A DNA stretch of 64,000 bases from Obrimoposthia wandeli. Its lineage: Eukaryota. The stretch is from assembly GCA_977020255.1 (NCBI GenBank), contig CDROCS010005425.1:62001-126000 (forward strand). Reading direction: 5' to 3'. A model generated the notes under the pieces. The model worked only from the letters and a program-made list of their open reading frames with translations. It did no database searches and was not told where the DNA came from. Shown in pieces: positions 1 to 64,000 of the stretch. A program made the translations under genes and the position numbers. How positions within the stretch are numbered: the first letter of the stretch is position 1; every line of letters begins with the position of its first letter.

Positions 1-499
1 TCAACTCTTCATTTTCTTTACTTATTTTCCAATTATCTAGTTCAGTGCACAAAAAACTCTAAATGTGCTATAATCTCCATGACAAAACAGAAAAAAACTT
101 TATGTACGGGTGTCGGATTTCTCAACTTTCTACAATTTTATTTTTTTATCTTACGAAATTTAAAGCTATAAATTAAATAAAAATCATCAGTAATATCTTC
201 TATATGTGTACCTGAAACATACTATAAGGATTTGATTTGACAGCTTTATCTATGGTCATATGAGCTCCACAATCTACTTGGCTTCTAAGTCAGTGATTAC
301 CGACTATAACTTTTCAAATAATCTCTGAGTGGTTCTTTCTTAAGCAAAACCTTCATTAACCGCTATATTTATATTTCTGGGTGCATCTTATGCTTTCTGA
401 CCTAATTAATATTTATATAAAAATAAACCGTTTTGGTTCCGATCCGTACCAAACTTTGGTTCACATTTTTAATATGAAAATTATAAAATTGTTCTTATA

Positions 500-1272
500 T
501 ATTTAATAAATGCGTCATAGATGAATAAAATTTACTTTTAATATTCAACTATTTAGTTTATGATTTTGGCTTTTACTATTACTATTTAATTTAAACAAGT
601 AGCTTTGACTACATTTTCATTCACAGGGCACTCTTTTCTGTATGTTGTTTGAATGGAAACTTTGGTTAAACATACATCGATAGATAATAGTAGTATTTTG
701 GATGCAAGAAACAGTTTGTTGTTCCAGATATCCAAGCTCTAATGTGCAAAGTATCTAGACATTCGATTTATGGAGCTCTTTAAAGAATAAAGCCGAAGCA
801 AAAATAACAAAGCATCGTGCAGAAAGAAATATGGAATTTTTCAACTATGAAGCTGGTGGAGTCAAAATCTTCAAAGTGAAAAATATCAGAATTTGTTGTG
901 GTGGAGATATCGAATACTGTGACTGTAGACGAGTTATTTGCTCAAGATATGGCACAACCACATGTGTCAAAATAATCAAGGATATACTTGAACAATATTA
1001 ACAAATGTTTTAAAGTGGCCCATTCTTTCTCCATATCTTCGATTGAAAATCTCCGAGGATTACTGGTAAGATGTCTTTACAAAGATGGCCATCAATTTAA
1101 TTCAACGAATGATCTGAAAAAGAAAATTATTAAACAACTGACTGTTTTGACAGAATATGAGGTGTTAAACTTTAGTGAAAACATGGATGACGGACTCTTT
1201 TTTCGTATTATTAAAAAGGCCTGGCTACAAAATATTTCCAGTTTTGATATTTCACCTTTTGGTAAAAACTGA
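500..1272 (+). mobile_element. Decayed Tc1/Tc3-like DDE transposase relic
   Basis: Translation QDMAQPH...SIENLRGLLVRCLYKDGHQFNSTNDLKKKI resembles the Tc1-family QDNAxxH...PIENLWGxLxRxVY C-terminal catalytic region. Contains stops; 5' limit is approximate. Confidence 0.65.
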
Positions 1273-2269
1273 TTATTGTTTACTATAATTAACTATTTAT
1301 TATTAACCACTTCGCTGTAGTTTTCATATAAACCTTACTTTTATTTTTAAAAATAACCCTGAGTATATTTATATTTTAAATTACATTATAACCAGAGTAT
1401 ATACTTTGTACTAAGAAAAATTGGACGCTGTTAAAATGTTCAAAAATCCTATTTTAAGTAATGATCAATTAAATTAAAACATTAAGAAATACAATTACAC
1501 GAGAAAAGGTGGACATTTAAGATAATACGCCGGATTTAGAAGTTCTCACTGACATGTGAGTCTAAAATAGTCATCTTGACAATAAGTACATGTTGGAAAT
1601 TTCTAGTCGATGTTTATTTTTCGGTTATTTGTAAGTAAGTCCATTACCATATCGAGGATAATTGTTTTCAAAATGGTATTCAAAATTGTATTTCAAGTAT
1701 AAAATTAAATTATTTGCTTTCTGTCTTTTTAAATAGGGTTCGTTTGCTATTTTTCGTCTTCATTTTTCATTTCATTTTCTGTGAATCCATCGTAAAGAAA
1801 AAACACTTTGCCAGAATACATATATTTATTTCTGGAAATTTTACATTTGAATTCAGATAAAGTTAAATCTACTTGAAACTATCTTCATTACGCATTGTAA
1901 AGGTTGATCGATAATATTTTTATGAAATCTTTTCAATTTTCATTTGAGATTAAAAAAGTATATCAACATAAATTTCCTCCGAAACATAACGACGAAACGC
2001 TGCATAATATCAGAAAAATGTTGCAAATTATCTGTGTGTCGGGAAAATTACCTCATTGTCTATGTCTATTCCCATTATCTATTTTTAGGAGATTTCTATT
2101 ATATTATTAAAAAAGCGGTTTTGATAACGATGGAAACCTCATAACACTAAAATATATTATATTAACTTCATATTGACAACATAACAATAATATATTTAAA
2201 ATAGAACTATTATATATTAAATTTAAAGTGCCTCCTGTTGTCTATTATTCTTTAGGTAAAATTACAAAG

Positions 2270-2880
2270 TCTTCAGCTGCTCTTAAATTTTTCAAAATTA
2301 CAGTTTCTTATATCCATCAGTAAATTGTTGTCAAGATTAGGGGAATATATTTCAAATATTACGTCACTCTGTTTATTATTTTTGGATTTCTTAACCAAGC
2401 TGTAGTGATCACCGTTGCTCTTAAGATGCTTATACATGCTCACTGCACCAGGATCGAGAAGAGCATATACGTGTTGGGTTTTTGTCTGAGAATTTTCTTT
2501 GAAAATAAGTAGGATCGTGATTTCACAAACATTGAATTCTGACAATAATTGGTAGCCAATGAAGGGTCATCAAATGTGCACTTGTACTAGCACTTTTCTT
2601 TAATTTGAATATATTTTTGGCGACTTTGTTTAAAATGTTTTGATATTAATATCAAATACAAAAGTAATATTTAATGAATATATTGCAAAAGTAAAACCCC
2701 TGTTGAATATACATTGAATATATCAACATTTGCAAAGTTAATAAAAAATAAACTTTCTGAATTATATTTTTATTGATGTTAATCAACAAAATGTATTTTT
2801 CCAAACTTTCAGATTTTTTCTGGTTTTCAGTGTGACAGTCGATATTTAAAATCTTGCCTGAGCTCTTCGACAATCTGAGC
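2270..2880 (-). mobile_element. L2/CR1-type LINE ORF2 3' end relic
   Basis: Minus strand reads SAHLMTLHWLPIIVRIQ and NNLLMDIRNCNFEKFKSS, typical of the L2/CR1 C-terminal region (LHWLP..RI; LP.DIRN...FK). Related to the copy at 23900-24290. Confidence 0.6.
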
Positions 2881-3769
2881 TATGTTGACCACTGACTCTT
2901 GTGTTCTGACTGGACCACTCATCTTCTCTGAGCTTTAAACACACCAATTCAATTGGGTTTAGGAACTTTCTGCAGCAAGTGTCTTACAATTAAATCCCAA
3001 AGACATTAATTGATGCAAACATATAACCATTTCTAGTTTCATTTACGAAATTGAGACGAATTTTGAGACTGCATTTCAGTCTTATTTATGTATAGAAGTG
3101 ATAAATAATACCCGTATGCGTCCAAAACACCCCATACATTTTCCTTATTTTGTAGGATGGAAGTGAATTTTAGTTATGGTATTGACTTACGTTATTTGGC
3201 CTGTATATTAAAATACACACAAACACGTGTGTATGTGTGTCTATGTAATTGTATTTTAGATAAGTGGTCCATTTATAATGAATGTAGTATTTTGTTCTTA
3301 TTATTGGATGCATGATATTGCCGAGTGCATGAGCTGCTTTGTTCCATACAACAGGGAGGCCAACACGTCAATCTTGCAAGGTTTTCTAGTCGATCGCGAT
3401 CTAGTATTTCTAGCAACTGTATTGCGCCTCAAGAAATAAAAGAAAGACATTCAAATTAATTATGTGATTTTAAGTGATTTTATTGGTAAAATGAGCGTAT
3501 TGAATCTAGAATTACAGGGTTAAAATAGAACATCCAGGGCAATGAAGAGCACTGCTGCTTTTAAGAATCAAATCCCATTATTCAAATTTGATCTTCGACA
3601 ATGAAAGTTCTAGTGTTTCAAATAAATAAATAAATATTCTGGTTTATAAATTAATAAATACTTATTTAGGCTTGTCATTATTCTATAATTTATTCCTTCT
3701 CTAACTGTAAACCAAACAAGTTTCTTTAAATGTACAGCTGGTCAAGGTGACAATTCTAAAGGTAGATAT

Positions 3770-4100
3770 TTATTTTACAAGCGAGACATATATTTGGAAA
3801 TGCTGCGTGAACAGTTTATCCAATACTTAATCGTTCAGAAAGACAAATGATGAACTTCATGTATGGCGGTGCACCTCCTCACTGGGGTTTGATTGTAAGA
3901 AGTTGGTTGGATGAGATGTTTCACAACAGGTGAATGGGTCGTGGATCGCCAGCAATGCCTTGGTTTCCTCGTTCATAAGACCTAACTCTTTGTGATTATT
4001 TTCTGTTGGGGTTCATAAGTTAAATAGTGTGATGGGACTAAAATAAATCAGGGGGGTTTTTCAGTTAATAAACCAAGATATACTTTCTGATATTTTTGAG
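3770..4100 (+). mobile_element. Tc1/mariner (maT/rosa-like) transposase relic
   Basis: Reads GGAPPHWGLIVRSWLDEMFHNR*MGRGSPAMPWFPRS*DLTLCDYFLLGF, matching QDGAPPH...WIGR...WPPRSPDLTPxDFFLWG with stops. Confidence 0.75.
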
Positions 4101-7100
4101 AATTATCACGGTTATCTTCATCCAGTAATTGAAGAAACTGTAAAACATATAGAACTCTATAAAAGAAAGAAAAGACAATGCTAAATGTAAAGTTTGATAT
4201 AAATAATATGGTTTTGAAATCCGTCCTTCAATTTTTGATTTAATACATTTTTTAAATCTCTACATTTACAGTTGTCACTCTGTGCTTTTGCGCTTTTAAT
4301 ATAAAACGTACACATTGGAAATTGTATAATAGATCATTTTGAAAGTATAGTTAAATGAACCTATAGCTCATGTAATTTATGTTGGTTTTTAAAAGTTCTT
4401 TCTAATTTTATATTTTTTTATTCTTGTTTACATGTTCTATCTGTTTTATTTCTTTGCGAGACCATGGTTAAATTTTAATCAAATACGCAACCAATATTTT
4501 TAATTTGCTATTAAATTCAATAAATTCGATAACTGTGAGGACTGCCATCAATTTATCAATATTTTTGTTGAACCGAATAAATTAGCTTCAGTTTAGTTCG
4601 CATTTAATTTCAAAATTATATTGCTTTATTTATATATAATCACAACATCGAATTCAACAGGTAATTTTGCAATAAAGTTTCTGTTTGTCTCATACAATTT
4701 GAGAATAAAATTAATCCAAGTATGGAACCCCGTGGAACGGCTGACTTTACAAACTGGTGTTTTGAAATATAATCACCAATATCAACAACTTGTTTCCGGG
4801 TAACTTTAAACCAATCTAATTCGACGTTCAGTACACCTATTTCCTATTATTCATTTGATGGTTGTTGTGTTTTGGGAAAATTCGTTGTTTAAAGCAGCTC
4901 AACAAACACCTGTTTTCGTTGTCATTACTGTTTTCTTCATCCGTTAGCTTCCGGATTAAGTGGTTAGTGCTAAAACATTGTAAATATATATTAGGCCACA
5001 TCGTAAAAAGGAAAAGTTGAAAATCTAATCTATACCAGTGATCGTTAGGTGCACTATCTCGATCTTATTGTGTTTGCAAATCCTCAGATCAATCAGATGT
5101 GATCTAACCCCCACACATTGGACTTTTATAGTACTACTTCTAGTAGATAAGTTCGTGAAAAAAATAAAAGACACTATTAAAAGCATTTTCAACATACATT
5201 TTTATCAAAAGGTTTATAAACATTAAGGAAACTGTTACGTTAATATTTAAAATATTTCTTTGATCGAAAGAAAGGGGACATTTTGTTTCTTGAAAATTGT
5301 GTAGATCAAATATATTAGATGACGACACTCTCTCCCAAAAATTCCCTCCGATTTTGCATATTGAAATTTACCATGTTTCCAAGCGCTTGAGAATATATAT
5401 TTACATTAGTTGTAATTATTTTTAAGAGAAAATCCCCAAAGACAGTGAAATATCTTTTTGCTGTTGTTTTGGTTTTTCATTCAATTTACTGAACTATTTT
5501 GCCTTCTTTTTAATCAGAGGGAGTAAAAATAAATCCATCTCCCTAACCTTTTTGGAAAAGAAGGTAATATAGCATAAGCAGGTTAACATGGTTGTATGTG
5601 TACAGAGGTTGATAGAGGGTTGGCAAGTAAAAATTTAGCCTCATCCATAAACAAATAAGGGAAATAAAAAACTGAAACAAGACCCAAAAAATCCGTAAAC
5701 CTAATCCATTTATGGAAAAGACCTTATCCCAGAAGAAATTACACCCAATGGCTTTTAGACCCCCCTCGTGCAACAGGATTACACAAAAAATAAAATTACA
5801 AACGGTATTAAAACATGTCAACTAAAAAACGATTAATGGTAACTAGACTAACTGAATAACCACAGAATAATGTTTAAAGCTATGTTTTCGAATAATCAAG
5901 AAACGACATAATTTTTACTTCTAAATATCTAAACAACATGTGGAACTTTTTATTTGTACCAAATTTACATTTCATTGAATGTTTTTGGTTAACTCCGTTT
6001 TTTGCAAAGTCGGTGAATCCAAAATAATTTCCCACTGAAGATGGGCATTAAATTTTGTTCTTGAGAATTAATTCGTTATATCTGGGTATGTAATTTGTGG
6101 ACCTGACTGTAGTATAATTGATATGCTCTCTGCTATGATGTAGGTTATAGCATCAATAAATTTTACATCCTACTCAAAATGAGACGTTTATATCCTCAAA
6201 CCCGGCATCGAGGTCACAATTGAAACAGTTTGTGGCCATTGGATGGACTCCGGAAACGAGTTCTGACATTGTCACCAGCGGGAAATAAGTTCCGCATCTC
6301 AGTTTGGCTTACTGCTAACTGCTAGAGACTGCTTGATTGTTCATCTGGATCTTCTTTCCACACCGGAGCTTATGCGAAGTAGAGATAATACATTTAAATG
6401 ACACCTTCCTATTTTATTTGATTCATTTGTTTTATGTTGTTGAGAAACATAATTTGATACTATGGCTTCTCCTAGTTTTATCAAATAGTTTCGCTTTCTG
6501 TCTGATCTTTTCGAGTAGTCTGGAAAAACTAACTTATGGAGTATAAATGCATTGAAACATGAAAATTTAATAAAGTACATCTATAATATAATTGATTTTA
6601 TAATAAATGTAAATATAGATGAAAGTTGTCTTTTATATATTATCACTTTCCGATTCAATTTATTTAAACTAAAATTATTTCGAGAAATTTTAACAAATTT
6701 GTTCATTTTAACGAAAACAACTTTATTACATTTCATAATGTTCTTGTTTTTGGATAATTTCCCTTAATATCATTGGAAAATACTACTTAACATAAATCCC
6801 TAAATATATTCCCATAATATCGATTGTACTTTAATGCTCTTTGTAATTTGTCAAGATACTCTGTTTCTCTCCACACTTAATGTCTCAGTACGGAAACTTG
6901 AGAAAAATATATTTAACCTGACAAAACTTTACAATACACAGCCAAATTTTACAGAGAAGTAATTTAAAGTACACTTTCTTTATTATTATCTAATCTTTTT
7001 AAATGTTACGTTTCTAGACATATTTGTGAAAAATATCAGTTAAATTTTTCAGTAATCCTCAACAATTATCTGCTCTCCTTGAATACATACAAAACTATTG

Positions 7101-7959
7101 GTTATGCTATGTGGAAGTGATCTCAAACTCAAATGGCATGCGGTCGACAGAAAAGCAACACTCTGTGTAAATTTCTTTTGATTCATAGAAATCTTGATAT
7201 GAAAATTAAAAACGATTTAAAGCACTAAACTTTATTGCTTTAATTACTGTTTCCATAACATCGATCATATAGTATTTTAAGTATATTGGCATTGATTGTT
7301 TCGTATGTGTACCTATTTTATGAGAAAAGATATTTTAACATTATGTATTGAGTATTTTATACATTTGTTATAAGGTTGTCCTATGTGAAATGTCTAATTT
7401 TTATTGATAAGTTACAATAGTTAAATTATATACTTTATTGTATTACTTTGGTACCATTACTTAAAATAAATTCATAGGTATGTAAAAAAATCTTATTTTC
7501 CCTCAGAGAAGAAAAACGCGTAATATTGTTATTTGAATGGAAAAGGTCATAATGCGGTTGAAGCATCAAACATATTGAAAAAGTACGATGGGAAGAGTAA
7601 AAATTAGTCCTGATTTTATTCCAACGAAATAATCCGTTTCTCAATCTAAATCTTCTTGATTACTTCGCTATTTACAAAGTCACAAATTAATAGTCATGTG
7701 TGACTAAAGTTACGACTTTTTTAAGAGTCAAATAAACAGATACTTTAATTCTAAATATAAGATATCAAAATGATTAAATACACAGTTTATAAAATTAACA
7801 TTTCATTTTTTTGTGTTTATCAATATTAATACAAAATTATTTAGAAATCGTAATCTACTTTATGACTTTATTTCTTAGAAGAATTGCATGGCAAAAATAT
7901 TCTGAATAACTGTAATTTACTGCATATACACACATCATATACACAAAATAGAAATAAAC

Positions 7960-8570
7960 TCAGAACATAGTTCGGTAAGGGTTGAACAATGCACACTTGA
8001 CTGCGGTTTAAATCACCACAAGCATCCCAAAATACACTGTGCAGTTGATCTGGTGTAGTAAATGCCTAATATTTGCATACCTCTCTTTATACTAACATAA
8101 TGGCTTAATTTTATATATTGGGATTTGTTGCCATGGTGCAATAGACTGTTTCAACTCCTTGCTGGGGTGGGCTTGGATATCTCAAGGATGGTGCGCAAAA
8201 TCGATAGCTTGAATAATCACCTTTATGTTACAGCAATAGCAAATGATGCTTCATCAACTCTTAACTAATATGAATACAACAGATGTTTCACAGCTTGGAT
8301 CCAGTAAATCCCACTCATTCAGACGCGATGTCAATTTGAGGAGTATCCTTGGACAATTCTTGTATGAAGTCATTATCCTTGTCTTGGGCTTCGGGAGAAA
8401 TCTCTTCTTCTGACAATTATTGAACTTGAGGTAGGTCAGTGTTTGGCAATCCATTACAATGAGGCACTGATGCATTGGATTATGGCATTTTTCTGATCTT
8501 ACATTTTGGAATGTTAATCATGGGAAAATAACAATCGGTATAGTGATTGGTATTGTCTGTATTCTGTTTG
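7960..8570 (-). mobile_element. Chapaev3-like (CMC) transposase relic
   Basis: Ordered degenerate motifs NHYTDCYF, SNASVPHCNGLP, LTSRLNEWDLLDP, LLHHGNK, YANIRHLLHQIN, WDACGDL. These match from memory the order NHxxDCYFC / SAIRPVPH / LASRLKEWNLL / LLHNGN / WxICGDL; family name is from recall. Confidence 0.55.
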
Positions 8571-9594
8571 TACATTCCGACAGATATAAAATGCTATATT
8601 CTGTTATTCAGTAAATATATGCTTCTTTTAAAAAAAGGCCATTTATGATACGTTACAATAAAATGACTGTCAGTTTATGAATCAGCATCACCGGATTACT
8701 CTGTAAACATTAAAAAAACAAGACAAACAAAATTTTGTTAGTCTGCATATTAGTCTGATTATTTGTATATCGTTAACGCACCCTTTAATCAGATAAATAT
8801 GGCAAACTAACTGATTAAAGGGTTCCAATTTTAAAAGAATATATGAACTTGTACCACATACGTATTACAATATGGAAAATTAGATATTTTTATTTAGATT
8901 GTAAAATGAAACAAACAATAATCTGCTTGTATTATTTATTCATTAACATTGTGAGCATCAATTTGATATTCAATGTTTCTTTAATTTTAATGGTTCATTC
9001 ATTATTTAATCATTTTAGGTGTTTTTAAATTATTTGTCAACTTCATATTAAAAGGTAGTTTCAAAAAGAGATGAGAAAATGGGTATAATACTTTTTACAA
9101 TTAAAGTATTGTTAAAATAAATCATCTGTATTGATTTATAGACTATTTAAATGTACTTAATATGTACTTACATAATTAAAATAGATTCTGAATGAAATTG
9201 GGTAGCGTGCTTCATCGTAAAAAAATTTCATGTGGGCAAAAATGCGTTAAATGTAAGTCAAATAATTTAAAATTTAGTGAGATATTTGATGATCCTTTCG
9301 TTAAAAACAGCACTGCATAACTTTACTTTCGCTCTTTAACGAAATAGCACATTTCTAGTCTAAATGAAATGTTTTTGAAAAATGTTCCATCTCGTCAGGA
9401 TTGGAAATATTGACATAATCAGAAAACACATGTTTATATACAAAATAAGGGTTTGACATTTAACGATATGTTACAAAAATCTGAAATGGTTTCAATTAGA
9501 TTCCATTGTCACAAACATTGCAGCTTTTATGATGTCTCACGAAGTCAAACCATCAAATTGTTATTTTGTGTTTGAAAATGTGTCTTGACGAAAT

Positions 9595-9883
9595 GAATTC
9601 TTTTTATAACATTTTCGTAATAAGCTGAACATTTACACTGATAATATGCTATTTCGTTAAAAGAAAAAGTTAAATTCGGTTTCAAGTATTTTAACGAGCA
9701 AAAAACTCTTCTAATTTTGCGCTACATTTATTCAAATTTTATTCGGATTATTCGATCAATATAATCGCAGTCCTATTCTCATTGACATTTCTAGAGATCC
9801 AATTTTGAATAAACAAGGCCGGCGTTTCCATTCTGGACAAATCCATGTGAAACATTGTCGAATTCCATTTACCGGGACATTTG
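9595..9883 (+). repeat. Dispersed repeat, copy 1 (inverted relative to 39022-39259)
   Basis: About 240 bp match the reverse complement of 39022-39259 (e.g. caaggccggcgtttccattctggacaaatcc vs ggatttgtccagaatggaaacaccggccttg). Confidence 0.8.
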
Positions 9884-12800
9884 CATTTAATTTCAATGAT
9901 CACCTTCCTGTTTTGTTGATGTCATTAAATATCGATTATTCGTGAAAGGTTTTGGCAGGTTTGTTGCAAACTAAATATATGTTGTTACAATTTGATTTTC
10001 CGAACCAAATTTAGTGACTCAGCAATCTTTAGTTTTTTCAGTAATTTATAATATTGATATCATACATCGTGACAAGCATTCAAAGGTGCCAACTAGCATA
10101 CAGCAAAGTTATTAGTGTACAATATGTATTTGTTAGAAAATAATTTTATAGAATCTTGCCCATAACATGATTAATTTAAATGTTATTATGTGTCCCAATT
10201 CCCTAATCTATTTTTGTGTGTACCTTGCCTCAAAACATACGCAAAACTACAATTCGAACAAAAGAATGCTGAAATGAACTAATATTTTTACAGTATAGGG
10301 ATTACACGGGATAGAGTATTTACAAATAAACTGCAATATCTTTTAATAATATAATTACTTCTTTAAGAGATGGGACATTTTCCAATTAGATAATGTTGCA
10401 AACTCTGTACATCTCAATAATCAGATTTCCATTCATTTTTATCCTTACTTCAGAAGGTAAATAAATATAAACAATACTAAAGATATGATATGCAACACAT
10501 CTTGTTTCCCGAATGATCGAGACCAGGCCTCGGATTGCACATTGACCCAGTTCAGTGTTGAGTCGATCGAAGGGTCAGACACATACACACACTGTCATCA
10601 CTGTCCCTGACACTTAGCATGTGTGTACAGAAATGCGCGTTCAAATCCACTCAGCGGCATGCACTCTCTCTAAAAGTGCACCATGCTGCCATTCGTTCTT
10701 GCTGTCTGTGGACTTTCACATGATCAGCGGTGTGCACCCAACTGGGGGTAAACTGCTGTAAACATAGTGTGCATTCAGGTGTAAAGTCTAGGTCAAGTGT
10801 GTGTCAAATCACAGTACTCAAAATTGCATTTGACTGTAAATTGTAAGAAAATCTATTTCAAAAAAAAATTGCATTGTTTATTTTGATTTTAAATTGATTT
10901 TCACGCTATTCATTTGGTATCTTGGTAACTGAAAGGTTAATGTTACAGATATGGTGAGGTTATAAAATTTGCTATCAAACTTGTCTTTTGAAAAATGAAC
11001 AAATAATATAACAAGAATGCGAGGGAATTATTAAATTTTAATTTTATCTTGATATTATTTTTTAATATAGGTTACATACATCAAATAAAAAGTGACCATA
11101 AATAGAAGAGTGGGAATGGGTCGTAAATTTCTCGGTCTGGCTCTATTTTCATTTTATCTACATATTACCTTTTTTAATGTACTACTTTTATTCATAAGTA
11201 ATAAATTTATGTTCAACTTATTATTATTTAGCAGTAATAACAAAATCATATACCCAGAAAGAAGATAGGGTTAATTGAATAAAATATTCATTTCTGTCAT
11301 ATTTTCACAAGTGTGTATAGAAAAATGCAGCTTAGATATTGATGTACAAGCTTAAGGTTTTACTCTTATGAAACTAAATATATATTTGGAAAGGTTGATT
11401 GTTTATGACAGACAGCATATATCAAAGTCATCGCCAAATCCCATGGATATTCTTGTTACAGTAAGTAAAATGGTTATATGCGTATTATCGCATTTGTAAA
11501 CATAAATAGTGATAGATGACAGAAGTGCACAGAAACAGAGTATGTGGGTCATCGAGCCATGTCGGCCAATTAGCAGCTCCCTAGGAGGCCTGGTACCTTT
11601 TGATCGACTGTAGCTTCTAATTAACACTGCTACAGACTCCATATTTCTTCCACGTATGCAGATCCCCCTCCTTGGATTGGTTAAGGTATCTATATGGTCA
11701 TTCGTGAAATGCGAATATTGAACTGCTGCCTACCTCAAGATCGTCCCAACGGCTCCCATAAACTCCCGTGGTGGAAAAATTACTGTCTGACATGTTATCG
11801 CCACATCTCATTCTATTACAGCTAAATTTTGATACTTACGATCAGAACTCCTGCTGTAACGTACTAGGGAACCAAACTCGGGACGGGGAATGGTTCATTG
11901 GGATGAAACAATCGTGTAAATGTTCAAGGGAACGTAAATTTACGGAATTAAGAGGTCGCTGAATAAATTTACAACTTGCACACACCTGAGTCACATAAAC
12001 AATACAGATAACTGACATTATAATAAACCGTTTCTCTGTACTCACTTTCAACGTCTTCAAGCAGTGCAAAACATTTGCAATACTTTGCTTAGATATTTTT
12101 TTTGTTTTTTCCTGTTTTCATAACGTTTGTTGTAACTCGTGTAACATTATATTCTTTAAAATGTAGGAGTGTAATTTTCCCCGACTTCTCGAAAAGAATA
12201 AAAGTAAAATAGTAAATATTTACCGAACAACTGAAGAACTTTAGTAACTATCGTGTATAGGAATGAATTAATGTTTAAAAAGTGACATGACATTTGCATT
12301 TTGATGATTTAGGAGTTTTCTGTTCATTTCAGAACTTTTCGATAAACAATTTATGATTTTGTGCATTTACGGAAGGCACTTTCTTCATCAAGAGTTATTG
12401 ATTAAAAATGTTACAGCTTGTTATAACTGGCAAAAATCTTGCTATTGTTGATGATTCTTTTGAGCAACAACTACTGACTTGTTTCGTACTTCATACGCCC
12501 TACGGTTTCAAGAGAACGACTCGAGTTGTTTTTCTGACATTTTTCGATTCTACTAGTCAGTCGGTATAGGCTAAGGGAGGGCTACAGTGGCGATGAGTCT
12601 CTTTGTCACCTCTCCATCGCGATCAGGATGATATGGGACAGGAGTGATTATCAATTTGGCACGTATTTGTGGTGCTATAGAAACGTACATGAGCCTACGT
12701 GAGTCTAGTATGTACAGTGACAGAACATTTTGAAAAAGATACAAACTACATATATTTTATTCTATGTATTCCCAGTCCAAAATATACTAATTACACTGAG

Positions 12801-13039
12801 GAACAAAGATTTTGTTCAAATGATACCAACATTTGTTCGTATCTAAATTTGGTGTGTTTAACTCAAATATGCAATTAGATTTTCTCTCTGAGCTCTTCTC
12901 GCATAGTGACATTCTTTATTTTTCAAAAATTGCAGTCTTAAATTAAGCTCAGGACAACTGTTTTTGCATCACAATATACATATAAGAAGGAAAAAAGAGT
13001 TTCTCAGAGTTTAGAGTTCCAATTGGTGACGGAAGGTTG

Positions 13040-13530
13040 GGCTTATATTGCGATCTTTTGGTACATTCGGCTAGGGTGTCTTTGAACTGTATGCCATTTC
13101 TTCTAGCTCGGTGTTATAATCTTCTTCCGATGATACAGAACTCTTTAAATCTGGGACCAGGACTTCCTCAGAGTATGTAGTCTGTCGAATTGCCGAGGGA
13201 AAATAAACAAATGCTATCTAATGCCGAAATTTATTGCTGATACCCTTAGTACCAGGCAGAAACAGCGGTTAGTTATATGATCCTTTGGTTCTCATTTTCC
13301 TTTTACCCAGTCACGTAGCATTTCCTCACAATTATGACACACAGCATGAGGAGCCCATTTCTGTCTGGGTCATCAAGGGACACTTCAAAACACGTTTCAT
13401 AGACACGCCTCACTAACGATGTTAAATAGAAGTGTCTAAAAGGTAAGTACACGTTTTGTCTACTTGAACAAGCCATGATCAAATCTGGAACAAATAGAAA
13501 CAGGTTGACCGTAAGCAGGTTGAATATTCT
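13040..13530 (-). mobile_element. Chapaev3-like transposase N-terminal relic (second copy)
   Basis: Minus strand reads LTSLVRRVYETCFEVSLDDPDR/WAPHAVCHNCEEMLRDWVKGK*EPKDHITNRCFCLV and PSAIRQTTYSEEVLVP, i.e. the WAPHxVCxxC and EPxNHxxDCYFC zinc-binding motifs. Confidence 0.65.
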
Positions 13531-14147
13531 AAAGTGATGACTAAAACAATTAAGAATAATCATATAAAATGCAAGCTGACATTTTCTTCTGCAAAATTTC
13601 CAAAGGAAAATCCTAACTTATTTTTATAACCAAGACAGAAAATTTGATAATAATTTGAATGTTGGACAAAAAACTCACGAAATTTAATAAGTTTAAAATA
13701 AAAAAAAAAAATCATTTAAATACAATTTTTAAAATACAAAAGGAACTTGCGCATCTAACTAGATGTGGGTGTCGTTATTTTGTTGTGAAAAATCACAAAT
13801 ATCAAATTGCATGAAAACTAAAACATAGAGAAATACGAATTTCAGATTTCAAATCAGCTTTGAAAAATCTCAGGCAACATATATTGTTTTTTAATTCTCA
13901 AGTGTTTTTATGCAGTAACTTTATAAATATTTTAAAAAATGTATATCTTATTAATTTTTTATTGATATGGTTAAAAATGTCTTAAGATCTTAAAATTGTG
14001 TAATACGATTCACTGATAATCAAAACATACATTAAAATATTCCTACAATTTCTGAAAGCTGTTTTGATACATATCAACTTCACCTCATTCTACCGTACTC
14101 GACTTATGTTCGTCAGTTTGTATCTCACTAAACGTTTTATTGTGCAG

Positions 14148-14498
14148 ACAAGACGATCAAGCTGTGGAAGATCACGGAGCACCAGAAGCGGCTGGCGGGC
14201 CTCAACTTCAGTGCAGACGAAACTCACAGGCAACCCCTCACTGCTCTGCCCTGTGCTCCACCCTCGTTTGAGCAGCTCCCGCTGTCAAGGCCAATCCAGA
14301 GTGCAGCTGACATCCGTGTACCCTACTATCTCGACCTCAGTGAGCGCCTCGTGACCCAGACCACTCGCCGCACCTTTGCCAACGCACATGCCTACCATAT
14401 CAACTCTATCTCAGTCAATTCCGATCAGCAAACATTCCTCAGCGCCGACGATCTTCGCATCAACATATGGAACCTCCAGCTCACCAATCAGTCGTTCA
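14148..14498 (+). CDS. PPP2R2: PP2A regulatory subunit B55, internal exon (DKTIKLWK...TNQSF)
   Basis: gcag|...|gtgagt, phase 1-1. Encodes DKTIKLWKITEHQKR...RRTFANAHAYHINSISVNSDQQTFLSADDLRINIWNLQLTNQSF, matching human B55 DKTIKLWK...RRIFANAHTYHINSISINSD. Confidence 0.95.
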
Positions 14499-14659
14499 GT
14501 GAGTTTCAGTAAAGCTAATTTTCTATGCTTAAACTAAACTTTAAACTTCGATCCAGCATAAATCTTCATATCTTCTTTATATTCATTAAAATTACAACTA
14601 GATACAACAACTTCAAAGCACCTGACTAATATAGCTTAGACATCATGTGTTTTGGATGA

Positions 14660-15125
14660 AGGTATAATAATCGTATTGACCTGGATCCCGAGCCCCTTCG
14701 GCGTTATAGGCAATGAGTGGGCGGATGTCTGCAACTCAGGGTGCTCAAAGGCCACAGGATGGAAAGGAGTTGCTCTTTGATGTTGCCAAAGCAAGTATCG
14801 GGGGCTCCAGAGAGAAGACAACCGGACAGGAGAAGAACTCAAGGTACTTGAGAGTAGCTAGTCGAAGAGTAGGAGCCTTAGTTTCCAAAGATTCCCTCAC
14901 TGAAGCTTGTGAGCTACCGCAAGCCGATAGGGCCCTAAAATGATGATTTAAGCTGCATATGCGGGAGGAGGAGGAGACGGAACATATCTGTCTACGGTGC
15001 ATAGGAACAGAGACTAAGAAGTTTGACTACTGTATGTGGGGCTGACCTTCCTGAAACATGTACAAGCACTCTCCCTCCGGAAGTGGTTCAGAACAATAAC
15101 AAATCTGGACTGATTGGCGAATTTG
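14660..15125 (+). mobile_element. Non-LTR retrotransposon 3' relic (RNase H plus C-terminal Zn-binding motif)
   Basis: LTWIPSPFGVIGNEWAD matches the RNase H motif WxPxHxGIxGNExAD. Downstream EEEETEHICLRC resembles the CxxCxxxxETxEHxxxxC motif of I/R1/Loa-type LINEs. Confidence 0.65.
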
Positions 15126-18100
15126 AAATACTAGTCTGTGTTGACAACCTATCACAATCTGTTTAGTCAGTCAAAAACTTACACACACGCATATTATTAT
15201 CATTCATTTTCAATTGATGATAATACAAAAAACATTGTGGCTCTTGAATTTCCCTTTGTGTCTAATCTAGGTAATCTTCACGTAAGTAGCGTAAAGTGGT
15301 TCTTTTAGCGGTGGTTTAAAGTGGTGACCTTAAGGTTCTGGTAATCTATAACATAAAATTAACGAGTTTATCTACCATGATGAATGAATTTTCAGTCCAA
15401 CCGTTACCATAACATGCATAGATGGGAAATCTTTGTTAGTTACCATTTAAATTGACGAACATAATCTGCAATATAGTCTCGATTTATTTTCCATTTCACG
15501 TTGTTTGAGAAAAGCGAAAACATTCCCATTTATTTTTCACTTCTATTGATTTAATCCATAATTGTTTCTAAGGAGAAAATATCCAAAGTTACTTTAAATA
15601 TGGTTTCATCCTACATCGCCAGTTCTGCTGACCAAAAATGACTCACTAGGCATCCATATTAAATCGTGCGACTTCAATGAAGAAAGCCACACATTGTATA
15701 TATTTAAAGTTAGAGAATAATTTGAGGACGTTACCCCCAGTACTTCTAATCATTAGCTTTAACCGCTACAACTAAGCTCCTGATTCCATCTATCCCAATG
15801 AAAATTTTGATTTAAACAAGTTACAGAATATAGCATTCGTATGCATTTTAACTAGGATAAATTCTCCCGAGAATTTTCATCATATATATTTACATTCTGC
15901 TCTGCCGAAACTTTTAACTGAACTTTGTGAATTTTATCGTTTCTTCAGCATCAGAAATAATTTGATAGGTTGAAGTCGCAACAATATCTCCCTTAGGGAG
16001 TTCTAGTTTTTGACAAAGAAATTTTGCCTTAACTATCGCTACGCCCTTTTTCAAAATTGGTTTCTTTATAAGAATTATTTTGATTTTAGACATCAAACAA
16101 AATTGTGTCAGTACATCAGTTAGAAATGGCTTGTTGACTGTCATTATCATCTCAAATGGCTTTGGTTCAGCACATCATTGTAACACGATTCCAGATCAAG
16201 CATCTTATGGCTGTAAATTTTGGTGAGAAGATGCCTAATCATGAGAACACGTGGGAATTATTTTAAAATATATGCACATTAACAAATCAAATATTTTAAA
16301 CTTTGAATCATTTGAGTATAGAAATGTTTCAGGAAGAATTGTTTGTTATAAGCAGGGTTTTCGTTTTGAACAATTCTTAATAACCGAGGTTTTGTACATG
16401 TGATATAAATAGATAAGGCTCCAAAAATGTCCTTACAGCCTTTTTTGTTAAAGGATTTTTTAATTTCAAATTTGAAACTTTTAAACAAAATATACAAAAC
16501 ATAATTTTAAAATACTAAAGAACTGCTGTTAAAGCATACATATGTATTTAAAGAGCCTTTTAGGCACTTAAGAAGTTTGTAAAAGACAAAAACACATCCT
16601 AGAAAAATGTTATTCCGTTATTATATACTTACGTTCATGAAAATCATTACTTTTAGCATATATTTACTATGAGCATCCTTAATGATTATTTAACCCTGTA
16701 ACGTATTTCTTATTCATTTCACGTGTATTAAACAGCTGAACATTGAATTTGCCGAAAAAGAGAAGAAGAAAAGAAAAAATTCAACTAGTCGTTATTAGCA
16801 ATACTAAGTTCGTTGAAATTTCTAAGCAACGGTGAATTCTCCTCTTCATTCTAGTCGGTCGATTAACCGCACCCAAATATGTCATCTCACCTGGCCATCT
16901 GACATGCCGCAGACAATGAAGAGCTGCATGGTTATTACTGAGCTATTTACCAGGATATCTCGCTGCGTGACGCATATGCTGCTAGTTGATGATAAAGACA
17001 ACCATGGTTAGGAAATTACAACATTAAGAAGAATTAGAAAAATGCACCATTATACACCTAGAATTATATTTGGGGATCGTAGAGCTTACCCATATGTATA
17101 CACACTTTGTATTATATATAATTTTACACTATATATTTTAAATATACAATCTTCTGAACCGTTTTGAAACACCATCCAGCAATAGAAATTATCGAATTGT
17201 ATATCACAAATTTTATTCATATTTACAAACAATTGTCAAAAAAAATATTAGCTGTACTACATGATTAGAATTTATTTATTTTTTAAATTTATACATTATT
17301 ATATATATTGTTTAAATGTTACGTTGCTAAGGGATTCATAAGTTTATGTATTTAAACAACAATGAATCACTTAATGAAGCCACTTTAATATTATGTAATG
17401 TTGATGATTTATTTACTGAGGATGAGATATTTATAAAGAATTTTAAATTTTGCTTTATTTTATAAAATTAAAATAGTGGAAATTTACATGGAGAAATACG
17501 GTACTTAGTCTCCTTACATAATAAGCATTTTTGGATTTGAATAAAAGCTTTCTTTTTTGTTCATGCTTTATCAGGTAACCAATGTAATTTTTAAATATGG
17601 TTTAATTGAACCAGCTTTCTTACACAGTAAACATTGCAATTGTCGAATAATTCCCAGCGATTCTCCAGCTAAAGAAGCTACTCAATCGTTAGTTCACACA
17701 TTTAGATTTTGCAATTCTGATTGTCAAGGCCCCCGCGACACAGCGTCCAGCCTAATAGGGAATGAGAATATAGTGTCTATTGAACAAATATCTCTCTACA
17801 ATTGACTGAAAACGGGTAATAGCGCATTCGACAGGAATGGGATTAGATTCCAATTATAGCTGTGTCAGCACTTCTGTTGATTCCCGTCACTCCTTTCCAA
17901 ACTGCTCTGAGTAGTGTCTGGCTATTTTTTCGAATTAGAAAGCTAACCCTTTGCAGAGCCACTAAACATAATTGTTTCCTATACAATTCTTATTCCGACT
18001 TTTGGAATAAATTTTAGCTGTTGTAGATGTTAGAAAACGTAAAATTGCTCATCATTTTGATTCTAGTAAACCGATAGCGTTATCTCCAATATGACCTTTT

Positions 18101-18229
18101 AAATTATTTCATCAAATATATCGGCTGAATCAGTGAAACATTGTCATTTTTATGATTTGTCCGAATTCAAATATAAATCATTGTACTAAATAATACAGTA
18201 TGAAATTTAATTTTATTTGTAACTAAATG

Positions 18230-18283
<54 letters not shown>
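18230..18283. repeat. (TA)n-(GA)n compound microsatellite
   Basis: Directly visible. Confidence 0.98.
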
Positions 18284-18285
<2 letters not shown>

Positions 18286-18750
18286 AGTGAACGATTGGGT
18301 GAATGAGTGGGAGTAAATTAGAATGAGTGAGTAAATGAGAATGAGTGAGTACGTGAGAATACATAATAGTAAGAATGAGTAAGTGGGCGTGAAAGTGAGT
18401 GAAAGAGTCAGTCGGTGAGTAAGTGGGAGTGAGTGAGGAAGTATGAGAAAGTGGGTGTGAGAGTGAGTGAGTAAGAATAAGTGAGAGTGAGTGAAAGGCT
18501 GGGTTAGTGAGTAAGTATGAGAAAGTGAGAGTGAGTGAAAGGGTGGGTTAGTGAGTAAGTATGAGTAAGTGAGTGAAGAAGTATGAGAAAGTGAGAGTGA
18601 GTGAGTGGGTGTGTAAGTATGAATGAGTTGGATCGAGAGTTAATGAGAGAAAGTGAGTGAGTAATAATAAGTAAGAGTGAGTGAAAGAGTGGGTTGGTGA
18701 GTAAGTATGACTAAGTGGGAGTGAATGAGTAAGAATAAGTAAGTGAGAGT
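18284..18750 (+). repeat. Degenerate GAGT/GTGA low-complexity array, almost C-free on +
   Basis: Directly visible; ends about 35 bp before the B55 acceptor. Confidence 0.9.
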
Positions 18751-18787
18751 GATATTTTTCAGACACTGAACTAGCCAATTACTGCAG

Positions 18788-18952
18788 ACGTGGTTGATAT
18801 CAAGCCGGCCAACATGGAGGACCTGACAGAAGTCATAACTGCCGCCCAGTTCCACCCCAGCTGCTGCTCCCTGCTCATCTACAGCAGCAGCAAGGGCACC
18901 GTGCGGCTCTGTGACATGAGGGAACGCGCTCTCTGTGACAACGGAGCCATCG
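18788..18952 (+). CDS. PPP2R2: PP2A B55 internal exon ([19 protein letters not shown]...LCD)
   Basis: ctgcag|...|gtactg, phase 1-1. Encodes [55 protein letters not shown]. Confidence 0.95.
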
Positions 18953-20011
18953 GTACTGTCTCCATAGCAACCATCACACAACAGTTTCTACACTCGTAGT
19001 TGTCACCTAAATATTTCAGATGGGAAGTCTATTAGACTTAGCGACTTTTACAGAACAGTAGTTCCAAACGTATTGTAAATGGGAGAAATGTTATTGTCAC
19101 CTGAGATCATATTTGACATTGCATTCCGCTAATGATTCTAGCTTTCAATCACAGTATTCAACGGGACAAATTCAGTTATATATCGATTTGGATTCCTTGA
19201 CTAACGCCTTGTTTAACAAATTGGTCAATTGTTTACCACCTCAAAAGGGAATTTATCAAAGTGAAAATTTTATCTCAGGTTTACAACATATTCTAAAAAT
19301 GTTTGTCAGAACAATTGTAAAATATTCACTGCCTAACATTATCAGATATAAATAAAGAAAATTATTAAATTTACACATAATAATATTGTTGAAATTCTCT
19401 GTGGCTATTATAGGGTTTCGGAAAGGTATTTAAAAGCAATGCAAAGTTGTGATAATGTTTAACCCCTCAGAATTACTAAGGTAGGAATAAGTATCATGAT
19501 AAACATTATCATTAAAATAGATTTGAATTTTTTAAATTGTGTTTACTTAACTCAAACAAACATAACTTTATATATATATTTTAAAATAATGAATTTGAGG
19601 AAGAAAACGTTTGCTACACTACTTCTTTTAGAATAAATGTTAAAAAATCAAATATTTCTGATTTTTCAAAAGTTCAAAATACAATCAGAATAGTCGTTTG
19701 ATAAGAAATTATAAAAATCAAAACTTTCTGTATGATGAATTTTTTCAAAACTATTAACAAAATAATTTCAATTAATAAATTTTCTGTTACATTTAGTCAC
19801 TTTTAAAAGTTTTGCATTCATTGTAGCCAATAAAATTCATAACTGTTTCAGTTTTGTAAACATTCCAACAATCTCATCGGACTGTTATATAAAATATTCT
19901 TCACAATTTTTCTCCATAAAATTTATGTCAACTCTTCTCGATGGCCAACCTTTCCTTTGGATTTTTTTTATTACAATAATCAATACAGAAATCTTATGCA
20001 TTTTTCAGATA

Positions 20012-20760
20012 CAGTAGTCCCTCGATCTGCGCGGGGGTTACATTCCAAAGAAAACACCGCACAATTCAAACCTTAATTAGGGTAATTGGTTCCTATAATC
20101 AAAAATTACATACATTTGAACAACAAAAATAAAAATTCTTTTTGCAAATGTATATGAAGAGTCATTGAGCTTCTCTTGTAATAGTTTTTATATAAAATAT
20201 TATTTTTTTTACAAAAACAAAACGTGAAATAAAATCAATAATAATAATAGATAACTTTATTCACTTATATCATAAACTAAATAATTTGACAATTTACAAA
20301 TCCATTTCTATTTGCTGGGGTATACGAAAAATCTCATAAAGACTGGTTTGCTTCATTGGAAAATTGTGCGGAATTTCTTTATAAGGTGCCACAGCTAATT
20401 CCAAATTCCATCGAAACTTTAAGACTCGATCCATATCATTATCTATGTCAAGCGCTATCTGACTGAGTTGGGAAGCTAATTTTAAAATGTATGAAACATT
20501 TTTTCTTTTTAGTTTACTTTGCGTTGGATCTTCTACATCAGCTTCAGTTTCATTATCTCTTTCTGCTTCCAAATAAATCAAAAGATCTTCAGTAGACAAT
20601 TCTTCAAGAACTTCGATTACATCCGCTTCTTCTAAAACTTGAAATCCGTCTCCACCAGTCATGTGACTATTTTTCCAAAATTGCATATTTTGCAGGCATT
20701 TCGACGTTGGAATTTTCTGCAAAGCTCTCCTTCCCTAAGATTTTCATTGCCATAGTTTTC
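20012..20760 (-). mobile_element. Tigger/pogo-like transposon 3' fragment with terminal inverted repeat
   Basis: TA|CAGTAGTCCCTCG terminus at 20010-20024. ORF 20294-20722 (GGDGFQVLEEADV...ELSTEDL...DIDNDMDRVLKF...APYKEI...KQTSL) matches the Tigger transposase C-terminus. Confidence 0.8.
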
Positions 20761-21639
20761 CAATTCCTTAAATATTTATAATTTCGTTTCCAAATTTAAC
20801 ATCTTCCTCTTGTTAGTTAATTTTTTTAATTTTTATATCAGCGGTTATTTATTTATTCAAACTAATACTAATTTGATTTATTTTAAAGTTATAATCTTTG
20901 AGTTTGAAAATATCTTTATATTTATTGTCATTTATAAGTAGTCTCCTGTTTTGAAACTAATATAAAAGAAAATCTTAAAAATTTTAATTCTCCAAAAAGT
21001 AATGAGAAAAAAATATATTTTTTTGTTGATTGAATAAATCTGCGCTGTTCGATTTTTTTTCGCGCAAAACGAATTTTTAGGTGGTAATAACTCAACTGCG
21101 CATAACAAACCCGCTATTTTTTAAATTTGTGCAAATTTTTATGTTGTAGTAAATTTTTTTGAATATTAAAATGTTTTCTTTATGATATTAATAATGGAAA
21201 CCAAATCGTGAATTTTATTTTGACACTTCCAAATTCCACACTTGAACAAATGAATATTTTCTCATTTTGAGACTACTGATAGAAATATTTATGTGTTGTA
21301 TTGATTTAATAATTGTACATATTTTTTAATTTTATTTAATATCTTCTCTTTTTTACATTTCTTTTAGACAAAACCTTTAAAATTTAATTTCTAATATTTG
21401 TACAAATACGCTGTTGTCATTTGTAAGTAGCTAATTATACTCAAATATAGATTTAGAAAATTACATTAGGATTTTTCAAAACACATTAGTGAATAATTTG
21501 GAATTTAAAAACAGCATATTTTTTATAAACTCTTTTAAAGTATTGGTTATTATTAAATAATAAAACCTAGTAAATTGACTTTTGTTTTAGTACATGTTTT
21601 ATTTGTGTAAAAGCGGGCAAACTACTCGATTTTTCTTAC

Positions 21640-21990
21640 CAAAAGACTTCCACGATAGTTTGTTAAACAGTTTGCACAGCAAATTATGATTTGGGCAGGG
21701 TTTTCAACAAAATAAAATTAGTTCCCTTTGCCTCACAGTAAATGCTAAAACATCAAGACATGATAAAAAAATGAAAAGAACATTTAAATTCTCATCAATC
21801 ATTTCTTTAATTGATCTTTTCAAAATAAATGTTGGCAAAGAAATGGTCGTTGTGACGTTATGTAACTTCAAATGGCCAGATTACATACATGGTTTGACTC
21901 CAGTGGATTTCGATCTTTGGCGTCCTTTAGTGGCATTTTATTAAATGGTTTACTGGAAAATTTATTTTAGTACTTATGTGATATAGAATT
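21640..21990 (+). mobile_element. Tc1/mariner transposase relic
   Basis: Fragments QIMIWAGF and GLTPVDFDLW in the expected order; heavily frameshifted. Confidence 0.45.
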
Positions 21991-21994
21991 CAAT

Positions 21995-22400
21995 TTAAAG
22001 GTGTTATTGAGTGTGTGCATTATCATCCAGTAACCAATGTGACACTGGACTTTCTTAATTCCTTCAGAATCCTCCTAAACAAGTCACTGCAGTGTCCTGA
22101 TTTCATCATTTTTCTCCATCTGAAAAATCCATAGATGAAATTTTATGATAATCCCAAGAATAGTTAGTATGAAATTTTTTTTTAAAATATTTAATCCTCA
22201 ATTTTTGAGTTGGTCTTTAATTTGGAAACTCTTGTTCCTGTTTTTTTCTGTTGATTACATCGATAAAGCTTCAGTGAGTATGCTTTGAAAACATTAATCA
22301 CATTTTGCTGCAATATTTTGGGATTTTTGTCACATGTAATTGACTACTTTTATTCATAAGTAATACATTTATGCATAAGTTAAGTATAACTTTTCAATTC
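21995..22400 (-). mobile_element. mariner-like transposase relic
   Basis: Fragments WDYHKISSMDF (cf. VFWDxxGIIxxDFL) and WLLDDNA (cf. LLHDNA). Confidence 0.4.
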
Positions 22401-23899
22401 TTTCATCAATTACAAAATATGTTTGGCGAGAAATAAAAAGAAGATTTATTTTGTTCAAAGGTATTTGACAAGTGCTTGAAAGCGACTTTAGCAAAACAAA
22501 ATTTTAAAAGTTTCAGTTCCTGATTTTAACTCTTGAGCCCAAATTCCTCAAGATAATAGTAGAAACTTCGAGGGATAAAAACGCCTTAGACGTACTTTAC
22601 GGAGAGGTAAGGTCGCGTGATATTTAATGGTTATTAACATACTTTTACAATCAAATCTTTTTTTGTTGCTATTTTTTGAATAATTTTAAAATTTATCATA
22701 TCTTCAATAAACATTTCGCTTTTTATTATAAACTTCTTATTTAAACAATATGTTACGTGTTTACATTAATTATAATTTCTGAATTACACAAAGTGTGTCA
22801 GTGACCTCCAAATATGGCATGAACTTCCATTTTAGAGAAATGCACCTGCGCCAAAATCCTCATAAAATAAGTAAGTAATTGTATACAACATATTGTGTAA
22901 TTATTTTCAAAATATCTTACGATTTAAAATTACCAATTAAAACTATTGGTTTAAAAATTCTTTGATTGAATGTTAAAACAATAAAACATGACTGTTGTTC
23001 AGTTCATTGCTCATGTGACACGAAGTTTATTGATTTACAATTGTTTTGGCTGGTAATGTATGAGCATATAGCACCATTCGAATATCTTACTTCGTTGTTA
23101 GAAATTTTAATCAGATAATCACCAGGATCTTAAAATTAAGCTTTATCATACAGTTATTCGAACACTCTTGCAAATATACTAGATTCATATACATAAATAA
23201 AATAATTTAATGTGTTTTAATGTAATTATATTGTATTTCAACCATCTCACCATTCTTTACCAATATCCCGACAGTATCTTTCGTATGAGCTTTCTTCCGT
23301 TTCCAAAGGGAACTTTGTTGCTTCATTCGTGTATTTTCCTGTAATCGTAATAGTCCCTTCATAGGGATTGATTTGTAATCTTTTTCATTTTTCATTTTCT
23401 CTTTTCTCCCCACCGAAAGATGATATGGAGTAGAATAATTTTAACTTATATATACAAAGTCTTGACAGCTCTTTTTATAACGAACTTTTAAAAGATTTCC
23501 CTCTGTCTGTATTTCTTATCAGTGAGTAACTGTCTTGGCTTCTTTTGTTAGTCTGAGATGAACCAATTAAATACCTATTTGGGGTCAATCGTAATTTTTT
23601 GCGAAACTCATAGCTTTGTTCTGGAGTTAGGTCGGATATTTTGGAAAAAGCTGGCGTCAATGATGTTAATAATTAATAATAGTTTTTTGTTTAGTTTTAG
23701 GAAAGGTTTGTTTAAAAGAGTAATTTTGGTAGCGACGAAAAACATTTGAATGTGTAAAAGTGTGAAGAAGTTGAATAAATTGATTGATCCAGTGATGCCT
23801 TTTATTTTGATGGAAACCCAAAAAACAAGCTTCATGTTTCAACGCAGCAATTTAACTTTTGGAGAATGAATTTTAGGATTTTAATTCGATATTTTTCTT

Positions 23900-24290
23900 G
23901 AACAAATTAAACAAATTTCTACGTGGTATTTACAGTAAATAAAATTTTAGTAATAATGGCAAAAACGCCATTCATATATTTAATATAGTGATCATATCTA
24001 ATAAATCTTATTTATTACTCAAAAGCGCTTCCTGTTTTCCATTATTCTTTCTAATATTCTGTGAAGAGCATCAAGTCTTAGGCTGGTTCTTGAATTTGTC
24101 AGCATTGTTACAGTTTCTTATGTTCATCGGTAGAATGCTGTAAAGATTCTGAGCATAAATTACAAGATTCCGTCACTCTGTTATTTAAGAATTTCTTAAT
24201 CAATCAGAAATCATTCATGAAATGTCACCATTACTCATAACATGCATGTACATGCTCACTGCACCAGATTCTAGACGAACGTATAAATAT
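23900..24290 (-). mobile_element. L2/CR1-type LINE 3' relic (second copy)
   Basis: GAVSMYMHVMSNGD...NLYSILPMNIRNCNNADKFKN; DNA similar to 2340-2470 (catgctcactgcaccag shared). Confidence 0.55.
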
Positions 24291-24477
24291 TTGTATATTA
24301 AATTAATTAATAAATAGTCACATTAGTAATTCCATTACCAATTTACGTTTTCTGTACTTATTCTCTGACAGTCTAGATTAAAACGCTATCTTGATTCAGC
24401 TGTATCTCGGTCAAAGCTGTTCAGAATCGAAGTCACTGTTTATGAGCTAAACGTGCATAGAAGTTGATAGTTACAAC

Positions 24478-24545
24478 CAGGCCCGGTTCTAGGCGTAGGC
24501 GACGTCGGCGGCACTTTTCCGAAATTTTTTAGGGCGGCATTTTCT
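24478..24545 (+). mobile_element. Possible hAT-type terminal sequence
   Basis: GC-rich CAGGCCCGGTTCTAGGCGTAGGCGAC resembles hAT non-autonomous termini; no partner end identified. Confidence 0.3.
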
Positions 24546-25384
24546 TAATTTTATTTTTGATACTTTTTCAAAACGAAACGAAATAAATTTCAAAATCCAT
24601 GTAAAATTTTAAATTTTTCGTTATGTTTTCGCATTTTTCGTTTGTTTTGCAGTAACTATGTTTCCTGTTTATTAAGTATGAAATTATCTATTTAGCTCTA
24701 GCGTATACTAGATGGCGTTGATTACAATGCCATCTAGGTTTATTGGTTTTCTTGCTTTTAAAATGATTGGTTTTCTTGCTTTTGAAATTTGAATTTTTTG
24801 CTTAGGTGGCGGTGACTTTTCCGCGATTTAAATACCAAGTTTATACTGTAAAAATATTGCGTTCTTTTGTATGCATATTTCATTTTTGTTTAAAAAGTCG
24901 AAAAGGAAACAATAATAAAAAAGTTTTATAAGTAATAAATTAGAAATATTCAGTTCAAGTGTATCATAATATCAATATTTCATCTTAATATTTTATTGAG
25001 TAGGTAAGTAAATTTATCAAATATATAAATTTAGGTATATCATATAGTATAACTTACAACTTCAGACAATATTGTTAATTTGAGAATTCATACTACGTTT
25101 CTTTTCAAGAATAAATCTCACATTTATTTCACTGTTACTGACCTTAATGTAGCTTTAAAGTATTGTGTTATTGAAACATAATTAATTTTGTTTACTTCCT
25201 TTTCTTTAATATATCTCTTACACATCACCGTTTTGTTTCATTAATTACATTTACAATTTTCTTCAACTTTCCCAAACAGGGAGTTGGAACACGTGCGACA
25301 ATTAGATGTATGTCATCAGATATGCTTCTGAATTTCTATTACAGTAAATTTACTGGTCATCAAACTTGTATCTAAGAAACAAAC

Positions 25385-25560
25385 TGGCACCTATAATAGA
25401 GCCCCGAGGTACTCCATATTTTAAATATCCTCGTTGGAAAACTTGCCATCAAAAGGAACTACTTGTCGGCCTGTTAAATAGCTTTCTAACCATTTCAAAC
25501 TGGTTTCTACGAATCCAATATTGATCCTGTCTTGAAGAGGAATATTATTAATTATTCTTT
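25385..25560 (-). mobile_element. Non-LTR reverse transcriptase relic
   Basis: LKWLESYLTGRQVVPFDGKFSNEDI followed by YGVPRGSIIG (RT motif GVPQGSILGP). Confidence 0.75.
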
Positions 25561-26599
25561 TGTTAACTACTTATTTTTTCTATATTAGTCGCATATTTTA
25601 CCTCCTTCGTTTTTCTGAGCTAACTTTCTTCTTATACAAGTTCGTAAATAAATTCCACTTTCTAGAAAAAATGCGTCTAAGAATATTAAATATGGTGTTT
25701 CTATTGGTGTCTGAGGTATATTTGGAAATACATAAATTAAACATGTAGCTGAAACCCCGAGTAACAAGGTCACAGTATAATTGAGGTCATTATCGATCTA
25801 CAAGGCGTGCTGCTAGACACCGCCAGCACAATGACCACATTTGCACTCCCCACTTCTGACTGTTCTGTCATTGGCGTTTTACAACCAACATCACTTGCTA
25901 AGACGATTTAGTCGCTGCCATTTCCATGGTAATATGGTCACATGTTGCATTGTAGTTCATCTGTTTCGACTTCTTATAAGTATAATAGTGTCCTAAGGGG
26001 TGACATTCCAAAATCCCTTCAATGTCGCAATTTATTTAATCATACATTTTTCAGTTTGAACAACTTTTTTTGATGTTTTGTGTAATTAATATTGACTGTA
26101 TAGGGCGAGACCTGTTGTTGCCCTTTCGCCTGATATATTGCTCGAAGCAAAACTGAAGACATCAAAGCAACAAGGGTAATGACAACGTTAATACGAATAT
26201 ATTTAATAAAAGCACTTTCAGTTTGCCAAGGTTGATATTGTTTCTTCGTAATATTTTCTATCGAAAGCGCCACTAAATTTTACAGTGCATTATCTCCTTT
26301 ATTGGGATATTCTTTTCTTATTAATATTCAAAAAGAATTGAGCAAAAATTTCATATATTTTAATGTCAATGCTCGGTCATTTATGTGGTCTATTAATTCT
26401 TCTTCTTTAAGACTTAAATTAATATTTTCATTTGGAGATTCAACAAAAAGATTTCGTATTCAGTTATGAATCGATCGATATTTATAGCAAATAATGAATA
26501 TTTCATTTTGGTTCCATGGTAAAGATCAAAGATGTCGACTAGAATTTACTTGTATTCAACTTTCAAAATTCTACTACTACAATTACGAATATTTAAACA

Positions 26600-27790
26600 A
26601 ATTGTCGCAGGACCCTGTGATGTTTTATGACATCATTCTACTTAGTCTGACAGGTACACTGGTCTTCTCCTCACTTATCCGGATCATAGAGCTGGACCGT
26701 CTGATCGTCTCGTGGGGCCACTATATTATAATTCTCGGTTGTTTCTTTGATAACCTTTGTCGCAGTAGGCCTTATGGGAAACATGGCGTGAAATGTCGTC
26801 GATATCTGTGTTAGTCGATGAATTTGTCCCTGTCACTGTTCATATCTTCCACTGACTTGTGCACCTTCCATATGTTGGCTTAGCGTAGACTTGGCTACTA
26901 GGACTGTACTAAGAGGCTTCAATCTCGTGATGAGGATATTCAGGAGACTCATTTCACTCGATCCAATTTCTTTTCCAATGTAGTGTTGTCAAAGTAAACT
27001 ATTTCAATTGAGCTTTTATTTGTTCGCACCGCCATTTTCTACTATGGTTTCGTTCTACTATCCCATGCCCCTGTGGGTGATGCGCACACCTGAAAAGTAG
27101 GTGCTCTCCAGTATTTGAAATTTTTTTGATAACGCGCATGAATTGTTACATAAATTTATTTTATTGATCCTCTTTCTAAGAAAATTTCACGCTGAACGTT
27201 CGATATATTCTCAGAATCTTCATTTGGTATCGTTTTCCAAATTGCAAAATGGCTTGTACCACTTTCCACAATTGTTAAATAAAATAAATCACAATAATGT
27301 GTAACATCGATTGCAAGATGGGACCATTTATCATCAACACTTAAACTCCTTTGCTCCCAAGATATCGGATTGGGATCAACAGATTTACACTTATGGCTAC
27401 TTTGAATTACATTGTTTTATTTTTGGTTTAGGACGACAGTTGTGAAAGTTGGAATGAAGAAAAATAAAAATGTCTTATGATCAGCATCACCTAGGCTTTG
27501 ATAGAACAGCATTTTTTTTTTCATAGAGACATTTAATATGCTGTTCTATCAAAGCCTAGGTTATGCTGATCATAATACATTTTTATTTTATTTATCTTCA
27601 TTCCAACTGCCGCAACTGTCGTCTTATTTAACCAGACTCTCGGAAATCGGGTGATTCTATCTGCTATGTTCTTTTCCGATCTTACACATGTCACGGAAAT
27701 ATTTATGTCCATTTCTTTTTGGATGTTTTTGATGGTACCTAGCCGTCTCTTTATTAGCAATTCAGAACTACCTCGAGCCTGGACTTAACT
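26600..27790 (-). mobile_element. Ty3/Gypsy pol relic (end of RNase H plus integrase)
   Basis: LLIKRRLG...SEKNIADRITRFP...WL; CKSVDPNPISWE...WSHLAIDVTHY; FRCAHHPQGHGIVERNH. Confidence 0.75.
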
Positions 27791-27889
27791 TTCTCCAGTC
27801 AGTGTGGCACAAATCCACCAAAAGACAAATCCATCAGGAGTCGGTCAGGATTTTAATATCATTCAAACCCCATGAAACTGCCAGTGTAA

Positions 27890-28420
27890 CTTCCCTGATG
27901 GAATTCCCTCCTGTTGAGATTATGGTGGAAAGCAGCAAGTTCGAAAAATAAAGTTTACAACTGAGAAGTGGTATGTTGGCTTCTTGAAACTGCAAATTTA
28001 TTTCAGTGAATTTCTTTAAAATCCCATACTAAATTTAATGCTTTGTGCTTTATTGCTTTCAACTGTTCTCATAGACCAGCATCATTTTCTATTTCGAAAT
28101 ACTGTATGATACTTTCAAATAATTTAGTAAAACGAGTCAAGCATGTTCCCTTTGAGAGCCAACGCACTTCTGTGCATAACAACAACTTTAAAAATTGTGC
28201 ATTATTATCCTGACGCAGCTGTCGAAACGTTTGATCGTTTTTAGCATTAGATTTGATCTTATAGTCTTATTCATGATGAATGAAGTCTAAAGGTTGTCCT
28301 ACAAGATGTTGCTTACAATGAATTCATGGCCTTCCTTCAAATAAACAAACTCGTCCAACTGTGAAGGTCAGACTTTATTTATAATATTTTCGAATAATTT
28401 CGAAATGTTTGATAACTTAA
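27890..28420 (-). mobile_element. hAT (ZBED5/SCAND3-like) transposase relic
   Basis: KIKSNAKNDQTFRQLRQDNNAQFLKLLLCTEVRWLSKGTCLTRF contains the hAT TEVRWLSKG motif. Confidence 0.8.
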
Positions 28421-28623
28421 ATAATAATTTGGCTTCTCATTTAAATACTACGTAATGCGTTTAATTTCATTGTAAGTATTGAATTTTAATAGTATGTCAG
28501 TGACCTTTAAATATGATGTGACCGTCACTGTTGGTAAAGTACATCGGTATCTTTTCATCTGCTTCATTTCACGAATGTGTGAGTACATATTTCATGTTCC
28601 CACTGACGATTCTTCTTGTGCAG

Positions 28624-28749
28624 TGTTCGAGGAGCCGGACGATTCCACTAGCCGGAGCTTTTTCTCTGAGATCATCAGCAGCATCTCTGACATCAACTTC
28701 AGCCACTCTGGGAGATACATCCTCAGCCGGGACTACCTCACTCTGAAAG
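28624..28749 (+). CDS. PPP2R2: PP2A B55 internal exon (FEEPDD...RDYLTLK)
   Basis: gtgcag|...|gtgaca, phase 1-1. Encodes [42 protein letters not shown]. Confidence 0.95.
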
Positions 28750-28804
28750 GTGACATCATCTCCAACACGCTACACTCATTCTACCACTTGACATTCTTCC
28801 TTCA

Positions 28805-29519
28805 CTCCATTCACCACCACCATTGTTCACTAATCCGTCCATCATTATCCCTTGCTCCATTCACCACCACCATCGTTCCACTAATCCGCCCATCATTATC
28901 CCTTGCTCCATTCACCACCACCATCGTTCCACTAATCCGTCCATCATTATCCCTTGCTCCATTCACCACCACCATCGTTCCACTAATCCGTCCATCATTA
29001 TCCCTTGCTCCATTCACCACCACCATCACCCGTCCATCATTATCCCTTGCTCCATTCACCACCACCATCGTTCCACTAATCTTTCCATCATTATCCCTTG
29101 CTCCATTCACCACCACCATCGTTCCACTAATCTGTCCATCATTATCCCTTGCTCCATTAACCACCACCATCGTTCCACTAATCCGTCCATCATTATCCCT
29201 TGCTCCATTCACCACCACCATCGTTCCACTAATCCGTCCATCATTATCCCTTGCTCCATTCACCACCACCATCGTTCCACTAATCTGTCCATCATTATCC
29301 CTTGCTCCATTAACCACCACCATCGTTCCACTAATCCGTCCATCATTATCCCTTGCTCCATTCACCACCACCATCGTTCCACTAATCCGTCCATCATTAT
29401 CCCTTGCTCCATTCACCACCACCATCGTTCCACTAATCCGTCCATCATTATCCCTTGCTCCATTCACCACCACCATCGTTCCACTAATCCGTCCATCATT
29501 ATCCCTTGCTCCATTCACT
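28805..29519 (+). repeat. 51-bp minisatellite, about 14 copies, filling a B55 intron
   Basis: Unit cactaatccgtccatcattatcccttgctccattcaccaccaccatcgttc; one shortened unit near 29025. Confidence 0.97.
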
Positions 29520-29539
29520 CATCGTCGCCTTCTACACAG

Positions 29540-29675
29540 TCTGGGACATGAATATGTCAAAGATGCCTCTTGCCACCTACCCCGTCCACGACTATCTCCG
29601 CATGAAGCTATGTGCCCTCTACGAGAACGACTGTATATTCGACAAGTTCGAGTGCTGTTGGTCGCCTGATGACAG
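29540..29675 (+). CDS. PPP2R2: PP2A B55 internal exon (VWDMNM...CCWSPDDR)
   Basis: acacag|...|gttcgt, phase 1-2. Encodes [45 protein letters not shown]. Confidence 0.95.
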
Positions 29676-30249
29676 GTTCGTTTCACACGTATTCCTAAAT
29701 TAATGGAGAGATTCGCTAAAGATGTCCTACATCACCTTACGAGTCATAATCTAATGCGTGTTTGAGATCATATAAAACAAGCTTTATTTGAGCAAACTCT
29801 CTCAAAGCATTCTATTTTAATTATTGTTACCAAGTAGATTTTCTACTTCCTTGTACATTTGGAAACCATGTTGCGTCTACTTCGACAACAAAGTCCCCAA
29901 TCCGCGATATGCTGTGATTGAGCAGGTAAATTGTATACTGAATTTTGGTCGATTCGCGCAAATTAGGAAGTATTCAAGCGCATGTTGTAGATCCTTTGTT
30001 CCCCTTTAAATGAGTATGGAAAACATGAAGGAATGTGGGAAATATATGATGTGCAACATGTGTGGAATATAACATTGTATATTAAGCATTTCCATTGGAA
30101 AATTTATAAATATTTAAAAATGAATCTGCGCTATGGATAATGAGGATTTATGTATCAAAGGCGTACTTTCTGTTCTGAATAATGCATTTGTTAAATACGG
30201 TATAAATGTTTTATACATACTGCGTTGCAAATACATTCTCATAATTTCT

Positions 30250-30660
30250 TGGGTATTTGGAATCGTATGGACGATTTTACATATTCCATTGGCGTCTCTT
30301 TGTTCAAATAAGAAACAAAGTCATGGTAGCGGCCGAACACTGATGGTGCTCCATCGGTGGCACATGGAACGAGGTACCTTACAGGTCTAATCAACAATGC
30401 ACTGTTATCTACAATGGTAGACTCACCCAACTGTATTAAGAATAATGAGATTTGGTCAATTGGTGAAAATTGGAGCTTGGTGGTTGCAGCAGTAGCTGGA
30501 GTAACACAGAATATATTTTCCAAGTTAATCGTAGAGCCTTTGTCACAATAGGCCAACTTTTCATTTGGATGGCCAAATCTGCCACTCATGGCTTGCGGTC
30601 CGAGGAGAGCCGATATTTGTCACTCCTTCACTACGCCATTGCTGAATTTTTCTCGCTACC
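30250..30660 (-). mobile_element. Internally deleted hAT transposase relic
   Basis: LGESTIVDNSALL (cf. LDESTxxDNxALL) fused to CATDGAPSVFGRYHDFVSYL. Confidence 0.7.
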
Positions 30661-31021
30661 AGACTAGAGATAGTACAGCACCTTATAAAATACGCTGGTT
30701 ACCGATTATGATCAGACTTGAATTCTAAAAGATGTTTGAATATTGCAAGAAAATTCAAATCATATAACCCTTATAAATTAAACTGTAAACGATTAGTGAA
30801 ACAAAAATACAGAATATTTGTAGTTTACAATGCAGAGTTATAAAATAAATATGAATAGAATTATGAAAAAACATTCTTGTTTAAGAAGCATTGTAAAGAG
30901 GTCATGTGACATCTAATCCAATTTACAAAAATGTGTCATCAAGTTCCAGTTTCAGTCTGATCATTAGATTTCTCCCGGGTGTGTATATAAATAATCGGGT
31001 ATGGATCCGCATGACGAGCAG

Positions 31022-31502
31022 ACACGTGTTGACGGGCTCCTACAACAACCTGGTGCGTATATTCGAGCGGGAGGGTCGCCGTGCGGAGGTGACTCTGGAG
31101 CTGGGCCGGCAATTGCTGCTGACGTGCGGGCGACCCCTCAGTCCCAGGACCGTCTCTGTGGAGGGGGGTCACCAGCGGCCACCACAGCACGTATCTGTGG
31201 ACTGTTTGGATTTCCAGCGGCGGTTGCTGCATCTGGCCTGGCACCCACAGCAGCCCGTGCTCGCGCTGGCTGCCACCAACAACCTCTACGTCCTGCACGG
31301 CTCACCCAGCAGCACCGGTGGTGGGGGCTCCAGCAGTGGGGACGATCGGGACTCCTGTCTCAGCGGGGCCCCAGTCGCTGGAGCCTCTTCATTTGCCGGT
31401 GCCACCCAGCAACCGTCCCTCTCCTCCTCTTCCACCGCCGCCAGCGCCAGTACGCCAGCCCACATCGCCAAACCTGACCCACTAGACATTCGTATTAAGT
31501 AG
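31022..31502 (+). CDS. PPP2R2: PP2A B55 last WD40 exon plus Ser/Gly-rich tail (read-through stop at 31500-31502; internal donor probably at 31450)
   Basis: gagcag|A CAC GTG; phase-2 join gives R. Encodes HVLTGSYNNLVRIF...SVDCLDFQRRLLHLAWHPQQPVLALAATNNLYVL, matching human MTGSYNN...SVDSLDF...AWHP...ATTNNLYIF. Confidence 0.92.
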
Positions 31503-32281
31503 TGAGACTCCAATGAAGAGAGCCACATATCGTACCCATGGCACCATTTTCTTATATCAGTTAGAAAAGTTGGTATTCCAGTCAATTGACTGTTCTTTCT
31601 AATTTCAAAATACACACAAGTTTTAGGTGAGAACAAGATTAGCTACTGTTGTTTGATTCGATCACTAGCCTAACTAGTAAAGTTGTGATTACGAAAGGAA
31701 ACACAATCATGCGAACAGAATTATAAAAGATGTCGAATAGTTTACTGGTTCAGAAATACTGATCTAGAAGATCCAATCATAGCAACTTCAGGGCATAAAT
31801 TGATTTGTCGAAAATCCGTCAACAAATCCGAGTGTTAGCGATAAATGTGATTCTCAAAAGGACACTAAAAGTTAAGAAATTTTTTTGTTATATAATTTAG
31901 CAGTGTTGTAGCAAAAATTTGGACACGCTCATATCAAAAATTGTTCTTTTATTAAAATAAATATAAATGTGTGAATATTTATTTTAGAAACAAAATCATT
32001 AAACGTGATGGGGATAATTGGAGAGAGATCAGTAATTATCATTAATTATTGGGATTTTACATTTTCTGAGTCAATTAAATTTAAAAAATCCGAATTACCC
32101 AATAATGCAATGAATGTAAATGCAGTGAGTAATTTTGAGCTATATAATACCCAGGCATGATGATATAACAGCAGGTGTGTAGTGTTTTAGAAAAACTCGA
32201 TTTATTTGATCAGTGAAAATTAAGTTTTGACGAATGAAGAGTTGATGTTTAAATATATTTGATATTTGTATGTGACGACAG

Positions 32282-32412
32282 GTATCGAGAGAGCGCTCAC
32301 ATCACAGTCCACTAGCTCGATGACGACTACAGCCACCAGTACGTCCACATCCGGTTACTCGAGCAACCTGCTTCCGGCCTCCACTTCCGACGAGCGCATG
32401 GACCTCGACTGA
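32282..32412 (+). CDS. PPP2R2: Probable terminal B55 exon (IERALTSQSTSS...SDERMDLD*)
   Basis: GC-rich island after gacgacag|. The phase-1 frame is open to TGA at 32410-32412 and Ser/Thr-rich like the preceding tail. Compatible phase-1 donors at 31450 (gtacgc) and about 31493 (gtatta). Confidence 0.6.
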
Positions 32413-35400
32413 CTTCAGCTCGACCTTGACCCCTCGGAGTCAACTGCAACCAGATACCCATGGTTATGCTCAAACAGTATCCCGCGGTCCGAATGTGGTG
32501 TAATGACACATTGACTCCCCAGTCTCTCTGAAAGCCAGTTCAACAGCCACTGCAATATTTTTTTCCAACTAGATTCTCTATTATTTTCCGTTTCTATGGC
32601 AACACACCACAACTTGTCTCAGATTTAGATCACATCAATTATACGCACAATTTTCTTACTTTTGTTAATTCAATTCCCTTGACCTACATTACTGCTCTTC
32701 ACGAATATGACCTATATTGTATTTCCACATAAATCAATACTTCGATTTTAAAATAATGACCGACATAAGCTATCTTTACTTTTATCACATATATTTTTCA
32801 TCTTTCCACAACTGTGACCTACATTACCTCTCAGAAGCTCACTCATCTCCAGAATGCAAACGCCTATGTCTACCTCACACAGCAATGATTTGGGCTCTCA
32901 GGTATCTATCCAGCTCCCATTCTGATTGGCGAGCCTGTCATCTTAAGATGTGACCTTGAGTTGCCGTCTGTGAAGGTCATGTGTTTACTTTGCCGTGAAG
33001 GTCGCCAGATGGCTGGAGCAAAGTAGGGTTCACTATTCCTCGGCCAAGACATGATCGTGTCGTTATTGTTGCGGTGTTTTATTGTTGTCTATTTCTGGCC
33101 GTATTTTCCAATAAATTGAGTGGTTATTGTTTGAGATGGTCCGCTATTCATTCCCTCCAAAATCAATTTTCTATGTATATGGCGTTCCGTAAAGATTTCT
33201 CTAACTAAGCTTTTCTTAGATACTCAACTAAAATTCTAAAGAATGACTATCAAATGCTTCGGGTTTTCTGTCACAAAACCAATGGATCATAAGTACAGTA
33301 TTTTGCTATTAAATTCACAAGTGAGTTATACAATTGTTTAAGAAAATGAGACAAAATAATGAGTAGTTAAGTAAATATTAAACCACATTCTAAAACAATT
33401 ACGGATACAAATATATATTTTTTGGAAAATTTATTAATGTTATTAAGGAAGTTGTATTAAGATAATAATTATTTTGTAAAATGAATTTTATTTGTAATTA
33501 AATAAATAAATTTTAATAAACCAAATTTTGAAATGCTGAGTACAAAATAGCTTCAGTTGTTTGGTAAATAATTGTACTTTTGGTACATGTTATAGTTTAT
33601 ATTTTCAAAACAGTGTAGCTGTGAAAGTTTTATTCAATAAATGTTTACAAAATATCAAGAGGATAATTACTGTATTATGTGGCTGAGAAAGGCATAATAT
33701 ATCAAAAAATGAAAAACACGTTCAAGCTTGCCTCAGAACATAATGTGTTGGTCCATCCATTTACATTTTTTCGCGTCTCAATATAATATCGGTAAACAAA
33801 ATGTTAAGGAAATGTATTGTTAAACAGACTTAATGTTTTGTTTTGAGCTTACTGAGGCTATTTTATAGAAGTTGTTGTGTTTATTTTCTTGATGAGAAAA
33901 GGATTTTTAACATTCTATTTATATTTTACTCAATAAAAATATTTTCAATATTTACAAATAACACATTTCTTCTGATAAAGATAAACTGGTATATTACAAT
34001 TCTGTCCAAAAAGTATTTTCAGTGAAGTAGAGAAACCGTGGTTCAATTCCCAGTTGCGGTAACTAATTTACTCTGTATTCTAGCAATCATAAGGTATTTC
34101 AGATTTCAATTACAATTCAAATAAGAGTTTCATTCCATTTTGTAGAAATTTCGTTTTAGAAAATGTAACATAATAAGTGTAAATTATATTATGTGATAAG
34201 ATACTGTCCATCGCATTTTGAAGTTAGATTTGGAACTCAGAAGCAAGATCATTGAAATGAAGACGATCCTGGCATAAATATCAAAATTTTTGAAAATTGC
34301 TCGAATAATGTGGATAGATTAAGTTATGTTTTGTTTGATTTTAATAATTACTGGTTTGCTCAATTGAACATAACCTGCAAACCAAATCTTTGAACCAGCG
34401 TGCTGGTATAGTATCTACTTTTTTGAGGAAACTGGGAATGGTGCTAGAAATTTAATCACATTGAAAATGAACTGTATTAATTATTAAGTCATTTAATATT
34501 CTGTAGGTACAAAATACGTTTTATTATCTTACAATGGTATTATGACTGGTGAGGTTGTTTTAAAAATTATTTAATTGCAAATTGATATTTATATATTTAT
34601 TAGGAATGATTTGCAAAAAATATAACATTACAACAGATTCGTAAATTAGAATTATTAATCAATTTTGTTCAAGCAGGTAACCAAATCTACTTGGACTTAT
34701 GTTTATTATAATCTATTGTTTTAAACAAACTGGATCGGTTCAAGATTTATTAAAAATTAATGAAATATAGGTTACGATGAATCGATTAACAAAACCCGAA
34801 AGGAACGACCACAAGGATTATGAGAAAGTATTTTAGTTTGAGGTCGATGGTCTGAGAAGATGAACTGGTAAATCTTCGAACTCAATTTGACTGAGTTGAC
34901 TACCACCTTCTCTGCAAGTTCGGGAATTGCAGGTACCAACATGCTGAGTCGAAGTGGTATCAGTGGTCGAGACTGTTGAAATAGATAGTGTTCACTAATA
35001 CTAGTATTTAAATATTATCAAATCCGGTAGTGAAGAATAACTTCAAACAATCATGAGTTTATAGTTCGGAAAAAGCCTTTTCATACAAAGGATTCACGAT
35101 TACTTTGTCCCAATATATTACTTGCCTACAAATAATAAAACATTCCTGCGATAGTGGAGCTTCTTCCGTGTGTGTCGCATCAATACATAGATATTGTTTA
35201 TAATACAGAATAATAAATGTTGCATGTCAATTTATAATTAAACGATCGAATTTCTATCGTTAAAACTTTCTGTGTACCCATTAGTTAAAACAAGTATATG
35301 ATAATCTGAAAGATCAAATGAAAACTCTACTTACTGAAACACTACATAATTTTATGTTTTCAAAGAGGATCGTCTATAATTTTTGAGGAATTACTATCAT

Positions 35401-37389
35401 TTTACAATACTCATTCTACAATGCCCTGCAAAATTATCTAGTCAGACAACACCACGTTCATCTTAACATGTCCAATTTCGAGTATAGATCAAATCATAAT
35501 CTCAGTTTAAAATAGAGTAAACATTTTAACAGTTAATATATAATACTAGATTGTCTTTTACATGTATATAAATATATCTACATACATATGAGTATTTAAA
35601 AGACATATAAAATTAATAAATCGACTAAATACAATTTATTCATCGGTTGGAATATAAACAGAAAAGACTTTCTAATACGTCACATTTAATTAGAACTATT
35701 TATTTCAATAAAATTAATGTAAGAGTAATGATTATTTGAAAAAAACTTTTAGGTCTTGCTACCAAGAATATGTTGAGGAATCTATTTTAAACTCTTAAGT
35801 CAGTAAATGTATTCTTCATTATTTTTGCATAATTAAGTTGTTTATTATAGTTATGTTTTCTATCGTAGACATAATTCAAGAGTTAGTTTCCACATCACAA
35901 TTTATATTATACTTTGTTAAATAGTAATACCCTAACAAATAATTGCAAGTAGGATAATTCCGGTTTCTGATTACATAACTATAGGTATTCTTAATTTTCC
36001 CCCATTTCTTCAATCATTAATTTCTTGAAAGAACTTGAAAATCAGAATTTTATATTTTTCTTAAATTAAGACAGATTATTAAATTATATAAAATTTTTTT
36101 TTTTTGATTAAAAAAAATAATGCAGTAATTCAAGATCTATTTTAGAATATTCCTGTAACATTGTATACTTTAACTAGAATTAAAATGTATTATCTGCTTT
36201 TGAATTCAACAAGATGTGATTTTTAAAGTTTGAATATTATTCAATTAATCGAAATAATATAAAATATATGTAATATCTTACAAATAACTTAAATTGTATT
36301 AATTACCATTCATCATGTGTTTTATATTAAAAAATATATAATTAAAGAAAAAAAATGAGTGATTGAATATTTTTGATAAGCACTATATATACGGTATTTG
36401 CCAAAATAAGGTCACATCATACATTGTGAAAACTTAACTACGCTAATAGTTATCTTATCATTCTTATTTACTTCAAAATAGCTTATAATATTTGTCACAA
36501 ATTAAAGGTTAGTTTACTATTTACAGATTCTTAATTTTAAGTAAATGTATTATTACGTGCTGCGAGTGAAATTTGTGCTATAAAAAACTCTGCAGTCGCT
36601 TTTAGACAGTTTTTTGTTAGGGTCATAGTTTTACTTTTCTACTTGTATAACTTATAATAAGTTTCTATTTCTGTGAGTTACTTTTTTAAGAACCATCACC
36701 ATTGAAATCAACGGGAAAACTACACTGGAATCTAACAAATTTAATGCAATTGTAAAACAAAAGTAAACTTGTGTAATTGATAAAATGGCAGACAAAATAG
36801 TTATTTATTCAATGAAATGAAACAGAGTCAGCAACAGTTTTCATGGGAAGACTCAAAGTCCTAAGGGTTCATAAATAAAGAAATAAAAAATTAAGATACA
36901 ATCAGAGAGGATAAAATCGATAAAAGTTGGATACTTTTAGTCAACTTTGAAAACAAAACCGCAGTGTGAAGCAATATGCGTATTTATAACAGTTGTCTCA
37001 TTGTCAGGAATTAGAGGCCAGAATTATGTAAATATAAACTAGACTAGGATTTAATTCAAGCTGAAATGTCGACACGTTAGTTTACATTAGTATTAGTTAC
37101 TCTTCAATAAAAAGGAAGATATATACATTAAAGAAATTGGTCAGCGATGGTTGAGTGTATCTAGAATGTTAATTGTGGTTAAGTTTGAAGGTATTTTTCA
37201 GATTTTACTATAATTAAAAAATCGCATTAATATATTTGAAATGACATTAAATGAAACAGCCACACACTAAAGAGAAAAATGTTTACCAAATTACTTTAGC
37301 TGTAGTTGACCCAAATGTATGTGAGTTGATTTGTCGAATGTGGGAATGTGTCAGTTAATGTATGGTGAACAGTGAAGATTGAAGCCCTC

Positions 37390-37576
37390 TCAGTTAATAT
37401 TGGTGTGCTGATTAAGGCGAGAGTACTTGTCGGAGGGGTGGGAGCGACAGCTGCGACAAACTGCAGCCAGAAGGATCCCCAGTACCAAGACGCAGGCCAC
37501 AACACCGAGAACGATCTGAATCCCCATCATCAGAAACCTGGCCGAGTGGATGGCACATAGTTCTTCGTACTGAGTT
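37390..37576 (-). CDS. ACP2: Lysosomal-type acid phosphatase exon 4 (TM helix plus YxxL tail)
   Basis: ctgcag| acceptor, phase 2. Encodes TQYEELCAIHSARFLMMGIQIVLGVVACVLVLGILLAAVCRSCRSHPSDKYSRLNQHTNIN*. Confidence 0.85.
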
Positions 37577-38155
37577 CTGCAGGAGTTTTTTTCAAAATGG
37601 CGTTAAAATGTTTGCTATTTTAAAACCATTTTTTCAAAATAAACTTCTAAATAAGGTTGAACTTTTTAGTGAAAGTAAAATTTTAAATGAAAAAAGTTTT
37701 TAAGTATTTTTAACAACTATATTATTAGGGGGATAACTTACAATTGGTTAGAGGAGCTAGTCTATTGGAAATTGGGAACTTGAGTGAATATCCTATTTTC
37801 TTCCACACGCACTAATCACAACATAACTAAGCTAATGTACAGGAAAATATAGAGTACACATAAAGTCGTAGTAAAATGTTAACTTTCTCATTTGGTAAAT
37901 TTTCTCTCCAAACACATTATAATTTTCAAAAAATTTGACATCGTATGTTTGTGGCTAAGCAATCTAAAATTATAATTAAAGCAACTGCACAAATAATTGT
38001 ATTAATTAAGAAAATATGAATAAATATTGACCAAATTTGTGTTGTGAAATAAACTTTATAATATATGTTTCTCGTTAGAACTACTAAAATTAAGGTAAAA
38101 TATTTGTGTCGAGCCGATATAGAAACTGTGGTTCCCTTGTGAGTGAAGGCTGTAC

Positions 38156-38538
38156 TTGGTGAGGCCATATGGGTCCACGGCAGCCATGAACGATTCGAGG
38201 GGGCAAGGTTTGCCCGGGTTACAGCCCAGCACACGAATAGGAGCCAGTGGCTGTTGCGGGGGTAAGGTGGTGTTCTTGAAGAAGACCTTAACGAAGTCGT
38301 GATGAGAGACATTGTCTCTGTGGAGCTCTAGGATGACAGCAGAGGCATACGGTGGCTGGAAGTGCGGCTTCTGAGTGAGGAGTTTCATGAGGGGAGCCAC
38401 GTCAGTGTCGTGTCCACTGTACATGTACAGACGCACTGGCGAGAAGCCGGGGTTTCGGGAGGCATTCCACATGTGGGTCACCACTTGTTTGAGCATGACT
38501 CCGCCCGCCATGCGCGCCAGATCATCCCAAAACATGGC
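38156..38538 (-). CDS. ACP2: Acid phosphatase exon 3
   Basis: ttgcag|GCC ATG, donor gtacag. Contains RMAGGVMLK, YSGHDT (catalytic HD), PPYASAVILELH and GCNPGKPCPLESF. Confidence 0.9.
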
Positions 38539-39021
38539 CTGCAAGAAGGATGGGGCTAAACAACAGTACAATGTCAGCTTTCCGGACAAATTTTAATAGA
38601 TATTGTTTCATTACATCAATATTAGTACGCTGTTATTGTGTCAATTGAAACATAGTATGAATATCGTGATTTAAATCGCTTCAGTTGTGTCTTTTACAGG
38701 TAAACAATTTTTATGATAGTGAATATTTTTATATACAGGGTAACAATTATTAAGGTAAAGAATTATTTTATTTTGTGTTGTTGCATCAAAAATCGGTAAG
38801 TAATAGGAGTAATAGGAGCAATCGGAGTAATAGGAGCAAAGAGCCAAATGTGCAGCTTGGTATGATCATTTTTGAAGAGTGGTTTTAGTTATATTACATC
38901 ACTTTTGTTAATGACACACTAATCAAAGGATTCTATAAACTGAAACAAAATGAATTTGCATCTGACGAGTTTGTATCTGTCTTTGTTTATTTGTTCAGAA
39001 GGTGATAATTGAAATTAAGTA

Positions 39022-39259
39022 CAAATGTCCCAGTACATGGGAATTCGACAATATTTCATATGGATTTGTCCAGAATGGAAACACCGGCCTTGTTTACTAA
39101 AAATTGGATCTTCGGAAATGTCAATGAGAATAGGACTGCGATTCTATTGATCGAATAATCAGAATAAAATTTGAATAAATGTAACGCAAATGAGAAAAAT
39201 AATAGCATATTTTTAGTGTAAATGTTCAGCTTATTACGAAAATGTTACAGAAAGAATTC
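39022..39259 (-). repeat. Dispersed repeat, copy 2 (see 9595-9883)
   Basis: Reverse-complement match to 9595-9883 with an internal indel. Confidence 0.8.
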
Positions 39260-42153
39260 CACCTCTCCAAGATGGCTTATTATCGCTTGGTCAAACACAC
39301 CCGTATAAACCTTCTAGGCAGCTAACTGATATCCTCAGCTCACATTCGCAACGTTTGACGCTTTTAGAAACCAACACAAACATTTAGGATTTTCATAACG
39401 GATCGTACCTAATAATTAATTGTTATATCTAACTAAACTGTTTCGTAGTTTGCTGAGCACTTATTAAAACATGACTTTTGGATACTATTATATATAAACG
39501 TGTAAAACGTGTTGTCTAGTATTCTGAGATGGCTCGAATAAAATCTGTTTATATGATTCCAGTCTGTTTGCAAGAGCGATTGAACGAATGTATGATATGC
39601 TCAATAACTGCATTATCACATGATATCCTCAGTTGAAGGTCAAGGACAAAAGAAGAAACAGGAACTATCTGTTGTGTGCTTTTGTTTAAATGTGTAATTT
39701 GTACGTTTTGGCTCGAAACGAGACTGACATAGTAGGATTTGATTATTTGATTTAGATATTTGGACTTGAGTGAGTAAATAGGATGTCAGAGTCATTATGT
39801 GATGAAGTTCGGGATTTAGATAAGAGGAAAGTAAACGATAAAGGGACAATTGTCAAGCATCAAAATTGTTCGAAATACAGAACTTGACCGAAATATTGTT
39901 AAAATTGAATGCACCTTTTAATAATAAATTCAAATATTTTAAATCTATTGTTATTTCAAAACTCTAATTTCGTATATTTTACTTCTAAAAATGTTTCTCA
40001 TCGGTCGTAAGAATGACTATATATATGAAAAAGCATGTTCAGTTTTACCAACTAATTATTAGGTACGATGCTTGTACTGGTTTCCAATAGATTCCATTGT
40101 TGCGAACGTGGGTCTTTCATTTCAGCTTGTCATTTAACTGGTTGACTCTTTAATACAGGTGCTCTTGACATCGGCATTTATTTTTCTGTATCCGTAAATG
40201 AATTTTCCGAAATAGCCCGATACAGAACTGGTACAAGTTAGAATGAAAATTTCATTAAATAAGGACAAAAAATTTAAACAAACAAACTTATTTTCGTCAG
40301 ACAGAACATTTTCATGTTGCGCTATGTTATAACTGAAAACATAATAATTAAAGATAAAGTAAGAAATTCATCTATTTTTCTTGTAATATACGAATCAGAA
40401 ACTGATACTAACGTATACATTTTGGTTGGGATTTTGGATGATCCCTATGAAGTTGATTTAATTAAATCTGAAAACTAAAAAAAAACTATAAATTCAGAAA
40501 CAATAGTACGAGTAATTGATGATGCCGTCCGATTAATAGGTTCAACTATAAATAACGTCTTACTTTTAATTTCCGACTATGTACGCTATATGTACTATGC
40601 AGCAAATACATTAAAATTATTATATCCTTCTCTTTTTCAAGAAATTTCCTGATATTGACAATTTAATAGAGTTTGGAGAAGACGTGTGTGGCACTAATCT
40701 TATATACAAAATCGTTTGACAACAAATGGCATTGGAACGATAGTTGATAGGGGGAAATATAAATGTCTCCAACTATGTATGCCACACAACAGAAATGTCA
40801 GCCAACATCTGGAGCTGTTGAACGACCACTCTCTTTAATGAAGAATATACTATCAAGTAACCGTAACTTTTCAGCAGAAAATGTGTCAGCTTACATTATT
40901 ATTCATTTCCATCAAGATTTAGGGTAAAGAAATATTTGTTTTTCTTTTGGTCATAAAAGTCTGATTTTTAGGTCATTGAAAACCGCCCTAGTTATTAGTG
41001 ATGTATATTTTTCCTATTTGTTTTCTCTTTCAAAATTAGTTTTACATTTAAAATCCTCTGGTTAGAACATGAAATCGTCCTTAATAATGAATAAAATCAT
41101 AATAAAAAACTAAGTATATATAAAACCCTTAAAGATATAATCCAGTTAAATATTTTATGAAAAAGTCCAAGAAATTTATAATTTATTTTATGAGTAGAAA
41201 ATGTTTTCTATAAATTTAAGATTATCAATCTTTCGGATTATTTTTAAATTTATCAAACTTTCAGAACTGTAACCTTGGCAAAAATGCCTGAAAGCTTCTA
41301 AAACAGCTTTTCAATTGTTGTTTTAAACAATATGAGCAATTGTGATAAAAGCTACAAAACGGTTGTGAGCGTCATTCTATTTTGTTCGGACAATGTTGGC
41401 CCACAAAGTATGCAGGGGGTGCTGCATTTAGTATTTGTCATTTCATCCGCGCACGTGGCTTAGACCAACATCCGGTTTGTGTTTTGTGCGCTAATGCTAA
41501 GATAACACTGCAACACAGCGACATCGGTCTACGTCAGATAATTTTGTAAGTTTATTATCCGACAAACTAGTGCGATTACATCACATTCTATTAATAGATG
41601 TGCACAAATTCCAAAAAGTTCAATAGAAAACCACCACAACTTTTAAACTGTCATTTTGATAAGCGGTTCGAATATTTCTTAAAGACCGCATAGCTTTCCC
41701 ATTTTCAGATCAAAGTTTTTGTATTTTCCCATTTGGAAAACTGACACAATACAGTATGGCAGTGTGTTTGCGCATGTATGCTACAAAAACGTGAAGACGT
41801 GTCACAGAACCAGCTCACAATCGTGGTTATAAACGATTCTAACACAACTCGACTCAACCAGCGGTCAAACTGATAGTCAATATTTCTCCGTACCCCATTA
41901 AATCAACCTCCGTAAGAAGCGCAACGATTGCATGACGACTTAGTGCTTGTCTTTGGATAAAGTTCTCGTTCTAATTACTGACCACCACAAGCCGTCTTGG
42001 AGTTCTAAAGGGGGCGTGGGAAAGAAGTAAGCAATGCTGTAATGCCATACCCTGCAGTTCAGCATCCCGTCAGCTGTTTGTCGACCCTCCTGAATTCTTT
42101 GTCTATTTAAATATCTCTTATTTGAAAGGTTCTGCAGAAAAGTGCAATCTTAC

Positions 42154-42435
42154 ATCCCAGATGATGTTGTTGATGTCAATGAGCTTCTTCCAAACGTCGT
42201 CAGTGATCCAAGTGGCTATTGTGAGATTGTGGGACTTCTCGCACTTGACTGTGTCGTACAATCTCCACATATTTCTTATGTTGAGGTTCGTCCAGCCGGT
42301 CAGTTTAGCCATCTTCTTCACGAAATCCTGGTAGGGAGCCAGTTTATGGGCGAAATGGGGTTGTTTCAGCACCTTTTCCAGCAAGACAGGGTAGACTGGA
42401 CAATCGTCTTGACCGAGTATCAGAAAATCTGTCGT
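42154..42435 (-). CDS. ACP2: Acid phosphatase exon 2
   Basis: tttcag|ACG...GAT|gtaaga, phase 0-0. Encodes TTDFLILGQDDCP...LYDTVKCEKSHNLTIATWIT...IWD. Confidence 0.9.
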
Positions 42436-42518
42436 CTGAAAGAGGATTGGCGGTAACAAGGCAACTCAGTACAATTAAAAATTAGCTAATTAATGTGATA
42501 TACTGTCATAAAACCCAC

Positions 42519-42923
42519 TTTCGAAACCGTATGAACGGGAACCGGTCTCCATTGCAATCCCGGAATAATAAGTTTCTTGTGCTCAAAAAAGATTCCTGCT
42601 AAATTTGATTCTGCTGACATTAGAGTCCTGTCAATATCAGAACTGCGGACATAAATCAGCGAAGTGTTGAAATTGTCGCCCAGAAAATCCGAATATCGCT
42701 TACGTAGCCACTGACCAAAGTAGAAATGCTCTCTAATCCCTTCCTCCGTTAACTGTCCCAAACCCTTCCAGTGATCAGCTTTAATGGGGTCGGTAGGGAA
42801 TACAGCTAACGGTGCTCGATCTCCGTGTCGAAAAATTACTTGTACTTGTAACAATTTACTTTCTACCATAGATTGAACATGGAATAAAACTATGGTTAAA
42901 AATAAAACATTCAATTGATACAT
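42519..42923 (-). CDS. ACP2: Acid phosphatase exon 1 (signal peptide plus RHGxRxP)
   Basis: ATG, hydrophobic leader, RHGDRAP catalytic motif, GQLT, YVRSSDIDRTLMSA, PVPVHTV; donor gtgggt. Spliced product is 418 aa, the size of a clade-2 histidine acid phosphatase; ACP2 orthology is not proven. Confidence 0.93.
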
Positions 42924-45179
42924 TTGGATTTTTTTATAAAATTATATTACAAAAACTAAAAATGTAAATGTAATTAAAAAATTATGTGAGAAATCTAACA
43001 AATTGATTTCATTAGTTACAATTAAAATGTGATAATGACTTTCGCACGTATTTAAAGATTTATTTATCATGTGCATAAAACTTTATACAATATTCTTAAT
43101 TTCTATTTAATTTCTGTTCATGTTTGATGAAATAAATTTAAAATAACAATTATGTAAATACAACTTATTTTTAAAAAAATGTTTTTTAATAAAAATATTA
43201 TTAAATTGTAGAAAATATAAATATTCTGTGACATATCTTTCAAATCACAACCATACAATATTAATTAAAGCGTTTTAAAACACAAAATTTATATATTTAA
43301 AAAACTAATATTTTTGAGTTTTTTAAGACTTGTTTAAACTGGCTTTACCTTGTTGAAATGTTTTACCTAGAAAATAAATAGTATTCAGTATATTTGTTTA
43401 TAATTTTATATTATGTTAATGGCTTTTCTGGTCATGGAGTGTATATTATGACACTTTTAATACAACAATTGATTAGCACAAGGGGAGAGTTAAGGGTTAA
43501 GCCAAAGATCGATTAGTGGAAATTTTATAATATATTTAATTGTGTAATTTTATATGATTATTTGAAAAACACAATTGAAAGAGGCAGTTTGAATTTAAAT
43601 TTATTCCAATTTTACATAAAAGAACATGCAACTTTTAAGACACTTATTCACAAATATATTATAACGTGGTTTCATGTTTTTGTTAGTAATTGACTAGATC
43701 GGAACATAAGTAAGAAATAATTGTGTAGGAAAATACACACAACATAAATAACTGAATATTTCAATTAATCAAAATTTATCCACATACACGATTTAAACAT
43801 AAATTGAGTTATACATAACACATGTACATTTTATAGTATATGACTTGAAAAGTAAATGAGCTTTTTATTCTAATGAATAATGAGTAAAAAATGAAATTGT
43901 AGGAGATAGATTTGTATTCCGAAGCAGTAGAGTAAATTACTCACTTGAGGACATGAGCACTAACCCCCATTGTGCTCGATCTGTTTTCGGTCGAACAAAC
44001 TGTGGAGGTTAAGGGTTGGGATAAAGACAGTTATATGTGAAAAACACACTATATTTGATTGTTCTGGATCGGGGTTTGTACTCATGTTCTCTACGGAATA
44101 TTTTACACTACTATATATGTGGTTTTTTACTGTAGTGGCCAAATTTCAGACACATTTCGTGAAGATATTTTTATACAAGTAAAAATATTTATTATTTAAT
44201 ATATACTTTTTATTTTTTATTTAAAATTCGTTTCTAAGTTTATATATTTTAATTACTTATTTATTTCATTTAAATTGATTTATTTCATTAAAGTTTATTT
44301 CAAAGTTCTTTTTTAAAAATAAACATTTTTAGATATTATCATCTATATAATTTTTTTACTGAATAAATTAACTTTATTAAAATATTTTCATTAAAAAATA
44401 TATGTAAATTACCTGTAAATAACCAATCATGACACTTATTTAATAATTATGCTTTTGTTGATACTATTTTTCTAATAGAAACAAATAATATTAATTATAA
44501 AGTGTATATTTTATATATACCACAAGATAAATTTTATATGGTTAACATTTAAACTAATCAAATGCTAGAACGTGCTATTTATTTTGTATTAATTTGAAAT
44601 TTGAACATTGATATTTTGGAAAAATAGGAATCGGTACTGGCTGTGAGATAAGCGTTTCCGGTTGTTGGCAGAGAGAAAAGAGATACTGTTGTTGTCGTTG
44701 CCACTGTCTGATGTTGCAGCTATCATTGTGGTGAGTTGGGCTCGCGATCAGTCTGATCTAGGTGGCTACGAAAAAACTCAGGACTAGCCAAATTCGGTCG
44801 CAGATCGAAGCCAAATTGGAATATTATATCCTCAATCATTCTCCAGTCAAAAAAACACCCTTTTGTGACCCCTTATAAAAAGACGTGTATATGTTAAATT
44901 ATAATTAAAGTAAAAAATCTCACAAACTTATGGTATTGACCATAAAAAGGGAAGTTTTGTGAACCTAAATGGATGTGATTTTTGTTTTAAAAAACACGAA
45001 AACTTTTGATGTGGTTATGAACAATTCGAATTCAAAATGAATATGTGATCAATTTTTATGAATTATGTTGGTCTTATGATTTATGAAATAAAATAAAGTT
45101 TCAATGTCTAAAGTTATATCTTATGATTTTATGTTTGATTATACAATGGATTTGTACAATGGATTTGTACAACGTTTCT

Positions 45180-46900
45180 AAAGTTTTTCTAAACACCCCT
45201 ATCTCTGACTGCAGAAAAACACTGTGTAGCCAGAGATAAGCTACCATTCCTCCGAGTTATAAATACTGTGAAAAGATCAAAAGTCGAAAATAATAATTTT
45301 ATTGAAATTTTAACATTTGATATTTATCAATTCAAAAATATTTTGGAATTTTACATACCTGATTATGCATATGAAGGGAAAAATTCAGATTAAAAGTGAT
45401 CCCAGTCTGACTTTTAGACATTACCTTGGTTATTTGATTGTTCCACTTTTAGACGGAGAAATATGAAATATTTCAATACGGCTTAATGGCCATTATGCTG
45501 AAACCGATTAAAACTTACAACCTCTTTGGATTTTGAGTGAAGCTAATATGGTGTTTTATATGTGATATGTTTAATTATGTAATGAAATTAATTTTGTTTT
45601 TATCTCCTAAAATTATGTCTGACCTACAAATTTTGTCTTCTTAATAAGCATAAAAATGTTGTCATTTATTCATACAAAATTATCAGCTAAAATCTCGTTT
45701 ACGACAAGTTCATACTGACGGGTCAATATAGATTCCTGTTGTTTTCTATGATCACATTTGAGGTCCATCCTTGGAGGTCAGATGTGAGAGTCAAACACAC
45801 ATGCACAAAATTTCTCTCCATATTTACATGAACGAAATTTCCCTCCATATACACATGCATGGTTTTAAAGGAAAGAAGTACCACCTAGGGCAATTGACTG
45901 TAACAATTCGACTTTATTCGACTTCGACAAGAAGGTTGAAATTGTAACAAAGTTACTTATGTGGAAAATTGACTGTGCTCATATCCCTATGTTTTAACTA
46001 TTTATTTTCTTTTTTATCATATTTCTTTAATTTTCCATGTAATAAATTGTAATCAGTTTTTTTTCATTTCATAATATTTGTATCTTATTTAAATATGTAT
46101 TTTATAAACATTGTTTTTAATCAGATTCTTTATTTTAGAATCGATCATCTTCTGAGATATTCAGAAAGTTTTTATTATCCGGAAAGAATTTCAAAAGGAA
46201 AACCATGTAAAAAAGACGCATCAAACTATACAAATTATAAATCCTGTGAAAATATCAAAAGTGAAAAATATATGTCGAATTGAAATTTTAACAACATCTG
46301 ATATTGATCATTTGAAAAAATATTTGGGGATTTTACATACCTGATTATATATACGAAGGAAATTCTTTCCAGCTTGAAACTAATCCAAGTTTGGCTTTTA
46401 GAAATGACCTAGGTTAGTTTTTTGCTCCAATTTTAGATGAAGAACTATGGAATATTGTAATGCAACTCAATGGATATTATAATGATGATACAAAAAATAC
46501 AGCCTCTTTGGATTTTGAGTGAAGTTAATAGGTTGTTTTATATTTGATTTTTTTAAATAAATGTATTGAAATGAATTTTGCCTTGTATTTTGTTTTTTTC
46601 TCATAAAAACCATAAAAATCTAACCTATATATTTTGTCTTAACAAACATGTCGTAATTTGTTAATCTAAAATCTGTTATTAGATATCCTTCTTAAAAATA
46701 GTAGTCATATATTTATATAAAAGTATTATCTAAAATCTCTTCTACGATTAATCGATTGGCTCAATATGGATTCCTGTGGTCTTCTTTAATCACTTTTGAG
46801 GTAGGGGGGAAATTCATGCATACATGCATGAATTTCATTCTTAGTTACATTTAACATACTTGCACAAAATTTCACTCCACACTCATGCACGGTTTTAAAG
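45180..46900 (+). pseudogene. Two diverged tandem copies of disabled coding exons of an unidentified protein
   Basis: Copy A (about 45180-45870) and copy B (about 46139-46900) align at peptide level: FWNFTYLIMHMKGKIQIKSDPSLTFRHYLG...LNGHY...PLWILSEAN vs FGDFTYLIIYTKE/FQLETNPSLAFRNDLG...LNGYY...LWILSEVN. Both end in ITFE|GT; both carry stops. Confidence 0.5.
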
Positions 46901-48451
46901 AGCAGTGGAACCCCCCAAGGCGACAGGGTGAATTAGACCAGAAATATCCACCTACTTACAGATTTATGAAGAATATAACCGTAACAAATTATAAATTTTA
47001 TTTTCATTCATAACAATCGTTTCTAAATTGTGATTTTTAATTTCCTTTAATAAAGAGTCATGATACAATTAAACATTGTTAAATGGCTTCTATGCCTAGT
47101 ATAAAAAATCTAAATAAGTCAAATCTGTAAATAATTTATTACATATTGACAAATAAATCCGGACTCGTACCGGTAGTACTTATCTATTACAGTATATAAA
47201 AAAGAGTCGTGTAACAATGTCTAGTACTGAAACTACCACTAAGAGTTTGAAGAAACATAGGCAATATCATGCTGAATAAAGAAAATGTTAGAGGTCTTAA
47301 AAGTATCATGTGCTTTTATAGCTAAATAATTAATTTTATCTTTAGAGTTATAAACGTTTCATAGCGCCACGTAAATACGAATATTCGGACTCGTGGCTAC
47401 TGTCGATGTAAGTACTGGTACTATTACGAGGTAGTATCTAATTAAGTTATGTAATTCTACACTTTTGACCTCTTGCAAGTTATGATGTCCGGCATTCGTG
47501 AGAACCAGGTAGATATCACAAAATTTAATACCTGATTTGTGTGACCTTGGTCACGTAAAAAACCTCGCCAAACTAAGTCCAGTATGCTCTTCATCAGAAT
47601 CACACACAAAAACAACATTACAGTCAGTCATGTTAACACCAACATCTACTACATCTTCGTGGTGATGGATTTTGTTAATCTTTCTCATCAAAATGGTTGT
47701 CTTGACCTTCGTTGTCAATTTCTTGATTTTCTATGTTACTGCAGCTGCTGTGTTAGAGACTCATTGAATCTTGATCTCATCAAGGGGTTATCGACCAACA
47801 GACGACATCAAGTCCTACAAAACGAGTTTTGAGCAGTCCATATCATTGTCACTAATATTACCTGGCGTTTATGAAAAAGATAATTTAAATAAATTATAAA
47901 TAAACACCTGCTGAGAATTGATTTAAGGAGAATAACGATCAAACAACAAACGTTTATGTAAATAGTGTAAAATCAGACAGACATACCTTATTCGATAACA
48001 GTCATGTATTATCAAGTCTTATATCTAGTTGCTAACCTAATTATAACAAACATGGCAGTTTGATCTTTAAATTTTAAATGGGTTTTAATTATTTCGAATG
48101 TATATTTTGAAAAAATAAATATGATTCAAACTTTCTTCGTAATTAAAAGAACTGATTTTAAAAAAATTAAATTCATGTTTTTAAACTAGCTCATATATTG
48201 ATTTTTTTAAATAGTCACCTTTCTGTGTAACGGTCTACCCATATTATGGTTTAGCAGTCTGACGGTTACCTATCTAACGGTATTATGGTCCTACCTAGTG
48301 GTCTAAGGTATGGGTAAATTCTTAAATAAAATCTATATGAACATGTATTTACACTCAAATTTCCGATTAAAAATTTTAAACAATGTATATTAGCATGTAT
48401 TTATTTTCAAATTTCAAAAACAGCAGTAAACCATATAGACATATTTAAACA

Positions 48452-49094
48452 CTTAAATCTTAACAATTTTATTTTTCATATTACCAATTAAAACGTTGTT
48501 TCAATATTGATAATTCTTGATAAAAATATTTTGAATATTTCGGTATTTTTAGTTATTTTAAATGTTTGAAAGATATCATTATATTTCTAAAGATAAAATA
48601 GACCATCAAAAGAATTTAAACAAAGTATTTGCTTAATTTTAAAAATACAACTTAAGTATCAAAGAAGAAAAATGCCACTTGAATCAGAATAGTATCGAGT
48701 TTCTAGGATTTTAAGTATATCCTATATGTATATGTCCATCTAGTCTACGAATACCAGATTACATGGGGATATAATTTCAAAGTTTCTATCAGAATCTCTT
48801 TGAACATAATCAATTAAGAGACTGATCGAGTACTTCGAAATCACAGAAGAGAGAAGGCCAACCAGTCCCAAATCGTTCGTCAATAAAGATCTGACGACAT
48901 GTACATTTGTTTAGATTTGAGTAGAAGTTCCAAACAGATTTCAAAATCTTTATCATGGTCCTTACGAAGTAATGAAAATATGCTCTGATCTTAAAACATT
49001 CAAGCTCAAAATTGGAACTTAAACACAAAATTATTGGATCAATCGTTTGAAGCCGGCTTATGTCATTGACTCTTATACTTTAATAAGGGAGTGG
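48452..49094 (+). repeat. Diverged third LTR plus duplicate of the RT-end/integrase-end/PPT segment
   Basis: 48570-49094 is almost identical to 50876-51400 (offset 2306 bp). 48452-48569 is a more diverged, 3'-truncated LTR copy. Confidence 0.85.
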
Positions 49095-51542
49095 TGTAGA
49101 TATTAACAATTCTATTTATATCATACCCTATTAAAACGTTGTTTTAATATTGGTAATTCATGATAAAAATACATTTTGAATATATCGGTATTTTTAGTCA
49201 TTTTAAATGTTTGACGAAGACTCAGAACCAAACCACAAAACTGGTGTCAGCAGTGACTGTAGTGACAGTAGTATTCACTGCTCAGCTATTCATTTCAGAA
49301 TGCATCCCTTCTCAACAAACGCCACACTATGGTTCCTTTAAGTTGAAAGTGCATTCAAAATATTAAAAATTTCCTCAGAAGAAAATAAAATGCAACATCT
49401 CTTATGCAGCATCACTTTTGAGTTTCAAGATTTTCAATATGTTGCTGAAAGGAAATGTGATAGGCCATAATCGGAACTCAAAGAAACGATGCTAAAAAGT
49501 GCGGACATTGCCTTACAGAGGTTCAATGGGATTAAATTGTTGGAGATCAGAAACCTTCGGAGTCTTTAAAAGAAATGCAGAAGCTATTCAGAATTTTTAA
49601 CGCCTATGTAGAATCTGACATTATGCTTACCAGTAGTTTCAAAGCGCTACTTCCAATGCATACACGATCTCTGCTGCTGTGTACACATTTCAATAGCCTG
49701 TCTGGAATGACATTATTTTCTGATAAAGCAATACGGCTCGTGGATCAGAATGATGCAATCCAACAAGTGAAACACAAAGTTTCGCATTCCTATACAGATA
49801 CAGTGTCAAAATCAGAATCAACATTTATAGATTCTTTATGTTTTTATCATAAAACGTTTTGTCCAAAAGCCAGAATATGAAGAAGCCATGCTCTTGGAAT
49901 CAAAAATGTATAGTAAACTAGATGGAGGACCAGAAAGCCTGAGATCTGTCTCCTCCGCATGGGCGAATTTAGCACATATCTCAGGTCGACCAATCTTCAA
50001 TATCAGAGCAGTGGTAAATCAAGTTCCTGTAAATATTTTAATATACACTGGTGCTGACAGAAGTATTCTACCAACAAGGTTATTTACTCCGAATTCTTTC
50101 GAAGTTGGTTGTCAATTAATGTCTGCTAATGGATCGTCAATTCAAACAAAAGGGTCACTTGAGCGTTTATCAAGCTTCCCAGGATAGACGAGATTTTCAA
50201 TTGTACTTTTATGATTTCAGATATTCAACAACCAATTCTTGGGCAGATTTTTTATAATTGTATAATTTTACAGTTTCATGTTATAATAAATCCTTGTTTC
50301 GTCGTAAGTATCAAAAAACAGTAAATGGATTACAACCATAAGTTCGTTTTATTGGACACACAGCCTCAATAGATCATACCACCCTCAGAACACAAATGTT
50401 CATTAATACAGAAGGATCGCCAGTAACTATGAAGTCCAGAAGACTATTCGGTGAAAAGCTAGAATCGGCAAAATTGGAGTTTGATAAACCTCTAGCCGAA
50501 GGTTTCATACAGCCAAGTAACAGCCAATGAACATCTACATTCGTATAGTTAAAAATTTAGATGGAACATGGAGACATTGCGGGAATTATAGAGAGCTCAA
50601 TAAGACGCTTCCGGATCAATACCCTCTGCCAAGAATTCATGATATGTTAGACAAGCTTAGAACAGCTAAATTATACAGTAAAATTGATCTAGCTAAAGCA
50701 TTTCATCAAGTTTCAATTGCAGAAAGAGACGTCAACAAAACCGCTATAATAACTCCCTTTAGTCTATTTGAAAACAAAATGATGCCATTTGGATTAAGGA
50801 ATTGCTCAGCCGTGTTTCAGAGGCTTATGGATGAAGTGCTGCAAGAGTGTCAAGAATTTGCAGCTTCATATATTGAAGATATCATTATATTTCTAAAGAT
50901 AAAATAGACCATCAAAAGTATTTAAACAAAGTATTTGCTTAATTTTAAAAATACAACTTAAGTATCAAAGAAGAAAAATGCCACTTGAATCAGAATAGTA
51001 TCGAGTTTCTAGGATTTTAAGTATATCCTATATGTATATGTCCAGCTGGTCTACGAATACCAGATTACATGGGGATATAATTTCAAAGTTTCTATCATAA
51101 TCTCTTTGAACATAATCAATTAAGAGACTGATCGAGTACTTCGAAATCACAGAAGAGAGAAGGCCAACCAGTCCCAAATCGTTCGTCAATAAAGATCTGA
51201 CGACATGTACATTTGTTTAGATTTGAGTAGAAGTTCCAAACAGATTTCAAAATCTTTATCATGGTCCTTACGAAGTAATGAAAATATGCTCTGATCTTAA
51301 AACATTCAAGCTCAAAATTGGCACTTAAACACAAAATTATTGGATCAATCGTTTGAAGCCGGCTTATGTCATTGACTCTTATACTTTAATAAGGGAGTGG
51401 TGTAGATATTAACTATTCTATTTATATCATACCCTATTAAAACGTTGTTTTAATATTGGTAATTCATGATAAAAATACATTTTGAATATATCGGTATTTT
51501 TAGTCATTTTAAATGTTTGACGAAGACCCGAACCAAACCACA
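49095..51542 (+). mobile_element. Internally deleted Ty3/Gypsy element with 143-bp LTRs
   Basis: LTRs TG...CA at 49095-49237 and 51401-51542 (nearly identical); PBS TGGTGTCAGCAGTG at 49242 (tRNA-Leu-like); PPT AAGGGAGTGG before each LTR. Protease relic ILIYTGADRS, RT (KIDLAKAFHQ, MPFGLRN, YIED) and integrase C-terminal GPY motif; RNase H and integrase core are deleted. Confidence 0.88.
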
Positions 51543-53086
51543 TATATAAAACAACATAAAAGTACACACAGGATTACCAGTGTTATTTTTATAAAACATG
51601 GAGCATTTCATGTAACACCCTTCAGAAACTTCGCATTAGGCTAACAGTTGTTCATATTTTAATAAGTATTGGCAACAATTCATCAGATGTATAACTAAAT
51701 TTTTATCAGTTTTCATATTCGTTTTGACACTGTATAATTTATGTACTAATCAAACACCTCATTAAATTCCGAATTACCACTGCCCTCACTAATAACATAC
51801 AGAAATTACATCTTTAATATGAATCGAATCACATTTTTTATAAAACTGATAATGTTCTCTTTGGCAAAAATGCTTGCCGACTTTTTACATATTATGCTTT
51901 GTCTAACTTCAACAATATAGTAATCTGTCTTTTATTGTTCAATTTTGATTAATAAGTCCACAATGTACTAAATGTTAACTTATATTTTTATAAACAAAGA
52001 ATTGGATAAATGTTTTTTTAGTTTTCAGTATTTTAATTACGTACAGTAAGTATTGTTCCCACATTGTAATATATTTTTGTCACTTTTTGTCACTTTACAA
52101 GAACACTTTTTTTAAATAGATAATGATTTGATTTGAACGTGATTTACATTTATAGATAATATATAATGATAATAAATCATACGTTAATTTGTTTGTTTTT
52201 CATTAATTGAAAGTATAGACCTCAAATGGTTCCTACGCCGTATCATATTTTTATTATTGAATAGTGCAGATTAATAAGAGGTAATTGTTTAGATTATGAT
52301 TGTAGGTAAGTTGACTAAATTTTCTCCTGTGATCATCTGTATTTTATGCTTTTATAAATCATAATTTGTTTTTAAATATAGATATGCAACATGGTATGTA
52401 TATTTATTAACATAAATTATATTTTGTCACAAATTACACTGACTAACAAACAAAACTTTAATTTTTCGTTATAATGAAATATCATATTTCTGGTCAATGG
52501 CACTCTCAGATTACTAGATTCCCTTGTATGGAATGGGTTACTTTTCCAATTTCAGGATGATAATCATATTTTGATTTAATCACTTTTTTAATCATATGAA
52601 ATATGTTGATTTGTTGATTTAAAATAAATAAATGATTATTTTTTAGTTTTTAGGTGAAGATATACAGTAATAAATTTGATGATAGAACAGTAAATAGAAC
52701 AGTTCAGAAAATTTTGCTAATAATTTTTCAACTAAATATTTATTTATTTTTTACAAAATAAGTGTTGATTTTAAACATTATAGTTTGCGAAATAATTTTT
52801 AATGTATATAAGGTAATTGAATACAAACATTTTCTTTGTATCACGTTTGTATGGAATTTACATTTGTTTAAATGAATTATTTGAACCATTAAATAACTTT
52901 TCATTTAAATAATGCGGATATTATGCAATTTTTTACTTTAATGAATTTTTTTTAGCTCTGGAAATCGATAACGATTTTCAAAGTATAAAAATAGTGATAT
53001 AATTTAATATAAACTATTGTTACTAATAATTAGAAATATTCAGTTTATAAAAAAGTTTATTTTACTAATATATCTTTTTGTTTTAG

Positions 53087-53584
53087 ATGACTTGTTGTGA
53101 TAAAGCGAGTTATAACGAAGATCTTGAGAATTTACCATCGTTTGCATCAAGCTCAGATGTAATGGAACTAGATGATTTGGACTTTTTGCTATCAATTAAT
53201 CTTGACGATGATCTGACTTTATCATACTCTGATATGGAAAGAAACATTCACAGTGATATAATTAAAACTGAAACAATTCCGAATTCTGATAATTCACTTA
53301 CTAATGTGCCTGATAACATTCTCCTTGATCTTCCTATAAAACATCTGAATAGTATTTTTAAAAACTCCAAATGTAACCTTAAAGAATTGAAACGTAAACG
53401 AAGAACTCTGAAGAACCGTCTATATGCTCGAGAAAGTCGGACGCGGAAGCAAACACAGCGTGCAGAAGTGCAAACCACTTCTGAACAGTACAAGACTGAG
53501 ATCGAAAAGCTCTATGCTCAGATGAATCGACTGAGAATGGAACGCGATCACTATAGACACCTCTACAACACAAGGATGCAGTAA
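53087..53584 (+). CDS. Maf: Maf-family bZIP transcription factor (divergent)
   Basis: DNILLDLPIKHLN (Maf extended homology region, cf. DEELVSMSVRELN) plus LKRKRRTLKNRLYA (Maf RRTLKNRGYA) and ERDHYR. Acidic N-terminus. The ATG directly follows a ttttag acceptor, so an upstream exon is likely. Confidence 0.88.
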   Translation: MTCCDKASYNEDLENLPSFASSSDVMELDDLDFLLSINLDDDLTLSYSDMERNIHSDIIKTETIPNSDNSLTNVPDNILLDLPIKHLNSIFKNSKCNLKELKRKRRTLKNRLYARESRTRKQTQRAEVQTTSEQYKTEIEKLYAQMNRLRMERDHYRHLYNTRMQ

Positions 53585-55217
53585 ATCAGACGATTTGCTT
53601 CCTATTTGTCGATGCTCAAACTCTCGAAAAAACCACTAGAATTTATCCAATTTCCTTTAAACATTTTTCCTAAGTTTATATTTGGAGAAGTTTGTGAATT
53701 TGTACATATCAATTCAGATATTTCTAATACTGTTTCGGGATTTTGAAAGTCGGCTCATTGGAACTAACTCGCTCTTGATCGATCAGCGGCAACACCAACA
53801 AATCACCAGAAAGACCACTGCATCAGCTAAACTCGATATTCAACTCGCCTGCATTTAAACCTAAATAAATTCTCTCTTAACCCACACCGAAGTGAGCGTG
53901 TTGCGACAATTTCGTGCGCAGCTTCTCGGGGAAGAGAGGGAAATTATTTTTCAACTATCAATTTTAAAATATGTTGCAAGAGATTCTTTTGTGAGAGAAA
54001 AACGGCAGAAATACATGACGCAGAAATACAATATATATTACAAAAAAAGGCGCAACCAATTTTAGCACCAGTCACAGTTTTATATAAACGCCTTTTAGAG
54101 ATTAAATAACGCCTTTTGTTTATATTTTTACTTTGATTTTAAATAGTCTACGACTCTGTTTTTAGTTTTTATGTCACTGTGTTTCTCTTACACGAGTACT
54201 TTCTTATGCAACATTGATATCAAACTTAATTAATGTCAGATTTATACTATTGTACACTGTCCTGAGTGCCGCCGCGGTTTCGGGTGCAATCTCTCTTAAC
54301 CCTGCGGCACTCGGTATTTAACTCGATTTGATAAGATTCCAATATTGTACCATTTATTTTTCGATTCTTTGTCGCCTTGTTTTTCTGTAACATTATTTTG
54401 CTTACTGAATAAATCGATTACGGCATTGAACTCTACTTGTTCTGTAAGTCAGCTGTTGTACTGCACACCGCTACTCACACTGACGTAAACTCTACATTTC
54501 TCTGTCTCAAAATGACTGTCAGAAAATGACCTTGCAGTGTACTTGAACTTAAATATGTCTGCGTGTGTGTGTGCTTCACCAAAAGAGACTTAAGTGGTTT
54601 TTGTAGTCGACAGAGTCATATTTCATTTGACTACATTTATTTGGAAAATTGAATAAGAAAGTACATAATTATATAACGCAAATGTAAGTATTAATTTGGT
54701 TCCTGAACAATACGTATTCATTTACACGAACTTGACTACAAACAAATTTAAATATGAAGCGGAGTATTGAGGAAATGACACAAAAATCACAATAGAACAA
54801 AACCAAACTTTGTAAGTCATGGGTAAAAAGTTTGATAGTCTATATTTCCCTTTCACACTAGATGGGTATTAAACGTCTCATACTGCTAAATAAAGGGTAA
54901 ACCCTAAAGCAAGATTTAAATCAATAATATAAATATTTTAGAATTAAAAAATCCAGATTTTTATCAACCATCACTGACTATTTTATCATATTAATACATA
55001 TTTCACTTTATTAAAACAAAGCAGTCATGGATATCATATTTCGAATCCCAAGCCTATAAAACCCCAAAGAATCAAGGGTTAATACACTTTCTAGTCGTCA
55101 GTTGAGTCATGGTATAGAAGCATTTCCATTAAAAATACAAAATAAGTAAATATTAAATATAAAGGTAAATATTAAAAAGGTTATTACTCAAAAATTTCAA
55201 TTTTAAAATATGTTGCA

Positions 55218-56200
55218 AGTAGGTAGAAGGATGGAGTCTAAGCCATTTGACCCCCCTGTGTGCGCACACCAAGTTAAAGGGTGGTGTGCGCACACCAAAT
55301 TAAAGGGTGTCACACCATAAGGGTGTCTTGCCACACCATAAGGGTATATGTTGCCTCACCATAGGGGTGTCACACCATAAGGGTATATGTTGCCTTACCA
55401 TAGGGGTGTCACACCATAAGGGTATATGTTGACTCACCATAAGGGTGTCTTGCCACACCATAAGGGTCTGGCTCAGAAAGTTTATGATAGGGGGGAGGGG
55501 GGAAGGGTCAAGTGGCTTAGTCTCCAACCTTCTTTGGTATACCACTATGGTCGTCCATAAATCAAAGGGTCGGACTCAGTTTTGACTTGAAGGTTTTAAG
55601 GTATGGTCATGACCGTCTATGGTTGGCCATCACATCTAAAGGGTTGTGGTCGTCCATAAATCAAAGGGTCAAGGTCAGTTTTGACTTGAAACTTTGAAGG
55701 TATAATTAAGGTCAACTATGGTTGGCCATCACATCTAAAGGGTTGTGGTCGTCCATAAATCAAAGGGTCAAGGTCAGTTTTGACTTGAAACTTTGAAGGT
55801 ATAATTAAGGTCAACTATGGTTGGCCATCACATCTAATGGGTTGTGGTCGTCCATAGGTCAAAGGGTCGGGCTAAAAATTTTTATTTTTTTTTAAATATC
55901 AAGGTTTTAGTACATGGTTGGAATCATCTTTGGAAGGTGAATTCAGTCATAAAGTATGGTCGGTCATATATGAAGGGGTCGGGATATAGACCAAATCAAG
56001 TTTTAAATGTCAAAGTTTGAATACATGGTTGTAATCATCTTTATAAGACGAATTCATCCATATAGGTATGGTCGTCCATAGATGAAGGGTTAAAAAAAGT
56101 TGGAATTTCATAGTTTCAAGTACATGGTTGTATTCGTCAGCATATTACGAGTTTATTCATGTAAAAATTGTATGGTCGTTCACAAGTTAAGGGTCAGATT
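55218..56200 (+). repeat. Polinton terminal repeat, copy 1
   Basis: Starts AGTAGGTAGAAGGATGGAG. Contains short gtgtcacaccataagg-type units, a G-run and about 99-bp subterminal repeats; homologous to 63402-64000. Confidence 0.85.
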
Positions 56201-56839
56201 TGTCATAAATTAAGAAATTATATAGTATTCAATCAATTATTCTATGTGAAAGTTCACTATTAAAAGTTAAGGAATGTATTACGTAATCATACACATGTTG
56301 GGGTTTCTATACGAGACTTGTACAGATCCTCTTGTGTGCGGAGGGCCCCAACGTGAGTTCTAATAGAAGCAGGTCTTAAAGTTGGTCGTGGCCTACTTAG
56401 TGCTATGGTTGCCTGTCTCGATTACTTATCTGAAGGTGTTTGTTTTGACGTCTCTTAATCTGAAGGGTTTAAAAACCACGTTTTCTAATGTAGGAAATCG
56501 TTTATTGGTAACACACTAGACTAAAACACAACAATACGTTTATGTACGTATCTTCTAAAAAGTATAGTAAAAATTCCTAAGACTTCTGTAAGTCTCTACA
56601 CGAGTGGGTATGAACCACGTATCGATTTTACTTAGGTGTAGTTAGTTTGTTTGGGTCTTCCTAGTATTTTGGGGGGTTTCCTAGTATTTTGGTGATTACA
56701 CAAAATCAAAGTTTGCTCTAAATTAGAGAGTCTTTCTAATAGCTGGCGGTTACAACTTTCTCTAATTTATGGAGAATTTCCTTTGAATATAACTTTACTT
56801 TAATTCAAATTTCGTCTCAACTCGCTCGTAAACACTTTC

Positions 56840-57332
56840 AAAAACTCAAGATAATTTTAATTCAAATTTCGTCTCAAAAACTCAAGATAATTTTAATTCA
56901 AATTTCGTCTCAAAAACTCAAGATAATTCTAATTCAAATTTCGTCTCAAAAACTCAAGATAATTTTAATTCAAATTTCGTCTCAAAAACTCAAGATAATT
57001 CTAATTCAAATTTCGTCTCAAAAACTCAAGATAATTTTAATTCAAATTTCGTCTCAAAACTCAAGATAATTTTAATTCAAATTTCGTCTCAAAAACTCAA
57101 GATAATTTTAATTCAAATTTCGTCTCAAAAACCCAAGATAATTTTAATTCAAATTTCGTCTCAAAAACTCAAGATAATTTTAATTCAAATTTCGTCTCAA
57201 AAACTCAAGATAATTTTAATTCAAATTTCGTCTCAAAAACTCAAGATAATTTTAATTCAAATTTCGTCTCAAAAACTCAAGATAATTTTAATTCAAATTT
57301 CGTCTCAAAAACTCAAGATAATTTTAATTCAA
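56840..57332. repeat. 36-bp minisatellite, about 13 copies
   Basis: Unit aattcaaatttcgtctcaaaaactcaagataatttt. Confidence 0.97.
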
Positions 57333-57369
57333 TATGGGTAATTTTACGATTTGCGGTAATTATACCTTT

Positions 57370-57640
57370 AATTTCTGGTAGCTGGAGATAATGCTGTTAG
57401 TTACTGGATTTCTGGTAGCTGTAGATAATGCTGCTAGTTACTGGAGAGGATTTCTGGTAGCTGTAGATAATGCTGCTAGTTACTGGAGAGGATTTCTGGT
57501 AGCTGTAGATAATGCTGCTAGTTACTGGAGAGGATTTCTGGTAGCTGTAGATAATGCTGCTAGTTACTGGAGAGGATTTCTGGTAGCTGTAGATAATGCT
57601 CTAGTTACTGGATTTCTGGTAGCTGTAGATAATGCTGCCA
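57370..57640. repeat. 42-bp minisatellite, about 6-7 copies
   Basis: Unit gatttctggtagctgtagataatgctgctagttactggagag. Confidence 0.95.
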
Positions 57641-58264
57641 ATTACGGGAGATTTGATTCCAATTCGGAGGGAGTCGCTGCCCGATCTGGTTCGAAGTGCT
57701 GTTAGTTGTTTTTTCTTCCAATTCACTGTGTTGACTTATATAGTCAATTTGAGGCGATTTGCACCTGGCCCTTGAACGTCAGTTAATAATTTGGCTAAAA
57801 AATAATATGCCTACTTTGCTGACTGTCAATCTTCTTTTCTGCTGACTTTGCTGTTTTCTTGATTAATTTTCTTTTTTCTCTTTTCTTAATTAACTTCTTT
57901 TTTTGCTGACAGTGCTATTTATTTTTGCACTTTTACTAGTTAATTTTAACCTTATATATAACACATTATACACGACCTTCGTGGTCCTCTTAATATTTAT
58001 TCCTATTTTAGTCCTAATAATTTAACTTGATTTTAAAATTAAAATTAATTTAATTCTCAACCTTGCTTTCAAGTATTTTTATTTTACTATAAAACAATTA
58101 TTTATTTTTAATTTTACTCAAAACCTAATCTTAACACACACACTATTCTATGTGAAAATTTAGATCAAAGTTTTTTCCAGGCTTATGCATCTAAAGAAAT
58201 ATGGTAAAATTTATTTAAATAACATAAATTATATATTAAAATAAAATATCCTTAATAAATATAT

Positions 58265-58718
58265 TTATATACAATTTACATAATCAATACATAGAGAAAA
58301 ACATTTCAAATAAGCACAATGTTTTCCGTGTTTTCTAAACGGACATCGAATATTTTTGTGGCATTTTCTTTAAATTTTTGAAACTTTTATTATAATTCAC
58401 AATTCTCAAATTTGGAAACATTCGTTTCACTAAATTAATTTTCTTTCCATCAATAGAATCCATAACATAGAATATTGTTTCAACATCATCAATATGAATA
58501 TCAGAGCTTTCACCTTCAAACCAGGATAACTGATGATGATGATTTATCAAATATAGATTTTTTCTTTTAACTGTAAATGATAAACTACTCCATGGTATTT
58601 GATTTTTAAACACGTAATGAAATGGACAAGTCATATCATTCACATACATTATACATAATTCCTTTGGAATATATTCTCCATTATTATCAATAAAACATTC
58701 TAAATCAATAAAAGCCAT
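58265..58718 (-). pseudogene. Polinton-associated DEDD-exonuclease-like protein, frameshifted near 3' end
   Basis: N-terminal FIDLECF (DxE ExoI-like), PKELCI and HHQLSWFEG. An alternative frame continues KCHKNIRCPFRKHGKHCAYLKCFSLCIDYVNCI* after a shift in an A-run near 58365. Confidence 0.5.
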
Positions 58719-58769
58719 TTGAAAAAATAAAATGAAATACTATAATGATATATTTGTTTATACTTAAAA

Positions 58770-59108
58770 TTATTTGTGTTGAAGTTTCAACCATAAAAGA
58801 CTCAGAGGTCCGCAGTTTATAGTTAATGGATTCTGACATTTAACTCGATTATAGTAGACTGGAATGTTTTCTTTTTCAAGTGTAGACACCAACTTTGAAG
58901 GATAATAGAATCCAAAAGGATCAAACACTCGAATCTCGAATCTGTCAACGAATATTGCTATCCAATGTTCGCCTGGTAGATTTGAAGTATGAGTATTGAT
59001 AATGTAGCCTCCGGGTTTTAATGATGGAATTTTATCCAATGAATATACTCCATTAAATTTGTTATTCAATAATATTTTTCCGGATTTATAAATTTCTAAA
59101 GTACTAAT
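58770..59108 (-). CDS. Adenain-like cysteine protease (Polinton PRO); ATG apparently mutated to ATT
   Basis: NTHTSNLPGEHWIA (His), FDPFG (Asp), CQNPLTINCG (Gln/Cys). The frame is open upstream to ATT-AGT-ACT-TTA-GAA-ATT (cf. MNTLEI) at 59108. Confidence 0.9.
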   Translation of the reverse strand: MSTLEIYKSGKILLNNKFNGVYSLDKIPSLKPGGYIINTHTSNLPGEHWIAIFVDRFEIRVFDPFGFYYPSKLVSTLEKENIPVYYNRVKCQNPLTINCGPLSLLWLKLQHK

Positions 59109-59142
59109 TTAAATAAAGAATATAATATACAATAAGCTTACT

Positions 59143-60363
59143 TCATACAATCACAGTTTTATTTTTCGTAATCTGAATTTCAGAATCAAATATTCCGTAA
59201 ATCAAAACACTTGTTGGAACAACCAAAGGAGAATTAAATCTAATTTCAAGTCTTAAATTACCAGTTTTAGGCACTTGAGTAGTGTTTATATCAAAATCTG
59301 GTGCTAATAGAAAAGTGAAAATCGAACTTCCTGATTTAAAATCAGAAAATCTGATACCATTATTCAAGTTTTTATCTAAAATATTCATATTTCGAATAAT
59401 TGACTGCATATATGCTAATGAAAAATTGTTATTATCTAGATTATAAGTTTCTCGATAATCTGTATTTCTAGCTAATGATATTGTTGAAACATTAAATGTA
59501 TTGAACGTAGAAGATTTAACTTTGTATTCCTTACCACCCTGAGGTGTATCTTTGAAAGCAATCAAAATGAACTTGGGTAAACGATAGTCTCCGAATATTT
59601 GATCTTTATTATGTTCCAAAGAACCCTGAGGAATTGAATATGTTACTAACTGAGTTTTTCTAATTGGGTAAACTGCATTCTGACTTTGCAAACCTAACTG
59701 ATGTCCAATCATTACTGAAGAATCAACTTTTACTCTTCTAACATACAATCTAGCATCTACAATTTGAATAATTGGTTTTGAAGTTTCTGAATAGAGCGAA
59801 AGATTATGCTGATTTCTCATAAATCTCAAATGAACATTAATCCCTGGAATCAAATATTTTGGTTGATCAAAAAAATCTAATCTAATTGAATTACACAATG
59901 AAAATATTTTAGATTCACTAATCCATTGTTTACGATCTTTTGCATCATCATCATACCCGGAACATTCAAGGTTAGTATACTTGGTATCACTACTAAAATT
60001 CAAAAGAGTATCGAATATAGCCTTATGAGTATACGTTCCATTTCCTCCTTCAACCTTTACATTATTAAGTGTTAGAATAACATCTCTAAACAAAGTTTGA
60101 AACATGTAATTCTCTGGAGTTACATCGTTATCTTTCATTAAATCAGTACCATCTTCATTTACAACTTTTAATTTAATATTTAACAAAGTATCATTCAAAT
60201 CCAGATAATCTTCTTCAGATGCATGAATATTAAATTCTATGTCATTTAAATTTCCACCAGTAATTGAATTGATTGGAAATATTTCTTCAAAACTTGAATT
60301 TTCAATCACTACTTGAGGTAGTGGTCTATCGAAAATACACAATTCAGATTTTATACTAGTCAT
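59143..60363 (-). CDS. Polinton major capsid protein (double jelly-roll, PY/hexon-like), intact 406 aa
   Basis: KSELCIF...IEFNI...DYLDLNDTLLNIKLKVV, DFFDQPKYLIPGINVHLRF, ARLYVRRVKV and GNLRLEIRF match the Polinton MCP pattern as recalled. Confidence 0.92.
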   Translation of the reverse strand: MTSIKSELCIFDRPLPQVVIENSSFEEIFPINSITGGNLNDIEFNIHASEEDYLDLNDTLLNIKLKVVNEDGTDLMKDNDVTPENYMFQTLFRDVILTLNNVKVEGGNGTYTHKAIFDTLLNFSSDTKYTNLECSGYDDDAKDRKQWISESKIFSLCNSIRLDFFDQPKYLIPGINVHLRFMRNQHNLSLYSETSKPIIQIVDARLYVRRVKVDSSVMIGHQLGLQSQNAVYPIRKTQLVTYSIPQGSLEHNKDQIFGDYRLPKFILIAFKDTPQGGKEYKVKSSTFNTFNVSTISLARNTDYRETYNLDNNNFSLAYMQSIIRNMNILDKNLNNGIRFSDFKSGSSIFTFLLAPDFDINTTQVPKTGNLRLEIRFNSPLVVPTSVLIYGIFDSEIQITKNKTVIV

Positions 60364-60760
60364 TTTTGGAAAATAGTACCTTTAAGACGTTTGTTTATAC
60401 TATTTAAATGATTTCTTTTTACGTTTAAGACCCTTTCCATTTTGTTCAACACAATTTGCGACTTTATTTAAACTCTCAACAGCATTATTTTTTAATTTTG
60501 GAATCAAAGTTTTGCCTTCTTTGATTGTATTTTCTTTGAGAGTTGAAATTAAGTTTTTGGATTTGTTAACGCAGTTCCTCCCGTTTCGCCAATTGCATTG
60601 GCAGCACTTGTAGCTGCTGATAAACCAGCTTTTTAATAAATGGAATAGCTAATCTAGAAATAGTTTGAAACCAACCAGATCCATATTGCTTACCAATGAA
60701 ATAAGGAAGTTCACCGCCCTGTTGACTTTTGCTATAAAATTTTATAATTGATGTATTCAT
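60362..60760 (-). pseudogene. Small conserved Polinton core/membrane-lytic-like protein, frameshifted
   Basis: QQGGELPYFIGKQYGSGWFQTISRLAIPFIKK (conserved QxGG.LP.F.G..Q.GxG amphipathic motif). Continues after A-run frameshifts as AGLSAATSAANAIG...EQNGKGLKRKKK. Confidence 0.65.
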
Positions 60761-60788
60761 TTTTATATTTTAAATATATTTATATTGT

Positions 60789-61802
60789 TTATACTTTACG
60801 TAAATGAAGAGTTAAACTAGTTTTTGCTCCATATGAAAATGGAATTAAATTACCAGAATCATCAAGTATATTTACCTCGATTCTATTAATACTTGAATCT
60901 CTCATTTTCAAGTACATTGGATTATCAATTTTAACATTTACTACATCTCCATATCGATATTTTAATGATTTTAACCAAATAGACTTTAACAGTGGAACAT
61001 AATCAGATCCTACTAAGACAGAATCTGTTAAACTAGTATAAATATACATTTGATTATATGAGCTAGAAAGTGTTGGTTCTTGAAAACCTTTAATTCGTTT
61101 CTCAAAGAAAACATTATTTAAACCTAATAAAGATGCAAGTTTTTCGTCAAATAAAACTGATTTTACATTTTTCTTTATTAAAATATCAAATTATCCGTTT
61201 GAATCTATATTACAGCTTTTAAAAATCGCATTACATTTACTGGCTATAATATTACATAATGAAGAACTATCTTGTATCAAATAATTTTGATTAAATTTTA
61301 TTTCATATTCATATTCAGCTAAAGAATAAATTGTAATTCTCATTTTAGCATGAATATTTTTATTTATGTCAACAATTTCATCACTTGTTATAACATGACT
61401 AGAAATTTTTTGTATTTCATTAAAACCTATAATTTTTGATTCTTCTAAAGATTCGAATTTTAACAACATTCGATGAATACTGTTAATTGTACTTATTTCT
61501 AATTTTTGATCCTTTGTAATTTTGAAATTGAAAACATTATTTAAATTATTAAAAATTAATCCATTTAAAATTGCAAAAGATACATCGAAAGTTTTCATTT
61601 CTATCTTTTCTGTTTTATAAAGTATTTTTGAATTAGTTTGTATTGTTAAAGGAGTATAATTAAATACAAATTCAGTCAAGGCAACCTCCCATTCACCATC
61701 TAAATTTAGAGAGTTTTCCCAATCTACAGTAAATTGATTGGCTGTATTGTTAGGTTGAGTACTTGGACAACTATTACTAGGTAAAATAATATATTTTGAC
61801 AT
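60789..61802 (-). pseudogene. Polinton minor capsid protein (penton, PX) split by one nonsense codon
   Basis: YIILPSNS...LDGEWEVALTE and YIYTSL...VGSDYVPLL...IEVNILDDSG...LHLRK. The two ORFs are in the same frame, separated only by TAA at 61191-61193. Confidence 0.9.
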
Positions 61803-62591
61803 TATTCAATTTGAGAAGCAAATATCCAAGAAGGTTCAGAGTATCCGTGCCACTTTACGTAATATTGTTTATTCTTACCACGACCTTTAGTTTCTAAAAT
61901 TTCTTGTATTCGATATAGTTTAGGTTTATCAATTAATTGTAACTCTTGTTTATAAAATTTTCCTTTGATGATGACGTTATCAATATCTTTTAAAATATAC
62001 ATTATTGGATTTTGTTTATAATTAATATCATGAATTTGAAAAACCTCATAACTCCAATTTTGATTAAAATTTTTAATAAATGGACTTGTACTTATTTTTG
62101 ATATTCGAACATAATCATCAATTTTATATTTAGATTTAACTTTCTTTTCTTTTGGATTTTGTTTCAACCAAATTTCAAATGCATTTTTATTATTTGCATC
62201 TACAGGTTTTAAACCATCTAAACCTCTATGTTTAGAATTATTATAAGCATAAATAATTTTTGGTAATACATTCACCCGATTTTGATTTAATACCAACTGC
62301 CCTTGCAAAACGACTAAATACATCAATACAAGTTAAAATATACTTGAATCCGTTATTTACTGAAGAATAAGGTATCATTTCCATTAAATCCATCTGCCAT
62401 AAGGAATTAATATCATTAGTTTTATATGATCTAGTAGGAAATTTACGTCTTAAAGGTTTATTCAAACTATATGATAATTCATTTCTTAACCATTTTTGTG
62501 TGTTTGTTTTTGATTGTTTGACTCTTTTTGTCAATTTTTCTAACCCTGTATACCCGTCTGGATCTTCTGGATTGTTCCAAATCTTTTCCAT
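61802..62591 (-). pseudogene. Polinton retroviral-like integrase with chromodomain, catalytic core deleted
   Basis: WQMDLMEM...YILTCIDVFSRFA, then a frameshifted join to VLPKIIYAYNNSKHR...VRISK...WSYEVF and chromodomain QYYVKWHGYSEPSWI. Confidence 0.92.
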
Positions 62592-62921
62592 TGCAGCATG
62601 AAGAATTAAAATTTATAAATAAGTTAGACAACTTTGTATTGTTTATCCCCATTATCATAAAAGTTAAATATATTTTAATCTGTTTATATGTTTGTATAAA
62701 ACGAAATAATGTAATTATTTAATATTATTATTATAATTTTCGTTATTAAGGCAACTATCATAATTAAATAGGCACAATTCAATTGTAACAATTGAGATAA
62801 TTATATTATTATCAATAATTGAAATTACATAATAGGATATCTATTATAAATTGAAATGTTAAATTAAATATAATTTACTATTTTGTTATTTTTCTTTAAT
62901 TTAAATAAATCAAGACTCAAA

Positions 62922-63198
62922 ATGAATACGTGAGTTTATTATATATATATATATATATTTTTTTAATTATGATTTATATTTAGATTTAATTGCCAAATAT
63001 GTCAAACAGGACCAATGAATAATAAATATTCAATGGATGCTCATATGCAGAGTAAGAAACATAAAAAGTAATTTTTTTTTCCTTTTTAAAATTAATTTTA
63101 ATATTGTTTTTAGACTAGCAGCCGCGGTAATGATTCCTACATCAGCATCAACAACAATGGTTCCTGGTACATCGGGAGAATCTACTTCAACATTTAAT
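62922..63198 (+). CDS. Small spliced gene encoding a U1/matrin-type C2H2 zinc finger (exons 62922-62929, 62984-63067, 63114-63198; last exon uncertain)
   Basis: GT-AG introns of 54 and 46 bp with consistent phases give MNTFNCQICQTGPMNNKYSMDAHMQSKKHKKLAAAVMIPTSASTTMVPGTSGESTSTFN (C-x2-C-x13-H-x5-H, SKKH). Third donor gtaagt at 63199. Confidence 0.75.
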
Positions 63199-63401
63199 GT
63201 AAGTTTCTTATTAATGTTACTTTGTAAGACTCTTATATAATTTTATAATTTTTTTTTAAAACTTCTAACTTCTTGAAGTTATAAGACCAGCTATTACTGA
63301 TGCTATAGCGGGCAGTATGGCCAATAGGAATCCGCCATTTTGATTATAAATAATGTTTCTTTTATTAATTTTACCACGTGAATTTGCTAAATTTATTAAT
63401 G

Positions 63402-64000
63402 AGTAGGTAGAAGGATGGAGTCTAGATCACTTGACCCCCCACCCCACTGTGTGCGCACACCAAGTTAAAGGGTGTCACACCATAAGGGTGTCACACCATA
63501 AGGGTGTCTTGCCACACCATAAGGGTATATGTTGCCTCACCATATAAATGTCACACCATGAAGGTATATGTTGACTCACCATAAGGGTGTCACACCATAA
63601 GGGTATATGTTGCCTCACCATAAGGGTATGGCTCAGAAAGGTTAAGATAGGGGGAGGGGGGAAGGGTCAATTGATCTAGTCTCCACCCTTCTTTGATATA
63701 TCACTATGGTCGTCCATAAATCAAAGGGTCAAGGTCAGTTTTGACTTGAAACTTTGAAGGTATAATTAAGGTCAACTATGGTCGGCCAACATACCCAAGG
63801 GGTTGTGGTCGTCCATAATTCAAAGGGTCAAGGTCAGTTTTGACTTGAAACTTTGAAGGTATAATTAAGGTCAACTATGGTTGACTAACACATCTAAAGG
63901 GTCATGAACGTCCATAAATCAAAGGGTCAAGGTCAGTTTTGACTTGAAACTTTGAAGGTATAATTAAGGTCAACTATGGTTGGTCATCACATCTAAAGGG
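63402..64000 (+). mobile_element. Second Polinton terminus in the same orientation (runs off the window)
   Basis: Starts with the identical AGTAGGTAGAAGGATGGAGTCTA and has the same internal repeat architecture as 55218-55860, but is not identical. Confidence 0.88.

Follow-up and report, generated by a model that had tools for sequence, protein, structure and literature searches.

Each of the two Polinton/Maverick termini in the window (the whole 64-kb stretch of DNA analysed here) carries a 29-bp fold-back stem that begins directly inside the element tip, and the two arms of this stem are coupled between the copies; the stem is real and beyond chance, and selection on it is unproven. Reading along the forward strand, the left arm of copy 1 (55225..55253) pairs with its right arm (55505..55533), and in copy 2 the left arm (63409..63437) pairs with the right arm (63664..63692), with 26 of 29 Watson-Crick pairs in each, exactly as a sequence-only reading of this DNA had claimed. 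Dinucleotide shuffles of 55218-55545 (n = 200) gave at best 21 pairs for a 29-mer (mean 17.5), against 26 in the real stem. The DNA fold z was −5.9 for the copy 1 region and −3.0 for the copy 2 region, 0 of 100 shuffles being as good, and only six stems with at least 24 of 29 pairs (span ≤1 kb) occur in the 64-kb window, both copies included. Mean pair probability of the stem was 0.84-0.89 on either strand in both copies, and with both strands computed no strand preference of the fold was seen. Stem positions 17-19 are switched in both arms, AGC:GCT in copy 1 against GAT:ATC in copy 2, as had also been reported. The "conserved mismatches" of the same reading hold for place more than for kind: the non-Watson-Crick positions 7, 13 and 22 coincide in both copies, but the mismatch is identical at 13 only (T.T), position 7 being A.A in copy 1 and A.C in copy 2 and position 22 being T.G and C.T. 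An extension of the stem by the flanking C-run and G-run, proposed earlier, is present in the copy 1 fold.

Architecture of the terminus

Homology between the copies begins 7 nt outside the stem, at AGTAGG (55218 and 63402), and extends through the 99-bp repeats to the window end. The tip of element 1, AGTAGGT (55218..55224, forward strand), has one Watson-Crick match in seven against the opposite bases, is identical to the tip of element 2 (63402..63408, forward strand), and is unpaired in the folds of both copies. The copy 1 loop (55254..55504, forward strand) consists of a C-run, an array of 16-26-nt AAGGGT...CACCAT units and a G-run. A loop made of palindromic short repeats had been described, and the array of AAGGGT-led units agrees with this, but a clear fold advantage over shuffles is confined to the loop of copy 1 (z −2.2/−5.8, vs. 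+0.7/−1.2 in copy 2); 29 of the 43 AAGGGT-led motifs in the window lie in the terminus. Opposite the tip is a perfect 10-bp palindrome (55535..55544; 63694-63703 in copy 2), where a fourth two-sided change, additional to those noticed at first, keeps it perfect in both copies. Its one-sided, unpaired form is present at about 50% of contig depth, and this palindrome is therefore not under strict pairing constraint. The 99-bp subterminal repeats follow (55548..55868, forward strand; 3.2 units, each with small hairpins, unit fold z −5.1/−3.5), with decayed units persisting to about 56200, and in copy 2 the palindrome is likewise followed by 99-bp repeats that run off the window (63694..64000, forward strand). 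Fold z of the 99-bp units ranges from −3.4 to −7.3, and small hairpins are frequent throughout the terminus. The start of the right arm resembles a 99-bp unit, a likeness limited to its first 10 nt (14 of 2000 shuffles with these 10 nt, 366 of 2000 without them); the right arm as a full homologue of the unit was rejected, the likeness being gone beyond that point.

In some contigs the unit of the right arm occurs as a tandem repeat (joints 55558/9 to 55503), and terminus architecture varies within the family. The sequence TCAAGGTCA, which we take to be an FTZ-F1/SF-1-type nuclear-receptor site, recurs in the 99-bp repeats at 55669, 55768, 63729, 63828 and 63927 (five of six window matches, 0.5 expected), these five occurrences being copies of one repeat. 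A canonical four-run G-quadruplex was considered and rejected, with no match.

Identity of the element and the nested insertion

Element 1 is a Polinton/Maverick by its capsid fold, integrase and protease. Its double jelly-roll capsid gene (59143..60363, reverse strand) has 172 homologues, and the capsid model (pLDDT 84.8) matches iridovirus, PBCV-1 and mavirus capsids in Foldseek (E 1e-16 to 5e-15); by sequence profile the same gene had no PDB match. We compared the element with 88 related loci, 70 from metagenomes and 18 viral. The rve-chromodomain integrase, split over two frames (61802..62591, reverse strand; rve E 8.6e-6 and Chromo E 9e-4, both below cut-off), matches whole integrase ORFs there with 35-68% identity in its region, and the weak adenovirus-type cysteine protease (58770..59069, reverse strand; Peptidase_C5 E 0.003, below cut-off) has 34-60% identity in related loci at a conserved position. 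A conserved Polinton ORF that ends early (58335..58718, reverse strand) has tblastn/tblastx matches in related loci and no Pfam match. Two further conserved genes are in pieces (60566..61802, reverse strand); from gene order, 60789-61802 is the putative "minor capsid" and 60566-60760 the putative "PZ". The gene order (capsid, integrase, protease) is common to 5 of the 23 longer related loci listed. Where relatives have accessory genes or the polymerase, element 1 has a 36-bp tandem array (56838-57332) and a 42-bp array (57371-57651). Four relatives (L005, L008, L020 and L059) carry a 1,147-1,364-aa polymerase just past the protease region, assigned in L005 only from its position, its size and a shared domain, and the window contains no match to these protein-primed family B polymerase ORFs; with no polymerase trace in the window, element 1 is therefore a defective derivative and not an autonomous member. 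Relatives encode a pPolB of the Endonuclease-VII type and an ATPase of the A32 type; a packaging ATPase had no match in the 64-kb window, and that of element 1 may lie outside it, its place in relatives being beyond the gene cut by copy 2.

This cut gene, a small conserved Polinton gene of which the 3′ part is left (63280..63399, reverse strand; tblastx), has matches in 11 of the 70 metagenome loci and lies upstream of the integrase in those that have one. It is broken at 63399-63401, the exact start of copy 2, and copy 2 is therefore the terminus of another element that has inserted into element 1. The copies share one orientation and are two same-direction ends; their interpretation as LTRs, or as a TIR pair from a single element, was rejected on this orientation and on the cut gene. 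As the 64-kb window shows a single end of each element and no inverted partner of the terminus, we base the label "TIR" on position, boundary and likeness to (AGT)2: AGTAGG is a 5/6 match to it, with a sharp depth boundary there, and the part of PMC8097293 consulted gives the Polinton end motif as (AGT)2 or (AG)3.

Several other features were seen. Within the element, at about 62922-63198 (forward strand) and divergent from the integrase, lies a small spliced gene in which a Cys/His pattern like that of a zinc finger can be seen by eye, and in the related element L031 a TATA-binding-protein-like ORF (6466-6966, Pfam TBP E 9e-18) directly follows the capsid module. Elsewhere in the window there is a MITE-like fold-back of about 200 bp with long inverted arms (27429-27626), a pair of inverted repeat copies 29 kb apart (9595-9866 and 39040-39259, 93% complementary), and, beside a 2,306-bp-spaced direct repeat, a bZIP Maf ORF (53087-53584), histidine phosphatase exons (38056-38589 and 42486-42923) and a reverse-transcriptase fragment (50527-50907).

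Abundance and population variants

Four of the six sequencing runs with this region, all from one sample, carry 76-78% of its words. For depth and variants we aligned contigs of two runs of the same sample (X3 and X4) on 55130-55680; runs X1 and X2 were excluded as evidence for their small shares, X1 giving seven contigs and X2 none. Contig depth rises across 55206-55224 from 5-30 in the flank to about 1e5-1e6 inside the element, a depth that does not equal copy number and that, corrected for word overlap, is still roughly 900-4,000-fold. The terminus (55218-55680) is thus unusually abundant, four to five orders above the flank in contig depth, as many genomic copies or as free genomes. If the 309-bp fold-back were instead an independent MITE or Helentron-like element, nested at the terminus, it would have 29-bp inverted ends around a tandem array and might explain the very high abundance, but depth remains high over the tip and past 55534, the tip and the downstream repeats are common to both copies, there is no target duplication beside the arms, and the TC...CTRR ends of Helitrons (PMC6544945, in the part consulted) are missing. 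With no independent boundaries we rejected the fold-back as its own MITE, and the nested-element explanation as a whole is barely credible.

Of the variants, 40 are listed and 19 are not; the listed 40 fall 20 in the loop, 20 downstream and none in the 58 arm bases (naive P 0.005), array cross-mapping inflating the loop and downstream counts and clustered variants possibly being clipped in alignment. Variants at 50-84% flank the right arm (55481, 55485 and 55537). Set against the non-array flanks only, the deficit in the arms falls short of significance (4 common variants in 100 nt vs. 0 in 65, P 0.07). In our reading of the X4 change tallies, the variants listed account for every C>T, T>C, T>A, A>T and A>C change; in both arms these changes thus stay under 2%, and mismatches 7 and 13 therefore persist across the family. 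Arms of the copy 2 type are either uncommon in the population or lost to clipping in alignment, and as the contigs are unphased they add no covariation evidence.

Coupling of the two arms

Wherever the left arm differs between the copies, at four positions, the right arm differs too (P ~2e-4 under independent placement); the arms therefore do not evolve independently, and exchanging them between copies lowers pairing to 23/29 and 24/29. This covariation evidence consists of two haplotypes only. The four left-arm differences are confined to 6 nt (P 0.01), positions 1-16 and 23-29 being identical between the copies, and at position 22 the copy 2 left arm pairs with the copy 1 right arm. Because of this clustering and cross-pairing, one copy-over between the arms, halting short of mismatch 13, accounts for the four left-arm differences without selection. 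Arm-to-arm copying is the scenario that the sequence-only reading had set against itself, and it accounts for all four left-arm differences at once, but it leaves mismatches 7 and 13 in place and gives no account of the missing common variants in the arms. What stands of that reading is the Polinton context, the arm coupling and a structure separate from end-to-end pairing; its claim of selection on a hairpin of ~300 nt goes further than two haplotypes and one 6-nt change cluster, a known template-switch outcome, allow. Whether selected or neutral, the arms presumably must sometimes pair physically.

It is distinctly possible that the stem is a neutral by-product. In that case a subterminal unit would long ago have been duplicated in inverse orientation to give the arms, template switching or conversion would copy short tracts, the mismatches would merely be inherited from recent master copies, and pairing would be useless to the element. 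The single 6-nt cluster and position 22 fit a copy-over tract, the right arm starts like a 99-bp unit and is in tandem in some contigs, and template switching between inverted arms gives adjacent multibase compensatory changes and arm homogenisation in the consulted parts of PMC8794818 and PMC8604942. Six of the 14 copy differences lie in perfect palindromes of at least 6 bp in copy 2 vs. 2 of 14 in copy 1, on a background of 24/145 and 11/145 respectively, a post hoc, clustered and weak comparison. On the other hand, no common variant is found in either arm and several are found in the flanks, mismatches 7 and 13 were not erased, the stem lies exactly at the tip, and the right-arm likeness covers only 10 nt. 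Template-switch (quasi-palindrome) mutation likewise changes adjacent bases in both arms at once (PMC8794818, PMC8604942, as far as the parts consulted describe), but usually with short spacers and perfected arms; spacers in the yeast study were ≤70 bp (PMC8604942, same limit), whereas here the spacer is 225-250 nt and three mismatches remain.

The near-identity of the left arms would also suit an inverted pair of double-stranded binding sites, for a protein of the element or of the host, that brackets an array of shorter sites, with positions 17-22 a free spacer matched by occasional conversion; the terminal concentration of AAGGGT-led motifs (29/43) and of TCAAGGTCA (5/6, within the 99-bp repeats) points the same way. 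Binding alone needs no complementarity in the spacer, however, and 29 bp is long for one site, making this explanation improbable. Less probable still is that the stem functions in a short non-coding transcript of the terminus. A precedent would be the adenovirus VA RNAs, and transition-only compensation suits RNA stems, but Rfam gave no match at E up to 1 and one wobble favours each strand; none of the six runs carrying the region is on record as RNA.

Other copies and earlier reports

Exact patterns of the terminus had no matches in viral contigs and prokaryote genomes; phage records gave no match either, and queries with the capsid and the polymerase led to no confirmed viral contig. Apart from short AT-rich matches, nothing in the 70 metagenome loci matched the terminus at the nucleotide level, and across their 243 AG-led motif sites the best reached 17 of 22 pairs vs. 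20 for both window copies. Paired TIRs were absent from the eight long metagenome loci (of 70) that were self-compared and from all 18 viral loci. The stem scan covered related loci of at least 3 kb, and these scans are uninformative on the stem because the contigs stop short of the element ends. Long local hairpins do occur near contig starts of relatives (L020 794-957, L059 85-219, L026 31-104), away from any recognisable tip. In the literature on Polinton, Maverick and adintovirus ends, as far as the parts consulted go (with supplements, the founding papers of 2006-2007 and Repbase outside the scope), no stem inside one Polinton end is described, and "hairpin" has no occurrence in the main text of the Maverick and adintovirus papers searched, PMC8097293 included; PMC11296320, 10.1101/2023.08.22.554363, PMC6431247, PMC8502044 and PMC8363768 also belong to this basis. 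A fold-back stem inside a Polinton end is thus apparently undescribed.

Comparison with known systems and a model

The comparisons below draw on the consulted parts of the sources cited. Element 1 is like Polintons/Mavericks (adintoviruses) in its DJR capsid, rve integrase, protease, gene order and AG-led end motif near (AGT)2 (PMC8097293), and differs in having no polymerase or ATPase in the window and AGTAGG as its end motif. The Polinton replication model has end-to-end "racket" pairing (PMC4196379), whereas here the fold lies inside one end. Polinton polymerases carry a terminal-protein domain (PMC11071308). Origins of phi29, PRD1 and adenovirus resemble this terminus in a short terminal repeat, protein priming (PMC11071308) and a displaced single strand, but in those systems the duplex origin is either the end of the genome or a panhandle joining both ends. 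Even for PRD1 and adenovirus, such panhandles are said to lack direct evidence (PMC11886824). Streptomyces Tpg/Tap telomeres share terminal-protein-primed ends and a single-stranded 3′ part in conserved fold-backs, and indicate that terminal-protein systems can read fold-backs (PMC5449611). They differ in that a palindrome occupies the terminal 13 nt, as part of a group of seven tight hairpins, replication starts internally and the system is bacterial; here there is one long-range stem with a free tip and no terminal palindrome of that type.

The interpretation that we favour, tentatively and a little short of even confidence, is a fold of the single-stranded end, kept by selection and maintained by copy-over. 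Protein-primed strand-displacement replication would leave one strand single, and each single-stranded end would then fold locally into the 29-bp stem with a loop of ~250 nt, the terminal 6-7 nt unpaired beside the duplex. At a 3′ end this could act as a cap, or give terminal-protein priming a fork that is already open, and the element's far end would not be needed. Such pairing would also let the polymerase switch template from arm to arm, most economically giving the three-pair change in one step, and selection on the end would keep the arms otherwise fixed. We infer the single-strand stage, the copy-over event, the selection and the role as origin or cap. Consistent with such a selected end fold are the significance of the fold, the coupled arms, the 0/40 listed variants in the arms, the persisting mismatches 7 and 13, the hairpin-rich terminus and, by analogy, phi29 and Streptomyces. 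A role of the stem as origin would follow the phi29 analogy, where origins are strongest with six unpaired end nucleotides (PMC4150772); phi29 origins whose non-template strand is extended at its 5′ end, the nearest geometry to the one proposed here, are markedly weaker (PMC4150772), however, which counts against it. Also against the selected end fold stand the two haplotypes behind the covariation, the clustering of changes in 6 nt, the P of 0.07 for arm conservation against non-array flanks, the one-sided palindrome form at ~50%, the lack of strand preference and the decay of element 1, which is without a polymerase; moreover, the stem is known from one family, with no recognisable end in any of the 88 related loci. 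The role in integrase recognition that had been suggested is without support in this analysis. The end-to-end duplex is far more stable than the local stem (−448 vs. −68 kcal/mol), and the local stem can therefore win only kinetically; it would form faster than the end-to-end duplex.

Taken further, some animal Polintons may start displaced-strand replication at a local fold-back fork and not at an end-to-end racket, a single end being a self-sufficient origin, although we consider this unlikely. If true, it would help to explain the thousands of ends, including those of polymerase-less and nested elements, and would make available the first defined Polinton origin to test. In the parts of the literature consulted, initiation of Polinton replication is a model and not an observation (PMC11071308, PMC4196379, PMC11886824), and a conserved fold at the tip is a small, concrete substrate for a first biochemical test of initiation. 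If the stem is instead neutral, it is a warning that adjacent "compensatory" changes in the ends of mobile elements may stem from one template switch.

Follow-up and report, generated by a model that had tools for sequence, protein, structure and literature searches.

We found a small, probably spliced gene for a zinc-finger protein inside a Polinton/Maverick element of Obrimoposthia wandeli, at the end of a 64,000-nucleotide stretch of contig CDROCS010005425.1 (hereafter the window). The gene would encode a protein of 60-72 residues, consisting of one U1/matrin-class C2H2 finger followed by a short low-complexity tail. We regard it as very probably a real gene that is inherited within Polintons. 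The reading towards which we lean, with moderate confidence, is that it represents a spliced accessory gene of the Polinton/Maverick lineage, whose small product would work in the nucleus, bind nucleic acid and regulate the element.

The gene model lies on the forward strand. Coding exon 1 (62922-62929) would consist of an ATG and five further nucleotides, 8 nt in all, ending in phase 2; a first exon of this size is required because exon 2 offers no in-frame ATG ahead of its cysteines. Both the ATG and the donor of exon 1 are unbroken in the 29 other copies examined from the same family, family A (L002-L030). Intron 1 (62930-62983; 54 nt, GTGAGT..TTTAG, 91% AT) carries a (TA)n tract, varies between 49 and 61 nt across these copies and has an altered acceptor in four of the 29. 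Exon 2 (62984-63067; 84 nt) encodes the single finger and the lysines that follow it. Intron 2 (63068-63113; 46 nt, GTAATT..TTTAG, 89% AT) is again of the GT-AG type and lies in phase 2. It leads to exon 3 (63114-63198; 85 nt, 58% AT), an Ala/Ser/Thr-rich linker that ends in phase 0, is constant in length over the 29 copies and gave no match in Pfam. The phases of exons 1-3 are all mutually compatible. An 8-nt exon, GT-AG introns of 54 and 46 nt with matching phases and a Ser/Thr tail had been proposed at these positions in the initial annotation, and each was recovered here. Since a host chaperonin gene has a GT-AG intron of 42 nt (other host gaps are about 70-135 nt), introns of 46-54 nt are plausible in this genome. 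Judged by comparison among copies and families, the splice model of exons 1-3 is likely to be correct, and splicing would be carried out by the host spliceosome. Separately, about 20 diverged, intronless GroEL-type genes lie on separate contigs (L266-L272 and more); the three examined look bacterial, and the assembly therefore probably includes bacterial contigs.

Fifty-nine codons precede a third donor, the phase-0 GTAAGT at 63199; if this donor is left unspliced, the frame stops at 63240. A probable intron 3 and a last coding stretch of one to five codons would occupy 63199-63308 (forward strand), with candidate acceptors at 63278, 63285 and 63290 that add one, four or five residues and lead to stops at 63284, 63300 or 63308. 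These stops do not agree with the gene end formerly placed at 63345, and an open frame ending at 63343 was rejected as the last exon, being out of phase with all three acceptors. The three AG candidates exist as proposed, but what had been read as the last exon is the antisense of a second gene, within whose ORF all three acceptors fall. A CTAAC at 63265 may be the branch point; it coincides with the stop codon of that ORF.

The 3' end of the opposing ORF (63265-63402, reverse strand) encodes a Q-N-G-G-F-L motif and a hydrophobic tail. In most other copies the ORF runs to 136 residues from its ATG, and it matched nothing in Pfam or the PDB. We call it a pX-like core-protein gene, a name that is owed in part to what we take to be a resemblance to adenovirus pX. 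The name also rests partly on section 3.2 of PMC8502044. The finger gene and the pX-like gene overlap tail to tail at 63265-63308, and their two transcripts could therefore pair. The same ORF bears on a YY1-like site that had been proposed at 63332-63341. The sequence CCGCCATTTT is present there, but it reads, on the opposite strand, as the codons for Q-N-G-G in the pX-like ORF. Of 11 metagenomic relatives examined, eight keep the peptide G-G-F, and none of those eight has the CCGCCATTTT 10-mer. We rejected the YY1 reading on these grounds, the site being opposite-strand coding sequence in which the peptide is conserved and the 10-mer is not.

The finger encoded by exon 2 has the pattern C-x2-C-x13-H-x5-H, which occurs once in the window compared with 0.033 times per shuffled window (30 shuffles); no further finger pattern was found in the whole window or in the flanks of three other copies. 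Against the two Pfam models named in the initial annotation, it scored 23.9 bits on zf-met (PF12874), above the cut-off of 21.2, but 22.4 bits on zf-C2H2_jaz (PF12171), below the cut-off of 22.6. Among the aligned family members, 15 of 16 match zf-met. A predicted model of the finger protein contains two strands and a helix (pLDDT 74.8). The best matches in the PDB are the fingers of SF3A2/Prp11, which are weak at E 0.004-0.02, and a Foldseek search with the predicted model ranked chains of the U2 snRNP and spliceosome first, none of them at E 0.001 or better. The assignment to the U1/matrin class thus stands, with zf-met over its cut-off, but JAZ does not hold as the nearest relative: sequence and predicted structure point, through a weak match, to the SF3A2/Prp11 finger as the nearest solved one.

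The class of the finger also bears on an alternative function, namely that the protein is an RNA-silencing suppressor whose finger would bind double-stranded RNA or small-RNA duplexes and shield the element's transcripts from RNAi or piRNA. Consistent with such a role, zf-C2H2_jaz is matched with an E-value no higher than 0.05 by 15 of the 16 family members, the window finger misses that model's cut-off by only 0.2 bits, the antisense overlap with the pX-like gene is a possible source of double-stranded RNA, and the family has spread to hundreds of near-identical copies. However, the closest solved relatives are those of SF3A2/Prp11, the protein has a single finger where ZNF346 has four (as given in the accessible part of 10.64898/2026.06.03.729416), and family B, a sister family, stands at high copy number with no finger seen. 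Silencing suppression as the function is unsupported, a guess, and we consider this explanation quite improbable.

The carrier of the finger gene is a Polinton/Maverick element. A Polinton rve integrase with a chromodomain lies at 61802-62591 on the reverse strand; in the window copy it is disrupted by a deletion of about 228 bp and scores 26.3 bits against PF00665, below the cut-off of 32.6, with the chromodomain also present. Other copies hold full integrase frames of 341 aa. The start codons of integrase and finger gene, on opposite strands, are separated by a spacer of 330 bp (62592-62921; 83% AT) that presumably holds promoters, in agreement with the initial annotation, which had described divergent transcription across about 330 bp of AT-rich DNA. 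The virion module (58335-61805, reverse strand) comprises penton-like, pVII-like, major capsid and adenain-type protease genes and one more conserved ORF, names that we take mostly from gene order and recall, Pfam support being weak. On fragments, Peptidase_C5 reached 17.3 bits and Pox_A32 (packaging ATPase) 18.1 bits, both below cut-off. The capsid, protease and ATPase genes form a block in conserved order, and a matching block is present in metagenomic relatives. In three other copies an ORF of 1,037-1,073 aa occupies the expected position of the polymerase, and Pfam recognised only its endonuclease VII domain. The layout of family A comprises the virion module with the integrase, the finger gene on the opposite strand, the pX-like ORF, the packaging ATPase, two ORFs and the polymerase-sized ORF. 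One of the two ORFs between the ATPase and the polymerase-sized ORF encodes a TBP-like protein (PF00352, 44 bits, cut-off 22.9).

Several further features of the region were recorded. The TBP-like gene adjoins the putative polymerase (L065:5-523, reverse strand), and a tblastn match to its protein was obtained in 6 of 18 metagenomic loci of at least 4 kb (L191, L195, L210, L219, L221, L222); in the part of PMC8502044 consulted, a figure legend names TBP-like genes in related viruses. The terminus of a second element (63403-64000, forward strand) begins AGTAGGTAG, carries 39- and 99-bp repeats and is inserted in the pX-like ORF, outside the finger gene. It is 86% like the terminus at 55218 (55218-56194); these AGTAG-type termini both start AGTAGGTAG in the same orientation, the one at 63403 being a nested insertion. 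Tandem arrays of 36 bp and 42 bp occupy 56838-57651, between terminus and virion module, and an intronless bZIP-Maf ORF (53087-53584, forward strand, 48.6 bits) lies 1.6 kb beyond the element's left terminus.

Family A is a high-copy Polinton family. The 581-bp region around the finger gene gave 1,094 first-look DNA candidates in the genome, and all 40 that were scored are at least 96% identical; the finger peptide gave 632 candidates, and all 150 that were scored are identical. A single Polinton integrase query returned 44,752 first-look candidates genome-wide, a very heavy load made up of several young families. All 29 other fetched loci run on from the finger gene into the integrase, and there are homologues in other Polinton families (see below), which bears out the earlier view of a Polinton-borne gene as opposed to a single-copy host gene.

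The accompanying suggestion that the finger gene is undamaged while viral genes decay was not upheld. By an alignment-based count it is free of lesions in 19 of the 29 other copies and damaged in 10, compared with 9 of 29 intact for the integrase (1 kb) and 21 of 29 for the pX-like ORF. Lesions per kb come to about 2.2 in the finger gene, 1.1 in the integrase and 0.8 in the pX-like ORF, with stricter criteria applied to the finger gene. Copies thus lose it as fast as they lose viral genes and per base it is no better kept, its seeming preservation being due to the small size of the target. A selection test among young copies was discarded as uninformative, because their differences are mostly post-insertion and the indels lie in homopolymer and (TA)n tracts.

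Homologues were collected by a zf-met scan of the genome and by searches with two of its matches. Related fingers were found in at least three further Polinton lineages (C, D and E/F); they are 42-56% identical to that of the window and have 12 residues between the second Cys and the first His. Their carriers encode proteases 45-72% and capsids 51-62% identical to the window's, and the proteases of C, D and E/F resemble one another at 69-85%. In 32 of 48 three-kb homologue loci a further Polinton gene is present, in most cases the virion module's protease end.

Of 42 homologues, 36 have a GT one codon past the last His, compared with 0 of 24 control fingers that the same scans supplied, and an ATG stands 2-3 codons ahead of the first Cys in 39 of 42 compared with 1 of 24; loci in which the finger had departed from the pattern are left out of the 42. 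The intron that would follow the finger in the homologues is at phase 0, two bases earlier than intron 2 of family A, and intron 1 is confined to family A, without a counterpart in C, D or E/F. Short AT-rich introns after the homologue fingers lead to exons of 60, 63 and 72 nt that begin and end in phase 0. The proportion of synonymous differences exceeded that of nonsynonymous ones in all 10 family pairs (pS 0.32-0.83, pN 0.09-0.30), barely so for A against F (pS 0.32, pN 0.27); pN is lowered by the choice of homologues through protein similarity, and for the same reason their conserved Cys and His prove nothing. Taken together, the conserved donor after the finger and the excess of pS over pN argue for an inherited accessory gene and against a host gene.

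In families C and E/F (L183, L188, L144) the finger is followed by chains of short phase-0 exons and by an acidic amphipathic motif that these families share. This motif, E-x-L-Y-[KR]-I-L-E, lies in a later exon at 14 of 19 E/F loci and 4 of 12 C loci; it was found at 0 of 54 family-A and 0 of 11 family-D loci. An identity with E1A CR1 was rejected, the motif departing by eye from the pattern given in PMC8502044. Two other kinds of finger were encountered. A zf-met-scoring group (L093-L096, L100-L102, L107, L109, L110, L112) heads a polymerase-adjacent ORF in a different Polinton family, with a donor after the finger in 0 of 12, and at L132 a lone finger near an ATG precedes a GTAAGA donor, no Polinton gene lying closer than 2.5 kb.

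These comparisons weigh on two further explanations. Under the first, exons 1-3 would be leader exons, with the donor at 63199 splicing across a long intron to the putative protein-primed polymerase on the same strand to give a finger-tagged enzyme. While this would account for a phase-0 donor that is strong yet lacks a convincing last exon behind it, the putative polymerase ORF is about 2.2 kb off and has ATGs of its own, and four genes on the opposite strand lie in between; moreover, the finger gene in C, D and E/F mostly faces a convergent gene, and in family D the exon after the finger stops after 23 codons. We consider such a fusion very improbable. Under the second, the finger is a host gene or a chance pattern unconnected with the element. 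Ordinary host matrin-type fingers do occur in this genome, and the matches in outside databases are all to multi-finger proteins of hosts, but the hundreds of copies always lie in an element context, the pattern is rare in shuffled sequence and the intron is conserved across divergent families. This explanation is largely refuted, and we give it hardly any credence.

In the sister family B, the finger was found in 0 of 25 integrase loci and in 0 of 6 further 7-kb stretches. There, as in the 11 metagenomic relatives showing both genes, the pX-like ORF adjoins the integrase without a finger between them, which shows the finger gene to have been inserted within a conserved block. Beyond this genome, the protein databases, viral contigs and metagenomic Polinton loci searched yielded no homologue carried by a Polinton. 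A word-based protein-database search with the 51-aa natural frame gave no match. A profile search of 1.84 billion proteins gave 58 matches, 57 of them with at least two matched stretches; ten of the 58 were looked up, and the five with names are all plant multi-finger proteins. The ESM Atlas yielded small finger clusters of a generic kind (0.92-0.93) whose counts of shared features are low, scans of viral contigs revealed no relative, and 70 metagenomic Polinton capsid loci (233,209 bases, mostly fragments) contained no finger, the best score being 2.6 bits. Because a spliced micro-gene escapes ORF-based catalogues, the outside negatives do not show absence. The gene is dispensable for the lineage, since it was seen neither in family B nor in the 70 metagenomic relatives.

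Dispensability leads to the possibility that the finger gene is a vestigial passenger, a once-functional accessory gene that lost its effector exon in family A and is now copied passively. The acidic motif is indeed missing from every family-A locus, 10 of the 29 copies carry lesions, the first acceptor is changed in four, and sister family B and the outside relatives manage without a finger. However, all four zinc ligands, the three in-phase exons and the family-specific first intron have been retained, the four comparisons involving family A all have pS above pN, and the lesions are scattered over single copies, as expected of damage after insertion. We judge this explanation improbable.

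Our preferred reading remains that of a functional accessory gene whose product would regulate the element. Matrin-class fingers bind structured RNA or other nucleic acid in snRNPs. The finger may derive from a host gene of the matrin type, one that a weak similarity would place near SF3A2, and the finger gene would then have moved as a unit between element families, coming to lie in family A between the pX-like gene and the integrase. Splicing by the host would yield a small nuclear adaptor. Its finger would hold structured RNA or other nucleic acid while its tail brought in a partner, and the adaptor would thereby tune how the element's own transcripts are expressed or processed. The acidic amphipathic exon of families C and E/F would supply the contact with that partner; family A, which is without this exon, would carry a reduced form. 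To a role in adjusting the expression or RNA processing of the element itself we give slightly less than even confidence. The presence of a TBP-like gene is in keeping with an element that brings along regulators of its own. Against a regulator may be set the loss of the gene from copies as fast as viral genes, the two-base offset of the intron after the finger and the weakness of the link to SF3A2.

A bolder proposal, which we think rather unlikely, is that an SF3A2-like host finger has become a movable regulatory module and forms, together with the TBP-like gene, a viral gene-control kit. The finger and an acidic activation or recruitment motif would then act like adenovirus E1A or an anti-silencing factor and, if this were true, the kit would have helped the elements to reach their very high copy numbers. 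For the question of how Polintons govern their gene expression and withstand silencing by the host, the gene described here offers a small candidate regulator. Published Polinton maps rest on long intronless ORFs, and a spliced gene of 60 residues shared by several families is what they miss; micro-exon genes are thus worth seeking in the short gaps of Polintons. The reach of the finding is limited for now to the one genome in which it was made.

Among known fingers, the protein resembles those of SF3A2/SF3a66/Prp11 (6qx9_A2, 5gm6_I) in its C-x2-C..H-x5-H arrangement, T, N-E, S and G-K-K-H occupy corresponding places, and the predicted fold is similar (rmsd about 1.2 Å over 28 columns). It differs from SF3A2 in that the match is weak (E 0.004), no other SF3A2 domain is present and the gap between the second Cys and the first His is 13 residues instead of 12. 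The fingers of ZNF346/JAZ and ZMAT3 (PF12171) belong to the same broad class, as reflected by the score on the JAZ model, but that score lies below the cut-off, and those proteins have three or four fingers instead of one. The four fingers of ZNF346 have high avidity for double-stranded RNA, according to the accessible part of 10.64898/2026.06.03.729416.

A stand-alone matrin-type finger in Polintons was not found in the literature searched, in which few subscription journals were represented. One supplementary text file of PMC8502044 contains none of the terms zinc, ZnF, TBP, matrin or C2H2 (its genome-map figures could show such a gene), the main text of PMC10748475 does not contain 'zinc', and the accessible part of PMC11071308 held nothing relevant. 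The adintovirus Oncoid genes, which combine LXCXE and CK2 motifs beside paired CXXC and usually lie upstream of PolB (PMC8502044 section 3.2), are likewise small candidate regulators with a zinc-binding motif in animal Polintons. In contrast to them, our gene encodes a C2H2 matrin-class finger and has introns, and by eye an LXCXE with a CK2 site beside paired CXXC is absent from the translations of exons 1-3.

The closest parallel in gene structure comes from Mavericks themselves. The core genes of vertebrate Mavericks are reported to be intronless, with accessory regions at the flanks (PMC8097293, as far as consulted), and nematode Mavericks carry intron-bearing cargo, the WASP proteases and KRMA kinases (10.1101/2022.07.12.499685, as far as consulted). 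Like this cargo, the finger gene is a host-style, intron-bearing gene amid intronless viral core genes. The nematode cargo, however, is made up of large enzymes and occupies a variable region bounded by the left terminus and the integrase, whereas the finger protein has 60-70 residues and its gene lies inside the core block in family A and near the element end in the other families. Intron-bearing cargo is therefore known in itself; what appears to be new is a stand-alone, probably spliced matrin-class finger gene as the cargo of a Maverick.
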